Below, in pieces: positions 1 through 64,000 of a DNA stretch of 64,000 nt. Position 1 is the stretch's first letter. Every line of letters starts with the position of its first letter. Source of the DNA: Trueperaceae bacterium (lineage in GTDB: Bacteria; Deinococcota; Deinococci; Deinococcales; Trueperaceae); NCBI GenBank assembly GCA_040905465.1, contig JBBDRK010000072.1, forward strand, positions 17,851-81,850, read 5' to 3'. The translations under genes were made by a program, and so were the position numbers. The notes beneath the pieces are model-generated. The model was not told the origin of the DNA. It did not search any database and worked only from the letters and a program-made list of their open reading frames with translations.

Positions 1-194
1 GCAGCGACTTCTCGACACTGTGGAACGACATCCTTACGAACGACGATCCCGCGGACCAGAGCGATGTCGCCGACCAGAACGCGATCAGCGGCACGGTCTT
101 TCTCTATGTCGAAGCGGCCGCCCCGACACCGGCCGACACCTCGATCACGGTTAGCCTCGACACTTCCAACGGGACGATCAACTTCGCCAACTAG
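1..194 (+). CDS. 3' end of a gene truncated by the window edge; hypothetical protein
   Basis: Frame 3 is open from position 3 (SDFSTLWNDILTNDD...NGTINFAN) to TAG at 192-194, with GC3-rich codons. Confidence 0.6.
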   Translation, partial: SDFSTLWNDILTNDDPADQSDVADQNAISGTVFLYVEAAAPTPADTSITVSLDTSNGTINFAN

Positions 195-272
195 GCACGG
201 TTGAGACAGGGCTTGGAGCCCGTGCTACGGGGTGGATCGGTGGAGCAAACCGGTTCGCCCCTCGCCTTTTGA

Positions 273-1127
273 CTAAGCCGGCTCGACGTGCATGTAGAGC
301 CCGTACGTGCCGGGACCGACGTGCGACGCCACGACCGCGCCGATTTCGTACACTTCCCCGCCGTGGTAATCGATACCGGCTCCATCGATGGCGCCGCGCA
401 CCTGCTCCGCCGCGGCCGGATCCTGAACGTGCAGGAAGTTCAGCACGAGCGTGCCCGGAAAGCGCTGGTGATGCTTCTGCACCTGCGAAACGAGCTCCGC
501 CAGCGCCTTCTTGTTCCCCCTGGCCCGGCCCAGCGGAATGATCTTGCCGTTCTCGAGCGACAGGATCGGCTTGATGTTCAGCAGGCTGCCCAGCAGAGCA
601 GAAGCCCTGCCGATTCGCCCGCCTTTCTGCAGGAAGTCGAGCGTGGCGACCGTGAACATCGGAAGGTTACTGTCGCGAATCCCTTCCAGTGCGCTCACGA
701 TATCCTCCGCTCCGGCGCCGGAGTCGCGCAGGGCGGCTGCCTTCTTGACCATCTCGCCGAGGCCGATGCTGGCCGCCCGGCTGTCGAACAGAGTGACAGG
801 GACGCCGGCCGAGTCCTTGGCGATATTGGCCGATTGATAGGTCCCGGAAAGCTCTGCACTGATGGTAATACAAACGATCGCTTCTGCGCCCGCGCTGACC
901 GCTTTCTCGAAGGCCGCCTCGAAGTCCTGGGGACTCGGTTGACTGGTGGTCGGCAGATCGGCACCGGCCTGAACTCCTTCGATGATCTCCTTGGGACTTA
1001 TCTCGAGCCAGTCACGGTAGGTCTCACCGCGAAAGCTTACGTAGAGCGGCACCCGCTGGACGTCGAGTCGTTGCAGTTCGTCCGCGGTAAGGTCACAGGT
1101 GGAGTCAGTAATGATGGCAAGTTTCAT
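273..1127 (-). CDS. DegV family fatty-acid-binding protein
   Basis: MKLAIITDSTCDL, TSQPS, ISAELSGTYQSA, KGGRIG and SHVGPG motifs; AGGAG SD before ATG at 1127. Confidence 0.93.
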   Translation of the reverse strand: MKLAIITDSTCDLTADELQRLDVQRVPLYVSFRGETYRDWLEISPKEIIEGVQAGADLPTTSQPSPQDFEAAFEKAVSAGAEAIVCITISAELSGTYQSANIAKDSAGVPVTLFDSRAASIGLGEMVKKAAALRDSGAGAEDIVSALEGIRDSNLPMFTVATLDFLQKGGRIGRASALLGSLLNIKPILSLENGKIIPLGRARGNKKALAELVSQVQKHHQRFPGTLVLNFLHVQDPAAAEQVRGAIDGAGIDYHGGEVYEIGAVVASHVGPGTYGLYMHVEPA

Positions 1128-1252
1128 GTTTCTCCTTCCGTTCCCCCGTCGCCGGCGGCGAGCGGAGCGGCAATGACGCTGCGTGATATCCGTATGAGTA
1201 TACGGGACGGACGCACCTGCCAATCTTGCGCCCGGTTTCGAAAGGATTGAAG

Positions 1253-2020
1253 ATGTTCGACATCTGGGGGCTGTTGCAGCCCAGCAGTCTGTTGCTGCTA
1301 GCAGCATTGGCCGCTATCCTCGCGCTCATGGCGAGTCGGCCGCGCCTTGGCGGTATGTTCTGCGCGCTCGCATTGCTGTTGATTGCGGTGCCCACGGTTT
1401 TCGATGTCGCCGGCCGGCTGGCATGGGAGTTGGAACGCCGGGTTGCAGCGCCGACGGCGTTGCCGGAGCAGGTGGACGGCATCCTTGTGCTGGGTGGTGC
1501 GGTCGAGTGGCAGGTCAGCCGCGAACGCAAGCAACTGAACGTGAATCAGGCCGGAGAGAGGGTCATCGCCGCCGCGTCGTTGGCGCGCCGCTATCCGGAG
1601 GCACGCCTGGCGTTTACCGGCGTCTACCGGGAAGACGTTGCCAACGAGTTCGTCGCGGTGCCTACCGATGCCAGCCTGATCTTCGGCAGCGAGTATCGCG
1701 GCCGATCGATTGAGTTCATAGGCACCGTCCGCAGCACGTATGAAGACGCGCTCCAGGCGCTCGACAGGCTCTCTCCCAACGCCGGCGAGACCTGGTTGCT
1801 GGTCACCAGCGCGATGCATATGCCGAGAGCCCTGGCGGTTTTCCGCACCCTCGGCTGGCGCCTCGTCCCGTATCCGGTCGACTACCGGACCTCCGGGGTA
1901 CCGGGCTGGCTGAACCCGAATCCGCTACCCGGTGCGAGTCTCGCGAGATTCGACGAAGCGGTTCGCGAGTGGGGCGCGGTGCTGGTATACATCCAGAGCG
2001 GCAGGATCAGTTGGCCTTGA
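1253..2020 (+). CDS. YdcF/ElyC (DUF218) family membrane protein
   Basis: N-terminal TM segments, ILVLGG, STYEDA, LLVTSAMHMPRA and PYPVDY motifs; AAAGGA before ATG 1253. Confidence 0.88.
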   Translation: MFDIWGLLQPSSLLLLAALAAILALMASRPRLGGMFCALALLLIAVPTVFDVAGRLAWELERRVAAPTALPEQVDGILVLGGAVEWQVSRERKQLNVNQAGERVIAAASLARRYPEARLAFTGVYREDVANEFVAVPTDASLIFGSEYRGRSIEFIGTVRSTYEDALQALDRLSPNAGETWLLVTSAMHMPRALAVFRTLGWRLVPYPVDYRTSGVPGWLNPNPLPGASLARFDEAVREWGAVLVYIQSGRISWP

Positions 2021-2118
2021 GGAGCCGTAGCGTCAGGGCGCGTGCGGTCCCTGTGTCCTCACGGCCCGACCGCCACAGAGAACCTGGCCGGCTCACCAAA
2101 TCCGTCGAGCCGAATCCG

Positions 2119-3138
2119 TCAACCGTGAACCGGCTCGGACGTCCGCGTTTCTGAGAGTAGTTCACCTATCTGCACCGCGTTCAACGCAGCTCCCTTGCGG
2201 ATCTGATCGCCGGCAACGAACAGTACCAGGGCCCCGGGACGGCTGGCGTCATCTCGCAGGCGCCCCACCAATACATCGTCCTGGCCACTGGCCGTGGCCG
2301 GCATCGGGAACAGGTTGGCGCTGCGGTCGTCCACCAGTCGCACACCCGGTGCCCTGGCCAGGACCTCACCGGCTTCGCCAACCGAGACGGGCCGGGCGAA
2401 CTCGGCGTGAATCGCCTCGCTGTGGGCCCGGAACACCGGAACGCGGACACACGTTGCGCTGAGGGCCAGTTCCGGCTCGCCCAGGATCTTCCGCGATTCC
2501 AGCAGGAGCTTGCGCTCCTCGACGTTGTAACCGTCCTCACCCACCTCGCTGTCGTGACTGAACAGGTTGAAGGCGATGGCGTGCTGGAACTTCGCCGGTT
2601 CGTAAGGCTTTCCGTCGAGCGCCGCGCGGGTCTGGCTTTCGAGCTCGTCGATGCCGGCCGCGCCCGCCCCCGAGACAGCCTGGTAGGTAGCCACGGTGGC
2701 GCGGACCAGGCCGAACGCCCGGTGTAGCGGCGCCAGTGCCATCAGTGCGATGATCGTCGAGCAGTTCGGGTTGGCGATGATGCCGTCATGAGCGAGCGCG
2801 GCGTCGCCGTTGATCTCGGGTATCACCAGAGGAACCCGCGGATCCATGCGCCAGGCGCTGGTGTTGTCCACCACCACCGCTCCGTGGGCGGCCCAGTTCC
2901 AGGCGTGCCGTTTGGAGAGTTCGCCGCCGGCCGACGAGAAAACCACGTCAGACGCCAGGTCGCCGTGGGCCGGCAACTCCTCGACGCTCAGGTCCTCCCC
3001 GCGGAAGCGGACTGTGCGGCCGGCCGAGCGCGCGGAAGCGAACAGGCGGAGCGACGTCAACGGGAACCGCCTGGCCTCGAGAAGGCGCAAGAACTCCTGT
3101 CCCACCGCTCCGGTTGCTCCGACTATGGCTGTCCGCAT
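2119..3138 (-). CDS. asd: aspartate-semialdehyde dehydrogenase
   Basis: GATGAVG, IIANPNCST (catalytic Cys), TYQAVSGAG, CVRVPVFRAHS and DQIRKGAALNAVQI. Confidence 0.96.
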   Translation of the reverse strand: MRTAIVGATGAVGQEFLRLLEARRFPLTSLRLFASARSAGRTVRFRGEDLSVEELPAHGDLASDVVFSSAGGELSKRHAWNWAAHGAVVVDNTSAWRMDPRVPLVIPEINGDAALAHDGIIANPNCSTIIALMALAPLHRAFGLVRATVATYQAVSGAGAAGIDELESQTRAALDGKPYEPAKFQHAIAFNLFSHDSEVGEDGYNVEERKLLLESRKILGEPELALSATCVRVPVFRAHSEAIHAEFARPVSVGEAGEVLARAPGVRLVDDRSANLFPMPATASGQDDVLVGRLRDDASRPGALVLFVAGDQIRKGAALNAVQIGELLSETRTSEPVHG

Positions 3139-3406
3139 CCGCTACCTCGCTTCCCGTACCCGCCTCGCGACCGCTCGGCGCCAACGTGCACCGCTCGCTG
3201 CGGCCCCGTCCGGTACGTCGGTTTGGGAGTTTAGCACGCTCCCGCGTCCCGGCCGACGCCTGCAAAACACGCATCTGCCCCGAGCCGCGTCGATGAACTC
3301 GCCGGTCACCGGTCGTGACCGGCGACCAACGCGCCGTCGCGGGATGCAACTGGCAGCGTGGCGCGGGCGCGACCGGCGCCCCTGCGCTCCCGGATAGCCC
3401 TTTGGC

Positions 3407-3434
3407 TTGACAGCAGCGCTACCGCCGGTAGCAT
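3407..3434 (+). promoter_or_regulatory. sigma-A-type promoter for proB, probably leaderless
   Basis: TTGACA (3407-3412), 16-nt spacer, TAGCAT (3429-3434), then ATG at 3442 seven nt later. Confidence 0.6.
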
Positions 3435-3441
3435 GTACTCC

Positions 3442-4713
3442 ATGCCTGCCTCGCGCAAGAGCGCCAAGCCCTCGTCCAAGGGCACCTCCCACGCAACGCC
3501 GCCCCGGGCGACCACGAGTGCGGCCGGGAGTGGGTCGCCAGATGCCGCAGACGACGGGGCTGCCGACCAGGAGAGTGTCGGGCTCGCAGCGCTGGCTCGG
3601 CCGGAACCAGCCCGGCTGCCGGCCGGCCGGCAGTGGCGCAGAATCGTGGTCAAGGTGGGCACCAGTTCGCTCACCGACGACTCCGGGCGGATCTCGCTAC
3701 CGAAACTATGGGCCTTGGGGCGCGGCTTGCAGGTGCTGGCGTCGGCCCGTGGCTGCAAGCCCGTAGTGGTCTCCTCGGGCGCCGGCGCGGCTGGCCGGGA
3801 ACGACTCGGCTTGCGCCTGCCGCTCACGCTGCCCGAGAAGCAGGCCGCAGCCGCGGTGGGCCAGGCCCTGCTGATGCTCGACTGGGCACGAGCCCTGGCA
3901 CCCATGCCGGTTGCCCAGATGCTGCTCACTGCCGCCGACATCCAGGACCGCGAGCGCTACGTGAACGCCAAGCACGCCCTCGAGGCCTCGCTCAAGCTCG
4001 GCGCCGTGCCGATCGTGAACGAGAACGACAGTGTTGCTACCGCCGAGATAATGGTCGGAGACAACGACACGCTCTCCGCCTGGACCGCCTACCTGGTGGG
4101 TGCGGACGCCCTGGTGATACTGACCGATGTCGACGGACTATACGACGGCGATCCCCGACGTAACCCGCGAGCAAGGAGAATCGACGTGGTCGAGGACGTC
4201 GAGGCCGTGGCCGAGGTCGCCGGTCGCCAGGGCAGCGAACGCGGAACCGGAGGGATGGTCACCAAGTTGCGGGCCGCCGCGATAGCTACTCGCGCCGGCA
4301 TCGAGACCCTGGTGATCGGTGGTGGCGGTGAAGGGCTCGAGTCGCTGGCCCGCGGCGAGGTGAGGGGCACGAGGTTCCTGGCCGGAGCCCAGGCTCCGGC
4401 GCGCAAGGCGTGGCTGGCGCAGCAACCAGAGCGGGGCGCGGTGGAGGTCGACGACGGTGCGGCCCGGGCGCTGCGCGGCGGGCGTAGCCTGCTGCCCTCG
4501 GGAGTCACCGCGGTGTCGGGTACCTTCGGGTTCGGCGACGCCGTGTCGATCAGGCGGAATGGAACCGTCATCGGTCGGGGACTGTCGAACTACGACTCCC
4601 AGGCGGTCGCCCGTATCCGCGGCCGGCAGACCGGTGAGATCGCCGAGGTATTGGGTCACAAGGACTTCGACGAGATAATCCACCGCGACAACCTGGTTCT
4701 CTCCGAACGTTGA
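3442..4713 (+). CDS. proB: glutamate 5-kinase with PUA domain and an N-terminal low-complexity extension
   Basis: VVKVGTSSLT, AAAAVGQ, PIVNENDSV, GDNDTLSA, GTGGMVTK and C-terminal EIIHRDNLV; start taken from the promoter spacing. Confidence 0.93.
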   Translation: MPASRKSAKPSSKGTSHATPPRATTSAAGSGSPDAADDGAADQESVGLAALARPEPARLPAGRQWRRIVVKVGTSSLTDDSGRISLPKLWALGRGLQVLASARGCKPVVVSSGAGAAGRERLGLRLPLTLPEKQAAAAVGQALLMLDWARALAPMPVAQMLLTAADIQDRERYVNAKHALEASLKLGAVPIVNENDSVATAEIMVGDNDTLSAWTAYLVGADALVILTDVDGLYDGDPRRNPRARRIDVVEDVEAVAEVAGRQGSERGTGGMVTKLRAAAIATRAGIETLVIGGGGEGLESLARGEVRGTRFLAGAQAPARKAWLAQQPERGAVEVDDGAARALRGGRSLLPSGVTAVSGTFGFGDAVSIRRNGTVIGRGLSNYDSQAVARIRGRQTGEIAEVLGHKDFDEIIHRDNLVLSER

Positions 4714-4817
4714 GGCGAGGACTGGCCGCTCGGAGTGGGCAGCAGCGGCCGCGCCGACGCCGGGGCGGATGGTAGCATCGGTGCCAAACGGCGCCGACAG
4801 GCGCCCTGGAGCTGAGT

Positions 4818-5441
4818 ATGTCGTTACGAACGCAACTGGCTTACCTGGCGGCGGGCTTGACCCTTGTCCTCGGATTGCTGGGACTCCTCAACCCCATACT
4901 CACCCTCAGGCTCACCGGCCTGGAGGTCATCGAGCCGCGTGGACTGGGCCAGGCCCGCGCCCTGTTCGGAGCCCTGTTCCTGACCATGGGCGGGTACATG
5001 CTGTGGGCACTGTCGGTCCGGCCCCGCGGACGCGCCGTCTTGCGCTTCACGGCGTTCCTGTGGCTGGCCAGCGCGCTCGGCCGCCTGGTCTCGCTCCTCC
5101 TCGACGGGCCGCTCTCACTGGGCAGCATCCTGCTGCTGGTTTTCGACCTGGCGGTCGGCACCGGCGCCTTCCTCGGCAGTACCGAGACCGGCGGGACTTC
5201 GGCACGGAGCGCGAAACCTGGTGGTCACGAGCCCACGAGCTCCAACGCCAACGGCGGCCGGGACCGGCGTAACGGCACCGGGCGCGGTGCATCCGGGGGT
5301 GGTTGGTCGGGCCGAGATAGTTCGGAACGTGGTGGGTCCGGGCGCGCCGGTTCCGAGGTCGATGACCAAGGACGCGACGTGGACGGGCGAGTTGGGCCCG
5401 ACGATGACGTCAACCCCCTGAGGGCCTACCGGCCGGGATGA
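4818..5441 (+). CDS. membrane protein (DUF4345-like) with Gly-rich C-terminal tail
   Basis: Four hydrophobic segments, ARALFGALFL and ALGRLVSLLLDG; GGAG SD upstream. Confidence 0.7.
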   Translation: MSLRTQLAYLAAGLTLVLGLLGLLNPILTLRLTGLEVIEPRGLGQARALFGALFLTMGGYMLWALSVRPRGRAVLRFTAFLWLASALGRLVSLLLDGPLSLGSILLLVFDLAVGTGAFLGSTETGGTSARSAKPGGHEPTSSNANGGRDRRNGTGRGASGGGWSGRDSSERGGSGRAGSEVDDQGRDVDGRVGPDDDVNPLRAYRPG

Positions 5442-5523
5442 GCGCTCCGGGACCGACTGCCGCCGCGATAGCCCCCGCGCTTGCCGACACGCTGAGCCGC
5501 TCGAGCTGCCGCGGGGCGGCCCG

Positions 5524-6798
5524 GTGACTTCACTACCCGACGGCACTCGTTTCGTCCTGCCTGAGCACGCCTCGGTGCGCATGCGGCTGCTCGACCGGCT
5601 GCGCGACCTCTACCGGGCCTGGGGCTACCTTCCGGCCGAGGTACCGGCGCTGGAGAGCTACGACCCGTCGCACCCCCGAGCCGCCCAGTCTTTCAAGCTC
5701 TCCGACCGCGATAGCGGAGTACTGGCACTTCGCAGCGACTTCACCCCGGCCCTGGCCCGGCTGATCCGGACCCACTATCCACAGGCCGCACAGGGCGAGA
5801 AGGCGGTCCGGCTTCAGTACAGAGGCACTGTCTGGCACGCGATCGATCCGGATCTCGCCAGGACCCGCGAGTTCACCCAGTTGGGGCTGGAACTGGTGGG
5901 GGTTTCGAACGCCCGGGCCGACGCAGAGCTGATCCACCTGGCCCGCGAGTCGGTGCGGGCCGTCGGGCTGGTACCCCGCGTCGAGGTCGGCGCTCCCGGA
6001 TTCGTGCGAACGCTGCTCGACCTTGCCGACGTGGCCGATGCGTCGCGTGACGCGGTGGCGGACGCAATCGACCGGAAGGATCAGGCGACCCTCCATGCGC
6101 TTCTCGACGCCCTGGCGCCGCCCGCCGAGTTGCGACGTGCGTTGCAGAACACCCCGGATCTCTACGGCGACCTGAGCGTGCTGGAATCAGCACGCAAGCT
6201 GGCGCCTTGGCCGGAGACCGTCCGGGAGCTCGACCGTCTGGCAGAGATAGTTGCCGAGTTCGAGGATCCGAGCGAACTGCTGCTCGACCTGGGAATGGCG
6301 CGCCGGCTCGCCTACTACACCGGGATGACCTTCCGCGCCTACACCTTCGACTTCGGGCAGCCCCTGCTCGGCGGAGGGCGTTACGACGGTGCTCTGTTGC
6401 CGTACGCCGCCGGCTTCTCGATCGGCCTGGAGCGGCTGGCGAGTGCGTTACCGGATCAGGGTCCGGAAGATGGAGCCGTGGTGCTGAGCATGGACGATGC
6501 CGGAGCGCGCAAGCTCAGGTCGGCCGGGGTGTGCGTAGTGCGAGCGCTGAGCAGCGACCGCGAGGCGGCTCTCGTGGAGGCACGGGAGCTTGGCGCCGGC
6601 TACCTGCTGGCTGGCGGGCTCGAGCCGCTCGACGACGACCGCTCGGATCTGGAGACGCTCGAGCGGATCCTGGACGGCAGCAGCCTGGCAGGCAGCGCCC
6701 TGCAAGACAGCCCCCGCGAAGACAGCACCACGGAAGGCAGCACCCCGGGAGGCAGCATTCTGCAAGGCGGCAGCATGGAAGACAGCGATGACGACTGA
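5524..6798 (+). CDS. hisZ: ATP phosphoribosyltransferase regulatory subunit
   Basis: [29 protein letters not shown] and GGGRYD (HisRS-like); overlaps a short-form hisG. Confidence 0.92.
6676..6795 (+). repeat. 8 x 15-bp degenerate tandem repeat (GRCAGC...) in the hisZ 3' end
   Basis: Units ggcagcagcctggca, ggcagcgccctgcaa, gacagcccccgcgaa, gacagcaccacggaa, ggcagcaccccggga, ggcagcattctgcaa, ggcggcagcatggaa, gacagcgatgacgac. Confidence 0.8.
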
Positions 6799-7429
6799 AC
6801 CCCAGCGGGCCCCCGACCTTACCCTGGCGCTGCCCAAAGGACGTGTGCTGCAGCAGAGCCTGGCCGCCTTGGGGCAGGCGGGGCTGCACATCGAACTCTC
6901 GGCCGACGAGCGAAGCCTGCGACACGAAAGCGATGACGCCTTCGTCATCGAGATGCGCAACGCCGACGTGCCCGTCTACGTGGAGCTCGGTGTGGCCGAC
7001 GCGGGAATAGTGGGCAAGGACGTGCTCCTCGAATCGGGCAGCAGCCTCTACGAACCGGTCGACCTCGGCTTTGCCGCCTGCCGGTTGTCGCTGATCCGGC
7101 CGACGGGTGAGGGTGGAACGATACGACGGGTAGCTTCGAAGTATCCGCGCATTACCGGCTCCTACCTACGGCGGCTGGGCAGTAGTGCCGAGGTGGTTCG
7201 GCTCGCCGGCAACGTCGAGCTCGCCTGCCTCACCGGTTTGGCCGATGCGGTGGTGGATGTAGTCGAGACGGGAGCGACGCTGCGCGCCAACGGCTTGCAG
7301 GAGGTGGACGTGATCCTGCGCTCGAGCGCGCGATTCGTGGTCAACCGGGCGGCACTGAAGCTCAAGGGGGAGTTGCTGCGGCCGCTGATCGAAGGGCTGC
7401 GGAGGGCCGCCGACGGAAGCCGGGCGTGA
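6788..7429 (+). CDS. hisG: ATP phosphoribosyltransferase, short form
   Basis: [38 protein letters not shown] and [14 protein letters not shown]. Confidence 0.95.
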
Positions 7430-8898
7430 GCATGGCCCTGCGCGCGCTCCTGCTGGTCACCCTGGCGCTCCTCCTCGGCGCGGCGTTCGGGCAGCCCGAA
7501 CCGGAACTCTTCGACACCGATTGGCTCGACCGACGAACCTACGCCGTTGACGTAAGAGACGACCTGGTCGATCTGGCTTTGCGACTGGATCGGGCGCCGG
7601 TGTACCACCTCGCCTGGAGTCTCACCGTCGGCAACGAACTGCACGCGCGGCAAGAGGTTCGGGTGGTGAACGGCTCGCAAGTTCCCTGGCGCGAGCTCCA
7701 CTTTCATCTGCTTCCAAACCTGCTGGGTGGTCGCATGACTGTAGGGCGACTGCTGTTGAACGGGGCGGAAGCAGCCGCCGACCTCGACGAGTCGAACCGG
7801 CTGCTCACGATCGGCCTGCCCGAGGAGCTTCGGCCGGGCGCCGCCGCCGTAGTGTCGCTCGAGTACCACCTGGAAATTCCGCGGGCCGGAGGCCGCAACT
7901 ACGGCATACTCGGCTACCGCGACGGCGCCCTGTCGCTGGCCCACGCCTACGCACTGCTGGCCGTTCATGGCGCCGATGGCTGGGACCTGGACCGGCCACC
8001 ACGCTACGGTGACCTGGTACACGCGGAGAGTGCATTCTTCCGCGTCGCCGTGGACGCGCCGGCTTCCCTGGACATCGCTACCGGCGGACGACTGCTCGAG
8101 CGACGGGTGGAGGGTTCTCGTCAGTACCTGCAGGTAGTGGCGGGCCCTGTGCGAGACTTCTATCTGGCCGCTGGCGAGTCGCTGGAGACGATCGAGCAGC
8201 GTGTCGGCGAGGTGCTCGTTCGCGGGCACTCTCCAGCGGGCTCCGAGGCCGCAACCCGGGCGGCAGTGGAGCATGCCGCGCAGGCGCTCGAGATCTTCGA
8301 GCGCCGCTTCGGCCCCTACCCCTACCGCGAGCTCGATGTCGTAGTGATCTCCACCAGCGCCCTGGGCGTCGAGTTCCCGGGCATCATCGCCCTGCGCCGT
8401 GAGCTGCTTTCACCCGCCGAAGGCGAGCGCTGGCTGGAGAGCACGGTCGTCCACGAGGTAGCTCATCAATGGTTCTACTCGCTGGTAGGCAACGACCAGG
8501 TCAGCGAACCTTGGCTCGACGAGTCGCTCACCCAGTACCTGACGCTGCGCTACTTCCTCGAAAGTCACGGCGCAACCGGCTATAAGCGTTTTCGCGAGGG
8601 TCTGATGTCGCGTTGGGCCGAGGTCGATCGCCGGACGGTGCCGATCGGCTCTCCCGTGTCCGACTACGGATTGAGTGAGTACGGCGCCGTCGTCTACGGT
8701 CTGGGGCCGCTGGTGGTGGAATGGCTGGCGGGGATGATGGAGCGGCCGGTCTTCGACGCCTTCCTGCGCGACTACGCCCACCGCTTCGCCTTCGAGCTGG
8801 TTGAGACGGACGACTTCCAGAGCCTGGCTGAGCACCATTGCGAGTGCGAGCTGGACGACTTTTTCCGTGACTGGATCAGGCCGCCTGCCGTAGATTGA
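7426..8898 (+). CDS. secreted M1-family zinc metallopeptidase
   Basis: Signal peptide, GVEFPG exopeptidase-like motif, HEVAHQWF...WLDE; GTGA overlap with the hisG stop. Confidence 0.88.
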
Positions 8899-8913
8899 AG
8901 GAGACTGCACGTC

Positions 8914-9387
8914 TCAATGTTCGATGTCCGGTGGACCGGGCGGCTCGGCCTGCCAGTAGCGTATCGGTTCGACCGGGTCTCCGGCGAGTCGACGGAGAGT
9001 CGCCAACTGACCGACGTGTGTCATCAGGTCGGTCAGCGGTCCGTGCCAGACCTGCGCCAGCGAAGCCATCCTCCGTCCCGGTCGGAGCCGGTCACCTGTT
9101 TCCGTGACCCGGTAGAACGTCCAGACGGCGTCGATGAACCGCTCCCTCTCTTCCTGCCACGCCAGCGGTTGCAGCACCCCGCCCGCCTTCTCCTCGAACT
9201 GATCGTGCGCCAACAGGACGAGCCCGGTCATGTGCCGCACTATTTCGCGAGGCACCCGAACGCCGTTGCCGGCGTCGATGTCACCGAACTCTGCGGACGT
9301 GCCGTCGGTGACGTGTCGGAACCGGAACGCCAGACCCGCCAGGTAACAGCGCAGGATGTCGCCGGCCGATTCCGGATCTCCGCTCAC
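8914..9387 (-). CDS. DinB-like helical-bundle protein
   Basis: GTG at 9387 overlaps the MscS stop; EIVRHM and THVGQLATLRRLAG are DinB-like His motifs. Confidence 0.65.
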   Translation of the reverse strand: MSGDPESAGDILRCYLAGLAFRFRHVTDGTSAEFGDIDAGNGVRVPREIVRHMTGLVLLAHDQFEEKAGGVLQPLAWQEERERFIDAVWTFYRVTETGDRLRPGRRMASLAQVWHGPLTDLMTHVGQLATLRRLAGDPVEPIRYWQAEPPGPPDIEH

Positions 9388-10244
9388 TTCCCAGCCTCTT
9401 CGACCAGCCTCACGGGGAGTGGCTCGGTGACGGAGCCGGTGTAGATCGTGCGGTGCGGAAAGGGGATCTCGATGCCGTTGGCGTCGAAGGCGTCCTTGAT
9501 CTGGTGCTGCATCCCGTTGCGCAGCTCGAGGAAGTTCTCGCTCTTCGCCCACACGCTGAACTGGTAATCGACGGACGACTCACCGAACCCCTGGGCTATA
9601 AGCAATGGAGCCGGCTCCTCGAGCGACAGCGGGTTGCGATCGGCAACCTCGAACAGCACCCGTTGGACCTGCTCGAGGTCCTGCTTGTAGGCAACGCCGA
9701 TCTGCAGGTCCACCCGGCGAATCGGAAAACGGTTGAGGTTGGTGATCTGCGTCTTCACCATGGTCTCGTTGGGGATGCGAACCAGCAGGTTGTCGAATGT
9801 CCTGACCTTGGTAGAGAGCAGATCCACGGACAACACCTCGCCGGTGACACCCTCGACCCGGATGACGTCTCCCACGGCAACGGCGTTCTCGAGGGTCAGG
9901 AACAGGCCGGAGATGAGGTTGGAGGCGGAGGTCTGCGAGGCGAACCCGATGGCCACGGTTACGATGCCGGCAGCGCCAATCAGAACTCCCAGGTTGAAGC
10001 CCAACTGACGCAGAGCCGACACGACGAACAGAGTCAGAATGGTGTATGTCAATGCGCGCTCGAGCATCACCCGCTGTTGGGCGGACAGGGTGCGCGCGAA
10101 CCCGCGGCGTACCGTGAAGCGGGCCGCCCGGGCGAGCAGGATCCCGCCCAGTACCAGCAGCACGGCACGCAGCCAGACGCCTAGCGCTTCGGATGCCACT
10201 AGCGCGAGCGTCCAGGCCTGGAGGTTCAACCACAGCTCCTGCAC
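9384..10244 (-). CDS. small-conductance mechanosensitive channel (MscS family)
   Basis: GFASQTSASNLISG, VGDVIRV, GEV...IPNE, RRVDLQIGVAY and GIEIPFP; GTG 10244 follows the upstream stop. Confidence 0.92.
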   Translation of the reverse strand: MQELWLNLQAWTLALVASEALGVWLRAVLLVLGGILLARAARFTVRRGFARTLSAQQRVMLERALTYTILTLFVVSALRQLGFNLGVLIGAAGIVTVAIGFASQTSASNLISGLFLTLENAVAVGDVIRVEGVTGEVLSVDLLSTKVRTFDNLLVRIPNETMVKTQITNLNRFPIRRVDLQIGVAYKQDLEQVQRVLFEVADRNPLSLEEPAPLLIAQGFGESSVDYQFSVWAKSENFLELRNGMQHQIKDAFDANGIEIPFPHRTIYTGSVTEPLPVRLVEEAGK

Positions 10245-10245
10245 C

Positions 10246-11130
10246 TCAGGCGCTCCCGAACAGACGGGTGAATGCCCGAAGTGCGAGATGGCTTTCTGCC
10301 TGTTGACGCGGTGCCGCAATCTGCTTGGCGCCGGCGGCCTCCGCCGGTGCCCTGCGACCGAGTTGCAGCGCCGCCAGGTCGCCGTCCTGCTCGCGCAGGG
10401 CCGTTGCCATCTGGGTCCACAGCCCGCCGGACGGTGAGTGGTAGAGAGTGAGGTATTGAACCGGAACCTTTACCCGCTGCAGCAGCAAGGCGTCCTTGGC
10501 CAGATTGCGGATCCGCATCGGGGTGATGGCGCGGTGCGGGCGACGGGGCAGCTCGGCCAGCTTCAGCCGGCCCGAGGTTCGAGACGCGTAGCAGAGCTCG
10601 CCTACCAGCGTGGAAGGTCCGAACCAGGTGTCCGACGGCCTCAGTGCCGGCCGTTCCGCCAAGAGTCGATTGGGCGGAGCCACCTCGAACCTCAGCCAGA
10701 TTGGCGTCGACACGTATAGGGTAACGTCCTCGCCGCTCGGCACGTATAGCGGCGTTTCCGGCCGCACGACCACCGGCCGGTCGGCCAACAGCGCGCTAAC
10801 AGTCAGGTTCATCCCGTTGCTGCCGACGGCGAAGCGGTCCAGCGTGGCGTCGGGGTCGATCTCGTCGGCATTGCAGATGGTCGCCGCCTCGATCTCGGTG
10901 TCATCACCGGCGGGACGTTCCAGTCGGTGCAGCCGCCACTCGAACTCACGTCGCTCGACCCAGACCGCACTGGGACCGATGTTCCACCGCCGCACTTGAT
11001 CATCGGCGAATCCGGTCTGTCCCCACCATCGGCTGAGGTCCGGCGAATCGAGGTTGGTCGGTTCCGTTTCGATGGCGTTCAGCTTACCAACTGACCGGCG
11101 AGAGACGGCGGCTCTGGTATAAGGCAGCAT
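10246..11130 (-). CDS. conserved hypothetical protein (DUF432-like), first gene of the MscS operon; start uncertain
   Basis: 294-codon ORF with DRPVVVRP, YVSTPIW and DTWFGPSTLVGELCYA; coupled to mscS. Confidence 0.7.
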   Translation of the reverse strand: MLPYTRAAVSRRSVGKLNAIETEPTNLDSPDLSRWWGQTGFADDQVRRWNIGPSAVWVERREFEWRLHRLERPAGDDTEIEAATICNADEIDPDATLDRFAVGSNGMNLTVSALLADRPVVVRPETPLYVPSGEDVTLYVSTPIWLRFEVAPPNRLLAERPALRPSDTWFGPSTLVGELCYASRTSGRLKLAELPRRPHRAITPMRIRNLAKDALLLQRVKVPVQYLTLYHSPSGGLWTQMATALREQDGDLAALQLGRRAPAEAAGAKQIAAPRQQAESHLALRAFTRLFGSA

Positions 11131-12298
11131 GGACTGGATAGCGACGGCTCAAGAGGAGTTGCGGCGTCAGGGCCTGGCCGCCTGGCTGATCTACGATTTC
11201 CGCGGTTCGAATCCGGTGGCGAAGCGCTTCATGGGGCTCTCCGGGCTGATCACCCGCCGCGTCTTCCTGCTGGTTCCGGCTCGAGGGCGACTGACCCTGC
11301 TGGTGCACGCCATCGAGCGCGGGTCGTTGCCCGCCTTGCCGTACGAGATCGTCGCTTACAGCTCACGCGACTCGTTGGAGGCCGAACTGGCCGAGCTCCT
11401 GCCGGCGGACCGGATCGCGATGGAGTACTCGCCGCGCAACGACATACCCTACCTCTCGTTCGTCGACGCCGGAACGGTCGAACTGGTCCGTGAGTTGGGA
11501 AGCCAGCCGGTGAGCTCCGGCGACCTGCTGCAGGCTTTCAGCGCCTGGAGCCCGGAACAACTGGCGGCGCACGAGCGGGCGGCGGCGGTTCTCTATCGGG
11601 CTAAGGATGCGGCGTTCGTTCACCTTGCCGAGGAGGCCAGCGCCGGCCGAACGATCAGCGAGAGCGAAGTGCAGAAGGTGATCATCGCCGAGTTGCGCCG
11701 CGGCGGCCTGGAGTTCGACCACGGCCCGATCGTGGGTTTCGGTGAGAACAGCGGAGACCCTCACTACGCCACGCCGGCAACCGGCGGCCGCCTGCTCAGG
11801 AGGGGCGATGCCATCCTGCTCGACATCTTCGCCAAGGAACCGGGGGACGAGTCCCCCTATGCGGACATCACCTGGATGGGAGTCTATGGCGAGCCGTCGG
11901 CTCGCCTGCGCGAGGTCTTCGAAGTGGTGCGCGACGCGCGTGACCTGGCGGTAGCGACGATGCGAAAGGCCTATGACGCGGGCCGGCACCCGGAAGGTCG
12001 TGAGATCGACAGGGTGGTGCGAGACCGAATCACCTCACACGGCTTCGGCGAGGCCTTCATTCACCGCACCGGGCACAGCCTGGGGATGAACGGCACGCAC
12101 GGCGACGCGGTGCACCTGGACGACTTCGAGACCCGCGATACCCGGCGCCTGCTGCCCGGAATCGCAGTTACCGTCGAACCGGGAGTCTACCTCCCGGAGT
12201 TCGGGGTGCGCTCGGAGATCGACGTCGTGCTGGAGGCGGTCGGCCCTAGAGTCACGACCGAGCCACAACGTGAGTTGACCGAGGTGAAGGTGGCCTAG
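11129..12298 (+). CDS. M24 family Xaa-Pro peptidase
   Basis: DPHY, LLD...YADITW, HRTGHSLG, TVEPGVY and GVRSEID metal-ligand pattern. Confidence 0.92.
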   Translation: MDWIATAQEELRRQGLAAWLIYDFRGSNPVAKRFMGLSGLITRRVFLLVPARGRLTLLVHAIERGSLPALPYEIVAYSSRDSLEAELAELLPADRIAMEYSPRNDIPYLSFVDAGTVELVRELGSQPVSSGDLLQAFSAWSPEQLAAHERAAAVLYRAKDAAFVHLAEEASAGRTISESEVQKVIIAELRRGGLEFDHGPIVGFGENSGDPHYATPATGGRLLRRGDAILLDIFAKEPGDESPYADITWMGVYGEPSARLREVFEVVRDARDLAVATMRKAYDAGRHPEGREIDRVVRDRITSHGFGEAFIHRTGHSLGMNGTHGDAVHLDDFETRDTRRLLPGIAVTVEPGVYLPEFGVRSEIDVVLEAVGPRVTTEPQRELTEVKVA

Positions 12299-12369
12299 CG
12301 CTTCGAGCGGACGAGCCCCAGCTTGGGATGTTCCGCAACGCCTGTTCGCTACGCCTTTGCTCCGGTGGC

Positions 12370-12553
12370 CCTGACTTTCAGGACATCGAGAAGTGGGAGC
12401 AGGACATCGCTCGGCACCAACGATTGTTCGCTAAATTAAAGGCGAGACTTCCCGGGAGGAGGGGGATGAGCGACAGGTGGATGGACTCCCTCCCAGAGGA
12501 TGAGGATGAAGACGAAGAGGTACACGCCTGAGCCCCCGTGATCCTGGAGGCGG
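12370..12553 (+). pseudogene. internally deleted, fused remnant of a paralog of the 13627-14087 gene pair
   Basis: Encodes DIEKWEQDIARHQRLFAKLKARLPGRRG (cf. DIVKWEKDVARHQRNLSKLTARLPGRRR) joined to MS-DRWMDSLPEDEDEDEEVHA (cf. DRWLDSLPDDDLPEDEDEDEEVHA). Confidence 0.8.
12489..12553 (+). repeat. 65-bp perfect direct repeat, copy 1 (copy 2 at 14045-14109)
   Basis: cctcccagaggatgaggatgaagacgaagaggtacacgcctgagcccccgtgatcctggaggcgg is identical at both sites. Confidence 0.95.
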
Positions 12554-12892
12554 TAGTCCGCCGATTACCGGCAGAGATTTCCGCTTTCACGAGTGAGATC
12601 CCTGGATCCGAGACGTCAAAGTCCGTCGCCCCCGGCGGTAGCCCAAGCTGAGGCAAGCGTCGGGCTGTTGCCGACGGATACAACGGTCATCGGGTTGCCC
12701 CATTAGGATAGAGGCACGATGTGGAGCCCTGACTGCGCGAGCTGGTACGAGTGCTACGTACTGCCGCTCTGGGCAGCGCGGCCGGCATCGTGTGACGTGC
12801 TGATCGTCTAGATCTCCCTGAACGTTCACGAGTTGCAATCGGGATGCTCTTTCGTCCCGGCAATCCTCTCGTTTTAGCCAGGGAGATCAATC

Positions 12893-13519
12893 ATGGTCAA
12901 CGCCGTTCTGAACGGTTTCATACTCGGATTCATATCGTCTCCGACCTGCCCAAGCAACGCCGAGGAGGCCCGCTGGGGCAGCCGGTACGGCCTTGGCGCC
13001 GCGCTCCTGGTGGGTGCCGGCGCCATTGCCGGAGACGCTGTAGTACTGCTGTTCACGTTGCTCGGGCTCTACCCATTGCTGCTGGCATTTCCGAGTCTCG
13101 AAAGGGTCTTGTGGCTCGCGGGTTCATTTGTCCTCGGATATCTGGCTTGGGGGATGCTGCGGGAAGCGCGGCAGCCGGACCCGGCAGCAGACGAGCTCGA
13201 CGCCGCCGCGTCGCCACGGCTAGGCTTGCGACCGTTTTTCAGGGGCCTGCTGATCACCGCTCTGAACCCGTTCACGTTCGCCTGGTGGATCGGTCTGCTG
13301 GGCGTCTCGTCGCTTTCGTCCGGAGACCTCCCCATCCTCTTCGCCGGGGCGGTACTCGCAGGTTCGCTGGCGTGGTTCGTCGGCCTGGCAGGGCTTCTGC
13401 ACTTTAGTCGCGGGAAAATCTCGGAAGGTGCACGTCGTTGGATGCTTGTCGTTGGCGCCCTGGTGATGTTCGGTTACGCCAGCTGGCTGGCAGTCGAGGG
13501 ACTGACGGTGAGCTTATGA
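12893..13519 (+). CDS. LysE/RhtB family translocator
   Basis: About 6 TM segments, GFILG...PTCPSN, GAIAGD and GLLITALNP; GGGAGA SD. Confidence 0.85.
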   Translation: MVNAVLNGFILGFISSPTCPSNAEEARWGSRYGLGAALLVGAGAIAGDAVVLLFTLLGLYPLLLAFPSLERVLWLAGSFVLGYLAWGMLREARQPDPAADELDAAASPRLGLRPFFRGLLITALNPFTFAWWIGLLGVSSLSSGDLPILFAGAVLAGSLAWFVGLAGLLHFSRGKISEGARRWMLVVGALVMFGYASWLAVEGLTVSL

Positions 13520-13626
13520 GCCGCCGTCGGCGAAAAGGTGGATGAGGGGATGGGCGGCAGCGGTCTCAATATCGTCAACTACCGCCTCGAGCCCCCTCGG
13601 ACTAGCTAAGGTTCGAACAATGCTGT

Positions 13627-13824
13627 GTGGGCGATAACAAGAAGCTTCGCAAGCAAATAAGGGCCGAGGTGAGCGTTATCGACGCGCACTTGGACAAGAT
13701 TGCCAACGAGCTCTTGAATGAGTACCCGAATCGACGTGACATTGTGAAGTGGGAGAAGGATGTCGCTCGCCATCAAAGAAATTTGTCTAAGCTGACGGCA
13801 AGGCTCCCCGGGAGGAGGCGCTAA
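13627..13824 (+). CDS. small basic protein (65 aa), first gene of a putative TA-like pair
   Basis: K/R-rich, probably helical; TAATG overlap with the next gene; a paralogous remnant upstream differs largely at synonymous sites. Confidence 0.75.
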   Translation: MGDNKKLRKQIRAEVSVIDAHLDKIANELLNEYPNRRDIVKWEKDVARHQRNLSKLTARLPGRRR

Positions 13825-14087
13825 TGAGCAGCACAGAACACCTCAACTGGCTGCTGGAACAAGCGGCCGGCAATGCACGCACTTTCCTCGATGCGTGGGA
13901 GAAGCTGAAGAGGGCGGACGCCGACTCTGACGAGCATGTGACGCTCGAGGGGGAAGTGCTGGCTTGGCTCATGCAGGTAAAGTTCGATGCCGAGGATGTG
14001 CACGCCGAGAACGACAGATGGTTAGACTCTCTGCCAGATGACGACCTCCCAGAGGATGAGGATGAAGACGAAGAGGTACACGCCTGA
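13824..14087 (+). CDS. small acidic protein (87 aa), second gene of the pair
   Basis: GGAGGAGG SD at 13811-13818; D/E-rich C-terminus; stop-start overlap. Confidence 0.78.
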   Translation: MSSTEHLNWLLEQAAGNARTFLDAWEKLKRADADSDEHVTLEGEVLAWLMQVKFDAEDVHAENDRWLDSLPDDDLPEDEDEDEEVHA

Positions 14088-14109
14088 GCCCCCGTGATCC
14101 TGGAGGCGG
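14045..14109 (+). repeat. 65-bp perfect direct repeat, copy 2
   Basis: Identical to 12489-12553. Confidence 0.95.
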
Positions 14110-14174
14110 CTAGGCCGGTTCGGCCCGGACCCCTTGGCAATGCTCGGTTCGTTACAACTTCGACGATTGCTGAA

Positions 14175-14203
14175 TTGACACCGTAGGCTAATAACGCTAT
14201 AGT
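14175..14203 (+). promoter_or_regulatory. near-consensus sigma-A promoter
   Basis: TTGACA (14175-14180), 17-nt spacer, TATAGT (14198-14203); ATG at 14215. Confidence 0.8.
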
Positions 14204-14214
14204 CTTATTCCACT

Positions 14215-15690
14215 ATGGACTCAAAAGGCAAAGGAACCCTGCAGGATCCGCGCTTCGTGGATCGCGAAAGGGAGCTGAATGAACTGCGTTCGCTCGCCGA
14301 ACGCGGCGGGCCCGCGCTCGCACTGCTGTACGGACGCCGCCGCGTCGGGAAAACCTACCTACTCGACCACGCTTGGGCAGGAAAGCGCTCCTTCTACTTC
14401 CTCGCCGGCGATACCACGGAGGAACAAAACAAACGCGAACTCCTTAGCGAGATAACGCCCCTGCTGCAAGACCCGGCTGATGCCGACCCCAGCCTGTTCC
14501 CGAGCTGGCGCCACGTGTTCCGCCTTTTCGCCGACCTAGCGTCCAATGAACCCTTCGTCGTGATTCTCGACGAGTTCCAGCACCTGCTCAACAAGGAAGA
14601 AGACATCGCATCGCAACTAATGGCGGTATGGGACCGGGAAGTGCGCGGAAGGCCTCTGGTGCTCATCGCCTGCGGCTCCGAGGTCGCGACAATGGAAGAG
14701 CTCGGCAGCGGCGCCGGTCCGCTCTACGGCCGTTGGACCTGGGCCGCCCGCCTCCGTCCGTTCTCATACCTTCACGCCGCCCAAATGACACCCGAGCGGC
14801 CAACCCGCGAAAAGATGCTCCTCTACGGCATACTGGGCGGCACCCCCCGCTTCCTCGCGGCAATTCGTCCGGAGGACGACTTGGCCGAACGGCTGGTCGA
14901 GTCGGTGCTGTCGCCCCACGGCGAGGTGAACATTCAACTCGACCGGATCATCGAACAGGAAAAGGGGATCCGCGACCCTGCCGAGTACCGGGCCGTCCTC
15001 ACCGCCATCGCCAACGGGACAACTCTCCTCCCGGAAATCGCCAACGCAACTGGACTGCAGGACCGTGCGCATGTGGTACGCCGCGTTGTGGAGATCCTCG
15101 AGAACCTCGAACTGGTGTGGCGCGAGCGTAACTTTGATGCAGGCAAGAAGGCCCCTTATCGTCACCGCATCTCCGACCACGCCGTACGGTTCTGGTACCG
15201 ATTCGTGTACCCGCACAGGAGTCGACTCGAGACCGGCGATCCCAAGGAGGTGTGGATGCACCATGTTCAGCCGCACCTCGACGACTACATGGGCAAGGCG
15301 TTCGAGAGCATCTGCCGGGAGGCCTACCGGCACCACCATTTCCGCTGGGGGCTTCCCGACTTCCAACAGTGGGCCCGCTGGGAAGGGCGAGACCGTAACC
15401 GCCGAAGCATCGAACTCGACCTCGTGGCGCGCCTCGACGACGACCGAATCCTGACCGGAGAGTTCAAGTGGTCCTCGAAACCGATTGGCGCGGAGGTACA
15501 CGGGAAACTCCTTCGCAACCTCGAGGATCTCGGGCGCTCCGGGCAGGCGTGGGCGCAGGAGGCACTGCCAGGAACGCGTTCGGCGGGTCACCTCTACGTG
15601 AGCGCCGCTGGCTTCACCCCCGAACTCCAGCAACTCGCCCGGGCCGACCCCAACATCAGGCTGCTAAACCTCGACGACCTCTACGAATAG
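14215..15690 (+). CDS. archaeal-type P-loop ATPase with C-terminal DUF234/PD-(D/E)XK-like domain
   Basis: FVDREREL, Walker A GRRRVGKT, Walker B VVILDEFQ, GGTP, FWYRF and ELDLV...GEFKW. Confidence 0.88.
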   Translation: MDSKGKGTLQDPRFVDRERELNELRSLAERGGPALALLYGRRRVGKTYLLDHAWAGKRSFYFLAGDTTEEQNKRELLSEITPLLQDPADADPSLFPSWRHVFRLFADLASNEPFVVILDEFQHLLNKEEDIASQLMAVWDREVRGRPLVLIACGSEVATMEELGSGAGPLYGRWTWAARLRPFSYLHAAQMTPERPTREKMLLYGILGGTPRFLAAIRPEDDLAERLVESVLSPHGEVNIQLDRIIEQEKGIRDPAEYRAVLTAIANGTTLLPEIANATGLQDRAHVVRRVVEILENLELVWRERNFDAGKKAPYRHRISDHAVRFWYRFVYPHRSRLETGDPKEVWMHHVQPHLDDYMGKAFESICREAYRHHHFRWGLPDFQQWARWEGRDRNRRSIELDLVARLDDDRILTGEFKWSSKPIGAEVHGKLLRNLEDLGRSGQAWAQEALPGTRSAGHLYVSAAGFTPELQQLARADPNIRLLNLDDLYE

Positions 15691-15767
15691 CAGTGAAGTG
15701 GGAGGAGGATGTCGCTTCCGCTCGCCGCGTCCAGCGTACGCGAGTGTCGCGTGGTGCCTTCCAGCCG

Positions 15768-16889
15768 CTACCCCGCCGGCAGGATCCCCGTCAGCAGGTA
15801 GCCGACCAGGTAGCCTGCCCCGGCCACGCCCAGACCCACCACGAACATGTCGAAGCCGCTGCGAAACCAGTTTCGTCCCGTCAGCCCGCTGCGCGCAGCG
15901 CCCACCAGGAAGTGGGCGGTCATCGAAACGACGAACGACACTCCGATCGCCCAACTACCCCCGCCGAAGAAGAACGGCACGATCGGCACGAGCGCCCCGA
16001 AGACGGTGGAAGAGCCGGTAACGAGGCCCTCTCTCAACGGCGAGTCACCCTCCTCGCCAATACCGAGCTTCTCCTTCGCCAGTTCCTGCAAGGCCACCTC
16101 GGGGTCGCCCATCACCCGAGATGCCGCCGTGTCTGCTTCGTCGCGAGACAACCCGCGGTCCTGGTAGACGTCGGCAAGGTAGGCCCGCTCCCGCTCCGGC
16201 CAGAGCAGCAGTTCGGCACGCTGGGTGTTGAGTTCGTTGGCGTCCACTTCGCGTTGGCTCTGCGCGGCGAGGTAGCCGCTCGCCGCCATCGAGAACGCCG
16301 ACGCCACCAGGCCGGAGAAGCCGGTCAGCAGCACGATGTCGCGGCCGACGGCGGCTCCGATCACCCCGGCGATGAGCCCGAAGTTGGCGGTCAGGCCGTC
16401 GTTGAAGCCGTAGACGACGTTGCGAACCGTGCCCCCCGACTCGTTGTGATGCCACGGGTCGGATCGAATCCCGGTGAGGCGTCCGAGCGTCTGGGCGTGA
16501 GCGGCCGACTCGTGCGCCAGCTCTCGCATCCAGGGCTCGTCCACGCCGGTCTGCGCCAGCCGCAGGAAGCGACCTACCTCCCTGCCCTCTTCCAGGCGCA
16601 ACAGGGCGAGTACCAGCCGGGTTCCCAGAAAGCGCGAAACGCTCACCAGGAACCGTGCCCGCAGGCTCGGGTTGAACGACGGAGCTTCATCAAGGAGTTG
16701 CTCGAACCTCCGGCGGTGGCCGGTTTCTTCGCGGGCGAGCCGTTCCAGCACGCCTCGTATGGCTGGATCCGGCGTGCGGCGAGCGAGCGCTCCGTAGACG
16801 AACGCGCTGTCTCCTTCGTCCTGCCAGTGCTCCAGCAGTTCGCTGCGGGTGACACCTGTGGGCCCGGGCTTTCGTTCCTGAGCTGTCAG
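15768..16889 (-). CDS. ferritin/rubrerythrin-like domain fused to a VIT1/CCC1 iron/manganese transporter; probable CTG start
   Basis: DEGDSAFVY, LAREETGH and LAHESAAH di-iron-like motifs; RNVVYGFNDGL and SMAASGYL VIT1 motifs; the frame is open to CTG 16889, 7 nt after GAGGAGGG. Confidence 0.85.
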   Translation of the reverse strand: MTAQERKPGPTGVTRSELLEHWQDEGDSAFVYGALARRTPDPAIRGVLERLAREETGHRRRFEQLLDEAPSFNPSLRARFLVSVSRFLGTRLVLALLRLEEGREVGRFLRLAQTGVDEPWMRELAHESAAHAQTLGRLTGIRSDPWHHNESGGTVRNVVYGFNDGLTANFGLIAGVIGAAVGRDIVLLTGFSGLVASAFSMAASGYLAAQSQREVDANELNTQRAELLLWPERERAYLADVYQDRGLSRDEADTAASRVMGDPEVALQELAKEKLGIGEEGDSPLREGLVTGSSTVFGALVPIVPFFFGGGSWAIGVSFVVSMTAHFLVGAARSGLTGRNWFRSGFDMFVVGLGVAGAGYLVGYLLTGILPAG

Positions 16890-17179
16890 TGCTGGTCCCT
16901 CCTCGACAATGGCCGATGACCGGCTGGCGCCGACCTGTTGGCGAGCGTATCAGCTTGCCGGGCCGAGCGTCGACGTTGCTTACCGTGCTGCCTGGCGGGG
17001 GCGCTTACTGTCGGCTCCCACTTTCACTTTCGATCCGGCCGCCTAACCGCTAGGGGGAGTCGATGGCCGATCAGACCGGTGCGGTGATCGCCGTGCAGCT
17101 TCAAGTCGCGGGGTCTCAGCGGCAGGACGTCGGCAAGGGCGTAGCTCGGATGCCGTGCCGGGTCGAGGCGGCCCGAAGC

Positions 17180-17602
17180 TTACTCCGCGACCTCCCACGC
17201 CGGATTCCAGGCGATCTCCCAGAGGTGGCCGTCGGGATCCTGGAAGTACCCGGAGTACCCGCCCCAGAAGCGGCCTCCTGGCGGGTCTGTGACATTCGCG
17301 CCGGAGCGCTCTGCCTGACGCACCAGGTCGTCGACCTCCTGCTTGGACTTCACGTTGTGGCCGATGGCAAACGCCCCGCTGCTCCGTCCGCTCGCTGTTA
17401 CTTTGGCATCCTTGGCAAGCGCGGCGCGGGGGTAGAGGGCCAGTACCAGGTCGTCGTTCATCTCGAAGAAGACGACTGCTCCGTCTTCGAACTCGGTTCC
17501 GACGATCCCTTTCGTCGGCAGGCCGAGTCCGTCGCGGTAGAATGCGAGCGACCGCTCCAGATCCTCGACGCCTAGCGTAATGACCTTGATTCGGGGCCTC
17601 AT
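17180..17602 (-). CDS. VOC/glyoxalase family protein
   Basis: ITLGVEDLERSLAFY and FWGGYSGYFQDPDGHLWEIAWNP; AAGGGAG SD. Confidence 0.92.
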   Translation of the reverse strand: MRPRIKVITLGVEDLERSLAFYRDGLGLPTKGIVGTEFEDGAVVFFEMNDDLVLALYPRAALAKDAKVTASGRSSGAFAIGHNVKSKQEVDDLVRQAERSGANVTDPPGGRFWGGYSGYFQDPDGHLWEIAWNPAWEVAE

Positions 17603-17638
17603 GCTGTCTCCCTTCCGGCGGATACCTTAGATAATAAG

Positions 17639-17667
17639 TATATAGGCTGACTTGCGTTTATTGTCAA
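17639..17667 (-). promoter_or_regulatory. sigma-A promoter for the VOC gene within an AT-rich patch
   Basis: Minus strand TTGACA (17667-17662), 17-nt spacer, TATATA (17644-17639). Confidence 0.6.
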
Positions 17668-17741
17668 AGACGGCAGCCTACTCCTTCTCGGCGCGGGCTC
17701 ATAGTCTGTAGGCCCGCCCCGGCGTGCTAGACTCCGCAGCC

Positions 17742-18680
17742 ATGAAAACACCGCTTGTGGTGCTGGGCGATTATGCCTGGGACGTCCTCATACGTACCAA
17801 CACGGAGCTGCTCCAAGGCGGCGATACCTACGGCGAAGTGACGCTGTTGCCGGGGGGCTCGGCAGCCAACGTGGCGGTGTGGGCGCGCCGAGCCGGCCTG
17901 GCCACGACGTTCGTGGGCAAGATAGGCCGCGACCGCTTCGGGCAACTGGCGGTGGAGGAGCTGACCGGAGAGCTGGTGGAGGCGTACCTGCTCCACACCG
18001 AGGCGCAGCTCACCGGCTCGGTTGCTGTCTTCGTAGACCACGCTGGAGAGCGCTCGATGGTCTCGGGACGCGGCGCCGATCATTACCTGCTGCCGTCGGA
18101 ACTGCCACGTGAAGTCCTCGCCAACACGCGCCACCTCCACCTGACCGCCTGGTCGTTCTTCGCGGACCCGCCGCGCACGGCCGCCCGCGAGGCGGCCCGC
18201 ATCGCCAAGGAGGCGGGAGCGACGCTCTCATTCGATCCGGGATCGTTCCAGATGATCGGCGAGGTCGGCCTGGGAGAGTTTCTGGAGTTCACGCGCGACC
18301 TGGGGATCGACGTGCTGCTCCCGAACCATGAGGAGGGGACGGCGCTGACCGGCGAGCACCAGCCGGAGGCGATAGCCGCGGCCCTGCAGAATCTCTATCC
18401 GGGTGCGCTGATAGTTCTCAAACTCGACGCAGACGGTTCCCTGATCGTCGAAGGCGAACACCTGGAGCACATCCCGCCGGCAACCGATCGGCTGGTCGAT
18501 GCCACCGGAGCCGGAGACTCGTACGCTGGAGTGTTCCTGGCCCGCTACCTGCGCGGTTGCAGGGCCGCCGACGCCGCTCGCTTCGCCACCAGGGTCTCGG
18601 CCTGGACGATCCAGGAACTCGGGGCACGGCCCGAGCCCGACGCCGGGCTGCGCTCGCTCCTGGCGGAGGAGCTCGGTTAG
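17742..18680 (+). CDS. PfkB family carbohydrate kinase
   Basis: GGSAANVA, GKIGRDRFG, PNHEE and DATGAGDSY; extended -10 TGCTAGACT ends 8 nt before ATG 17742. Confidence 0.92.
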   Translation: MKTPLVVLGDYAWDVLIRTNTELLQGGDTYGEVTLLPGGSAANVAVWARRAGLATTFVGKIGRDRFGQLAVEELTGELVEAYLLHTEAQLTGSVAVFVDHAGERSMVSGRGADHYLLPSELPREVLANTRHLHLTAWSFFADPPRTAAREAARIAKEAGATLSFDPGSFQMIGEVGLGEFLEFTRDLGIDVLLPNHEEGTALTGEHQPEAIAAALQNLYPGALIVLKLDADGSLIVEGEHLEHIPPATDRLVDATGAGDSYAGVFLARYLRGCRAADAARFATRVSAWTIQELGARPEPDAGLRSLLAEELG

Positions 18681-18768
18681 CCTGCCCGGCGGGCCGCCCT
18701 CCCGGCCCGCGAACGCACGAGCGGGGCGTCAGCCTGCGATCGAGAGCCGACGAGCGGGAGTGGACCGC

Positions 18769-19788
18769 TCAACTCCGCTGGCCGCAAATCGCGCGCCAGG
18801 CGGTGAGGAGCTCGCGTTCGCGCTCGGGATCGAGTCCCGCTTTGAGAGCGCCTCCTTCGCCGCCTGCCGGTTGGCCCGAGCCCACGCTCAGGTACCACTC
18901 CAGGGTGTCGCTGATCGTGTCTTCCATCGGTCGAATGTCCAGGCCGGTCGCGTGAGCGCGTGATCCGTCGATCCGCAAGAAGTTCGCCCTCTCGCCGGGG
19001 ATCCACAGCGGCTGGTCGACGAACGGCCTGACCTCGTGGTCGAGCAGGAACTCCTCGTCGACCCAGGTCAACCGGGCGTCGGAACCGGTAATCCGCCGTG
19101 ACGCTTCCAGCAGCCCGCCGAGGCTGAAGCGATCCACCTGGCTGACCGCGTTGAAAGTCCCTTGCTCACCACGCTCCAGCCCCCCGATCATCCAACTGGC
19201 CAGGTCACGAGCATCGATCCACTGGACGGGCAGCCCGGGGTGATTCGGTGCCAGCACCTCGCCGCCGCGACCGATCCGCACCGGCCAATAGGTGAAGCGG
19301 TCGGTCGGGTCGTCTGGCCCGACCACCAGGCCCGGCCTAACGACCAGCGGCGGGACCGGGAAGGACCCCACCAGCGCGCGCTCGCACAGGACCTTGAGGC
19401 CGCCGTAGGTTTCGCCGGTGATCTCCTCGACGTTCGGGTCTTCCAGCTCGACCAGCGGCGCCTCCTCATCCTGGTGAGGTGTCGTTTGGTCAGCGTAGAC
19501 GCTGATACTAGATACGAAGAGATAGGCGCCGACCCGCCCGGCCAGCGCTTCGGCGGACGCCCGCACCTGCTTCGGGAGGTAACCGCTGGTGTCGATCACG
19601 GCGTCGAACGTCTCGCCTGCCAGGCGTTCCAGGTCGCTGTTTCGGTCCCCCTGTACGTGCCTCAGGTCGCCTGCCGGGAGCGGCTGGTTGCCGCGGTTGA
19701 ACAGCGTTACCGAGTGGCCGCGCGCTACCGCTTCCAGCACGGCATGCTTGCCGACGAACCTGCTGCCGCCGATGAAGAGGAGTTCCAT
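18769..19788 (-). CDS. NAD-dependent epimerase/dehydratase (extended SDR)
   Basis: IGGSRFVG, TLFNRG, FVSSISVY, YGGLK and RPGLVVGP; ATG 19788. Confidence 0.88.
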   Translation of the reverse strand: MELLFIGGSRFVGKHAVLEAVARGHSVTLFNRGNQPLPAGDLRHVQGDRNSDLERLAGETFDAVIDTSGYLPKQVRASAEALAGRVGAYLFVSSISVYADQTTPHQDEEAPLVELEDPNVEEITGETYGGLKVLCERALVGSFPVPPLVVRPGLVVGPDDPTDRFTYWPVRIGRGGEVLAPNHPGLPVQWIDARDLASWMIGGLERGEQGTFNAVSQVDRFSLGGLLEASRRITGSDARLTWVDEEFLLDHEVRPFVDQPLWIPGERANFLRIDGSRAHATGLDIRPMEDTISDTLEWYLSVGSGQPAGGEGGALKAGLDPERERELLTAWRAICGQRS

Positions 19789-19897
19789 GCCGTCCAGTAT
19801 GAGGGAAGAGGGCGGCGAGCCGGAGCCGCGGCATGGAATTGCGCCAGGGCATCGAGGCGTAGAGCCACTACCCGGAGCCACGACCTGGACCGCCGTC

Positions 19898-19970
19898 CGA
19901 AACCTCCGCTCGAAACCGCCGCCCGAAACCTCCGCTCGAAGCCGCCGCCCGAAACCGCCGCCAGGTTTCG
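19898..19970. repeat. 5 x 13-bp tandem repeat (cgaaaccKccgcY) plus an inverted partial copy
   Basis: Units start at 19898, 19911, 19924, 19937 and 19950; aggtttcg (19963-19970) is the reverse complement of cgaaacct. Confidence 0.85.
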
Positions 19971-20023
19971 ACGCAAGGTACCCGAGAGCCGGAGCCGGCA
20001 CGCGCTGCGAGTACAATCGGTCA

Positions 20024-21325
20024 ATGAAGGGCAATCCGGGGGTGCAAACTGTCGTTCTGGTGGACGGTTGTCGTCTGCCGTTCCGCCGAGCCGGCGGCGA
20101 CTATGCGTCCCTTACCGGTTACGACATGGCGCGCAGCGTGCTGGCCGGAATGATGAACCGCCACTCCCTTCCGGGTGACGAGGTAGACGCCGTAGTAATG
20201 GGCTCGGTGGTCCAGAACCCGCAGACCAGCAACGTCGCGCGCGACGCCGCGCTCGCCGCCGGCCTGCCGCACGAGACCCCGGCTCACACCGTCACCATGG
20301 CCTGCATCTCCGCGAACCGGGCAATCGCCGACGCCGCTTCTGAACTCGCAGCCGGCCGGGCGGATCTGATCCTGGCCGGAGGCGTAGAGGCGCTTTCGGA
20401 CGTACCGGTCGGTCTCGGTAAGGGGGCGCGGCAGCGTCTGCTGGCTATGCGGCGGTCCAAGAGCGCGCGCGACTACCTGGGCCTGCTGCGTGGACTTCGC
20501 CCCGGCGACCTCCTGCCCAAGGCCCCGGCAATCGCCGAGTACAGCACCGGCGAGACGATGGGGCAGAGCGCGGACCGTTTGGCGGCGGCGTTCGGGGTCA
20601 CCCGCAAGGAACAGGACGACTACGCCTTGCGGTCCCACCGCGCCGCGGCCGAGGCGACGCGCGCCGGCAAGCTGGCCCCGGAGATGGTACCCACCGCCTT
20701 GCCGCCGGACTTCCAGCCACTCGACAGGGACGACACATTTCGTGACGACACCAGCGCGGAGAAGTTGGCGGCGTTGCCGCCTGCGTTCGTGAAGCCGCAC
20801 GGCACCGTAACCGCCGGCAACTCGAGCCCGCTCACCGACGGTGCGGCGGTCACGCTTCTCGCTTCCGGCAAGCGGGCAGAGGAGTTGGGATTGCCGGTGC
20901 GGGCGCTCATCCGTGACTGGCTGTTCGTAGCCCAGGATCCTGGCACCGAACTGCTTCTCGGCCCGGCGTTCGCGGTTCCGCGGCTGCTGGAGCGCAATGG
21001 TTTGTCGTGGAGCGACCTGGACGTGATCGAAATACACGAGGCGTTCGCCGGCCAGGTGCTGGCGGTCCTGGCGGCGCTCGGTTCCGACCGATTCGCGCGC
21101 GAACGGCTGGGCAGGTCGCAGAGGGTAGCCGACGTGGACCTGGAGCGGGTGAACCCGTGGGGCGGCTCGCTTTCGCTCGGTCATCCGTTCGGAGCCACCG
21201 GCGCCCGCCTGGTGACGACGGCAGCTAACAGGTTGGTGGCCGCAGACGGCCGGCTGGCTCTGGTGACGGCCTGCGCCGCCGGGGGCCTGGGCCACGCGAT
21301 GTTGCTGGAGCGCGTCGAGACGTGA
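20024..21325 (+). CDS. fadI: acetyl-CoA C-acyltransferase (thiolase, FadI-like), probably leaderless
   Basis: TMACIS, GNSSPLTDGAA, HEAFAGQV, GHPFGATG and CAAGG; TACAAT ends 6 nt before ATG 20024. Confidence 0.9.
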   Translation: MKGNPGVQTVVLVDGCRLPFRRAGGDYASLTGYDMARSVLAGMMNRHSLPGDEVDAVVMGSVVQNPQTSNVARDAALAAGLPHETPAHTVTMACISANRAIADAASELAAGRADLILAGGVEALSDVPVGLGKGARQRLLAMRRSKSARDYLGLLRGLRPGDLLPKAPAIAEYSTGETMGQSADRLAAAFGVTRKEQDDYALRSHRAAAEATRAGKLAPEMVPTALPPDFQPLDRDDTFRDDTSAEKLAALPPAFVKPHGTVTAGNSSPLTDGAAVTLLASGKRAEELGLPVRALIRDWLFVAQDPGTELLLGPAFAVPRLLERNGLSWSDLDVIEIHEAFAGQVLAVLAALGSDRFARERLGRSQRVADVDLERVNPWGGSLSLGHPFGATGARLVTTAANRLVAADGRLALVTACAAGGLGHAMLLERVET

Positions 21326-21353
21326 CCGGCGCGATCGATGGGCGTGTCGGCGA

Positions 21354-23465
21354 GTGACGAGCATCGAACTCGAACTTCATGACGGCATAGCCGTCCTCCG
21401 GTTCCGACGGGACGGCGAGGGACCGAACCTGCTCGACCGAGGTGCGCTCGACGCCCTCCCGCCGCTGCTCGAGCGGCTCGAGAGCGACCTGGAGATCGAA
21501 GGCGTAGTGGTGACCTCGAGAAATCCCGCCGGTTTCATGGCCGGTGCCGACATCGCCCTCTTCGACGGCCTGAAGAGCCGCGAGGAGGCGCTCGAACTCG
21601 TTCTCCACGCTCAGAGCCTGGTCGAGCGGCTGGCCCGGCTCCCCAAACCGGCGGTAGCCGCCATCCACGGTCCCTGCGCCGGCGGAGGCCTCGAGCTGGC
21701 GCTGGCCTGCGACTATCGCCTGGCGAGCATCCACGCGAGCACCAGCCTCTCGCTGCCCGAAGTCCGGCTGGGGCTGCTGCCGGCCCTGGGAGGGACCCAG
21801 CGTCTGCCGAGGCTGATCGGCCTGGCCCCAGCGCTCGAACTTCTGCTGACCGGCAGGTCGCTCTACGCCCGGCCGGCACGACGCTCAGGGCTGGTCGACG
21901 CCACCGTGCACCATGAGGGACTCGAAGAGGCGGCCATCCGGACCGCGCGCGAGCTGGCTAGCCGTAGCGCGGTCTCCCGAGAGGCGAGCGGAGACCGCCC
22001 CAAGCGCCACGTCTGGTCGCGGCTGCTGGAGAGCGCGCCGGGCCGTGAACTGGTCTACCGCCGCGCGGGGCAGGAGGCACGGAAGCAGGGCCGCGGAAAC
22101 TACCCGGCGCCGCCGCGGATCATCGAGACGGTCCGGCGCAGCTTCGGCGGTCCGCTCGGCGAGGGCCTGCGACTGGAGTCCGAAGCGTTCGTGGACCTGC
22201 TCTTCAGCGCCGAATCGCGCGCCCTGCGGCACCTGTTCTTCGTCAGGACGCGAACCCGCAGGCAGCCGTTCCGCGCGGAGGCTCGCCCAGTGAAGCGAAT
22301 CGCGGTCCTGGGTGCCGGCCTGATGGGCGCCGGAATCGCCCAGGTGAGCTCGCATCCCGGCGGCTATGCTGTCCTGCTCACGGACCGATCCTTGGAACTG
22401 GCGGCGCGAGGGAAAGCGGCCGCCCATGAAGGGCTGAGCGAGCGGCTGGGCAAGGGCCTGACCCGCTTCGAGATCGACTCGGCGGCGGAGCGAGTGGTGC
22501 CCGCTGCCGGTTACGAGCGCTTCGGCAGCGTGGACCTCACGATCGAGGCCGTTCTCGAAGACCTCGACCTGAAGCGCCGGGTGTTGAATGAGACCGAAGC
22601 GGTCGCCCGGGATGACCACGTTTTCGCCAGCAACACCTCCTCACTGCCGATCTCCCGACTGGCCGAGGGAGCGGCCAGGCCGGAGAACGTCGTGGGCATG
22701 CACTACTTCTCCCCGGTCCCCAAGATGCCGTTGCTCGAAGTCGTGCGCGGCACCGCTACTTCCGGCGAAGCGCTGGCGACGGCCGTAAGCGTCGGCTTGC
22801 GCCAGGGCAAGTCGGTGATAGTGGTAGGCGACTCGCCCGGCTTCTACGTCAACCGCATCCTCGCTCCATACTTGAACGAAGCGCTGTTGCTGGTGCGCGA
22901 GGGGGCGGCAATCGCCGAGGTGGATCGGGCTATGGAGGACGGCGGTTTTCCGGTCGGCCCGTTTCGCCTGCTGGACAATGTCGGGCTCGAGGTAGCCGCC
23001 AAGGTCACCGGCGTACTGGCGCCGCTGTTCGCCGAGCGCGGAGTGCGACTCGACGAGTTCGCCGGCCGCCTGGCGGAGTCCGGCATGACCGGACGGAAGG
23101 CGGGCGCCGGCTTCTACAGCTATCCCAAGTCGGGCCGGCGCCGACCGAACCAGGAGGCCTACCGGTTGCTGGGAGCGCGAGAGCGCAGGACCGTTCCCCC
23201 AGACGATATCCGGGCTCGACTGCTCCTGGCGCTGGTCAACGAGGCGCAGCACTGCCTGGACGAGAAGATCATCTCTTCGCGGGACGACGGAGACGCCGGG
23301 GCCGTGTTCGGCATCGGATTCCCGCCGTTTCTCGGCGGGCCGTTCCACTACATCGCTGTCGAGGGCGGCCGGCGCGTCCGCGAGCGGCTTGAAGCGCTAC
23401 AGGCAAGCCACGGCGAGCGGTTCAAGCCGGCGGACGGCTTGGTAACGCCGGCCGTCGAGGGGTAA
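21354..23465 (+). CDS. fadJ: fatty acid oxidation complex alpha subunit (enoyl-CoA hydratase + 3-hydroxyacyl-CoA dehydrogenase)
   Basis: AGADI, GGGLELALAC, LPEVRLGLLP, GAGLMG, SNTSSL, GMHYFSP and GIGFPPFLGGP. Confidence 0.92.
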   Translation: MTSIELELHDGIAVLRFRRDGEGPNLLDRGALDALPPLLERLESDLEIEGVVVTSRNPAGFMAGADIALFDGLKSREEALELVLHAQSLVERLARLPKPAVAAIHGPCAGGGLELALACDYRLASIHASTSLSLPEVRLGLLPALGGTQRLPRLIGLAPALELLLTGRSLYARPARRSGLVDATVHHEGLEEAAIRTARELASRSAVSREASGDRPKRHVWSRLLESAPGRELVYRRAGQEARKQGRGNYPAPPRIIETVRRSFGGPLGEGLRLESEAFVDLLFSAESRALRHLFFVRTRTRRQPFRAEARPVKRIAVLGAGLMGAGIAQVSSHPGGYAVLLTDRSLELAARGKAAAHEGLSERLGKGLTRFEIDSAAERVVPAAGYERFGSVDLTIEAVLEDLDLKRRVLNETEAVARDDHVFASNTSSLPISRLAEGAARPENVVGMHYFSPVPKMPLLEVVRGTATSGEALATAVSVGLRQGKSVIVVGDSPGFYVNRILAPYLNEALLLVREGAAIAEVDRAMEDGGFPVGPFRLLDNVGLEVAAKVTGVLAPLFAERGVRLDEFAGRLAESGMTGRKAGAGFYSYPKSGRRRPNQEAYRLLGARERRTVPPDDIRARLLLALVNEAQHCLDEKIISSRDDGDAGAVFGIGFPPFLGGPFHYIAVEGGRRVRERLEALQASHGERFKPADGLVTPAVEG

Positions 23466-23543
23466 GGCGGGGGTTTACCGCTAGGTGGGCCTGCAAAGCG
23501 CTTACTTGCGCAAAACCCAGACGATCCTGTGAACAGGTGCAAC

Positions 23544-23565
23544 AAAAAACGCGCCCACCGGCGCG
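23544..23565 (-). terminator. intrinsic terminator-like hairpin on the minus strand
   Basis: CGCGCC-GGTG-GGCGCG followed by TTTTTT. Confidence 0.65.
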
Positions 23566-23583
23566 CTTGCGTGCATTGTCTTC

Positions 23584-23612
23584 AAGATACCCCGGTATTC
23601 GCTATTCGTCAA
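23584..23612 (-). promoter_or_regulatory. sigma-A-like promoter with no annotated downstream gene
   Basis: TTGACG (23612-23607), 17-nt spacer, TATCTT (23589-23584); ATG at 23576 seven nt later. Confidence 0.6.
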
Positions 23613-23707
23613 GGGTTTGCGCTCGAGCCCGGTTCGCGACCAGGAAACCGGCATTTTTCGGACCGGAAAACGCCTTTTCCGACTCCCTACCAACGGCCTA
23701 GTCGATC

Positions 23708-24109
23708 CTACGAAGTCGTTCGCCCCACAAGCAAGGGCAGCAATATCAGCAGTGAATAGGCGATCCACAGAATCGGTTGGCTGAAGTGCTTCAACCCCTG
23801 GCCGACGAATCCGGCGACGACCACGACGTCGAACAGGAAGGCAGCGCTCGCGAACAGGAGGCCCAGGCGCAGACCTTGGCCGGCGCCGCCGCCCTCCAGG
23901 TGCAGGTAGCGCACCGCGAACAGGTAACCAAGGCCCACCCAGAAAACGAAAACGGGGAGCGCTACGGCCCAGTTGTTGGCCAGGTAAGGGAGGCTGCGGG
24001 CATTGCGCAGAGCCGGAACGTTTGCGGACAGGGCACCCCACACAAAACCGACGGCCAGGATGACGAGGGTGAAGGTGAGTGCCCGCGACGGATGTGAGAG
24101 CCCAAACAC
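23708..24109 (-). CDS. small 4-TM hypothetical membrane protein, probably leaderless
   Basis: Hydrophobic 133-aa ORF; TATAGT ends 6 nt before GTG 24109. Confidence 0.7.
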   Translation of the reverse strand: MFGLSHPSRALTFTLVILAVGFVWGALSANVPALRNARSLPYLANNWAVALPVFVFWVGLGYLFAVRYLHLEGGGAGQGLRLGLLFASAAFLFDVVVVAGFVGQGLKHFSQPILWIAYSLLILLPLLVGRTTS

Positions 24110-24409
24110 TCGCTGACTATATTATCTTTGTGCGATTCGGCGCGATATCCGTTGGCCCCGGGGCTGACAGCTACGCACCTGCCGAGCACGAGCAAGCGTA
24201 TTATCACCAGCATGGCAGCCAGTCCCAGACCGGCCACTTAAAGACTTACAGGCGATTCAGTACGAGCCAGCGCTGAGCTTGAGAATGAGACAACCATAGC
24301 GCTCTCGTGCGAGGCGCTTGCGCAAAGGCTACTGAGAGAATGGGACTAGACTTCGTGAGTCTTCATTGTGAGCATTGTCGGCGCGGTTTTCGTGGCACCC
24401 CCGGCTCGC

Positions 24410-24688
24410 TCAGCGCCGCTTGAAGAACTCGTGGAAGCGGTCGCTTCCGCTTTCCGGCGGTTCGTTGTGGTAGCGCATCGCCAGGGCCTTCTCCTCGAAC
24501 TTCTCGAAAAAGGCGTCCCAGCCGATTCGTTCCAGGCCTTCGTCGCCTTCGAAGCCGATGCGCAGGACCCCGGGCTCCTCGCCGGAGTGGCTCCCCGTTA
24601 CCGTCGCGGCGTACCCGTCTCGCTCCTCGGCCCAGCGGCGGATGGTGTCGTGATCGATGGTGACTCTGTGCTCTTCGGCGATGGTCAT
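24410..24688 (-). CDS. conserved small hypothetical protein (92 aa)
   Basis: TIDHDTIRRWAEER...GVLRI...WDAFFEKFEE pattern; GGGAGGA SD before ATG 24688. Confidence 0.78.
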   Translation of the reverse strand: MTIAEEHRVTIDHDTIRRWAEERDGYAATVTGSHSGEEPGVLRIGFEGDEGLERIGWDAFFEKFEEKALAMRYHNEPPESGSDRFHEFFKRR

Positions 24689-24879
24689 TGCCGTCCTCCC
24701 AACGCTCTCGGCGGCGACACCGGTCCGTGTGGTCGCGGGGTGGTCGCGGTCCGGTGGTCGCGCCATCAACCGCCAGCCTACGAACGCGGGCGGGTCGAGA
24801 AAGTGGGCTGTCGACTGTTGAACGTTCCTCGCTCGGGCGGGAGTCCCGCGCGGCGCGGCCTGATCGGCGCAGCGGGCCG

Positions 24880-25575
24880 TTACGCCGGTCTCTCCTCCGG
24901 AGCGAAGCGCTGCAGGCCAGCCGCGTGCGCGTACATCAGACCGTGGGCGATGGTCAGGAACGGCGCGACCCAGATGAAGCCGATTCCCAGCGTCAACAGC
25001 GAGACGATGGTCAGGACGGCGCTGACGAGCCAGAACAGCAGCAGCCGCCGGAAGTTGACGAAGAAGAGTTGCAACGACGCCCTCATCGCCGCGAACGGCG
25101 AGAGGTCGCGGTCGAGCATGTAGTAGCCGGCGAAGCCGAACATGGAACCCAGCACGATCAACACGATGACGACCAAGATCGTGGGCAACTGCCCGGCAAT
25201 CGACAGGAACAGGACCGGAAGGAGGGCGATCACGGCGAAGCCCGGATAGTGGCCGATGTACTCCAGCAGAATTCTGTCGCTTACGGGTCGCCCGGCCGCG
25301 CGCCGCAGGGCGACAGCCGTGACGGCGATGGTAACGGGAAGCACTATGAGCGAGCTGACGGTGAGCCAGACCAGGTCGGGGCCTGTGCCCGCACGGCCGT
25401 CAGGCGTCGTGTAGCTTTCGATCGCGGCCAGCCCGAGGTGGACGAGCACACCGAGCAGGCCAAGGACGAACACGGTGCGCTTGCTCCCCTTGATGAGCCC
25501 ACGGGCCTCGCGCAGCACGGTCGGCAGGTCGAAGCGGCCGTCGGGCGACGGGGCGGTGATGGATTCAGTGGTCAC
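24880..25575 (-). CDS. integral membrane protein of unknown function
   Basis: Multiple TM segments, SPFAAMRAS and TLGIGFIWVAP; AGGAG SD. Confidence 0.78.
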   Translation of the reverse strand: MTTESITAPSPDGRFDLPTVLREARGLIKGSKRTVFVLGLLGVLVHLGLAAIESYTTPDGRAGTGPDLVWLTVSSLIVLPVTIAVTAVALRRAAGRPVSDRILLEYIGHYPGFAVIALLPVLFLSIAGQLPTILVVIVLIVLGSMFGFAGYYMLDRDLSPFAAMRASLQLFFVNFRRLLLFWLVSAVLTIVSLLTLGIGFIWVAPFLTIAHGLMYAHAAGLQRFAPEERPA

Positions 25576-25663
25576 GATGTCTCCTGTTCGCAGTCGCTAA
25601 CTGCACCATAACCAGGCCGATAGCGTCGCGGTGTGGAGTTCTGCCGATCCGGGAGCCGCTTCA

Positions 25664-26875
25664 TTACTCTCCAAGGTGCCCGAGTTTCTCCCGCTTGGTC
25701 GACAGGTAACGCTCGTTATACGGATTCTCGCCCACGTTCAGCGGCACCCGCTCGGTGATGGCTATGCCGTAGCCGTCGAGCGCAGCCACTTTGCGGGGGT
25801 TGTTGGTCAGCAGGCGCAGTCGCCTTACCCCCAGGTCGTGCAGGATCTGAGCGCCGATGCCGTAGTCGCGCAGGTCGGCGGCGAAGCCGAGCCGCTCGTT
25901 CGCCTCGACCGTGTCGGCGCCGTCGTCCTGCAAACGGTAAGCGCGGATCTTGTTGAGAAGACCGATTCCGCGGCCCTCCTGGCGCAGGTACACCAGCACT
26001 CCCCGTCCTTCGTCGGCGATCGCCTTGAGAGCGGCGTCGCGCTGGAAGCCGCAGTCGCAGCGCAGGCTGTGCAGGGCGTCTCCCGTGAGGCACTCCGAAT
26101 GCATTCGCACCAGCACCGGCTCACCGTCGCCGACGTCGCCCAGACTGAGGGCGATGTGCTCACTACCGCTCAACTCGTCGCGGTAGCCATGGATGGTGAA
26201 CTCCGCCCAGGGGGTAGGCAGCCTCGCCGAGTCCACGCCACGGACGAAGGCATCGCGCTCGAGCCGGTAGGCGATCAGGTCGGCGATGGTTCCGACCTTC
26301 AGGTCGTGGCGTTGCGCGAAGTCGAGGATCTCCGGCAGCCGCATCATGCTTCCGTCGTCGTGCATGAGCTCGCTGAGGGCGGCCACCGGTTTGAAGCCGG
26401 CCAGGCGGCTGAGGTCGACCGCCGCCTCGGTATGTCCGGCCCTGCGCAGCACACCGCCGTCACGTGCCCGAAGCGGGAACACGTGACCCGGTCGGGCCAG
26501 GTCCGCGGAGGTGACACCGTCCTTGACGGTAGTGCGGATGGTGGTCGCCCGGTCCTTGGCCGAGATGCCGGTGTCGATTCCCTCGGTCGCCTCGATCGAA
26601 ACGGTGAAGGCGGTGCTGCGCTTGGCGGTGTTGTGCTGGACCATCGGCGGCAGATCGAGGTGGTCGGCCAGGTCATTGGTCATCGCCAGGCACACCACCC
26701 CACCGGTGTGGTGAATGGTGAAGGCGATCAGCTCCGGGGTAACGTTCTGCGCCGGGATGATGATGTCACCTTCGTTCTCGCGATCTTCGTCGTCGACCAC
26801 GATCACGGGCCGGCCGCGGCGAAGCTCTTCGACCAGGGTGGCGACGTCGGCGAGGCGGGGGTCTCTAGGGGACAT
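25664..26875 (-). CDS. ribBA: bifunctional DHBP synthase / GTP cyclohydrolase II
   Basis: [40 protein letters not shown] and QEGRGIGL. Confidence 0.96.
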
Positions 26876-27500
26876 TTTCGGGCTCCTTAACGAGCTGCAG
26901 TCGTTCGAGGTATTTCGCTATCAGGTCTGCTTCGAGGTTCACGGTGCTGCCGGGCGCGAGCTCGCCCAGGGTGGTGGCGCCCTGGGTGTGGGGGATCAGC
27001 CAGAGCGTGAATTCGGACGGAGCCAGCCGCGCATCGGTGCCGGCCGGCCCGCCGACGTCGACGACCGTCAGGCTCACGCCGTCGACCGTCACGCTACCCT
27101 TGGGAATCAGGTAGCCCGCCAGGCGCTGGGGGGCGCGCACGGTCAGCACGAACGCTCCCGGCTCGCGCCGCACCGTGAGCACCTCGCCGACACCTTCGAC
27201 GTGTCCGCTTACCACGTGGCCGCCGAAGCGGCCGTTGGCCGCCATGGCCCGCTCGAGGTTCACCCGTGCTCCGGCCTGCCAGCGCGGCGCGGTCTTGGCG
27301 ACCGTCTCTTGCGACAACTCCGCCGAGAAACCTGCGCCGTCGACCTCGGTGGCCGTGAGGCAACAGCCGGAAACGGCGATCGAGTCCCCCACGGTGAGGT
27401 CCTGGGTAACCAGGCGGGCGGCGACGCGGATACGCAGGTCGCCGTTGCCGCCGTGGGCCTCGACCACCGTTCCGACCTCTTCGATGATGCCGGTGAACAT
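26865..27500 (-). CDS. ribE: riboflavin synthase (alpha chain)
   Basis: [35 protein letters not shown] and [12 protein letters not shown]. Confidence 0.95.
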
Positions 27501-28852
27501 CAGGTCGCCTCCGTGTCGTCAGCCGCGGCCGGTCGGACGGCCGGTCCGGCGGCCGGAGTACTCTTCGACTCCGACCCGGCGACTGTGCCCGCCGCTTCGC
27601 TCGTCTCCACGGTTTGCGAGGAAGTCTGCGACGACGACCTCAGCGAGGACGCTTGCGAGGACCTCTGCGAGGGCGACTGCGATGACGACTGCGATGACGT
27701 CTGCGAGGACGTCGACGAGGTCGGCTGGTAGCGAACGCCTCCTGTCACCAGGAGGTCACCGCCTATCAGTTCGGTACGCATGGCCTCGAGCTCGAGCGCG
27801 TCCGCCATCGCGTTCATCCCCAGACCGCCGAGAGGCGTCGCTCCGGAGCCGCCCAGGAGCTTCGGGCCGATGAACCAGGCCACCTGATCGACCGCTTCGG
27901 CTTCCAGGAACGACCACGCCAGCGTGCCCCCTCCTTCGAGGAGCAAGCTGCGTACACCGCGCTCCCTCAACGCCCGCAACGCCTCGGTCACCAGCGCCCG
28001 GCCCCGTTGGGCAGAGACAGTGATCACCTCGGCACCTGCCGCCCGTAGCGCCTCGAGGCGGCCGGCCGGGGCCTTGTCGGTGACGAACAGGACGACTCTA
28101 GGTGCCTCGCCCTTCCGGTCGGGTGCGAAGAGGCCGGCGTCGGGCGGCGTGCGGCCGACCGAGTCGAACACCACCTTCACGGGAGTGCGGCCGTCGTCGA
28201 CTCGGGCGGTGAGCAGCGGATCGTCGAGAAGTACCGTGTTGATACCGACGGCTACCGCATCCAGCCGCGAGCGCCAGCGCTGAACCAGCTCACGGGCCGC
28301 CTCGCCGGTGATCCACCGCGACTGGCCGCTTCGGGTGGCGATCTTGCCGTCGAGGGTCATGGCCGTCTTGTAGAGGACGAACGGCCGGCCGGATCGTTGC
28401 ATGCGCAGGTAGGCCGCATTGAGGGCGTCGGCTTCGTCCCGCAGGACTCCCTCTACAACCGTGATCCCGGCCTCCTGCAGGCGCCTGACCCCGCTTCCGG
28501 CCACGCGTGGGTCCGGGTCGAACCCGGCGATAACCACTCGTCTCACGCCGGCGCTGATGAGCGCCTCGGTGCAGGGCGGGGTGTTGCCGTGGTGGTTGCA
28601 GGGCTCGAGCGTCACGTAGACGGTCGCCCCACGCGCCAGTTCGCCGGCCGCCGCCAGCGCGCGCGTTTCGGCGTGGTCGTCGCCGGCTCGCTCGTGCCAG
28701 CCCTCGCCGACTATCCCGCTGCTCTCGCGCACCAGGACGCAGCCGACCATGGGGTTGGGCAGCGTGGTGGAGCGGCCCAACTCGGCCAGCTCCAGGGCGC
28801 GCGACATGAAGCGCTCGTGCTCGCCGACCGGCTCCCCGCCTCCGCCCGTCAT
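27500..28852 (-). CDS. ribD: bifunctional deaminase/reductase with Ser-rich C-terminal extension
   Basis: PNPMVG, HAE, TLEPCNH...PPC, TLDGKIA, GINTVLLDDP and LEGG; start ATG 28852 (TTG 28888 possible). Confidence 0.93.
   Translation of the reverse strand: MTGGGGEPVGEHERFMSRALELAELGRSTTLPNPMVGCVLVRESSGIVGEGWHERAGDDHAETRALAAAGELARGATVYVTLEPCNHHGNTPPCTEALISAGVRRVVIAGFDPDPRVAGSGVRRLQEAGITVVEGVLRDEADALNAAYLRMQRSGRPFVLYKTAMTLDGKIATRSGQSRWITGEAARELVQRWRSRLDAVAVGINTVLLDDPLLTARVDDGRTPVKVVFDSVGRTPPDAGLFAPDRKGEAPRVVLFVTDKAPAGRLEALRAAGAEVITVSAQRGRALVTEALRALRERGVRSLLLEGGGTLAWSFLEAEAVDQVAWFIGPKLLGGSGATPLGGLGMNAMADALELEAMRTELIGGDLLVTGGVRYQPTSSTSSQTSSQSSSQSPSQRSSQASSLRSSSQTSSQTVETSEAAGTVAGSESKSTPAAGPAVRPAAADDTEAT
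27615..27725. repeat. about 9 x 12-bp degenerate tandem repeat in the ribD 3' end
   Basis: Plus-strand units such as tgcgaggacctc, tgcgagggcgac, tgcgatgacgac, tgcgatgacgtc and tgcgaggacgtc encode SSQ repeats on the minus strand. Confidence 0.8.
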
Positions 28853-28967
28853 ACCCGGGCCGCCGGTTCGCCGGCCGGCATCTGGCAAAGCCGGACCGTT
28901 ATCGATTCAGTACCGTGCATCTCAATGCCGGATGCTGTAGCCATATCTGGCCACGCCTCGGCTCACC

Positions 28968-29117
28968 TCCTTCTTCCATCCGGACTATCACCGTCGGTGC
29001 CGGACTTACACCGGCTCGGGCGCCACGCTGTCGTGGAGCTTCGCGGACTTCGGCACGCTTTTACTGATAGCGTGGCCGTCACCGCCGGTAGGGATTTTCA
29101 CCCTGCCCCGAAGGATC
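28968..29117 (-). ncRNA. FMN riboswitch (RFN element)
   Basis: Minus strand ATCCTTCGGGGCAGGGTGAAAATCCCTACCGGCGGT...AGTCCGCGA...CCGGTGTAAGTCCGGCACCGACGGTGATAGTCCGGATGGAAGAAG, upstream of ribD. Confidence 0.95.
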
Positions 29118-29257
29118 GGTTTGTGGCGGGCGGTGCCCGCACCACAAGTATAGTGCTCTACTGCGAGGCGAACGTGTCGCACGCCTGGGGGTCGAGTTCG
29201 GGACCTCTGCCACCACACCTGAGGCCGCGCGCTAGCGTATCGGTTACAGTGCCCCGC

Positions 29258-30148
29258 ATGGTCCGGCTCATGGCCCTGTTCGGGGCGATCTGCATCTCGT
29301 TCTCGGCGATCTTCGTCGGCATGGCCGACGTTGCCCCTGCTACCGCCACGTTCTTCCGAACCGCCTACGCACTGCCACTCCTGTTCGTGATCTGGTGGCG
29401 GGTTCGCGGCCGCGACCGGCGCTCGCCGCCGATGCGTCGTCTTGCCTTCGTGAGCGGGCTGCTCCTGGGCGCCGACTTCACTCTCTGGCACTTCTCGATC
29501 GATTCCATCGGCGCCGGGTTGGCGACCGTCCTCGCCAACACCCAAGTGTTGTTCGTCGGCCTGATCGCCTGGTTCCTGCATGGCGAGCGGCCGCGGCCGC
29601 TGGCATTGGCCCTCGTTCCGGTGGTGTTCCTGGGGGTAGTGCTGTTGTCCGGCCTGGGCGGGGCAGATGCCTACGGCAGCAATCCGTTTGCCGGGGTTCT
29701 ATTCGGGGTGGGCGCCGGCCTGGCCTACAGTGGGTTCCTGGTGGCGCTGCGCCGCTCGAACCGGGTCCTGGCTCCGGCCTCCGGGCCGCTGCTGGACGCT
29801 ACCCTGGGAGCGATGCTGGGTACTGCCGCGGTCGGTCTCGCCGGCGGCCCGTCGCTCGAACTGGCGCCGGTGTGGCCGGCTCACGGCTGGCTGCTCACGC
29901 TGGCGGTAGTTTCGCAGGTGGTCGGTTGGCTGTCGATAACCACCGCCCTGCCCAGGCTGCCGGCGCTCGAGACATCGATCGTGCTCCTGGCGCAACCGAT
30001 GGGGTCGGTGCTGTGGAGCCGGCTGATATTCGGGGAGAACCTGTCGTTCGTCCAGTGGGCGGGGGTGGCACTGGTGCTGGCAGGCGTGACGCTCCTGAGC
30101 ATGAGGTGGGGTGAGCGGCGAGCGAGCCGCAAGGTGGTGCCGGCATGA
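29258..30148 (+). CDS. EamA/DMT family transporter, probably leaderless
   Basis: About 10 TM segments, SFSAIFV, GLATVLANTQ and LLAQP; TACAGT ends 7 nt before ATG 29258. Confidence 0.88.
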   Translation: MVRLMALFGAICISFSAIFVGMADVAPATATFFRTAYALPLLFVIWWRVRGRDRRSPPMRRLAFVSGLLLGADFTLWHFSIDSIGAGLATVLANTQVLFVGLIAWFLHGERPRPLALALVPVVFLGVVLLSGLGGADAYGSNPFAGVLFGVGAGLAYSGFLVALRRSNRVLAPASGPLLDATLGAMLGTAAVGLAGGPSLELAPVWPAHGWLLTLAVVSQVVGWLSITTALPRLPALETSIVLLAQPMGSVLWSRLIFGENLSFVQWAGVALVLAGVTLLSMRWGERRASRKVVPA

Positions 30149-30786
30149 AGAAGCTGCCCGAGTTGTTCGAGCGCAACCGAAGGTGGTCGGAGCGCATGCG
30201 ACGCGACGATGCGCAGGCCTTCGAGCGGCTGGCGGCGGTTCAGCGGCCCGATTACCTGTGGATCGGCTGTTCCGACTCGCGGGTTCCCGCCAACCAGATC
30301 GTGGATCTGCCGCCGGGCGAGGTGTTCGTTCACCGCAACGTCGCCAACGTGGCGCCGCACGCCGACATGAACATGCTTTCGGTTCTCGAGTACGCCGTCG
30401 ACGTGCTCGGGGTTCGCCACGTGATCGTCTGCGGCCATTACGGGTGTGGCGGAGTGGCCGCGGCGCTGGCCCCGGCCCGGCCCGACATGCTGGTGGACAA
30501 CTGGTTGCGGCACGTCCGCGACGTTGCCCATCAGCACCGCGAGACACTGGAGGGATTGACGCCCCACGACCGAGCACGCCGGCTGGCCGAGCTGAACGCC
30601 GTGGCGCAGGCGCGCAACGTCTGCCATACCAGCATCGTGCAGGGAGCGTGGGCACGGGAGCGCGAACTCACGGTGCATGCCTGGATCTACGGGCTCGAAG
30701 ACGGGCTGTTGCGCGACCTCGATTTCGCGGTCTCGGCGATCTCCGAGATAGACGCCAGCTACCGGGTTGCGACCGAGCCGCGGTGA
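30145..30786 (+). CDS. can: beta-class carbonic anhydrase
   Basis: WIGCSDSRVP, FVHRNVAN and VCGHYGCGG. Confidence 0.95.
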   Translation: MKKLPELFERNRRWSERMRRDDAQAFERLAAVQRPDYLWIGCSDSRVPANQIVDLPPGEVFVHRNVANVAPHADMNMLSVLEYAVDVLGVRHVIVCGHYGCGGVAAALAPARPDMLVDNWLRHVRDVAHQHRETLEGLTPHDRARRLAELNAVAQARNVCHTSIVQGAWARERELTVHAWIYGLEDGLLRDLDFAVSAISEIDASYRVATEPR

Positions 30787-30801
30787 GCCGGAGCGTAACC
30801 T

Positions 30802-33264
30802 GTGCCCGAGGATGAGTTGGAGCGAACGCCGGTGAGAGAGACCACGCTGAGCCACACCCCTCCGACGTCCACTCCTCCGACCTCCACCCCTGGGACGTCC
30901 ACCATGGCGAAGGCGCAGGAGCTGCTGCAGCGGGTCTTCGGATACCCCGAGTTCCGGGGGCCACAAGCGGAGATAATCGAGCGGCTGAACGGCGGTGAGG
31001 ACGCCCTGGTGCTGATGCCCACGGGCGGCGGCAAGTCGCTGTGCTATCAGATTCCGGCGATGCTCCGGGACGGGGTGGGCGTGGTGGTATCCCCGCTCAT
31101 CGCGTTGATGCAGGACCAGGTGGACGCTCTTCGGCTGCTGGGCGTCCGCGCCGCGTTCGTGAACTCCACCCAGGACGCACAGGAGGCTCGCCGGGTGGAG
31201 GCTGCGATGGCGGGTGGCGAACTCGACCTGCTCTATGTCGCACCCGAGCGGCTGCTCACCCCACGCTTCCTGGAGTTGCTGGAGCGAACGAAGCTGGCGC
31301 TGTTCGCCATCGACGAAGCCCACTGCGTTTCCCAGTGGGGACACGACTTCAGGCCCGAGTACCTGGGCCTGTCGAAACTGGCGGAGCGTTTCCCGGAGGT
31401 GCCGCGCGTCGCGCTCACCGCCACTGCCGATGCGATGACACGGCGCGAGATGGCCGAGAAGCTCAGCCTGCAAGGGGCTCGGCAGTTCGTGGTCTCCTTC
31501 GACCGGCCCAACATCCGCTACACGGTGGTCGACAAGCAGAACGCCCGGCAGCAGTTGCTCGCCTTCTACCGGGACCAGCACCAGGGCGGCGCCGGCATCG
31601 TCTACTGCATGTCGCGGCGCTCGGTCGACGATACCGCCGCCTGGCTGCAAGGCCAGGGCGTGCCGGCGCTCGCCTATCACGCCGGGCTGGATTCGTCCAC
31701 CAGGTCCAAGCGCCAGGCGGCGTTCCTCCGCGAGGAGGGCGTGGTCATGGTGGCGACGATAGCCTTCGGCATGGGTATCGACAAACCCGACGTGCGCTTC
31801 GTGGCGCATCTGGACGTGCCCAAGAGCCTCGAGGGCTATTACCAGGAGACCGGTCGTGCCGGACGTGACGGGCAGCCGGCCGAAGCCTTCATGACCTACG
31901 GCCTGAGCGACGTCGTCGCCTTGCGCCGGCTGATGGCATCGGGCGACGGGGGCGAGGCGTTCAAGCGAGTCGAGCAGCAGAAGCTCGATGCTCTGCTGGG
32001 CTATTGCGAGAGCGCCGGTTGCCGCCGGCAGGCGCTGCTGGCGTACTTCGGTGAAGAGTTCGCCGAACCGTGCGGAAACTGCGATACCTGCCTGAATCCG
32101 GTCGACACCTTCGATGGCACGGTCCTGGCGCAGAAGCTGCTGTCGACGGTCTACCGAACCGGTCAGCGCTTCGGCGCCGGCCACCTGTGCGACGTGCTGA
32201 CCGGGAAGGCGAACACTCGGGTGCAGAGCCTTGGACACGACAAGCTGAGCACCTTCGGTGTGGGCAGCGAGCTCGGCAGTGACGGCTGGAAGCGGGTGGT
32301 GCGGCAGTTGACCGCCGGCGGCTATCTGGTGACCGACGGCGAGGGGCACGGTTCCCTGAAGCTCGGCGGGGCCAGCGCTGCGGTGCTGCGCGGCGAGGCG
32401 TCGGTGGCGTTGCGCCGAGACCCGGCGCCCTATGCCGGTACGTCGAAGTCGAGCGGCCGGGGCGCGCGAAAGCGGGCGGCCATCCCGGAGGGGCCGGGAG
32501 CCGAGCTGTTCGAGGAGCTGCGCCGGGTGCGGACCGAGTTGGCGCAGGCGCAGGGCGTTCCTCCCTACGTGATCTTCCATGACGCCACCCTGCGGGAGAT
32601 GGTGGCGCGCCTGCCGGCGAGCGCGGCGGAGCTCGCCCTGGTGCCCGGTGTCGGCAAGACGAAGCTCGAGCGTTACGGCGAGGCGTTCCTGGGGCCGATC
32701 GGTGCTCATCGTTCGGTTCCCACAGTCGGACCGGAGCCTAAGAAGCCGGAGCATGTCGGTTCGGCGCCTGTCGAGCCGGAGGACCTGTCCGGCGCGGGGC
32801 AACCGAACGCGGGGCCAGACGCGCGGCAACCGGACGCGGCACCGCTGTTCGCGTCAGCGGCCCCACCTCCCGACGCGACACACGCCGACGACGATCGGCA
32901 GGAGTACCCGCATGACCACCCGTCTGACAACTCATTCGAAATCCAGGACGACGACCAAGGTGCCGGTGACACGGTGGACAGAACGCTCCGGCTGGTCCTC
33001 GCCGGGAACTCCCCGGAAGCGGTGGCCAGGCTGCGCAATCTCAAGCTGAGCACGGTAGAAGGGCATCTGGTCGATCTGGTGCGGCGCGGCGACATCACGG
33101 CAGAGGAGGCGACCGGTCTGGGCGCGGATGCCCTCGCCGAAATCGAGGACGCCGTCAACGAACTTCCTGATTCCGAACGGCGGCGGTTGAAGCCCCTGTT
33201 CGAGCGTCTCGCGGGCCGGTACTCCTACGCGCAGCTACGCTGCATTCGCGCGACACTCGAGTAG
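30802..33264 (+). CDS. recQ: DNA helicase RecQ (helicase, RQC, HRDC, acidic linker, C-terminal HTH); start uncertain between 30802 and 30904
   Basis: [51 protein letters not shown]...CGNCDTC and [11 protein letters not shown]. Confidence 0.95.
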
Positions 33265-33415
33265 CCCGCTACTTCAAGGTCTCGGACTCCCGCTCGGCAC
33301 CCACACAGCTTTCCCAAGCGTGACATCTGAACCGGGGTACTCCTGCCCCGTCCTTACACTGGATCGATTGTGAGCGGAAGCCCATTTCCAAGGGGAGCAA
33401 CACGGGGAGTGTCGA

Positions 33416-34822
33416 TTGATGGAAGGACCCATTTTTTGCCGCATTATTCGCCCCATCGATCGTAGTAGCCGTCGTGTGTTGCCGCTGATCTTCGCGGCGG
33501 CGCTCGCGATTTCGCTCGCCGCCTGCTCCGAACTCAACACCGAGATAGAACCGGAAGACGACGAGCCCGCGCCGGCGGTGGAGCGTCGGACAGTAGCCGT
33601 CGGTCTGGCCGGTGACGGCAGCGGCAGGGTGGCGAGCGATCCGGCTGGCATCGACTGCGGCGCCTCTTGCAGCGCCGAGTTTTCGGAGGGCAGTCAGGTT
33701 GCGCTCTCCGCTGCCGCCGCCCACGGTTCGCGTTTCGAAGGGTGGAGCTCGAGTAGTTGCGGCGGGGGAGAGAGTTGCGTCCTGACGCTTTCTGGCGACG
33801 TGACCGTCGAGGCGACCTTCGCCGCGGAGCCGTCACCATCGGGATCGGCTGAAGGGTCGTTCTCGGTAGTAGTGATCCCCGACACTCAGAACTTGATCAT
33901 GCGCAGAGAGAACACCATGGTGACGACCATGGCGCGTTGGGTCGTCGACAGCCGCGACGAACTCGACATCCGTTTCGTCAGCCAACTCGGCGACGTTGTT
34001 GACGACGGCAGCAAGGTCAGCGAGTGGCAGCGGGCCGACCGAATGCTGGGCCTGCTCGACGGGGTCGTGCCGTACAGCGTCGCCCTCGGCGATCACGACT
34101 ACGCCATCGAGGAGGACATGGGCAGCTCCACCGCCAACTACCGGGCCTGGTTCGGCCCGGAACGTTACCGGGAGTACGACTGGTACCGCGGTAGCGGCCC
34201 GAACGGCGTCAATCACTATCAGGTGTTCGAGGCGGGCGGCCGCGAGTTCCTGCACGTGGCGCTCGAATGGGAAGCTCCCGGTCCCGCAGACGACCCAGCT
34301 TCGCCTCTGGGCTGGGCTCGCCAGGTCATCTCGGATCATCCGGAACTGCCGACGATCATCTCAACCCACGCCTACCTCTGGGACTATCCCGGTCAGGAGG
34401 GCCGGACCTGGGCCAGCGAGCAGCTCGAGGGCAGCATCACCCTAGATGGCGGCAGCATGACCTTCCCCGGAACCACCGGCCAGGGGATGTTCGAGGCGCT
34501 GGTGGAACCGTTTCCGCACGTTTTCATGGTGCTGAACGGCCACTACCACAAGGCCAGCGGCACCGACGACGGGGAGTACCACCAGGTCAGCCGCAACGAG
34601 ACCGGCCTGGAGGTCTACGAGATGCTGTCGAACTACCAGAGCTATCCCAACGGGGGAGACGGCTGGCTGCGGATCATCGAATTCGTTCCCAGTGGGGGCG
34701 AGGGCGGCAGTGATCGGATCGCCGTGAGTACCTACTCTCCGGTGCTGAACCGCTTCCAGACCGACGCCCGCAGCCGGTTCCACTTCGACCTTGTGTTCGA
34801 GGAGCGCTTCCCCAGGGATTGA
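33416..34822 (+). CDS. lipoprotein with an InlB-B-repeat-like domain and a calcineurin-like metallophosphoesterase domain
   Basis: Lipobox SLAAC; GSGRVASDPAGIDCG...F.GW...C...C module; PDTQ, GDVVD, GDHD, THAY and NGHYH; GGGGAG SD. Confidence 0.85.
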   Translation: MMEGPIFCRIIRPIDRSSRRVLPLIFAAALAISLAACSELNTEIEPEDDEPAPAVERRTVAVGLAGDGSGRVASDPAGIDCGASCSAEFSEGSQVALSAAAAHGSRFEGWSSSSCGGGESCVLTLSGDVTVEATFAAEPSPSGSAEGSFSVVVIPDTQNLIMRRENTMVTTMARWVVDSRDELDIRFVSQLGDVVDDGSKVSEWQRADRMLGLLDGVVPYSVALGDHDYAIEEDMGSSTANYRAWFGPERYREYDWYRGSGPNGVNHYQVFEAGGREFLHVALEWEAPGPADDPASPLGWARQVISDHPELPTIISTHAYLWDYPGQEGRTWASEQLEGSITLDGGSMTFPGTTGQGMFEALVEPFPHVFMVLNGHYHKASGTDDGEYHQVSRNETGLEVYEMLSNYQSYPNGGDGWLRIIEFVPSGGEGGSDRIAVSTYSPVLNRFQTDARSRFHFDLVFEERFPRD

Positions 34823-34832
34823 GCGTCGCTCG

Positions 34833-34865
34833 TCAGCGCACCTCGCTGCCGTCGGGCAGGTCGCG
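34833..34865. repeat. 33-bp perfect duplication of the metG 3' end (other copy at 35670-35702)
   Basis: tcagcgcacctcgctgccgtcgggcaggtcgcg occurs at both sites and encodes RDLPDGSEVR* on the minus strand. Confidence 0.95.
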
Positions 34866-34918
34866 TTCCAACATCGCGCAGTATCGCCAGCCGTTAGTCC
34901 GGGTCTCGCCGCGCCACG

Positions 34919-35368
34919 TCACGGCAGGTTCTCCAAGTCGTTGAGATCCTTTGAGCGACCGCTTGCCGTCTTGTTGGCCCTGAGGCACTCGTTGTCGATT
35001 ATGTTGACAACCACACCGTCGATCTCATCGCTTATGCGCCGATCGTAGCAGGCCTGAAAATCGACTCCTGAAATAGTGGTGAGCACTTCTATCCGGAATG
35101 GCGGTAGGCCCATACGGATTACGCGATCCTCTTCCAGGAAGACGTCGGCGGACAGATCCGGCGACCCGAATCCGAACGCTTGCAGAGCAGTAACCAGACT
35201 CTCTGCGTTCACTCGCTCCGACGCTACCCACACGTCCATGTGGCCGGTCGAACGGGGATAGCCGTGGTAGCCCACGGCATAGCCGCCGACAAGAAGGTAT
35301 CTAACGCCGTTCGAGTTTAGTAACTGTAAGAACTCTTTGAAGTCTGGCGGTAGCCGGGTCGTAGCCAT
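34919..35368 (-). CDS. putative nucleotidyltransferase (DUF6036-like); DxD motif altered to HMD
   Basis: YLLVGGYAVGYHGYPRSTGHMDVW and C-terminal NKTASGRSKDLNDL. Confidence 0.82.
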   Translation of the reverse strand: MATTRLPPDFKEFLQLLNSNGVRYLLVGGYAVGYHGYPRSTGHMDVWVASERVNAESLVTALQAFGFGSPDLSADVFLEEDRVIRMGLPPFRIEVLTTISGVDFQACYDRRISDEIDGVVVNIIDNECLRANKTASGRSKDLNDLENLP

Positions 35369-35513
35369 AGTTCACCTGACGCATGAGCTCGATCGCCTCG
35401 AGACGTTCTTTCGGCCCGCGACTTCGCCAAAAGACCCTTTGGTCTCTGTCGTCGCCCAGAGAAGTGATGGAGAATGCCGACTTATCCAGGCGGATGGACG
35501 CTACGTCACTCAC
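35301..35513 (-). CDS. small protein (70 aa), putative partner of the nucleotidyltransferase, probably leaderless
   Basis: RLDKSAFSITSL...FW...PKERLEAIELMRQVNYG...RLQRVL; TATAAT (35526-35521) ends 7 nt before GTG 35513; overlaps the NTase by 68 nt. Confidence 0.75.
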   Translation of the reverse strand: MSDVASIRLDKSAFSITSLGDDRDQRVFWRSRGPKERLEAIELMRQVNYGYDPATARLQRVLTVTKLERR

Positions 35514-35669
35514 AACACGAATTATAAGCCATTGCATGCACTTTCTCTCGCTGTGCGGGGGCCAACTCGGTGACCGGCACTCTTCCACTCGCTACTACCG
35601 CGCTTGCGAGGTCTCCGGCGAGCGGAACTACCCTTCACACACCAGTGCCGGCACCAGTAACGCTCTCGC

Positions 35670-37685
35670 TCAGCGCACCTCGCTGCCGTCGGGCAGGTCG
35701 CGGTCGAGTGTCGCCAGGCTGAGTCTGCCGCCGGCGTCCTCGGCCGCCAGGATCATCCCCTGCGACTCAACGCCGCGCAGCGTGACCGGCTTCAGGTTGG
35801 TCACCAGAACCACCTTCTTGCCCTCGAGTTGCTCGGGCGAGTAGTGCTCGCGGATGCCGGAGACCACCGTGCGCTCCTCGGGCCCGAGCTTGACCCTGAG
35901 CACCAGCAGCCGGTCGGCCTTGGGATGCTGGTTGGCTTCGAGAACCGTTGCTACTCGTAGCTCCAGCTTGGCGAAGTCGTCGATGGTGACTTCTTCCTTG
36001 TGCTCGAGCGGTTGCACCTGCTCCGCGACCGGTGCCGACGCTTCCGGGTCGGCGATCTCCTGCTTCAGCTCGTCTAGGTCGATTCGCGGGAACAGCGGGT
36101 TGCCGGGCCGGGTGCGGGTGCCGGCCGCGACCACGCCCCACTCGCCGGCGGCGTGCAGCTCGATGCTCTGGTCGGCCAGCCCGAGCTGCGCCAGGAGCTC
36201 GCGGGTCTTGTCGGGCATCACCGGCGTCAGCAGGATTCCCGCGCAACGCAGCGCCTCCACGCAGTTGGTGAGCACGGTGTCCAGGCGCGACGCGTTGGCA
36301 TCGTCCTTGACCAGCTCCCAGGGTTGGGTGTCGCTAATGTACTTGTTCGCCTTGCGAACCGCATCCAGCACCGCGCTTATCGCCCGATCGAACTGCAGCT
36401 CGGCCACGAAGCCGTCGACCGCCTTGGGAAGCGCCGCGAAAGCGTCGCGCAACTCCGCGTCGGCAGTTTCAGCAGCGGCAGCTTCCGTTTCGCCAGGTTC
36501 CGTGCGAGCCAGCCCCGGCACCAAGCCGTCCCGGTAGCGCTTGAGCATCCCCAGGGTGCGGTTGAGCAGATTGCCGAGGTCGTTGGCGAGGTCGGAGTTC
36601 ACCCGCTCCACCAAAGCCACTTCGCTGAACGTGGCGTCGAGCCCGAAGGTCATGTCGCGCATCAGGAAGTAGCGGAAGGCGTCGTTGCCGTACTTGTCCT
36701 TGAGGTCGAGGGGCCGGACCACGTTCCCCCGGCTCTTGCTCATCTTGCCCTGGTCGGTGAGCCAGTAGCCGTGCACGTTGAGGTGCCGGTAGAGCGGCAG
36801 GCCGGCCGCCTTGAGCATGGTGGGCCAGAACACCCCGTGCGGCTTGAGGATGTCCTTGCCGATGAAGTGCTCCACGGCCGGCCAGTAGCGTTCTTCGAGG
36901 CCACGGGATTCCAGCGCCGACCAGTAGTTGATGAGGGCGTCGAACCAGACGTAGGTGACGTGGTTCTCGTCCCAGGGCAGCGGTATCCCCCAGGGCACGC
37001 GGTCGCGCGGGCGGCTGATCGACAGGTCGCCGATGGGCTCGCGCAGCATGCCCAGGACCTCGTTGCGGTAACGGTTGGGCCGAACGAAGTCGGGGTTGCG
37101 TGTGAGGTGTTCACGCAACCAGGGCCGGTACTTCTCCATCCGGAAGAAGTAGTTCTCCTCGCTGCGGTACTCGAGCACTATGTCGTGTTGGGGGCAGCGA
37201 CCGCCTTCGAGCTCCTTCTCGGTGTAGTAACGCTCGCACTGAACGCAGTAGAGCCCACCGTATTCGCCGAAGATGATGTCGCCGGAGTCGTATACCCGCT
37301 GGAGGATCTCCTGCACCACCTTCTTGTGGCGCTCTTCGGTGGTGCGGATGAATTCGTCGTAGCCGATGCCGAGGTCGTCCCAGATCGCCCGGAACCGTGC
37401 CGATACCTCGTCGGTGTACTGCTGGGGGGTAATCCCGGCCGCCTCGGCGGTCTTCTGAATCTTCTCGCCGTGCTCGTCGGTGCCGGTCAGGAAGAAGGTG
37501 TCGTCCCCGCGCAACCGGTGGTAACGGGTAACCACATCGACGAGGATGGTGGTGTAGGCGTGGCCGATGTGCGGCTCGGCGTTGACGTAGAAAATCGGGG
37601 TGGTGGCGTAGAAGGTTTCTCTGTCGTGCTGGCTTGCGTCCTGCTCTCGTGCGTCCGCGCGTGTGGAAGCGGATTCGGTGTCCAT
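35670..37685 (-). CDS. metG: methionyl-tRNA synthetase with C-terminal tRNA-binding domain
   Basis: HIGH, GTDEHG, Zn knuckle, YVWFDAL, KMSKS and HPKADRL...SQGMIL; GGAGGA SD before ATG 37685. Confidence 0.97.
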   Translation of the reverse strand: MDTESASTRADAREQDASQHDRETFYATTPIFYVNAEPHIGHAYTTILVDVVTRYHRLRGDDTFFLTGTDEHGEKIQKTAEAAGITPQQYTDEVSARFRAIWDDLGIGYDEFIRTTEERHKKVVQEILQRVYDSGDIIFGEYGGLYCVQCERYYTEKELEGGRCPQHDIVLEYRSEENYFFRMEKYRPWLREHLTRNPDFVRPNRYRNEVLGMLREPIGDLSISRPRDRVPWGIPLPWDENHVTYVWFDALINYWSALESRGLEERYWPAVEHFIGKDILKPHGVFWPTMLKAAGLPLYRHLNVHGYWLTDQGKMSKSRGNVVRPLDLKDKYGNDAFRYFLMRDMTFGLDATFSEVALVERVNSDLANDLGNLLNRTLGMLKRYRDGLVPGLARTEPGETEAAAAETADAELRDAFAALPKAVDGFVAELQFDRAISAVLDAVRKANKYISDTQPWELVKDDANASRLDTVLTNCVEALRCAGILLTPVMPDKTRELLAQLGLADQSIELHAAGEWGVVAAGTRTRPGNPLFPRIDLDELKQEIADPEASAPVAEQVQPLEHKEEVTIDDFAKLELRVATVLEANQHPKADRLLVLRVKLGPEERTVVSGIREHYSPEQLEGKKVVLVTNLKPVTLRGVESQGMILAAEDAGGRLSLATLDRDLPDGSEVR

Positions 37686-37701
37686 CGGATCCTCCAGAAC
37701 C

Positions 37702-37811
37702 AAAAAAGCGGGCGCCGCATCACGGCGCCCTGACTCAGAAAAGCGTGTCGCTTACCTGATAACAGGGCTCCGATTCAGCATTCGCCATGCCATACCGCGC
37801 GCACTATAGCA
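37702..37811 (-). promoter_or_regulatory. putative metG attenuator: extended -10, leader ORF, antiterminator and terminator
   Basis: TGCTATAGT; ORF 37793-37752 MAWRMLNRSPVIR*; terminator GGGCGCCG-TGATG-CGGCGCCC-GCTTTTTT just upstream of the metG SD. Confidence 0.6.
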
Positions 37812-37876
37812 CAGGCCGCCCGCGCCGATTCGCGCCGAGCAGGCCTCGGCCGCAACCCGTGCAAGAATGCGTTCCC

Positions 37877-39580
37877 ATGGCGGACGGTCAGCGGGACCTC
37901 TCATCGGCCATCAACGATTTCTGGCGGGCCCGGCGCCGCGCCAACCTGCGTGAGGCGCTGTCGTTTCTGGGCGGCGCCCCGAACCAGTTGCTCTCCTACG
38001 AGGAGGTGCGGCGCAAGCTTCGCGCGGTCGAGGAATCCACTCCGAAACTCGAGGACGTTCCCCTCGACGCCATAGTCGGCAGCGTGGGGCGTTACAACGA
38101 CTTCACACGTGGCTTCCTGCCCAGGCAGGACAGCGACAAGGAGCGCTGGGCGGGAGTGCGCCAGGCCATGACCGGGATAGAGGGCGTTCCGCCGATCGAG
38201 GTCTACCGTATCGGCGACACCTATTTCGTGAAGGACGGCAACCACCGGGTGTCCGTGGCCCGGCAACTGGGCACGAAGTACCTGCAAGCCTACGTCACGC
38301 CGGTTCACTCGCGCGTGAAGCTGGAGCCAGATGTCGAGCCGGACGACCTCATCATCAAGGCCGAGCAGGCCGACTTTCTGCTCGAAACGGGTCTCGACGA
38401 GTTGCGCCCGGAGACCGACCTGAGCCTTACTGCACCCGGCCAGTACGCCAGGCTGCTCGAGCACATCTCGGTGCACCGCTACTTCATGGGGATAGATGAG
38501 GACCGCGAGATCGACTATCAGGAGGCGGTGACCCACTGGCACGACAACGTCTACCTGCCGGTGGTCGAGAGTATCCGCAGGCACGGCCTGCTGCGCGGGT
38601 TTCCGGGACGTACCGAGACAGATCTGTATCTCTGGCTCTCGGAGCATCGCGGGGTGCTCGAGCAGGAGTTGGGCTGGAGTCTGCCGGCCGAGACGGTGGC
38701 ACAGGGTGTTGCCGCCGAGGTCTCGGGCGAGCGGCAGCTCTCCCCGGAGATGCGGGAGCGCGCCTTGCAGGCGGCCGTTGCCGACGACCAGGGCGACAAC
38801 CGCTCGTGGGAGAGGATCTGCGCCGATGTCCTCGTGGCCCTGCCCGGCGTCGACGACGCCCTGACTGCGCTCGATCAGGCACTGGTGGTCGCGCGCCGTG
38901 AGGGTTCACGGCTCTACGGCCTGCACGTGGTCGAGGGCCGCACCGACGCCGTCGGCCAAGCCGGAAGCGATGACGCTGTCCGTGCCTTGCGCCGTGCGTT
39001 CGAGGCGCGTTGCCGGGATGCCGGGGTGCCGGCTCAGTTCGCGGTGGCGCAAGGGACCGTCCAGGAGGAACTGCTGGCGCGAGCTATCTGGAGCGATCTG
39101 GTGGTCGCGCCCCTGCCGCTCGATCGGGAGGGGGACGTCAGGCTCTCGGGAGGCTACCGGTCGTTTCTGCGCAACAGTCCGCGCCCCGTTCTCACGGTCA
39201 ACGGTGAGGCCAGCCCACTCCGGCGGGCGCTGCTGGCTTACGACGGCGGCTCCCGGGCAAACGCCGCCCTGTTCATCGCTGCCTATATCGCCGCCAAATG
39301 GAAGACCGGGCTGACCGTGCTGACGGTGAACGATGGCGGCCAGGCAAGCGGTTCGCCGCTCGAAGACGCGCGGGAGTACCTCGAGGCGCACGGCATCGAG
39401 GCCAACTACCTCGCGGTTCGGGGACGGGTGGGCGCCACTATCGTCGAGGCGGCCGAGGCCCACGGCTGCGACACGGTCCTGATGGGTTCCTACAAGTACA
39501 ACCGGTGGCTCGAGTCGATGCTCGGCGGAGTCGTCGAGGAGGTCGTCGGGCTGGTTCGCGGCGCAGTGCTGGTGGCCTGA
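37877..39580 (+). CDS. ParB/Srx-like N-terminal domain fused to two universal stress protein domains
   Basis: IVGSVGRY.DF, PPIEVY...YFVKDGNHRVSVA; LYGLHVV, LLAYDGG and DTVLMGSY...LGGVVEEV. Confidence 0.85.
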   Translation: MADGQRDLSSAINDFWRARRRANLREALSFLGGAPNQLLSYEEVRRKLRAVEESTPKLEDVPLDAIVGSVGRYNDFTRGFLPRQDSDKERWAGVRQAMTGIEGVPPIEVYRIGDTYFVKDGNHRVSVARQLGTKYLQAYVTPVHSRVKLEPDVEPDDLIIKAEQADFLLETGLDELRPETDLSLTAPGQYARLLEHISVHRYFMGIDEDREIDYQEAVTHWHDNVYLPVVESIRRHGLLRGFPGRTETDLYLWLSEHRGVLEQELGWSLPAETVAQGVAAEVSGERQLSPEMRERALQAAVADDQGDNRSWERICADVLVALPGVDDALTALDQALVVARREGSRLYGLHVVEGRTDAVGQAGSDDAVRALRRAFEARCRDAGVPAQFAVAQGTVQEELLARAIWSDLVVAPLPLDREGDVRLSGGYRSFLRNSPRPVLTVNGEASPLRRALLAYDGGSRANAALFIAAYIAAKWKTGLTVLTVNDGGQASGSPLEDAREYLEAHGIEANYLAVRGRVGATIVEAAEAHGCDTVLMGSYKYNRWLESMLGGVVEEVVGLVRGAVLVA

Positions 39581-39692
39581 TCGTGGCGTGATGGGCTGCC
39601 GGCATCGTTACCTGCGTGCCCAGTTGACCCGGCACCCAGTCGCCATGCCTGAGACTCTCGTTGCCGGCGCGGCCGTCGCTGGGCGTCCCTGC

Positions 39693-40187
39693 TCAGGAGA
39701 CTGACAGCAGCGGCGGGTTTCGCAATGTCTGGAACACAACGCAGTAGCGCTCGGTAAGGCGGAGCAGGGTTTCCAGTTCCTCGGCCGTAGCTCCGCTTTC
39801 CAGATCGAACTCGAGCCGAATCTCCCTGAAGCCCACCGGGGCGTCCTTGGCCACCGCCAGCGTTCCCCGGAAGTCGAGGTCACCCTGCGCCCGGACGGTA
39901 CCGCCGGTAACGTCGATACCTATCGAGGCAGCCACCGCCTGCAGGGTGACGCCTGCGCAGGCGACGAGGGCCTGGAGGAGCATGTCCCCCGAGCAGGCGA
40001 GTGAGCCGTCGCCGCCGGTGGCCGGATGAAGTCCGGCTTCGACGAGCGCTTTGCCGGTCTGGACGCTGCAGCTCACGCCCTCGCCTACGCGCCCCTCGGC
40101 TTGCAGGGTCACGACCGCCGTCGCCGGCTCTTCCCGGTACCTTTGCTTGAGCGGTGCCTGTGCGGCGCGAAGCGATTCCGTTTCCAT
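39693..40187 (-). CDS. OsmC family protein
   Basis: LLQALVACAGVT, GDLDFRG and TERYCVVFQTL; GGAGG SD before ATG 40187. Confidence 0.9.
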   Translation of the reverse strand: METESLRAAQAPLKQRYREEPATAVVTLQAEGRVGEGVSCSVQTGKALVEAGLHPATGGDGSLACSGDMLLQALVACAGVTLQAVAASIGIDVTGGTVRAQGDLDFRGTLAVAKDAPVGFREIRLEFDLESGATAEELETLLRLTERYCVVFQTLRNPPLLSVS

Positions 40188-40581
40188 GGGCCTCCAGTTG
40201 GTCGAGATTCCCCAGGATACTCCTGCTGGCCGCGCAGGCATCGAGGTCGCCAATGTGAAAGACCGGCGCCCCCGTGCCGGTCTTTCTGGATAATCACCCG
40301 CTACCCTCTTGACCCGTACGATAGACCGCCCGCAACGCGGTGCAAAGAGCCATTCGCACCACCCGTCATGATTCACGAGGACCACGGCCGCAGTCGTTGG
40401 CCCGGAGCGGAGCGAAAGTCGTCCTTTCGTCCGAGCGTGGGTTGGACAAATGTTTTGCGACGAGAGTCGGCTAGGCTGACTGTAACCGCACCCCGCGATG
40501 CCAGACGCGATGCCAGACCCCAACTGCACCCCGCGACGCCAGACCCCAACGATCGAATCAGACTTTCAGGAGGAGGCAAGC

Positions 40582-40779
40582 ATGAACTGGGACCGGATCC
40601 AAGGACAGTGGCAGCAGGTGCAGGGAGAGGCCAAGAAGCGCTGGGGCCAGTTGAGCGACGACGATATGATGGAGGTCGAAGGAAACCGCGACAAGCTAGA
40701 AGGCAAGATCCAGGAGCGCTACGGCTACTCGAAAGACCGCGTCAAGCGCGAGGTCGACGAGTGGATCAACGATATGTGA
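40582..40779 (+). CDS. CsbD family stress protein
   Basis: MNWDRIQGQWQQVQG...WGQLSDDD...LEGKIQERYG; AGGAGGAGG SD. Confidence 0.93.
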   Translation: MNWDRIQGQWQQVQGEAKKRWGQLSDDDMMEVEGNRDKLEGKIQERYGYSKDRVKREVDEWINDM

Positions 40780-42330
<1,551 letters not shown>

Positions 42331-42373
42331 GGGAGCGGCACTACCCCTTCGCCGGGCGCGTTATCCTGGGGGC

Positions 42374-42712
42374 GTGGCAGACCGGGAAAAGTCCCAGCGC
42401 GAAGCCGAGGTACGGCTGATAGTCATGGCATGTGCGGAACGGGCGGGGGTGCTTGCACGATGCCGGCCGGCGCGCCGGCGCAGCGACCTGGCCATGGTGT
42501 TCCTGAGGGGACCGAGGCAGGCAGTGCTGGGCCTGCCGCTGAAAGTCTTCGATGCCCTCGAGGATTACGATGTCGAGATCATTCGCAGCGGTAGCCAGGA
42601 GGATCGCTACCTGCTGGTCATGGCGGTCACCGAAGCGTTGGGCTCTCAGGAGATTCGAACTCCGGAGCGCCGGGCAAAGCTACGGCGGCGCCTGGAACGG
42701 GAAGAAGCTTAG
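42374..42712 (+). CDS. hypothetical protein (112 aa), probably leaderless
   Basis: Coding-like ORF; TATCCT (42362-42367) ends 6 nt before the in-frame GTG 42374. Confidence 0.65.
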   Translation: MADREKSQREAEVRLIVMACAERAGVLARCRPARRRSDLAMVFLRGPRQAVLGLPLKVFDALEDYDVEIIRSGSQEDRYLLVMAVTEALGSQEIRTPERRAKLRRRLEREEA

Positions 42713-43266
42713 CCGACGATGTCGTCGACCGCCAGCCGGAATTGCGGCATGGCGACGCTGCTGATCACCCGGCCGAGACCACTCACGACAACCCCGCGAT
42801 AGCCCTGAGCGGAAGGTTCGCTGTGAACCAACACCTGCGACTGGGTCAGGTCCACCAGCCACGCTTCGGCGATGCCGAACCTTGCATAGAGCGGCATTTT
42901 AACGTGACGGTCGTAGGCCAGGGAACTGTCGGCTACCTCGATCACCAGGAGTGCGTCGGCGGCTGAGGGGTGGGCTGCCGAGTAGTAGTCCGTTCGAAAT
43001 CGGACGATGGCCAGGTCCGGCTCCACCTCGGTCCTGTCGTTGAGCCGAAGAGGGTCCTGCACGCGGAGCAGGGCGTCCTGGCCGATCACCGCCCCGAGGC
43101 GACTGGTGAGGCGCGTAACGCAGCCGGCATGCGAGCTCCCTTTCGGCGCCATCGCCACGACCTCGCCTTCCACCAGCTCCACGCGCTCGCTCTCGAAGAT
43201 GCCGCTCTCCGCCATCTTGTAGTACTCGTCTACAGTGAAGCTGCGTTTGGGAAGTTCGACTTGCAT
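42709..43266 (-). CDS. Uma2 (DUF820) family endonuclease-like protein
   Basis: FTVDEY, VELVEG, EPDLA, LVIEVADSSL.YDR..K..LYA; TATAAT and AGGAGG upstream. Confidence 0.92.
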   Translation of the reverse strand: MQVELPKRSFTVDEYYKMAESGIFESERVELVEGEVVAMAPKGSSHAGCVTRLTSRLGAVIGQDALLRVQDPLRLNDRTEVEPDLAIVRFRTDYYSAAHPSAADALLVIEVADSSLAYDRHVKMPLYARFGIAEAWLVDLTQSQVLVHSEPSAQGYRGVVVSGLGRVISSVAMPQFRLAVDDIVG

Positions 43267-43394
43267 GCCCGGTGCCTCCTGCCGGAATTATAGGCTGCCC
43301 GCCCGCGACCTGTTGCACCGGCGGTTGCACTCGCCCCTAGAAGTCCACGGTTGCTGCCGGGAGTCGCTCGATGATCCCGGCTTCGGATACCCTC

Positions 43395-43423
43395 TTGCAT
43401 ATGCGTTATATCTCTGCTACTAT
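43395..43423 (+). promoter_or_regulatory. sigma-A-like promoter divergent from Uma2
   Basis: TTGCAT, 17-nt spacer, TACTAT with extended TG, within an AT-rich patch. Confidence 0.55.
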
Positions 43424-43804
43424 TCGCTCTCGGGCCGCAAGCTGGCGGCCAGGGCCTTCCGGCCCGGAGAGGCAGGTGAGAAGCTGATGGTGATCGAGCC
43501 AGTAGTATCCCGGGCGAACGGGGCATGCGCGATCGCTGCCTTCCCTGCTCTCCTCACGATCATTCTCTCGATGCGTGGAGAACCGGCCGCGACCTAGGCT
43601 TTCGAGCTGATTTCGCTCGCCTGACGGTTCCCCCGGCGTCCAGAGAGATCGCCGGGTTTTGCATGACCCTAAGCAATCCAGGGAAGCACCGACTCGTACG
43701 CGGGAAGCCCCGCCGTGAAGCCTGAGTCGTGACCGATGGCGCCTGATCAGGCAGCCGCGTCGTGACTCGACCTTCCCGCTCGTTACGACAGAAGGAGGTG
43801 AACC

Positions 43805-43945
43805 ATGATTCATCAACTGAACCACTACGCCGCATTCGGCCGGCTGGAGTCTCTCCAGCGAGACCGCAAGACGGCACAACTGAAGCGCGACGGTTACCGC
43901 GACATTCGCGAGCCGCGCAAGGAGCGCCACTGGGCGAACCGCTGA
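43805..43945 (+). CDS. small protein (46 aa) below the ORF-track cutoff
   Basis: AAGGAGGTG SD, then MIHQLNHYAAFGRLESLQRDRKTAQLKRDGYRDIREPRKERHWANR*. Confidence 0.65.
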   Translation: MIHQLNHYAAFGRLESLQRDRKTAQLKRDGYRDIREPRKERHWANR

Positions 43946-44005
43946 GCGAACCAGTACTCCGAACGAGACCGGGTTCGCTCCCAAGGCACTGCATAGAGGT
44001 CCACC

Positions 44006-44203
44006 ATGTACATGAACGAACACCTTGTCCACCGCCTCGCCAGGGACCGAACCCGTGAACTCGATCGTGAAGCCGAAGTCGTGCGGCAACTCGCCGTACT
44101 GCGGCTGGGCTGGCGCAGCCGCCTGGCCCGCGCTCTGATGAATCTGGCTGCACGGCTCGAGCCAGCCTGCGCTCCGAACGACCGTCAACTGGCCCGCTTC
44201 TGA
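44006..44203 (+). CDS. small protein (65 aa)
   Basis: AGAGGT SD; MYMNEHLVHRLARDRTRELDREAE...WRSRLARALMNLAARLEP. Confidence 0.68.
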   Translation: MYMNEHLVHRLARDRTRELDREAEVVRQLAVLRLGWRSRLARALMNLAARLEPACAPNDRQLARF

Positions 44204-44291
44204 CTGCGCCATAATGGCGGCAGGACGATCGGCCCCGGCTGGCGAACGGGTCCCGGCGAACGAAAACCAGCGAACGGAGACCGGAACAACC

Positions 44292-44329
44292 GAGCGAGCG
44301 GCCGAAGCACACGCTTCGGCCGCTCGCTC
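44292..44329. terminator. strong hairpin between convergent genes
   Basis: 17-bp perfect inverted repeat gagcgagcggccgaagc-acac-gcttcggccgctcgctc. Confidence 0.75.
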
Positions 44330-44361
44330 ATGAAACCGGTGGACCAGCTTCGTCAGCCGCT

Positions 44362-45324
44362 CTATGACACCGCTTGTGCGCCCTCGGCCAGCTTGGATTG
44401 CGCGCCCTGCCCCAGGTAGATGTCCATCACGTTGTGGAGGAAGCGAACAGCCTCGTCCTTGGGGCGCTGGAACGAGTTCCGGCCGATGATCGAGCCGAAA
44501 CCGCCGCCCTCGTAGATGCCGCGGATGTCGCGGTAGAAGCTCTCCTCGCCCGCCTTGCTGCCGCCTGAGAAGATCACGATCCTGCGCCCGTCGAAGGCGC
44601 TCTGCACCACGTGCCGCACCCGATCCGCTACCGTGCCGACGGGGATCGAATGCTCGCTGTACTTCTTGCGCGCCGAGTCGTTCTCGATGTGCTCGCCCGG
44701 CAGCTTCACCTTGATGATGTGCGCGCCCAACTGGGCGGCAACCTGCGCCGCATAGGCCACAACGTCCACCGCCGTCTCGCCTTTCTTGGAAAGCCCTGAG
44801 CCGCGCGGATAGGACCACACCACCACGGCCAGCCCGCTCGCCTTGGCTTCCTCGGCCAGCTCGCGCAACTCCTCGTACATCGACTTGAAGTGCATGGAGC
44901 CGGGGTAGATGGTGAAGCCTATGGCCGAGCAGCCCAGGTGCAGTGCGTCGGCCACGCTGCCGGTGACCGAGGGCACCGGGTCTTCGTTGTCGGGCGACAG
45001 CGAGTCGTGGTTGTTGAGCTTGAGGATCAGCGGGACCTCACCCGCCCGCTCGGCGGCGCCGGCTTCGATGAAACCCAGCGGTGCGGCGTAGGCGTTGCAG
45101 CCTGCGTCGACCGCGAGGTCGAAGTGGTAGAGCGGGTCGTAGCCTGCCGGATTGTCGGAGAAGCTTCGGGCGGGCCCGTGCTCGAAACCCTGATCGACCG
45201 GCAGTATCACGAGTTTCCCGCTTCCCGCCAGCCGGCCGTGGCCCAGCATCCGTGCCAGGTTGGCCAGAACGCCAGGCGGCTGCGAGCGATAGTTGGCTAG
45301 GATCTTTCGCACGGCGTCTGTCAT
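44362..45324 (-). CDS. fbaB: class I fructose-bisphosphate aldolase (DhnA type)
   Basis: LPVDQGFEHGP, GFTIYPGS, WSYPRG, AHIIKVK (Schiff-base Lys) and GSIIGRNSFQ. Confidence 0.93.
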   Translation of the reverse strand: MTDAVRKILANYRSQPPGVLANLARMLGHGRLAGSGKLVILPVDQGFEHGPARSFSDNPAGYDPLYHFDLAVDAGCNAYAAPLGFIEAGAAERAGEVPLILKLNNHDSLSPDNEDPVPSVTGSVADALHLGCSAIGFTIYPGSMHFKSMYEELRELAEEAKASGLAVVVWSYPRGSGLSKKGETAVDVVAYAAQVAAQLGAHIIKVKLPGEHIENDSARKKYSEHSIPVGTVADRVRHVVQSAFDGRRIVIFSGGSKAGEESFYRDIRGIYEGGGFGSIIGRNSFQRPKDEAVRFLHNVMDIYLGQGAQSKLAEGAQAVS

Positions 45325-45352
45325 GTTTCCTCCCCTGACTCACCCGAGCCGC

Positions 45353-45697
45353 TCAGTCTTCGCGAATGCCGTCGAGGATCCGCTGCACCTCGCGCCAACT
45401 GAGGTTGTTCGCTATGCCCCCCTGGTAGTGGAAGGAGAATGGGTCATCGCCCGGGAATCGAGTCTTGATCAGGTCCCAACGCATCCCCCGGCGGTTGATC
45501 GGCTGGTACAGCACCACCGACGCGCCCAGGCGGTTCTCGAAACGATAGATCCGCTGCCGCCACTCCTCGAACGCCTTGAGGACGGACGTCAACTCCTGGG
45601 CTATGGTGCGACGGCCTTGCAGCCGGTACGGGCCTTCGTACACGAGATGCCGGCTGTGTCGGTCCCGCAGTTCCGCTAACAGTTCCGCGCTCTCCAT
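45353..45697 (-). CDS. hypothetical protein (114 aa)
   Basis: Coding-like ORF directly upstream of the aldolase; TAGAAT ends 6 nt before the ATG. Confidence 0.65.
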   Translation of the reverse strand: MESAELLAELRDRHSRHLVYEGPYRLQGRRTIAQELTSVLKAFEEWRQRIYRFENRLGASVVLYQPINRRGMRWDLIKTRFPGDDPFSFHYQGGIANNLSWREVQRILDGIRED

Positions 45698-45790
45698 ATC
45701 CGATTCTAGAGAAGCGTTCCGGTTCTTGGCTGTAACAACTGCAACTGCTTCTTCAGACGAATTTCATCCCGGTCCCAGAAACCGCCGGCC

Positions 45791-46648
45791 TCAGCCCAGG
45801 GTCAGCGCGGCCACCCCCGCCACCATCACCCCCGCGGCTATCAGCCTGCGCTGCCACTGCCCCTCTCCGAGGAAGCCGGCACCCAGGGCGGCACCGAAGA
45901 GGATGCTCACCTCGCGCACAGGCGCCACGTAACTCACCGGTGTGAACAGCAGGGCGGACAGCACCAGCAGGTAGGCCAACGGCGACAGCACCGACACCGC
46001 CAACACCGCACGCCGGTGGTTGCGCCACACCTCGCGCACCTCGTCGAAACGCGAGTACACGTGGGGCGTGAGCATCAGGGCGCGCAGGAGTTCGGATGAC
46101 CACAGCAGGATCAGCGGATGGATGGCCAGGCGAGATACTCCGTGGGCGTCGGTGATGGTGTAGGAGGCGATGAAGAGCCCGGTCAGAAGACCGTAGGCGG
46201 TTGCGCGGCGGCGGCCGTGCAGGAACAGCTTTTCGCCGCCCGCCAGCACGAAGGCGCCCAGCACCACCAGGGCGGCGCCGGTGATCGCCACCGGACCGGG
46301 GCGCTCGCCGAACAGCACGACGGCCGCCAGCACCGCCAGTACCGGTCCGCTGCCGCGCGCCAGCGGATAGACCAGCGACAGGTCGCCGGAGCGGTAGCCG
46401 CGCTGCAGCGCCAGCATGTACCCCAGGTGGAGGGCCGCCGAGCCGGCTATCAGGGTGATTTCGGGCAGGCCGAGGACAGGGCGCTCACGGATGATCACGA
46501 ACGCGGCGGCCGGAGCGAACAGTACCGACGAACAGACCGCGAAGAGCCACACGAACGGGGCACCGCGCGAGACCCGCTTGGCAAGCAGGTTCCAGGTGGC
46601 GTGCAGGAACGCCGACAGCAGAACCAGCGCGAGGGCGAGCAGGCTCAC
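45791..46648 (-). CDS. EamA/DMT family transporter
   Basis: SAFLHATWN, GDLSLVYPLARG and VSYVAPVREVS. Confidence 0.9.
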   Translation of the reverse strand: MSLLALALVLLSAFLHATWNLLAKRVSRGAPFVWLFAVCSSVLFAPAAAFVIIRERPVLGLPEITLIAGSAALHLGYMLALQRGYRSGDLSLVYPLARGSGPVLAVLAAVVLFGERPGPVAITGAALVVLGAFVLAGGEKLFLHGRRRATAYGLLTGLFIASYTITDAHGVSRLAIHPLILLWSSELLRALMLTPHVYSRFDEVREVWRNHRRAVLAVSVLSPLAYLLVLSALLFTPVSYVAPVREVSILFGAALGAGFLGEGQWQRRLIAAGVMVAGVAALTLG

Positions 46649-46758
46649 GGGGTCAGCCGAACCGCAGCTTCACTCTTGACCTTCGCGTGAGGCTACGACC
46701 ATCCGATCCGGCCGCAAGCCGGCCGGAAGCCCGGCCGGGGCAGGCAGGGGGCCGCCGA

Positions 46759-47712
46759 TCAATCGACGTAGGTAAGCCAGTGGTCGAACTCCGGGAGCTT
46801 GCCCGTGACCACCTCGAGGTAGGTCTTGCGCATCTTCAGCGAGAACTCCCCGGCCACGCCGGAACCGATGGGGCGACGGTCGATCGCCGCGATCGGCGTG
46901 ACCTCGGCGGCGGTGCCCACCATGAACACCTCGTCGGCTATGTAAAGCTCGTCGCGGGTGGCCATGGTCGGTCTTACCTCGGTGCCCATCCACTCGGCGA
47001 TTCGGATGACCGAGTCGCGGGTGATCCCGCGCAGGTTGACCGAGTGGGCGATAGGGTAGAGGACCTCGTCTTTGAGCATGAAGATGTTCTCGCCGGAGCC
47101 TTCGGCCACGAACCCTTCCTTGTCCAGGAGCAGGGCTTCGTCGAAGCCGTTTTCGCGCGCCTCCTGGTTCGCCAGTACCGAGTTGATGTAATTTCCGCCG
47201 GCCTTCGCCTTGGTCGGCAGGATGTCGCCCGAGCTGCGGCGCCACGAAGACGTCATCAGCTTGGCCCCGCTGCGAACCGCCTCATCACCCAGGTACACGC
47301 CCCAGGGCAGCGTCGCCACCATGAAGTGGACCTCGTTGCGAGTCGGGTTCACTCCCAGCGACTCGGCCCCGTACCAGAGCAGCGGCCGGATATAGCACGA
47401 CTTGCGCTCGTTCTTGCGAATGGTCGTCAGGATCGCGTCGTTGATCTCGTCGACGCCGATGTCCACCTTCATCCCCAGAATCTTGGCCGAGTCGAGAAGC
47501 CTCCGACTGTGTTCGTCGAGCCTGAACACCGCCGCGCCGCGAGCCGTTTCGTAGGCGCGGATGCCTTCGAACACGCTGGTGCCGTAGTGCAGCGCATGGG
47601 TGAGCACCGATACCTGCGCCTGGGCCTGAGGGACCAACTCGCCATCGAGGAACACATGGCCGGCATCCAGAGATGATGTGCTGGCCGGGGCGGGTTTGGA
47701 CTCGACTGCCAT
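46759..47712 (-). CDS. ilvE: branched-chain amino acid aminotransferase
   Basis: HALHYGTSVFEGIR, KAKAGGNY, EGSGENIF, LRGITR and GTAAEVTP; GGGAGG SD. Confidence 0.95.
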   Translation of the reverse strand: MAVESKPAPASTSSLDAGHVFLDGELVPQAQAQVSVLTHALHYGTSVFEGIRAYETARGAAVFRLDEHSRRLLDSAKILGMKVDIGVDEINDAILTTIRKNERKSCYIRPLLWYGAESLGVNPTRNEVHFMVATLPWGVYLGDEAVRSGAKLMTSSWRRSSGDILPTKAKAGGNYINSVLANQEARENGFDEALLLDKEGFVAEGSGENIFMLKDEVLYPIAHSVNLRGITRDSVIRIAEWMGTEVRPTMATRDELYIADEVFMVGTAAEVTPIAAIDRRPIGSGVAGEFSLKMRKTYLEVVTGKLPEFDHWLTYVD

Positions 47713-47926
47713 AGGGACCTCCCGAGATGTCATCCCCAATCATACAGGCGAGGCCGGGGCGCGACCGCGAGGCGATAGAGACCGGCGCGACCACAAGAGG
47801 ATAGGGGCCGGAACGACCAGGAGGTGACGACGACCGGGGCGACCACGATGCGATCGGGACAGAACCGCGCTGCGCCCCCGAGCAACCGCGGAGACCAGGC
47901 GTCAAGGGTTTGGGTAAACTACCGTG

Positions 47927-48904
47927 GTGAACATCCTCGTTACCGGCGGGGCCGGCTACATCGGCAGCGTGACCAGCGAGGCGCTGATCGCCCGCGGCCA
48001 CCGGGTGACCGTGCTCGACAACCTCGTCACCGGCCACCGCGAAGCAGTGCATCCGGAAGCGGCCTTCGTCGAGGCCGACATCCGCGACCGCGAGGCGGTG
48101 AGCGCCGCCGTTCGCGATCGGCAGGTCGAGGCGACGCTTCACTTCGCTGCGCTTTCGCTGGTGGGGGAGTCGATGGAGCGTCCGCACGACTACTTCGAGA
48201 ACAACACGGTCGGTACCCTGGAGCTGCTCGGCTCACTGGAGCGCGCCGGCGTCCGCAAGTTTGTGCTCTCGTCGACGGCCGCGCTGTTCGGCACCCCGGA
48301 GTCGGTGCCTATCGCCGAGGACGCACGCATCGCCCCGGAGAGCGTCTACGGGGAGACCAAGTACCTCATCGAGAGGACGCTGGCCTGGCTGGCTACCGGA
48401 GGGCTCGGCTACGCCGCGCTGCGCTATTTCAACGCTGCTGGAGCGAGCGAGACCTATGGCGAGGACCACCGGCCGGAGAGCCACCTGATACCGCTGGTCC
48501 TGCAAGTTGCCGCCGGCCAGCGGGAGCGCATCTCCGTGTTCGGTGACGACTACCCGACGGTCGACGGCTCCTGCCTCCGCGACTACATCCACGTGCGCGA
48601 CCTCGCCGATGCTCACGTCCTTGCTGTCGAGTCGTTACGGCCCGGCGAGCGGCGCAGCTACAACCTCGGAAACGGCCGCGGCTTCTCGGTATTCGAGGTG
48701 ATCGAGGCCTGCCGCCGCGTCACTGGCTGTGAGGTCGCCAGCGAGGTGGTAGGACGGCGCGCCGGCGATCCGGCGACCCTGGTGGCAGACTCCGGCAAGA
48801 TAAAGCGCGAGCTCGGCTGGCAGCCGCGCCATCACGACCTGGACGAGATAGTCGGCTCCGCCTGGAACTGGCGCCAGCGACATCCGCACGGTTACTCCGG
48901 CTGA
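47927..48904 (+). CDS. galE: UDP-glucose 4-epimerase, probably leaderless
   Basis: [26 protein letters not shown] and RDYIHV; TAAACT ends 6 nt before GTG 47927. Confidence 0.94.
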
Positions 48905-48964
48905 GCGCCGCTATCGTGGTCGTGGTAGCGGCCCATGCTAAGCTGGCCGTCGTTTGGAGACGCT

Positions 48965-49570
48965 ATGACATTACGCTTTTCGAGGTTGATCGCCGCCTTG
49001 CTGCTGGCGCTCTGCCTGCAGCTTGGTCTGGCGCAGCGAAGCGTAGAACTGAGCGGAATAATCGAAAGCCAGGATCCCCTGGCGGAGCGCACCCGCGTGG
49101 CGATTCACGTGGTCGATCGTGACGGAGTATGGGGCGATGAGATCGCGACCGTAGCGCCGGTAGCGGGTACCTTCAGCATCAGCGCAGGACCGGTAGAAGG
49201 CCAGGAGCTCCGTGCCTTCCGCTCCGGGGTCGTGCTGCTGCCGGGCTTGCAGAACGAGTACCGGGTCAGTCCAGACAACGTGAACTTTCTCCAGGGTCGC
49301 GTCAACATGTACGTTGACAACAACGAAAGCGGCATGTTCGAGCGTGTAAGCGACGCCTTCTACATCGGGGTCTCCAGCCTGGACGAGCCTGGCGGCTTCT
49401 TCTCGCTGCTCTATGTCGACCGAGACGCCACGCTCACCGGCACCGGCGTGACCCTGGAACTCCTGGAGGGCTGGAACGTCTTCACCGTTCGGTTCCCGGG
49501 CGAGGGCGCCTTGGAGTTCGGCGTTCACCAGGCCGTCGAGGACCTGGTGCTGACTGCGGTGCTGCCTTGA
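48965..49570 (+). CDS. secreted hypothetical protein
   Basis: Signal peptide ending GLA-Q; GGAG SD; extended -10 TGCTAAGCT upstream. Confidence 0.75.
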   Translation: MTLRFSRLIAALLLALCLQLGLAQRSVELSGIIESQDPLAERTRVAIHVVDRDGVWGDEIATVAPVAGTFSISAGPVEGQELRAFRSGVVLLPGLQNEYRVSPDNVNFLQGRVNMYVDNNESGMFERVSDAFYIGVSSLDEPGGFFSLLYVDRDATLTGTGVTLELLEGWNVFTVRFPGEGALEFGVHQAVEDLVLTAVLP

Positions 49571-49618
49571 GCGATGTCGTGTCGAAACTCCATGGCGCCG
49601 ACCTGATATAAAGGGGCA

Positions 49619-50125
49619 ATGAGCGTCTTGGAGGGAAGCGCCGACGGAAGCGGTCTCCGGATCGGAATAGTAGTCAGCCGATTCAACGACTTCATCACCA
49701 AACGCTTGCTGGACGGTGCTTTCGACGCGTTGCGGCGCCACGGCGTTTCCGGTGAGGCGGTGGACGTGGCCTGGGTGCCGGGCGCGGTCGAGATTCCGTT
49801 GGCGGCGCAGGCGATGGCCCGGAGCGAACGCTACGACGCCTTGCTGGCTCTCGGCGCGGTGATTCGAGGTGCCACCAGCCACTACGACTACGTTTGTGGG
49901 ATGGTTTCGTCGGGCGTCGAGCGGGTATCGCTGGAGACCGGGGTTCCGGTGATCTTCGGTGTGCTGACCGTCGATACCATCGAGCAGGCGATCGAGCGCG
50001 CCGGCAGCAAAGCGGGAAACAAAGGGGCGGAGGCGGCCACTGCCGCGGTCGAGATGGCTACCCTGCTGCCTCAAATGCACGGAGCCGGGCGGGTGAGGTC
50101 CGGAATCGGTCAGGAAGTGGAGTGA
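49619..50125 (+). CDS. ribH: 6,7-dimethyl-8-ribityllumazine synthase
   Basis: [26 protein letters not shown] and [11 protein letters not shown]. Confidence 0.96.
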
Positions 50126-50505
50126 GCGAGGAGCCCAAGCCCACCTACTCGGCACGGGAGATCGTGCTCGAGTTCTTCCCTGCAACCGACGCAAGACTGA
50201 TACCGAGGGTTCACACCTACCAGCTGGGTCGCTCCGGCGACGGCGCCCTGATAATCCGCGACTCCCAGGAACGCGAGCTCGGCCGGTTGTTGCCCGTCTC
50301 CGCTTCCGGGAGCGCCACTACCCGACTCTGCTGCGACCTGTGCGGCTGGACAAGCATCCGGCAGTACCTGCAGGTACTGCGTGCCGAGGTGCCGGGCTCG
50401 AACGGCCGCCGTTTCCGGTACCTGACTGCCTGCCGCAACACCGAAGATTGCGAGGCACGCCGGATCGACGACGAACCGGTGCGGGTGCTGATAGAGTCCC
50501 GCTGA
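50122..50505 (+). CDS. small Zn-finger protein (FBP_C/FusB-type treble-clef-like)
   Basis: GTGA overlap with ribH; CCDLC...C....C pattern. Confidence 0.65.
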
Positions 50506-50545
50506 ATCGGCAGGCTCCAACCGACGAAGTGCTATTGTGCTATCC

Positions 50546-50649
50546 GCGGAGCAGTAGGCGGCCATGGCCTGTCTCGACCACATTTTCGCCCGCCCCCCGG
50601 CGTCCTCTTGTGATCGGCCAGGTTCTGTTGGTATGTCTTACTGCTCCGC
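50546..50649 (+). ncRNA. candidate ~105-nt rod-like small RNA
   Basis: Ends pair (gcggagcagtag / ttactgctccgc); starts 7 nt after extended -10 TGCTATTGT; no convincing ORF. Confidence 0.45.
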
Positions 50650-50731
50650 TTGCTAGCCAACCCGACCGATCACTGGCTCCTCGCTTCGCTATGCGCCGTT
50701 TCGCTCGCACGAGTCGATCGGCAGCGTCGAC

Positions 50732-51382
50732 CTACTCATCCAGGCACCGCCTCAGCCACCCCTCGGCGATCCGCCGCTCTCTTCGAGAGTAGAGCTGCTT
50801 GGTGTAGGTGTCGCGGGGCCGGACGCAAAGCGCCCCATCACGTGACTCCAACCGAAAGGTGCGCCGTGCACCCACGCTCCGGTCGCTGTCGCCGTAAACC
50901 GCCGCGACCCGGATCTCCAGCAGCTTCAGTCCATCGGCGACGGCGGATCCCAGCCACTTCTCGCCCTCGGCCGGGCTCTGGCCCACGAGGCTCTCGAGGA
51001 TCTCCTCGAAGCTGCCCAGCCGCAGGAACTGGCCTTGCGCCAGGGGGCCCTGACGGATGACGTTTTCCAACTCCAGTCCGCCGAGTTCGCTCTCCGGGGA
51101 GAGCGCTGCGCCGAGCGGCAGCGAGCTTTCGCCATTCTCACCGACGGCGGCCACCCTCACGCACTGGATGTGGATGATGCCCTGACTGAGGTTCACCAGC
51201 AGGCAGTGCGAGTCCGGACCCACGCCGTGCGTCTGGTGGATCAGCATTCGCGGGTGACGGCGCCGGCGATAGTCGCTGTACATCAACTGAAGCCACACCA
51301 GCCACACCAGAAGAGTTGCCATGGTCACGAGGGTCGACAACACCGAAGCGTTGCGCTGCAACCAGTCGAAAGTCGTTTCCAT
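50732..51382 (-). CDS. membrane-anchored hypothetical protein
   Basis: ATG 51382; one TM segment followed by RRRRHPRMLI and a soluble domain. Confidence 0.75.
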   Translation of the reverse strand: METTFDWLQRNASVLSTLVTMATLLVWLVWLQLMYSDYRRRRHPRMLIHQTHGVGPDSHCLLVNLSQGIIHIQCVRVAAVGENGESSLPLGAALSPESELGGLELENVIRQGPLAQGQFLRLGSFEEILESLVGQSPAEGEKWLGSAVADGLKLLEIRVAAVYGDSDRSVGARRTFRLESRDGALCVRPRDTYTKQLYSRRERRIAEGWLRRCLDE

Positions 51383-52037
51383 CGGCACCCCCGTCGGCGG
51401 CCATCGTCCGCCTCGAGCGGCCACGGAGAGTGCGACCGTGAGCTGGCGGCGCCGCCGCACAACGGTAGCAGGGCGACAGGCGGCCGATTGCAAGCGGGAC
51501 ACCGGCGCGGCGCCGGCTGGTACCGAGCAAACCGTGCAGGTTGACGGCGAAGTGAGCGAGCACGGCCGTCCACAAGGTGCCGGTCAGGAGGGTCGCGTAG
51601 CCGAACGCGACCCCTGCCAGCACCGTGAAGAGGGTGTAGGCCCAGCCTCTGCGGGAGACCGGGTGAAGGGCGCCGAACAGCAGCGCCTGGCCCCACACCC
51701 CCAGGAGCTGCATGAGGCCGCCGCGGAAGAAGAGCTCCTCGCCACCCGCTGTCAGTGCCGCCAGCAGGACCGCGGTCAATGGAGTCAAGTGGAGCCGCTG
51801 CAGCGCGCTCTCGAGCAGCCGGCTGGCCCAGCGAAACGACGGCACGGTCCGTTCCAGCAGCCAGGCGCCGGCCAGCAACGACGCGGCCAGCGCGGCCGCG
51901 GCCACCGCCACCTGCACGGTCCCGGCAGGCTCCGGCAGCGTGGGCGGCGCCAGCCCCACCCAGACCGCTCCGGCGACTCCGAAGATCAGCGACGGCAGGA
52001 AAGGCAGCAGGAGGCGTGAGCGCTCACGCCGGGTCAC
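51138..52037 (-). CDS. CPBP (Abi/CAAX) intramembrane metalloprotease; ORF reads far past the domain
   Basis: GEELFFRG, FGALH and AHFAVN; GTG 52037 overlaps the upstream stop. Confidence 0.8.
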   Translation of the reverse strand: MTRRERSRLLLPFLPSLIFGVAGAVWVGLAPPTLPEPAGTVQVAVAAAALAASLLAGAWLLERTVPSFRWASRLLESALQRLHLTPLTAVLLAALTAGGEELFFRGGLMQLLGVWGQALLFGALHPVSRRGWAYTLFTVLAGVAFGYATLLTGTLWTAVLAHFAVNLHGLLGTSRRRAGVPLAIGRLSPCYRCAAAPPAHGRTLRGRSRRTMAADGGADGNDFRLVAAQRFGVVDPRDHGNSSGVAGVASVDVQRLSPAPSPANADPPDARRGSGLALPAGEPQSGHHPHPVREGGRRR

Positions 52038-53401
52038 GACAGCCAACCGCGCGCCCGCGCCAGCCCCTCCAGGGCGGCCCGCGCCTGTTCCCGGTCGGTC
52101 ACGTCGCCCACGGCCCTGGCCTCGCCCAGGAAGCGCAGCGCTTCGCCCACCTGCGGACCCTCGGGCAAGCCAAGGATCTCCATGACTTCGCGCCCGTCGA
52201 GCAGCGGTGCGAGCGGCGGCGGCTCTTCCAGGATGGCGACTATGCGGGAGAGCGAAGTGCGGTAGGCACGGCGGGTGGCTTCGCTGGAGAGCGGCCCGCG
52301 GGCGGCTTCACGGTCGGCGATCATGAGTTTCAGCAGGTCGGGCAGCAGTTCACGGCGACGGTGCGCAAAGCGCCGCGCCTGACGGTCGCCTCTGGGCAAC
52401 GGCAACATGTGATAGCGCACCAGCGCGGCGATGCGGTCGAGCTCCCGGATCGAGCGGCGCAGCCTCCTCATGGCGCTCCTGGCCAGTTCCGCGCCATGCC
52501 GGTCGTGCCCGTAGAAGCGGGTGCGGCCATCCTCTCCCCGCTCGCGCGTCCGCGGTTTGCCGACGTCGTGCAGGAGCGTCGCCCAGCGCAGCGCCACGTC
52601 GGCGTCGGGAAAGATCGTCGCCAGCCGCTGCAGCGCCTCGAGACTGTGGTCCAGCACGTCCAGATGATGCAAGCCGCCTTGTTCCACACCGCGAGCGCCG
52701 GCGAGTTCCGGCAGTAGGATCGCCAGCAGGCCGAGGCCCTCCAGTTGGGCCATCGCCGATCCGGGCGAGGGGCCCAGCACCAGCGCATCGAGCTCCTCGT
52801 GGATGCGCTCCCAGGCGGGCAGCGGCAGCAGGCCGGAATCGATGTCGGCGGATCCCCTGACGATCGCGGCGCGGGTGCCCGAATCCAGGGCGAAACCGAA
52901 CCGTACCGACAGGCGCGGCGCGCGCAGCAGGCGCAACGGATCGTCGCGCAGCGCCTGCTCGGAGGTCATCCGCAGAACCCTGCTGCGAAGGTCGCGAAGT
53001 CCGCCCTGCACGTCCGTCACCCTTCCGCTGCTGTCGGCGGCGAGGGCGTTGACCGTGAAGTCACGCGCCAGCAGGTCCTCCTCCAATGGGCCCCGCAGCG
53101 GAATGAAGTCGAGCGTTCTCCCGTCGGGCGGCGGGACGATGAGCCGCCAATGGCCCCGCTCGTGGTCGAGTGCGAACGGCCGGCCACCGGTTGCTTCGGA
53201 GATTTCCCGGCAAGCGGTCTCGGGATCGCTTACCAGCCAGTCGAGGTCTGCCGGTTCGACGCCGAGGAGGGTGTCGCGAACCGCCCCGCCGACCAGGTAG
53301 GCCCCGCTCGGTACCGGAGCGAAGGCGCTCATGTCCAGCCGTGCGGGTCGCCGGAACAGAATCCGCGACAGACTCCGCGGGAGAGAGAAGGGCCATCCCA
53401 T
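52034..53401 (-). CDS. CCA-adding/poly(A) polymerase family nucleotidyltransferase with HD domain; start uncertain
   Basis: LVGGAVRD, DLDW, RDFTVNA, DDPLRLLR, HHLDVLDH and LLHDVGK. Confidence 0.9.
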   Translation of the reverse strand: MGWPFSLPRSLSRILFRRPARLDMSAFAPVPSGAYLVGGAVRDTLLGVEPADLDWLVSDPETACREISEATGGRPFALDHERGHWRLIVPPPDGRTLDFIPLRGPLEEDLLARDFTVNALAADSSGRVTDVQGGLRDLRSRVLRMTSEQALRDDPLRLLRAPRLSVRFGFALDSGTRAAIVRGSADIDSGLLPLPAWERIHEELDALVLGPSPGSAMAQLEGLGLLAILLPELAGARGVEQGGLHHLDVLDHSLEALQRLATIFPDADVALRWATLLHDVGKPRTRERGEDGRTRFYGHDRHGAELARSAMRRLRRSIRELDRIAALVRYHMLPLPRGDRQARRFAHRRRELLPDLLKLMIADREAARGPLSSEATRRAYRTSLSRIVAILEEPPPLAPLLDGREVMEILGLPEGPQVGEALRFLGEARAVGDVTDREQARAALEGLARARGWLS

Positions 53402-53533
53402 GTCCCATTGAACCAGGATCCGGGCCATGAGTTTACTCAAATACCGATTCAGGCGACCTCCAGGGGTCGCGGAAGCCGAGTTGTCAACTGCGATGTACGG
53501 TGCGGTGGACGGTTGCTTGTTGTTTAATTGGGA

Positions 53534-54178
53534 ATGGCCAGCAGCGGGACCATCTCCGGATCGGAACGACACGCCGATCACGTCAGCCGGGTCGGCCTCA
53601 CGGGAAACATCGGTTCCGGGAAGTCGACCGTGGCGCGACTCCTGACCGAAAGAGGAGCGGCCGTCATCGATTCGGACGCGCTCGCCCGACAGGCCAGCGA
53701 AGACCCGACGGTGTTGCAATTGATCTCGGCGGAGTTCGGCGAACGAATGGTGACGGACGGACGGCTGGACCGGTCCGTCATGGCCCAGCTCGTGTTCGCC
53801 GACGCCGAGGCCCGGCGGCGGCTGGAGGGGATCATCCACCCCTGGGTGAGGGCGCGCAGCCGATCGCTTCAGCGGCGGCTGATCGAGTCCCCCGAACCGC
53901 CTCCGGTGATCGTCCACGATATCCCGCTCCTTTTCGAGAACGGACTGGACAGGAGCTTCGACTCGGTGATCGTGGTCCGGGCTCCGACCGAAACGCGAAT
54001 CGCCCGGTCGCTGGCGAGCGGCCGGTTGTCGGAGTCCGACTTCCGTGCCCGCGACCAGGCGCAGTGGCCGGCCGAGCGCAAGGCGGCTGCCGCCGACCAT
54101 CTGCTCGACAACAGCGGCGACCTGGCCTCGTTGAAAGCACAGGTCGCCGAGCTGTGGCCGAAGATCGTTACCAGTTGA
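53534..54178 (+). CDS. coaE: dephospho-CoA kinase
   Basis: VGLTGNIGSGKS, IDSD, LEGIIHP, DIPLLFE and DNSG. Confidence 0.95.
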   Translation: MASSGTISGSERHADHVSRVGLTGNIGSGKSTVARLLTERGAAVIDSDALARQASEDPTVLQLISAEFGERMVTDGRLDRSVMAQLVFADAEARRRLEGIIHPWVRARSRSLQRRLIESPEPPPVIVHDIPLLFENGLDRSFDSVIVVRAPTETRIARSLASGRLSESDFRARDQAQWPAERKAAAADHLLDNSGDLASLKAQVAELWPKIVTS

Positions 54179-55901
54179 ACTCCGACCTGCCGTAAGACCT
54201 GGTAGTTCCCGTCGCATCGGTCACCGTGTAGCTCACGCTGCCGCCGGCCCGCTCGGCGACGAACGAGACGAACTCCTCCAGGGTCTCGCCCGCCTGCTGA
54301 AGGGCGTCGAAATCGAGGTTCCCGCCGGCCAGGCCGGCGAACATCTGCATCTGGCTCGCCGTTTGCGCCCCGCTCTGAGAGAGTGTCTCGGCCAGATCGG
54401 TGAGGCTGTAGGCGGTTGCCGAATCGGGCACCTCGCCGGCCAGCCGCGCCAGCTCGCCACGCAACGCGCCGCCCTGGTCGCGGGCAGCGAGCGCCTGATC
54501 GATGGCGTCGTCCGAGGTAGCGATGAGCGCCCAGCCGTCCGTGACCGCGTGGGCGAGGTTTACGCCGGGGCCCATGCGGTAGGAGGTCACCTGGACGCCG
54601 GCCACGTCGCGCTGGGCAATGCCTGCCGCTCCACCCTGGCCGGTCGGATCGGCGAACCCGGCCACCAGGCCGCCGACGGTACCGAACAGCATCGAGAGAC
54701 CCTGGCCGGCCGCGGCGTCGTCGCTGCTCTGCACCAGGTACACCGCCTCGCCCAGCAGGTTCTCGCTGGGCACTCCGGGCTCCACCGGCGCCGTCACGCC
54801 GGTGGTGATGCTGGCCACCTGGCTGCCCATCCAGTCGAACAGGCTGGCGCGGAGGTCGATTCCGGTGAACTGCATGGCCAGCTCATCGAGATCCGGGTTG
54901 CCGAGCTCGTCGCTGGAGCCGGCCAGGTCCACCAGGTAGTCCCACCATCCCGGTAGATCGAAGTGAGACACGCTCACGCTCAGCGCTTCGGCCGGCGTGA
55001 AACGAAGCGGCTCGCGCGACGCCGGCGCGCTCGCCGTCAGCAGCGCGGCGAGGGCGGGGTCGCCCGCGCCGGGGATCCGGATCGACTCGCTGGTAACGCC
55101 GTCGTCGTCCACCCTGAAAACGCTGCCGCTGGTGCCCACGGTGCCCAGGCCGCCCAAGGCACGCGCAACCAACAGCTCGAAGCCGCTGGCCGAGCCCAGG
55201 GGCTCGAGCGCCGCCGCCAGCCGGGTGTAGTCGAGAAACGCGTAGATGTTGCCGCCGTCCAGTTGACCGAGGGTCGAGCCGTAACCTGCGCTCGAGCTGA
55301 ATCCCGCCTCGCCCGACCCCGCCATGCGCCGCAGCACCGAGCGCAGCACGTCGGGGTTGGTCGACGCCACCACCACGTCATCGGCCTGGCTGATCGCCAT
55401 CACCGGGAACGGCGTGTCTTCTCCGTCGACGGGGTAGAGGTAGATCGTGACCGATCCTTCGCTGGCCGTTTCCGCGCCCTCCTCCTCGGCCGACTGACGG
55501 ATCCCCTCGGCCACCTGAGAGGTGGCATCTCCGCTGGTACGGGCGATGAGCGTGAGCGCCGGCAGCGGGTTGAAGCTGGAGATCGAGACGGCGAACCAGG
55601 CCTCCTGGCCCAGGAGGTCGAGCGGAGCCAGTTCATCGAAGCCGGCGGGCAGATCGTCGCCGAACTCCTCGCCCTCCTCGGCGTCGCCGAACAGTGCCGT
55701 GAGGGCGTCACCGAGCTCGAGCCTCTCGGCCTCGGCGATGAACGCATCGAGCTTTCCGGCATGGTCGGCAAGCCCTTCGGTCCCGAGCGCGAAGACCGTT
55801 TCCTCCGGCAGCACCGGGGCCAACCGCTGGGCGAACGCCGATCCGAGCGCGATCGGCAGGACGAACGCGAGAAACGAAACCTGGGTCAAGCGGCGTGCCA
55901 T
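54168..55901 (-). CDS. secreted hypothetical protein (DUF3352-like)
   Basis: AAGGAGG SD before ATG 55901; signal peptide ending AFA-Q; long coding-like acidic ORF. Confidence 0.78.
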   Translation of the reverse strand: MARRLTQVSFLAFVLPIALGSAFAQRLAPVLPEETVFALGTEGLADHAGKLDAFIAEAERLELGDALTALFGDAEEGEEFGDDLPAGFDELAPLDLLGQEAWFAVSISSFNPLPALTLIARTSGDATSQVAEGIRQSAEEEGAETASEGSVTIYLYPVDGEDTPFPVMAISQADDVVVASTNPDVLRSVLRRMAGSGEAGFSSSAGYGSTLGQLDGGNIYAFLDYTRLAAALEPLGSASGFELLVARALGGLGTVGTSGSVFRVDDDGVTSESIRIPGAGDPALAALLTASAPASREPLRFTPAEALSVSVSHFDLPGWWDYLVDLAGSSDELGNPDLDELAMQFTGIDLRASLFDWMGSQVASITTGVTAPVEPGVPSENLLGEAVYLVQSSDDAAAGQGLSMLFGTVGGLVAGFADPTGQGGAAGIAQRDVAGVQVTSYRMGPGVNLAHAVTDGWALIATSDDAIDQALAARDQGGALRGELARLAGEVPDSATAYSLTDLAETLSQSGAQTASQMQMFAGLAGGNLDFDALQQAGETLEEFVSFVAERAGGSVSYTVTDATGTTRSYGRSEFNW

Positions 55902-55930
55902 AAATCCTCCTTGGAGTTCGGGCGCCGGCA

Positions 55931-57847
55931 TCAGCGTGCCAGCAACTTCTCGATGCGGTTCACGATGTCGTCGGTCCCCAGCCCCTGATGGCCGAGCTGG
56001 GCCCACGTTCCACCCTCGCCTACCTTGCTCACCCCGACCGCCCCGTAGCGCGGGGAATGGCCCCGTTCCAGCAACCAGCTTCCGAAACGGGTTCCGAGAC
56101 CGGTGCGGCTGTTGAGTCCTTCTACCACGAGCACGAACGGCGACCCACCGATGCGCGCGATCATCTCCTCGTCGACCACGTTGAGAGTCGGCTTGTTGAT
56201 CAGCCCCACATCCACGCCGCGCGCCCTGAGCTGCTCTACGGCGTCGAGCGAGCGGTAGAGCATCTCGCCGAAAGACACCACCCAGCCGGCGCTCCCCTCG
56301 CGAATCACCTCGTCCTTGCCCGGCTCGAAGCTGTACCGGGCCGGGTCGTAGGTACGCTCGCCCGACTCGTCCAGCACGTATGGCACCTCGGAGCGGGTGC
56401 TGAACAGGAAGCGCACGCCTTCGTCCCACAGCACCTTGCGCACCACCGCCTCGAACTGGTGGGCGTCTGCCGGAAAGTACAGCGGCGTCACCCCCTGCTG
56501 CTCGACGCCGTTGTCGGCGAAGAAGATGTTTATACCGAAGTGGCTGGTGTTGTCGGCGATGGCGTCCACGCCTGCGTGCGAGAAGTGGCAGAGCACATTG
56601 GAGCCGTTGAGCCGTGCCATGGTGACCTCGGAAACTATCATCTCCAGGAACGCCGAGAAGGTCGAGAAGATGCCGGTGCGCCCGGACTCGAAGCCGAAGC
56701 CGGCCGCGGCCGAGAAATTGCCACGCTCCATCACACCGGAGGCGACGAAGACCTCCGGGTGGCGCTTGGCGATGGTGTTGAGCCCGGTCGAGCCGGCGAG
56801 ATCGCTGTCGATCGCCATGATCCGTTGCGCCCGCTCGCTTTCCGGAAGCTCGTCGATCAGGTCGGCGACGACCTTTCCGAAGGTCTTGCGGTTGGAGCCG
56901 AGCTCGTCGCTGGAGCCCAGGTAGCTGCGGGTCTCGCTGTGTTTCTCCACCTTGCCCAGATACTCGGCAGCCCGTTGGTGTCCCCGTTGCCGAAGGTATT
57001 CGCTCGCGGCGTTCACGCCGATCACTTCGTGCCCGGCCGGCATGCCCTCGATCTCAGGCAGGCCCGGGGCCATCTTGCGGCGGTTCACCAGCGCTACCGG
57101 GCCTTCTCGAGTCAGGGCGGCTTGAAAGCGTGCGTAGAGCCCGGCGAGGTCCTCGCCGTCGCCTGCCGCCACGCTCAGCCCGTGCCCGCCCAAGGTGCGC
57201 TCCAGGTCGAAACCCGGCAGGTAATCCTGCGGATGCCCGGCGATTGTGACGTTGTTGTCGTCCAGCAGCAGTTTCACGTTCAGGTCCTTGGCAACCGCCA
57301 GTCTCGCCGCCTCGGCGTCGTTGCCCTCCATCTGCGAACCGTCGGAGCCTAGCAGGATCACGGCCTGGTCGGGATGCGCCATCGCCACGCCGTTGACGTA
57401 TGGCCACAGGTGACCGAGCCGTCCAGAGGCGAAGCCGATCGCTCTCTCCTCGTCGATCTCCGGGTGGCCGTAGAGCGCGCGGTTCTCCTCCCGGTAGTAG
57501 AGCAACTCCTCGAACGCCATCGCCCCGTTGAAGGCCGACATGGCGTACTGCAGCGCAACCCGGTGGCCGGCCTCGTCGAAGAGCACCGGGTAGACCCGGT
57601 TGGAGCCCCGAATGAAGCCATCGGCCAGCAGCGCTTCGGGAACCACGTCGAAGGCGCCGCCGGTGTGGCCGGAAAGCCCACGGGCGCCGGCCACGGCCGT
57701 GAAGAACACGATCACGTCGCGCATGATGCCGATGTTCGTTTCCCACTGCCGGCGCTGCTCGGTTGTCAGGTTCTCTGCGGTCGGGTCCAGAGTGAGTGGC
57801 CGGTAGTTGCTGACGTCCATGGGGAACGTCGTTGATGCGACGGTCAT
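55931..57847 (-). CDS. divergent transketolase-family ThDP enzyme
   Basis: SGHTGG, AGH, GHPE, SDGSQMEG...DDNN, SDLAGST, GVME and STFSAF; GAGGAGG SD. Confidence 0.85.
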   Translation of the reverse strand: MTVASTTFPMDVSNYRPLTLDPTAENLTTEQRRQWETNIGIMRDVIVFFTAVAGARGLSGHTGGAFDVVPEALLADGFIRGSNRVYPVLFDEAGHRVALQYAMSAFNGAMAFEELLYYREENRALYGHPEIDEERAIGFASGRLGHLWPYVNGVAMAHPDQAVILLGSDGSQMEGNDAEAARLAVAKDLNVKLLLDDNNVTIAGHPQDYLPGFDLERTLGGHGLSVAAGDGEDLAGLYARFQAALTREGPVALVNRRKMAPGLPEIEGMPAGHEVIGVNAASEYLRQRGHQRAAEYLGKVEKHSETRSYLGSSDELGSNRKTFGKVVADLIDELPESERAQRIMAIDSDLAGSTGLNTIAKRHPEVFVASGVMERGNFSAAAGFGFESGRTGIFSTFSAFLEMIVSEVTMARLNGSNVLCHFSHAGVDAIADNTSHFGINIFFADNGVEQQGVTPLYFPADAHQFEAVVRKVLWDEGVRFLFSTRSEVPYVLDESGERTYDPARYSFEPGKDEVIREGSAGWVVSFGEMLYRSLDAVEQLRARGVDVGLINKPTLNVVDEEMIARIGGSPFVLVVEGLNSRTGLGTRFGSWLLERGHSPRYGAVGVSKVGEGGTWAQLGHQGLGTDDIVNRIEKLLAR

Positions 57848-58048
57848 GCGTACCTCCTCGGCGCGGGGTGCTGGTTCCAGGTGCTGCGTTCTCGGCGCCT
57901 GGTTCTCGGCGCTGCCTGCTCGTCCGGCGGCGCCGGCATCGTATCGTGGCTGCGTGGGGCTGGCCGTGCCGGGTACTCCGGCCCTCGGGAGCCAGTATAT
58001 GCATTGGCCCGTTATACTGCCGCCAGAACACCTTTCGGGAGGTAATCA

Positions 58049-58660
58049 GTGACCAGTGAAACGGCAGGTCGAGTGGCAGCATCCGAAGGTGCTGGTCGAG
58101 TACTGTATCAACCGCTCATAGAGCAGCTAGTGCCGGTCCGCAGCGCCGGAGTGAGAGTTGTCCTGCAGGTGCTTCTCGGCATCGCGCTGCTGGCGGCGCT
58201 GGCGCAGGCGCGCATCGAGATCGGCGCCGTGCCGGTTACCGGCCAGACCTTGGGCGTGTTGCTGATCGGCGCAGCTTACGGCGCGCGCCTCGCCGGGGTG
58301 ACGGTCCTCGGCTACCTGATTGCCGGTGGAATGGGCTTGTCGCTTTTCGCCGGGGCGGGCGCAGGCTGGTCCACCTTCGCCGGCACCACCGGTGGCTACC
58401 TGATCGGATTCCTGCCGGCCGCGCTGTTGGTGGGCTACCAGGCGCAACGCGGCTGGGATCGCTCCTATGTCCTGATGGGGTCGGCGATGGTGCTGGGGAA
58501 CCTGGTCATCTACCTGTTCGGCCTGCTGTGGCTCTCGCGCTTCGCGCCCGACCTCGCCACTACCTTGCAATGGGGCCTGTGGCCCTTCCTGCTCGGCGAC
58601 CTGCTCAAGCTGTTGGTGGCGGTGGCGCTGCTTCCTACAGCCTGGCGGCTGCTCCGCTGA
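58049..58660 (+). CDS. bioY: biotin transporter BioY
   Basis: VPVTGQTLGV, TGGYLIGF and PFLLGDLLK; TATACT and GGAGGT upstream. Confidence 0.93.
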   Translation: MTSETAGRVAASEGAGRVLYQPLIEQLVPVRSAGVRVVLQVLLGIALLAALAQARIEIGAVPVTGQTLGVLLIGAAYGARLAGVTVLGYLIAGGMGLSLFAGAGAGWSTFAGTTGGYLIGFLPAALLVGYQAQRGWDRSYVLMGSAMVLGNLVIYLFGLLWLSRFAPDLATTLQWGLWPFLLGDLLKLLVAVALLPTAWRLLR

Positions 58661-58861
58661 GCCGGGCGCCATAACGGTTCGAACACCCTCGCGGCTGGGA
58701 TAGCCATCACAGGACGGCGCCTCTCGTCCGTCCATACTGATAGCAAGCAGCGTCGATGCCTGCCCATTTTGCAGGCGCCGACGTTCGCGACGATACCGCG
58801 CTGTTGAGGCTTCCGATCAACCGGGAGTTGCGGTGGAGCGCAGATTCGCGGGGGGCGATGA

Positions 58862-59872
58862 ATGCGAACTATCAGGTTGGCGATGATCGGGTGTGGACGG
58901 GCGGCGGAATCGCTGCATCTACCATCCGCCGTCGTATCCAAAGGAATCGAAACGACTGTCGTGGTAGACGTAGACCCGCACCGGGCGCGCTCCATGGCCG
59001 ACGCGTACGGCGTGAAGGAGGTACGAGAGACGCCGGCGCAGGTCGCCGGCCTGGCCGACGCCGCCGTGGTGGCGCTCCCGCACCACCTGCACGCGCCGGT
59101 GACGCGAGAGCTGCTCGAGGCCGGACTGCACGTCCTGGTCGAGAAGCCTTTGGCCCTGAGCGCGGCGGAGTGCAGCGAGCTGGCTGAGTTGGCCCGGGCG
59201 CGCGGACTGACCCTGGCTGTCGCCATGGTGAGGCGACGCTTTCCCACCAGCCGCTTCATAAAGCGTGCCCTGGAGAGCGAGCTGCTGGGCACCATCGAGC
59301 AGGTGACGGTCCGCGAAGGAGCGCCCTTTCGCTGGGAGGTCAGCAGCGACTTCACGTTTCGCCGGGAGACCGGTGGCGGAGTTCTCGCCGACACCGGCGT
59401 GCACGTGCTGGACCTGCTGGGCTGGTGGTTCGGCGAGCCGCGGGTCGAGTCTTATCGTGACGACGCCTTCGGGGGCGTGGAAGCCGAGTGCGAAGTGGCA
59501 CTGACTCTGCCATCCGGCGCGAACGCCCGCGTGGAGCTCAGCCGCACCAGGGAGCTGGCGAACAGCGTAAGGATAGTCGGCAGCCGGGCCGTGCTCGAGG
59601 CGGGCAACGGTTTCGACGGGCGAGTGAGTCTCGACCTGGGAGTGGAACCGCTGGCAGGCAGCGTCCAGCCGGCCGAGCGCAGCTATCGGAATGTACGCGA
59701 GATCTTCGTGGAGCAGCTCGAGGACTTCGCCAACTCGGTCGTCTCCGGCGCGCCGCCGCTGGTGGGGCCGGAAGAGGCCTGCGTGGGCGTGCAACTGCTG
59801 GAGAGTTGCCGGGAAAGGCGGCAGCCGCTACGGCTGCCGTGGCTGGAAAGCGCTCCGGAGGTGGCAGCATGA
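58862..59872 (+). CDS. Gfo/Idh/MocA family oxidoreductase
   Basis: IGCG, HVLVEKPLA and GGGVLADTGVHVLD. Confidence 0.92.
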   Translation: MRTIRLAMIGCGRAAESLHLPSAVVSKGIETTVVVDVDPHRARSMADAYGVKEVRETPAQVAGLADAAVVALPHHLHAPVTRELLEAGLHVLVEKPLALSAAECSELAELARARGLTLAVAMVRRRFPTSRFIKRALESELLGTIEQVTVREGAPFRWEVSSDFTFRRETGGGVLADTGVHVLDLLGWWFGEPRVESYRDDAFGGVEAECEVALTLPSGANARVELSRTRELANSVRIVGSRAVLEAGNGFDGRVSLDLGVEPLAGSVQPAERSYRNVREIFVEQLEDFANSVVSGAPPLVGPEEACVGVQLLESCRERRQPLRLPWLESAPEVAA

Positions 59873-61068
59873 GCCTGCGCGGACGCGCGGTGATGGTTAC
59901 CGGGGCCACCGGCTTCATCGGCGGCAGGCTGATCGAGCGGTTGGTGCTGGAGGAGGGTGCGACGGTACGGGCGCTGGTTTCCAGCTACTCGCGCTGCGCC
60001 CGGATCGCGCGCTTTCCGGTCGACCTGATTCGTGGCGACCTGCTCGACCAGGAGTCGGTAACGGAGGCGGCCAAGGGCTGCGACGTCATCTTCCATTGCG
60101 CTTACGGCGCTCGCGGTTCACGGGAAGAACGCCGGCGTGTGAGCGTCGAGGGCACCGAAAGGGTACTGGCCGCCGCCGCGGCGAGCGGAGCGAGGCTGGT
60201 CCATCTGAGCAGCCAGATGGTCTATGGAGTGCGCGAGAGCGGTTACATCGACGAGAGCACGCCGCGCCGGCGCAGCGGCAGCACCTACGCCGACAGCAAG
60301 CTGGAGGCCGAGGAGAAGGTGATGAGGGCGGCGGCCCAAGGATTGCCGGTGACGGTGTTGCAGCCGACCGCCGTGTACGGTCCTCACGCCCCGGTGTGGA
60401 CCGTAGACGTGCTGCGGCGCATGCGCGCCGGCCGGGTGCCGCTCATCGACGGCGGCGAGGGGATCTGCAACGCAGTGTATGTAGATGATGTGGTGAGCGC
60501 GGCGCTGTTGGCGGCAAGCAGCGAGGCGGCACTGGGTGAATGCTTCCTGGTCTCGGCGGCCGAGCCGGTGACCTGGCGGGAGTTCTACGGCCGTTACGAG
60601 GCGATGCTGGGCGTGCCGGCAACGGTGCCCGTCAGCACGTCCACAACGGCCAAGCCGGTCCGGTCTCCTTCGCTGTGGCGCGAGCTGGCGGCAATGGTGC
60701 GCGAGGAGCCGCTGGTGAGGGACAGACTCAGGCGGACGGCAGAGGCCCGCCTGCTGGCGAAGCTGCTGGGCCCACTGCGGTCGCTGCGAGCCGGGACCCA
60801 GCGGCGCAGCGCAACACCCGAACTGGACCGTCTGCGTCGGCTACGAACGGTAGACGAACCGCAGGTTCATCCGGTCGCCGCCTCGGACGCTGCCTTCTTC
60901 AGCGCGCGCAGCCGGGTGCTGATCGACAAGGCCAGGCAACGGCTGGGCTACCGGCCACGGTTTTCGCTCGATGCCGGGATGGAGGTCACGGAGGTTTGGG
61001 CGCGCTGGGCGGGCCTGGTGCCCGAGGGGGAAGAGCACCAGGAGACGCTCGTGGCAGGCACGCATTGA
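59869..61068 (+). CDS. NAD-dependent epimerase/dehydratase
   Basis: TGATGFIG, FHCA, HLSS and YADSK; ATGA overlap and GGAGGT SD. Confidence 0.9.
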   Translation: MSLRGRAVMVTGATGFIGGRLIERLVLEEGATVRALVSSYSRCARIARFPVDLIRGDLLDQESVTEAAKGCDVIFHCAYGARGSREERRRVSVEGTERVLAAAAASGARLVHLSSQMVYGVRESGYIDESTPRRRSGSTYADSKLEAEEKVMRAAAQGLPVTVLQPTAVYGPHAPVWTVDVLRRMRAGRVPLIDGGEGICNAVYVDDVVSAALLAASSEAALGECFLVSAAEPVTWREFYGRYEAMLGVPATVPVSTSTTAKPVRSPSLWRELAAMVREEPLVRDRLRRTAEARLLAKLLGPLRSLRAGTQRRSATPELDRLRRLRTVDEPQVHPVAASDAAFFSARSRVLIDKARQRLGYRPRFSLDAGMEVTEVWARWAGLVPEGEEHQETLVAGTH

Positions 61069-61154
61069 CGCCGCCCGATCAGCGATCAGGATGGGCGGGT
61101 GCAGCCGAGGAAACGGTGAGCCGGCCCTGCGACCGGAGGGTAACGAGGGGCAGC

Positions 61155-62387
61155 ATGAAGAGTTTCATCAACAGAGCCGTCAACAAGCTGCATCGACTGG
61201 TACGGCGTCATACCGATTTCGACGAGACGGCCAGGGCCACGCTGCTGCCCGACGGTGTCCGCAACCCTCGCAGGTGGGCGTTGCTCTCCTACGTCATCGA
61301 GCCGTTCCTGCTCGAGCCCGGTACCCCGATTCCCAACAACCACACCAATCACTGGGAGTCGCTGCAGATGGCGCGCACGCTGCTCGACCTCGGTTTCGGG
61401 GTTGACGTCATCAGCTACCGCAACACGACCTTCGTGCCTCACCGGGAGTACGAACTGTTCGTAGGCGCGCGCACCAATTTTTCGCGGATCGCCGGCCAGC
61501 TCGGGCCGCAGTGCGTTAAGGTCGCCCATCTGGATACCGCGCACTGGCTGGTGAACAACGCCAACGCCTACCAGCGGGCTCTGGCGATCAAGCAGCGCAC
61601 CCACGCCGTGATCGACCTGCCGCGCAAGGTGGTCGAACCGAACTGGGCGATCGAGAGCGCCGACTATGCCACTATCCTGGGCAACCGCTTCACCGAAGAC
61701 ACGTATCGGTACGCCGGCAAGCCGATCTTCCGGCTGCCGCTGCCCACCTGCCAGGTGTTCGACTGGCAGGAGGGGAAGAGTTTCGACGAGAGCAGGCGCC
61801 GCTTCGTCTGGTTCGGTTCCGACGGGCTCGTCCACAAGGGCCTCGACCTGGCGCTCGAGGCGTTCGCGGAGATGGAGGACTTCGAACTGGTGGTGTGCGG
61901 GCCGATCGCTCGCGACCGCCGATTCGTCAACGCCTACCGGCGAGAGCTGTACGAATTGCCCAACATCCGGACGGTCGACTGGGTGGACATAGCCAGCGAA
62001 GAGTTCCGGGAGATCGTGGGAACGTCGCTGGCGGTGGTCTACCCGTCCTGCTCGGAGGGCGGCGGCGGCAGCGTGATCACCTGCATGCAGGCGGGTCTCA
62101 TCCCGGTGGTCACGCCCGAGGCGAGCGTGGACATCGATCCGCGCTTCGGCGTGCTCCTGAGCGACGGCTCGATCGAGGGAATCAGGATGGCGGTCAGGCG
62201 CCTGTCGGAGCGGCCGGAAGCGGAGTTGCGGGCGATGGCGCACGCATCGTGGCGGACGGCTCGCAACACCTACACCCGCGAGAGATACGGCACCGCCTTC
62301 AGGCATGTGATCGAAGGCATTCTGGAACGCAGGCCCGAGCCGGCGGCGGCGGCGCCGTTCGCCGAGATGCCGCAGGCAGCCGGCTGA
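61155..62387 (+). CDS. GT-B glycosyltransferase (GT4-like)
   Basis: HKGLDLALEAF and YPSCSEGGGGSVITCMQAGLIPV; GAGGGG SD. Confidence 0.85.
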   Translation: MKSFINRAVNKLHRLVRRHTDFDETARATLLPDGVRNPRRWALLSYVIEPFLLEPGTPIPNNHTNHWESLQMARTLLDLGFGVDVISYRNTTFVPHREYELFVGARTNFSRIAGQLGPQCVKVAHLDTAHWLVNNANAYQRALAIKQRTHAVIDLPRKVVEPNWAIESADYATILGNRFTEDTYRYAGKPIFRLPLPTCQVFDWQEGKSFDESRRRFVWFGSDGLVHKGLDLALEAFAEMEDFELVVCGPIARDRRFVNAYRRELYELPNIRTVDWVDIASEEFREIVGTSLAVVYPSCSEGGGGSVITCMQAGLIPVVTPEASVDIDPRFGVLLSDGSIEGIRMAVRRLSERPEAELRAMAHASWRTARNTYTRERYGTAFRHVIEGILERRPEPAAAAPFAEMPQAAG

Positions 62388-62415
62388 AAGGCTTACGCGA
62401 AGGATTTCGTCTCTG

Positions 62416-63681
62416 TTAGTCGGCGAGCTCGAGCATCTGCGACTGGTTTCCGCCGCCCTTCTTGGCGCGTTCGAGCGCGGAGGCGGAGTAACGGAACAGT
62501 TTCTCCGGCGTGCCCGAGATTCCTTGCTGCAACTGCAGGGAATCGAACGAGCTGATGCCGATCGATAGTGTCATCGGCGGGCCGTCCTCGCCCAGCGAGG
62601 CGGCCGCCACGTCGCGCTGAAGGCGCCGGGCGATCGCGCCGGCTCCCGCCAAGTCGGTATCGGGCAGGATGATCGCCAGGCGATAGTCGCTCAGCAACGC
62701 GATCATGTCGCCGGCACGATAGAGCGCCGCGCGCAGCGTTCGGGTCGTGCGCACCAATTCCTGGCGGACGTCATCGTCGATCTGCTCGGCGCCGCCATAC
62801 TGCTCCGCGCCGTAGTTCTTCGCAACGCCGTAGTTCTTGTCAATGCCGTGGCCCTGCTCCGAGCCGCCGCTCGCTTCCGCGCCGTTGCCGTTTGCCGGGA
62901 TGTCGTTCACCGTGTCGCCGGGGCCGGCGTCTTCGCCGGGCGAGCGGTTGTTCGCGCTGTCGTTCACCGCGCTGTTCGAGGCGCTGTTCGACCCGCCGTT
63001 CTGGGCGCCGTTCGACCGTGCCCCGAGCCCGTCGATCTCCAGCTGGATCAGCGAGATGCTCAGGCCTTCCCCCAGCGCCTTGCGCCACTCGTGCTGTAGC
63101 ATCTGGTCGAACTGCTGGCGGGTGGCGATGCCGGTGTGAGGGTCGGTGAGGGAGAGCTTCAACAGCGTGCGGGTGGCGTCTTCGAGTCCGAGCGTCAGCC
63201 GCTTCTGCTTGAGGGCTACCGCCGCCAGTGCCGCCAGCCCCTCCAGCGCCTGCTGCTCCCCCTGGTCGTAGTTGCGCGCCTCGCGGTTGAACACCACCAG
63301 CGCAGCGTCTACCCGTGCGCCGTTCATCACCGGGACCGCCAGGTACGAGGCGACGTCACGGTTGAAGAGCGCCAGGTCCTCGTCTGAGGCCGCGAAGTTG
63401 AGGTCGGGAACGAGCACGGTGCGCTTGCCGTCCCGCACGCGTGCCGCCGCGTCCGGCTCGCCCTGATGGATGAACACGAGCGTGCTGCGCAAGGGGATGA
63501 ACCGCCGCAGCGTGGAGTCGAACAGAGTTATGTCGGCATGGTCGGTGGCTGTGAGCTCGGCAGCGCAGTGCGCTACCTGCTCGAGCTGTTCCAGCAGGCG
63601 CCGGCGCTCGTTGAGGTAGCTACAAAGTTTCCACAGGACCTCAGGAACGGCGGAGGGGGCGCTCGTGGAGTTGGCGGCCAT
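62416..63681 (-). CDS. GAF + degenerate GGDEF domain protein, probably leaderless
   Basis: SYLAVPV (GAF); TDPHTGIATR, RAGD, LAIILPDTD, TLSIGIS, AKKGGGN; TACACT ends 7 nt before ATG. Confidence 0.85.
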   Translation of the reverse strand: MAANSTSAPSAVPEVLWKLCSYLNERRRLLEQLEQVAHCAAELTATDHADITLFDSTLRRFIPLRSTLVFIHQGEPDAAARVRDGKRTVLVPDLNFAASDEDLALFNRDVASYLAVPVMNGARVDAALVVFNREARNYDQGEQQALEGLAALAAVALKQKRLTLGLEDATRTLLKLSLTDPHTGIATRQQFDQMLQHEWRKALGEGLSISLIQLEIDGLGARSNGAQNGGSNSASNSAVNDSANNRSPGEDAGPGDTVNDIPANGNGAEASGGSEQGHGIDKNYGVAKNYGAEQYGGAEQIDDDVRQELVRTTRTLRAALYRAGDMIALLSDYRLAIILPDTDLAGAGAIARRLQRDVAAASLGEDGPPMTLSIGISSFDSLQLQQGISGTPEKLFRYSASALERAKKGGGNQSQMLELAD

Positions 63682-63819
63682 TCGCTACAGTGTACTGCCT
63701 CACTGTTCGCAAACGCGAGTAGAATTCCTCGCTGCGGTTTCCTGGCTGGGTGGGGGACCGGGCAATCCGCCGGCTCGGCTGGGCTACCGGCTGGGGTATG
63801 CCAGAAACTCGGCCGAGCC

Positions 63820-63850
63820 AAAAGAAAGACCCCCGGTTTTGAACCGGGGG
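63820..63850 (-). terminator. intrinsic terminator on the minus strand
   Basis: CCCCCGGTT-CAA-AACCGGGGG followed by TCTTTCTTTT. Confidence 0.85.
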
Positions 63851-63982
63851 TGTCGGACACCCGCCTTGGACTGAGAGGACCACTGGTCCGGTCTCAGAGG
63901 AGGCGCGAACCAGCTACCCTCGGCGGGCACCTCCACTGGTCATACATTTGCGTTTGATAAGAGACCACCTCCTTCCCGTGGT
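63820..63982 (-). ncRNA. candidate ~160-nt stand-alone small RNA or sORF transcript
   Basis: -10 TACACT (63994-63989), two GGAGGTG motifs, strong terminator. Confidence 0.5.
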
Positions 63983-64000
63983 GGTGAGAGTGTACTACCT

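Follow-up and report, generated by a model that had tools for sequence, protein, structure and literature searches.

Within a 64,000-nucleotide stretch of the genome of a Trueperaceae bacterium (the window, in what follows), two short genes, A and B, overlap and encode a basic and an acidic protein. Do these proteins form a toxin and its antidote and, if so, do they belong to any system already described? The preliminary description had proposed a novel toxin-antitoxin or toxin-immunity pair, and this proposal stands in part: the pairing of the two genes, their patchy and multi-copy distribution, the presence of A-like domains at RHS C-termini and an asymmetric pattern of decay all speak for it. 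The best explanation, to which we assign a probability of roughly 0.55, is a toxin-antidote module of an as yet unnamed family, in which A and B stand alone as a unit and are coupled in translation, as predicted from the genomes.

We started from the sequence of the pair (Table 1). The two products have opposite charge, since ORF A encodes 17 K/R against 9 D/E (net +8) and ORF B 6 K/R against 27 D/E (net -21). The genes meet in a TAATG overlap, in which the last A of the TAA stop codon of A is the first base of the ATG of B, with one base in common. The Shine-Dalgarno sequence GGGAGGAGG lies at 13810-13818, 5 nt 5' of this ATG, within the codons of A for P-G-R-R. The GC content is 0.55 over positions 13400-13999, as compared to 0.64-0.68 on each side. 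All the features from which the preliminary description had started, namely a coupled pair of a basic 65-residue and an acidic 87-residue protein, a stop-start overlap with an internal Shine-Dalgarno sequence and a GC content lower than that of the flanks, were thus recovered from the coordinates, the residue counts and the base composition. Small, adjacent and co-directional genes with such an overlap and an embedded Shine-Dalgarno sequence have the layout of type II toxin-antitoxin modules. B also overlaps the stop codon of A and hence occupies the place of an immunity gene directly 3' of a toxin domain. A itself is free-standing in the window, with neither the large delivery protein nor the boundary motif of polymorphic toxins, and the window sequence holds no operator-like inverted repeat upstream of A. 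That the pair is more than a chance arrangement follows from its homologues, which have the same order and coupling in dozens of other genomes.

Table 1. Position of the A-B pair, its decayed paralogue and neighbouring genes in the window
Feature	Position	Strand	Basis
Gene A, basic alpha-hairpin protein, candidate toxin	13627-13824	+	ORF, GTG start, 65 aa
Gene B, acidic alpha-hairpin protein with disordered acidic tail, candidate antitoxin/immunity protein	13824-14087	+	ORF, ATG start, 87 aa
Coupling signals: GGGAGGAGG Shine-Dalgarno sequence inside A, then TAATG	13810-13826	+	Sequence
Decayed paralogue, chimeric 67-aa ORF (C-terminal part of A' and B' with internal deletion)	12328-12531	+	Sequence comparison
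70-nt direct repeat, upstream copy (3' end of B and 22 nt past the stop)	12484-12553	+	97% identical to 14040-14109
70-nt direct repeat, downstream copy	14040-14109	+	97% identical to 12484-12553
LysE-family exporter gene, between remnant and pair (context, outside the module)	12893-13519	+	Pfam LysE, 2.8e-23
ATPase_2 and DUF234 gene, PADLOC PDC-S27-like (context, association not conserved)	14215-15690	+	Pfam; PADLOC, 2e-40

A diverged second copy of the pair had also been described upstream. The similarity is real, but the copy turned out to be a deletion remnant and not a full pair. In the chimeric ORF, ~27 codons from the 3' end of an A-like gene (A') are followed by the two residues 'MS' and then by the ~19 terminal codons of a B-like gene (B'), so that A' lacks its N-terminal half and B' has an internal in-frame deletion. 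The A' part (12382-12462) shares 75% DNA identity with positions 13738-13818 and, when the 27 aligned codons are read one by one, differs from A by 10 synonymous and seven non-synonymous codon changes, in line with the synonymous changes noted in the preliminary description. The tail of B' is letter for letter the C-terminus of P0005, a B homologue 57% identical to the B of the window, while another B homologue, P0003, is 91% identical to it. P0005 and P0003 each come from a contig of 3657 nt, possibly one and the same, and a relative may therefore carry two whole neighbouring pairs. It follows that the window once had two paralogous pairs flanking the LysE gene, one of which decayed.

To follow the pair beyond the window, we searched 364 Deinococcota genomes, as well as larger sequence collections. 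B of the window alone matches in 11 of the 128 genomes of its own family, the window's genome included. A profile built from seven A proteins detects 61 of the 364 genomes (13 of 127 in family f1, 5 of 125 in f2, 12 of 19 in f3, 5 of 23 in f4, 25 of 68 in f5, 0 of 1 in f6, plus the window's genome), several of them with two to four matches, and a profile built from 35 B proteins detects 77. One genome, G089, contributes a single row to each of the alignments A2, A3 and A7 and is counted in the family and phylum scans; no conclusion rests on it alone. In a library of 1.84 billion proteins, the A profile matches 199 clusters at E <= 0.001, of which 36 reach E <= 1e-10, and among the 150 matches listed a length of 60-68 residues is nearly universal. 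All names recovered for either protein read "hypothetical protein", except that one member of the mixed cluster of P0157 is labelled a DUF1680 family protein. Searches of plasmids and phages with A of the window (tblastn) found nothing; P0036, another member of the A family, found nothing among phages and viral contigs, and its sole plasmid match was an RHS gene; this near absence from phages and plasmids is a point against the toxin-antidote reading. Look-alikes in the ESM Atlas fall into unnamed clusters from Acidobacteriota, Cyanobacteriota and Nitrospirota, which we take as leads and not as evidence. A full-text literature search returned no paper on the pair, which is weak evidence that it is undescribed because text searches are blind to a protein without a name. 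Judging from sequence comparison, A and B are a real, still unnamed family that recurs across the Deinococcus-Thermus phylum, with a distribution that is patchy, multi-copy and independent of context (61 of 364 genomes, up to three or four copies in several of them, and no conserved neighbour).

Since unpaired homologues would speak against a two-gene module, we looked at what accompanies each gene. In the Deinococcota genomes, the A profile has 89 matches, and at 79 of them a B-profile match follows immediately on the same strand. Seven of the other 10 were read, and an acidic B-like ORF was present at each. At one A match, the first repeat of a CRISPR array interrupts the gene at about residue 52, and one unpaired match is the remnant of the window itself. 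An A-like match inside a 1007-residue frame of genome G086 was discarded as a false positive, being the coiled-coil linker of an FtsK-like protein. In a metagenome scan, which returned 22 loci, a B-like ORF lies just 3' of the A match at all 20 that were read. Among the loci read, we saw no intact A without a B-like ORF, and on this evidence pairing is obligatory from the side of A. It is not obligatory from the side of B, as 43 of 120 B-profile matches lack an A-profile match upstream.

The coupling signals are also shared. At most junctions of the loci compared, a GGAGG-type site lies within the LPGG or LPGR codons of A, and the start of B overlaps or adjoins the end of A. An exception is found in family f4 and in Thermus, where the start of B lies 51-69 nt within A. 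For f4 we had considered a rare ATT or ATC start of B, but abandoned it, since the frame can equally be opened by an ATG that lies 51-54 nt inside A. Among 24 loci, A starts with GTG at 10, with ATG at eight and with TTG at three. The net charge across 18 loci ranges from +2 to +15 for A and from -21 to +2 for B, and B of the window has the lowest value.

We then asked whether either protein resembles a known toxin or antitoxin. As the preliminary description had stated, no known fold of this kind is recognisable: neither A nor B matches any toxin or antitoxin family, or indeed any entry, in Pfam, NCBIfam, PADLOC or PHROGs, and when profiles of the two were compared with the sequences of solved structures they returned only coiled-coil noise, at E values of ~0.1 or higher. 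AF2 predicts both proteins as two-helix hairpins, with helices at 3-29 and 36-59 in A (pLDDT 90.9) and at 3-30 and 36-69 in B (pLDDT 88.7, with a low-confidence acidic tail). A Foldseek search of the PDB with these models yielded generic hairpins only, none at E <= 0.001, and a wide VIA-align search with A returned generic hairpins with Z ~9, inside the background for helical models. Neither the sequence and domain searches nor the fold searches placed A in a known toxin superfamily, and no enzyme-like fold or motif was found in it. The proposal of the preliminary description that A binds or cleaves nucleic acid, with B possibly as a mimic, is not supported by these data. In an alignment of 50 A sequences, H21, K24 and W42 are invariant and G2, R8, I25, E28, P34 and L60 nearly so; hydrophobic residues recur at positions 7, 11, 14, 18, 25 and 29 of helix 1 and 39, 42, 46, 53, 56 and 60 of helix 2. 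Because H21, E28 and W42 occupy heptad core positions, they may be structural or interface residues rather than functional ones. The alignment of B has no invariant column. A diverges more slowly than B, with a median pairwise identity of 41% as compared to 25%, and is the more conserved of the two in 150 of 153 locus pairs.

Prediction of an A+B complex gave scores of 0.70, 0.00 and 0.02 in three runs and was counted neither for nor against binding. Natural fusions of the two were also found. In P0156 (145 residues), a full-length A is joined to a B-like half (B profile 94%, E 1.5e-7), P0108 is a similar fusion with a weaker match to B (54%), and in P0157 of Meiothermus cerbereus a frameshifted A runs into B. 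Among 8000 candidates scored for long fused forms, two proteins passed E <= 0.001, one of them a full-length A+B fusion and the other a frameshifted A into B, which is weak evidence that further such forms are absent. P0156 fits a physical A-B unit, as far as sequence can indicate; in a classical toxin-antitoxin pair, full-length fusions of this kind (P0156, P0108) would be uncommon.

These properties can be set against those of described systems. Type II toxin-antitoxin modules in which the toxin gene comes first include HigBA, HicAB and MqsRA. Like them, A and B are small, co-directional and coupled, with the basic product first and the acidic one second, and they are patchy, multi-copy and free of a fixed context, with the first gene often lost and the second kept. 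Unlike them, A and B lie outside known toxin and antitoxin folds, as plain alpha-hairpins with no enzymatic motif, and B has no recognisable DNA-binding domain of the HTH, RHH or AbrB type expected of a type II antitoxin (Pfam, NCBIfam and an AF2 model that is a plain hairpin). The pair thus departs from classical type II modules in two respects, having neither a DNA-binding antitoxin nor a known toxin fold. WXG100 proteins of the EsxA/EsxB type are hairpin heterodimers that are encoded by adjacent genes and form a four-helix bundle. A and B resemble them as adjacent genes for small helical hairpins, which from the models would be expected to form a four-helix bundle. They differ from them in that the loop of A is conserved as P34-D/N35 and lacks a W-x-G motif, B has no invariant residue, A and B have fewer residues and carry strongly opposite charges, and no secretion-system context was seen at the loci examined.

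A further line of evidence comes from large proteins that end in an A-like domain. The preliminary description had pointed to the C-terminal domains of polymorphic toxins as a place to look for relatives, and two fused examples were found there. The tblastn match of P0036 lies at the end of a 1913-residue protein encoded on plasmid NZ_CP062791.1 of Cytobacillus oceanisediminis, which contains RHS_repeat (3.8e-44) and DUF6531. At its C-terminus, an RHS end motif (…MVDPEGE) is followed by ~45 Gly-rich hydrophobic residues and by a 55-residue A-like domain that extends to the stop codon and matches the A profile in hhalign at 98.2% (E 4.8e-14). The second example is the metagenomic protein P0155 (191 residues), in which an RHS-like end motif (…DPINVFDLDGL) precedes an A-like domain (98.8%, E 7e-17) and then a hydrophobic tail. 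The A-like domain therefore occupies the place of a toxin domain, after an RHS-type end motif and, in the Cytobacillus protein, at the extreme C-terminus. The Cytobacillus protein shares its hydrophobic module with two small plasmid proteins that end in another C-terminal domain, for which Pfam returned no family, and the A-like domain may occupy the position of an interchangeable warhead.

An acidic ORF of 87 residues (net -6) starts 12 nt 3' of the Cytobacillus RHS gene. RHS or polymorphic toxins and their immunity proteins are exemplified by Tse5/Tsi5, mentioned in PMC12744356. The resemblance to such systems lies in the Cytobacillus homologue, with its A-like domain after the RHS end motif and its acidic ORF 12 nt downstream. 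The differences are that A of the window is a free-standing protein of 65 residues with no delivery domain, and that the Cytobacillus downstream ORF has no detectable relation to B (hhalign 0.2%).

If A and B are a toxin and its antidote, the pair might work as follows. A, as a small basic two-helix hairpin, would be harmful to the cell because it binds a cellular target stoichiometrically, and not through catalysis. The likeliest contact surface would be its conserved and exposed N-terminal basic motif, G-x-N-K-x-x-R-K-x-I; as a first guess the target may be a polyanion, either nucleic acid or the ribosome, and as a second the inner face of the membrane. B, likewise a two-helix hairpin but acidic and ending in an acidic tail, would pack together with A as a helical bundle and so neutralise it. 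Expression is probably biased towards B, which has an ATG and a strong Shine-Dalgarno sequence in the conserved LPGG/LPGR codons, whereas A often starts with GTG or TTG. With a strong start for B and a weak one for A, the molar amount of B would not fall below that of A. On the best reading, the logic of the pair is related both to type II toxin-antitoxin modules and to polymorphic toxins with their immunity proteins, and it is as a family that the pair appears new.

We also consider, tentatively and with less confidence than even odds would call for, a broader version in which A represents a new non-enzymatic hairpin toxin domain of ~60 residues, used both as the toxin of an intracellular two-gene addiction or immunity module in Deinococcota and as an RHS warhead for interbacterial toxins in Bacillota, with B-type hairpins as dedicated neutralisers that are kept alone after the loss of A against A-type toxins coming from other cells or genetic elements. 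If this were true, the pair would be among the smallest all-helical protein toxin-antidote pairs acting by bundle formation. Should A prove toxic and B neutralising, the biology of toxin-antitoxin and toxin-immunity systems would gain a new fold class in which one hairpin counters another, names and testable functions could be given to two families of "hypothetical proteins" that occur in about one-fifth of the sampled Deinococcota genomes and in other phyla, and an intracellular module would be linked to RHS-delivered weapons. The small size of both partners makes genetics and structural work easy and could possibly provide a compact counter-selection or kill-switch part for thermophiles.

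Since B is often found without A, we analyzed the 43 orphan B matches, 21 of which have E <= 1e-9 (16 of these with upstream sequence). Using a broad A profile of 50 sequences, we found no full-length A in one frame upstream of 40 of the 43, with seven of these 40 stretches shortened by contig ends, and detected partial remnants of A (E < 0.01) upstream of eight of the 40. At several loci a broken A lies beside an intact B, because of in-frame stops (L024, L034, L126 and L142) or frameshifts (L026, L127 and L147); at L090 a deletion fuses the first 12 residues of A to B, and at L025 and L144 A is truncated at its N-terminus. In genome G255 both the A match and the B match carry an in-frame stop, and in the remnant of the window both genes are decayed. 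Decay is asymmetric in the loci compared: A is often broken or lost with B intact, and the reverse was never seen.

The genus g52 shows successive states of this decay, with an intact pair in G279, a broken A in G280, remnants in G281 and G277, little left in G283 and no recognisable A upstream of B in G284, the last of which is outside the dN/dS comparison. When the whole genomes were searched with the broad A profile, no A was found in G277, G283 and G284, and nothing but the remnant in G281 (these genomes are 70-86% complete). The dN/dS of B is nonetheless 0.03-0.18 over 10 pairwise comparisons among five genomes, and 0.10-0.18 among the three genomes compared that lack A. Orphan B genes are under purifying selection. 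In polymorphic-toxin systems, orphan immunity genes are likewise kept under selection with no toxin beside them, as B is in g52. A maintained orphan B fits orphan immunity or antitoxin genes, at least by its sequence pattern, and is just as compatible with an independent function of B.

This second possibility leads to the alternative that survives best, in which the work is done by B, and A is a partner or regulator that can be dispensed with. The hairpins of both would form a non-toxic heterodimeric bundle with a role in the cell, such as a small regulator or adaptor, and A would only modulate B. The conserved orphan B genes, which evolve at the rates given above in genomes where no full-length A was found, and the fusions, above all the full-length P0156, are the reasons why we keep it as a serious if unlikely contender. 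The share of B matches that lack A points the same way, as does the genomic context of the pair. Its neighbours are mostly housekeeping genes, with no enrichment of mobile elements or defence genes among 136 flanking ORFs from 21 loci. In Thermus, it lies just 5' of asd (the gene with both semialdehyde dehydrogenase domains) at at least 11 loci, a fixed place that looks vertically inherited and is a point against the toxin-antidote reading. Were B to have its own role, the conserved orphan genes would point to small proteins with a still undescribed function in Thermus and related bacteria. Against this alternative, A-like domains end RHS-type proteins exactly at the position of toxin domains, A is never found without B, and A is much more conserved than B, which is the opposite of what is expected from a dispensable accessory. 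The patchy and multi-copy distribution, with two pairs in tandem at one locus, also disfavours it.

A second alternative keeps the toxin-antidote logic and moves its site of action. In both RHS-type proteins the A-like domain adjoins a hydrophobic Gly/Ala-rich segment, in one case before it and in the other after it, and this segment could itself be the toxic part. The A-like hairpin would then act at the cytoplasmic membrane, together with the segment in the delivered forms, and B would shield A in the cytoplasm. Glycine-zipper toxins that depolarise membranes and have soluble cytoplasmic immunity proteins (EsxX/ExiAB and TelE/TipE) are described in PMC12744356. The delivered forms of A resemble these toxins in that a hydrophobic stretch rich in Gly adjoins the A-like domain and a small soluble protein is encoded just 3'. 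According to PMC12744356, ExiA and ExiB are alpha/beta proteins, unlike the hairpin B. Free-standing A also differs from glycine-zipper toxins, as A of the window is highly charged and contains no hydrophobic segment of the GxxxG-helix type. Moreover, the recurrence of the hydrophobic module with a different C-terminal domain in the two plasmid proteins suggests that it is a separable part. We consider this membrane-acting version improbable.

The gene that follows the pair raises the question of whether the module extends to a third component. The preliminary description had placed the pair in an accessory patch together with an ATPase-nuclease. The patch itself is borne out: in both congeners the M24 peptidase gene (11129-12298 in the window) adjoins the glyoxalase-family gene (17180-17602), with none of the remnant, the LysE gene, the A-B pair and the ATPase gene between them, and the block that holds these four is strain-specific. 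One congener, G053, has the pair on another contig. A functional link to the ATPase, by contrast, was not supported. A, B and the ATPase_2/DUF234 gene might form a single three-gene defence system, as the genes are adjacent on the same strand, all three lie in the strain-specific block, and the ATPase matches the PADLOC candidate PDC-S27. However, a promoter-like site close to consensus (11 of 12) at 14175-14203 separates B from the ATPase gene, ATPase_2 occurs in two of the 136 neighbour ORFs, one of them the window's own, and the other congener, G052, has a homologue of the ATPase elsewhere in its genome and no pair. We therefore regard a three-gene system as very improbable. The same neighbourhood analysis, which had been suggested at the outset, indicates that the pair is autonomous: the 136 ORFs contain 176 Pfam families, none of them dominant and with generic AAA domains the commonest (three to five ORFs), and all-against-all BLAST revealed no third conserved gene, only local synteny among close relatives.

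Finally, that A and B are chance open frames or non-functional relics, as their short length, their lack of a family name and the decayed copy in the window might suggest, has a negligible probability, since their proteins are conserved across five families of the phylum with dN/dS well below 1, and both are modelled as confident helical hairpins.

The A-B pair, a basic 65-aa predicted alpha-hairpin protein (A, the candidate toxin) followed by an acidic 87-aa one (B, its candidate antitoxin or immunity protein), lies in a strain-specific block together with a decayed paralogous pair, a LysE-family exporter gene and an ATPase gene. Neither of the other two genomes of the genus has this block in the interval that separates the M24 peptidase gene from the gene of the glyoxalase family. 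Direct repeats of 70 nt (window 12484-12553 and 14040-14109) flank the segment carrying the exporter gene and the pair. The 294-aa ORF adjoining the peptidase gene has no Pfam family. The ATPase_2 + DUF234 gene, which forms part of the block, gives a hit (2e-40) to PDC-S27, a candidate defence family in PADLOC, and is preceded by a promoter-like site, TTGACA-17-TATAGT (11/12); no linkage of this gene to A-B pairs was found at other loci.

Features in and outside the window
Feature	Position	Strand	Remark
Remnant pair, LysE, A-B and ATPase block	window 12300-15700
ATPase_2 + DUF234 gene with promoter-like site	window 14175-15690		PDC-S27 match
294-aa ORF	window 10246-11130	-	adjoins M24 peptidase gene
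A homologue interrupted by CRISPR array	L030, G121:C1:346881-350036	-
222-aa P-loop protein gene	L046 1865-2533		G307, Meiothermus-group genome
Small protein with Gly-rich module	L078 2686-3390		Cytobacillus pseudoceanisediminis plasmid
Small protein with Gly-rich module	L079 2749-3399		Paraclostridium bifermentans plasmid

The window pair belongs to the type in which A and B overlap by 1-4 nt, whereas in one Deinococcota family (f4; L029, L035, L045 and L128-L134) and in Thermus (L136-L143) the start codon of B, ATG or GTG, lies 51-69 nt within A and opens a different reading frame. B therefore carries a short basic N-terminal extension in these lineages.

The A homologue at L030 stops short at about residue 52. 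At precisely this point within the gene a CRISPR array starts, in which a repeat of ~37 nt occurs at least seven times, with spacers; no B lies downstream. At L090 (G321:C220), a deletion links codons 1-12 of A to B in the same reading frame, the junction lying a few residues past the B start; judging from the sequence, the candidate toxin is lost and B would still be expressed from the start of A.

A Gly-rich hydrophobic module is common to two small plasmid proteins (L078 and L079) and the C-terminus of the Cytobacillus RHS protein, a 1913-aa plasmid protein ending in an A-like domain. Both small proteins have a signal-peptide-like N-terminus and a His-rich C-terminal domain, which differs from that of the RHS protein and has no Pfam match, and each gene is followed within ~12 nt by a small ORF (45 or 78 aa). 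Finally, a P-loop gene with weak AAA_22 and Zot-like matches directly follows the A-B pair at L046, with overlapping stop and start, an arrangement seen once.
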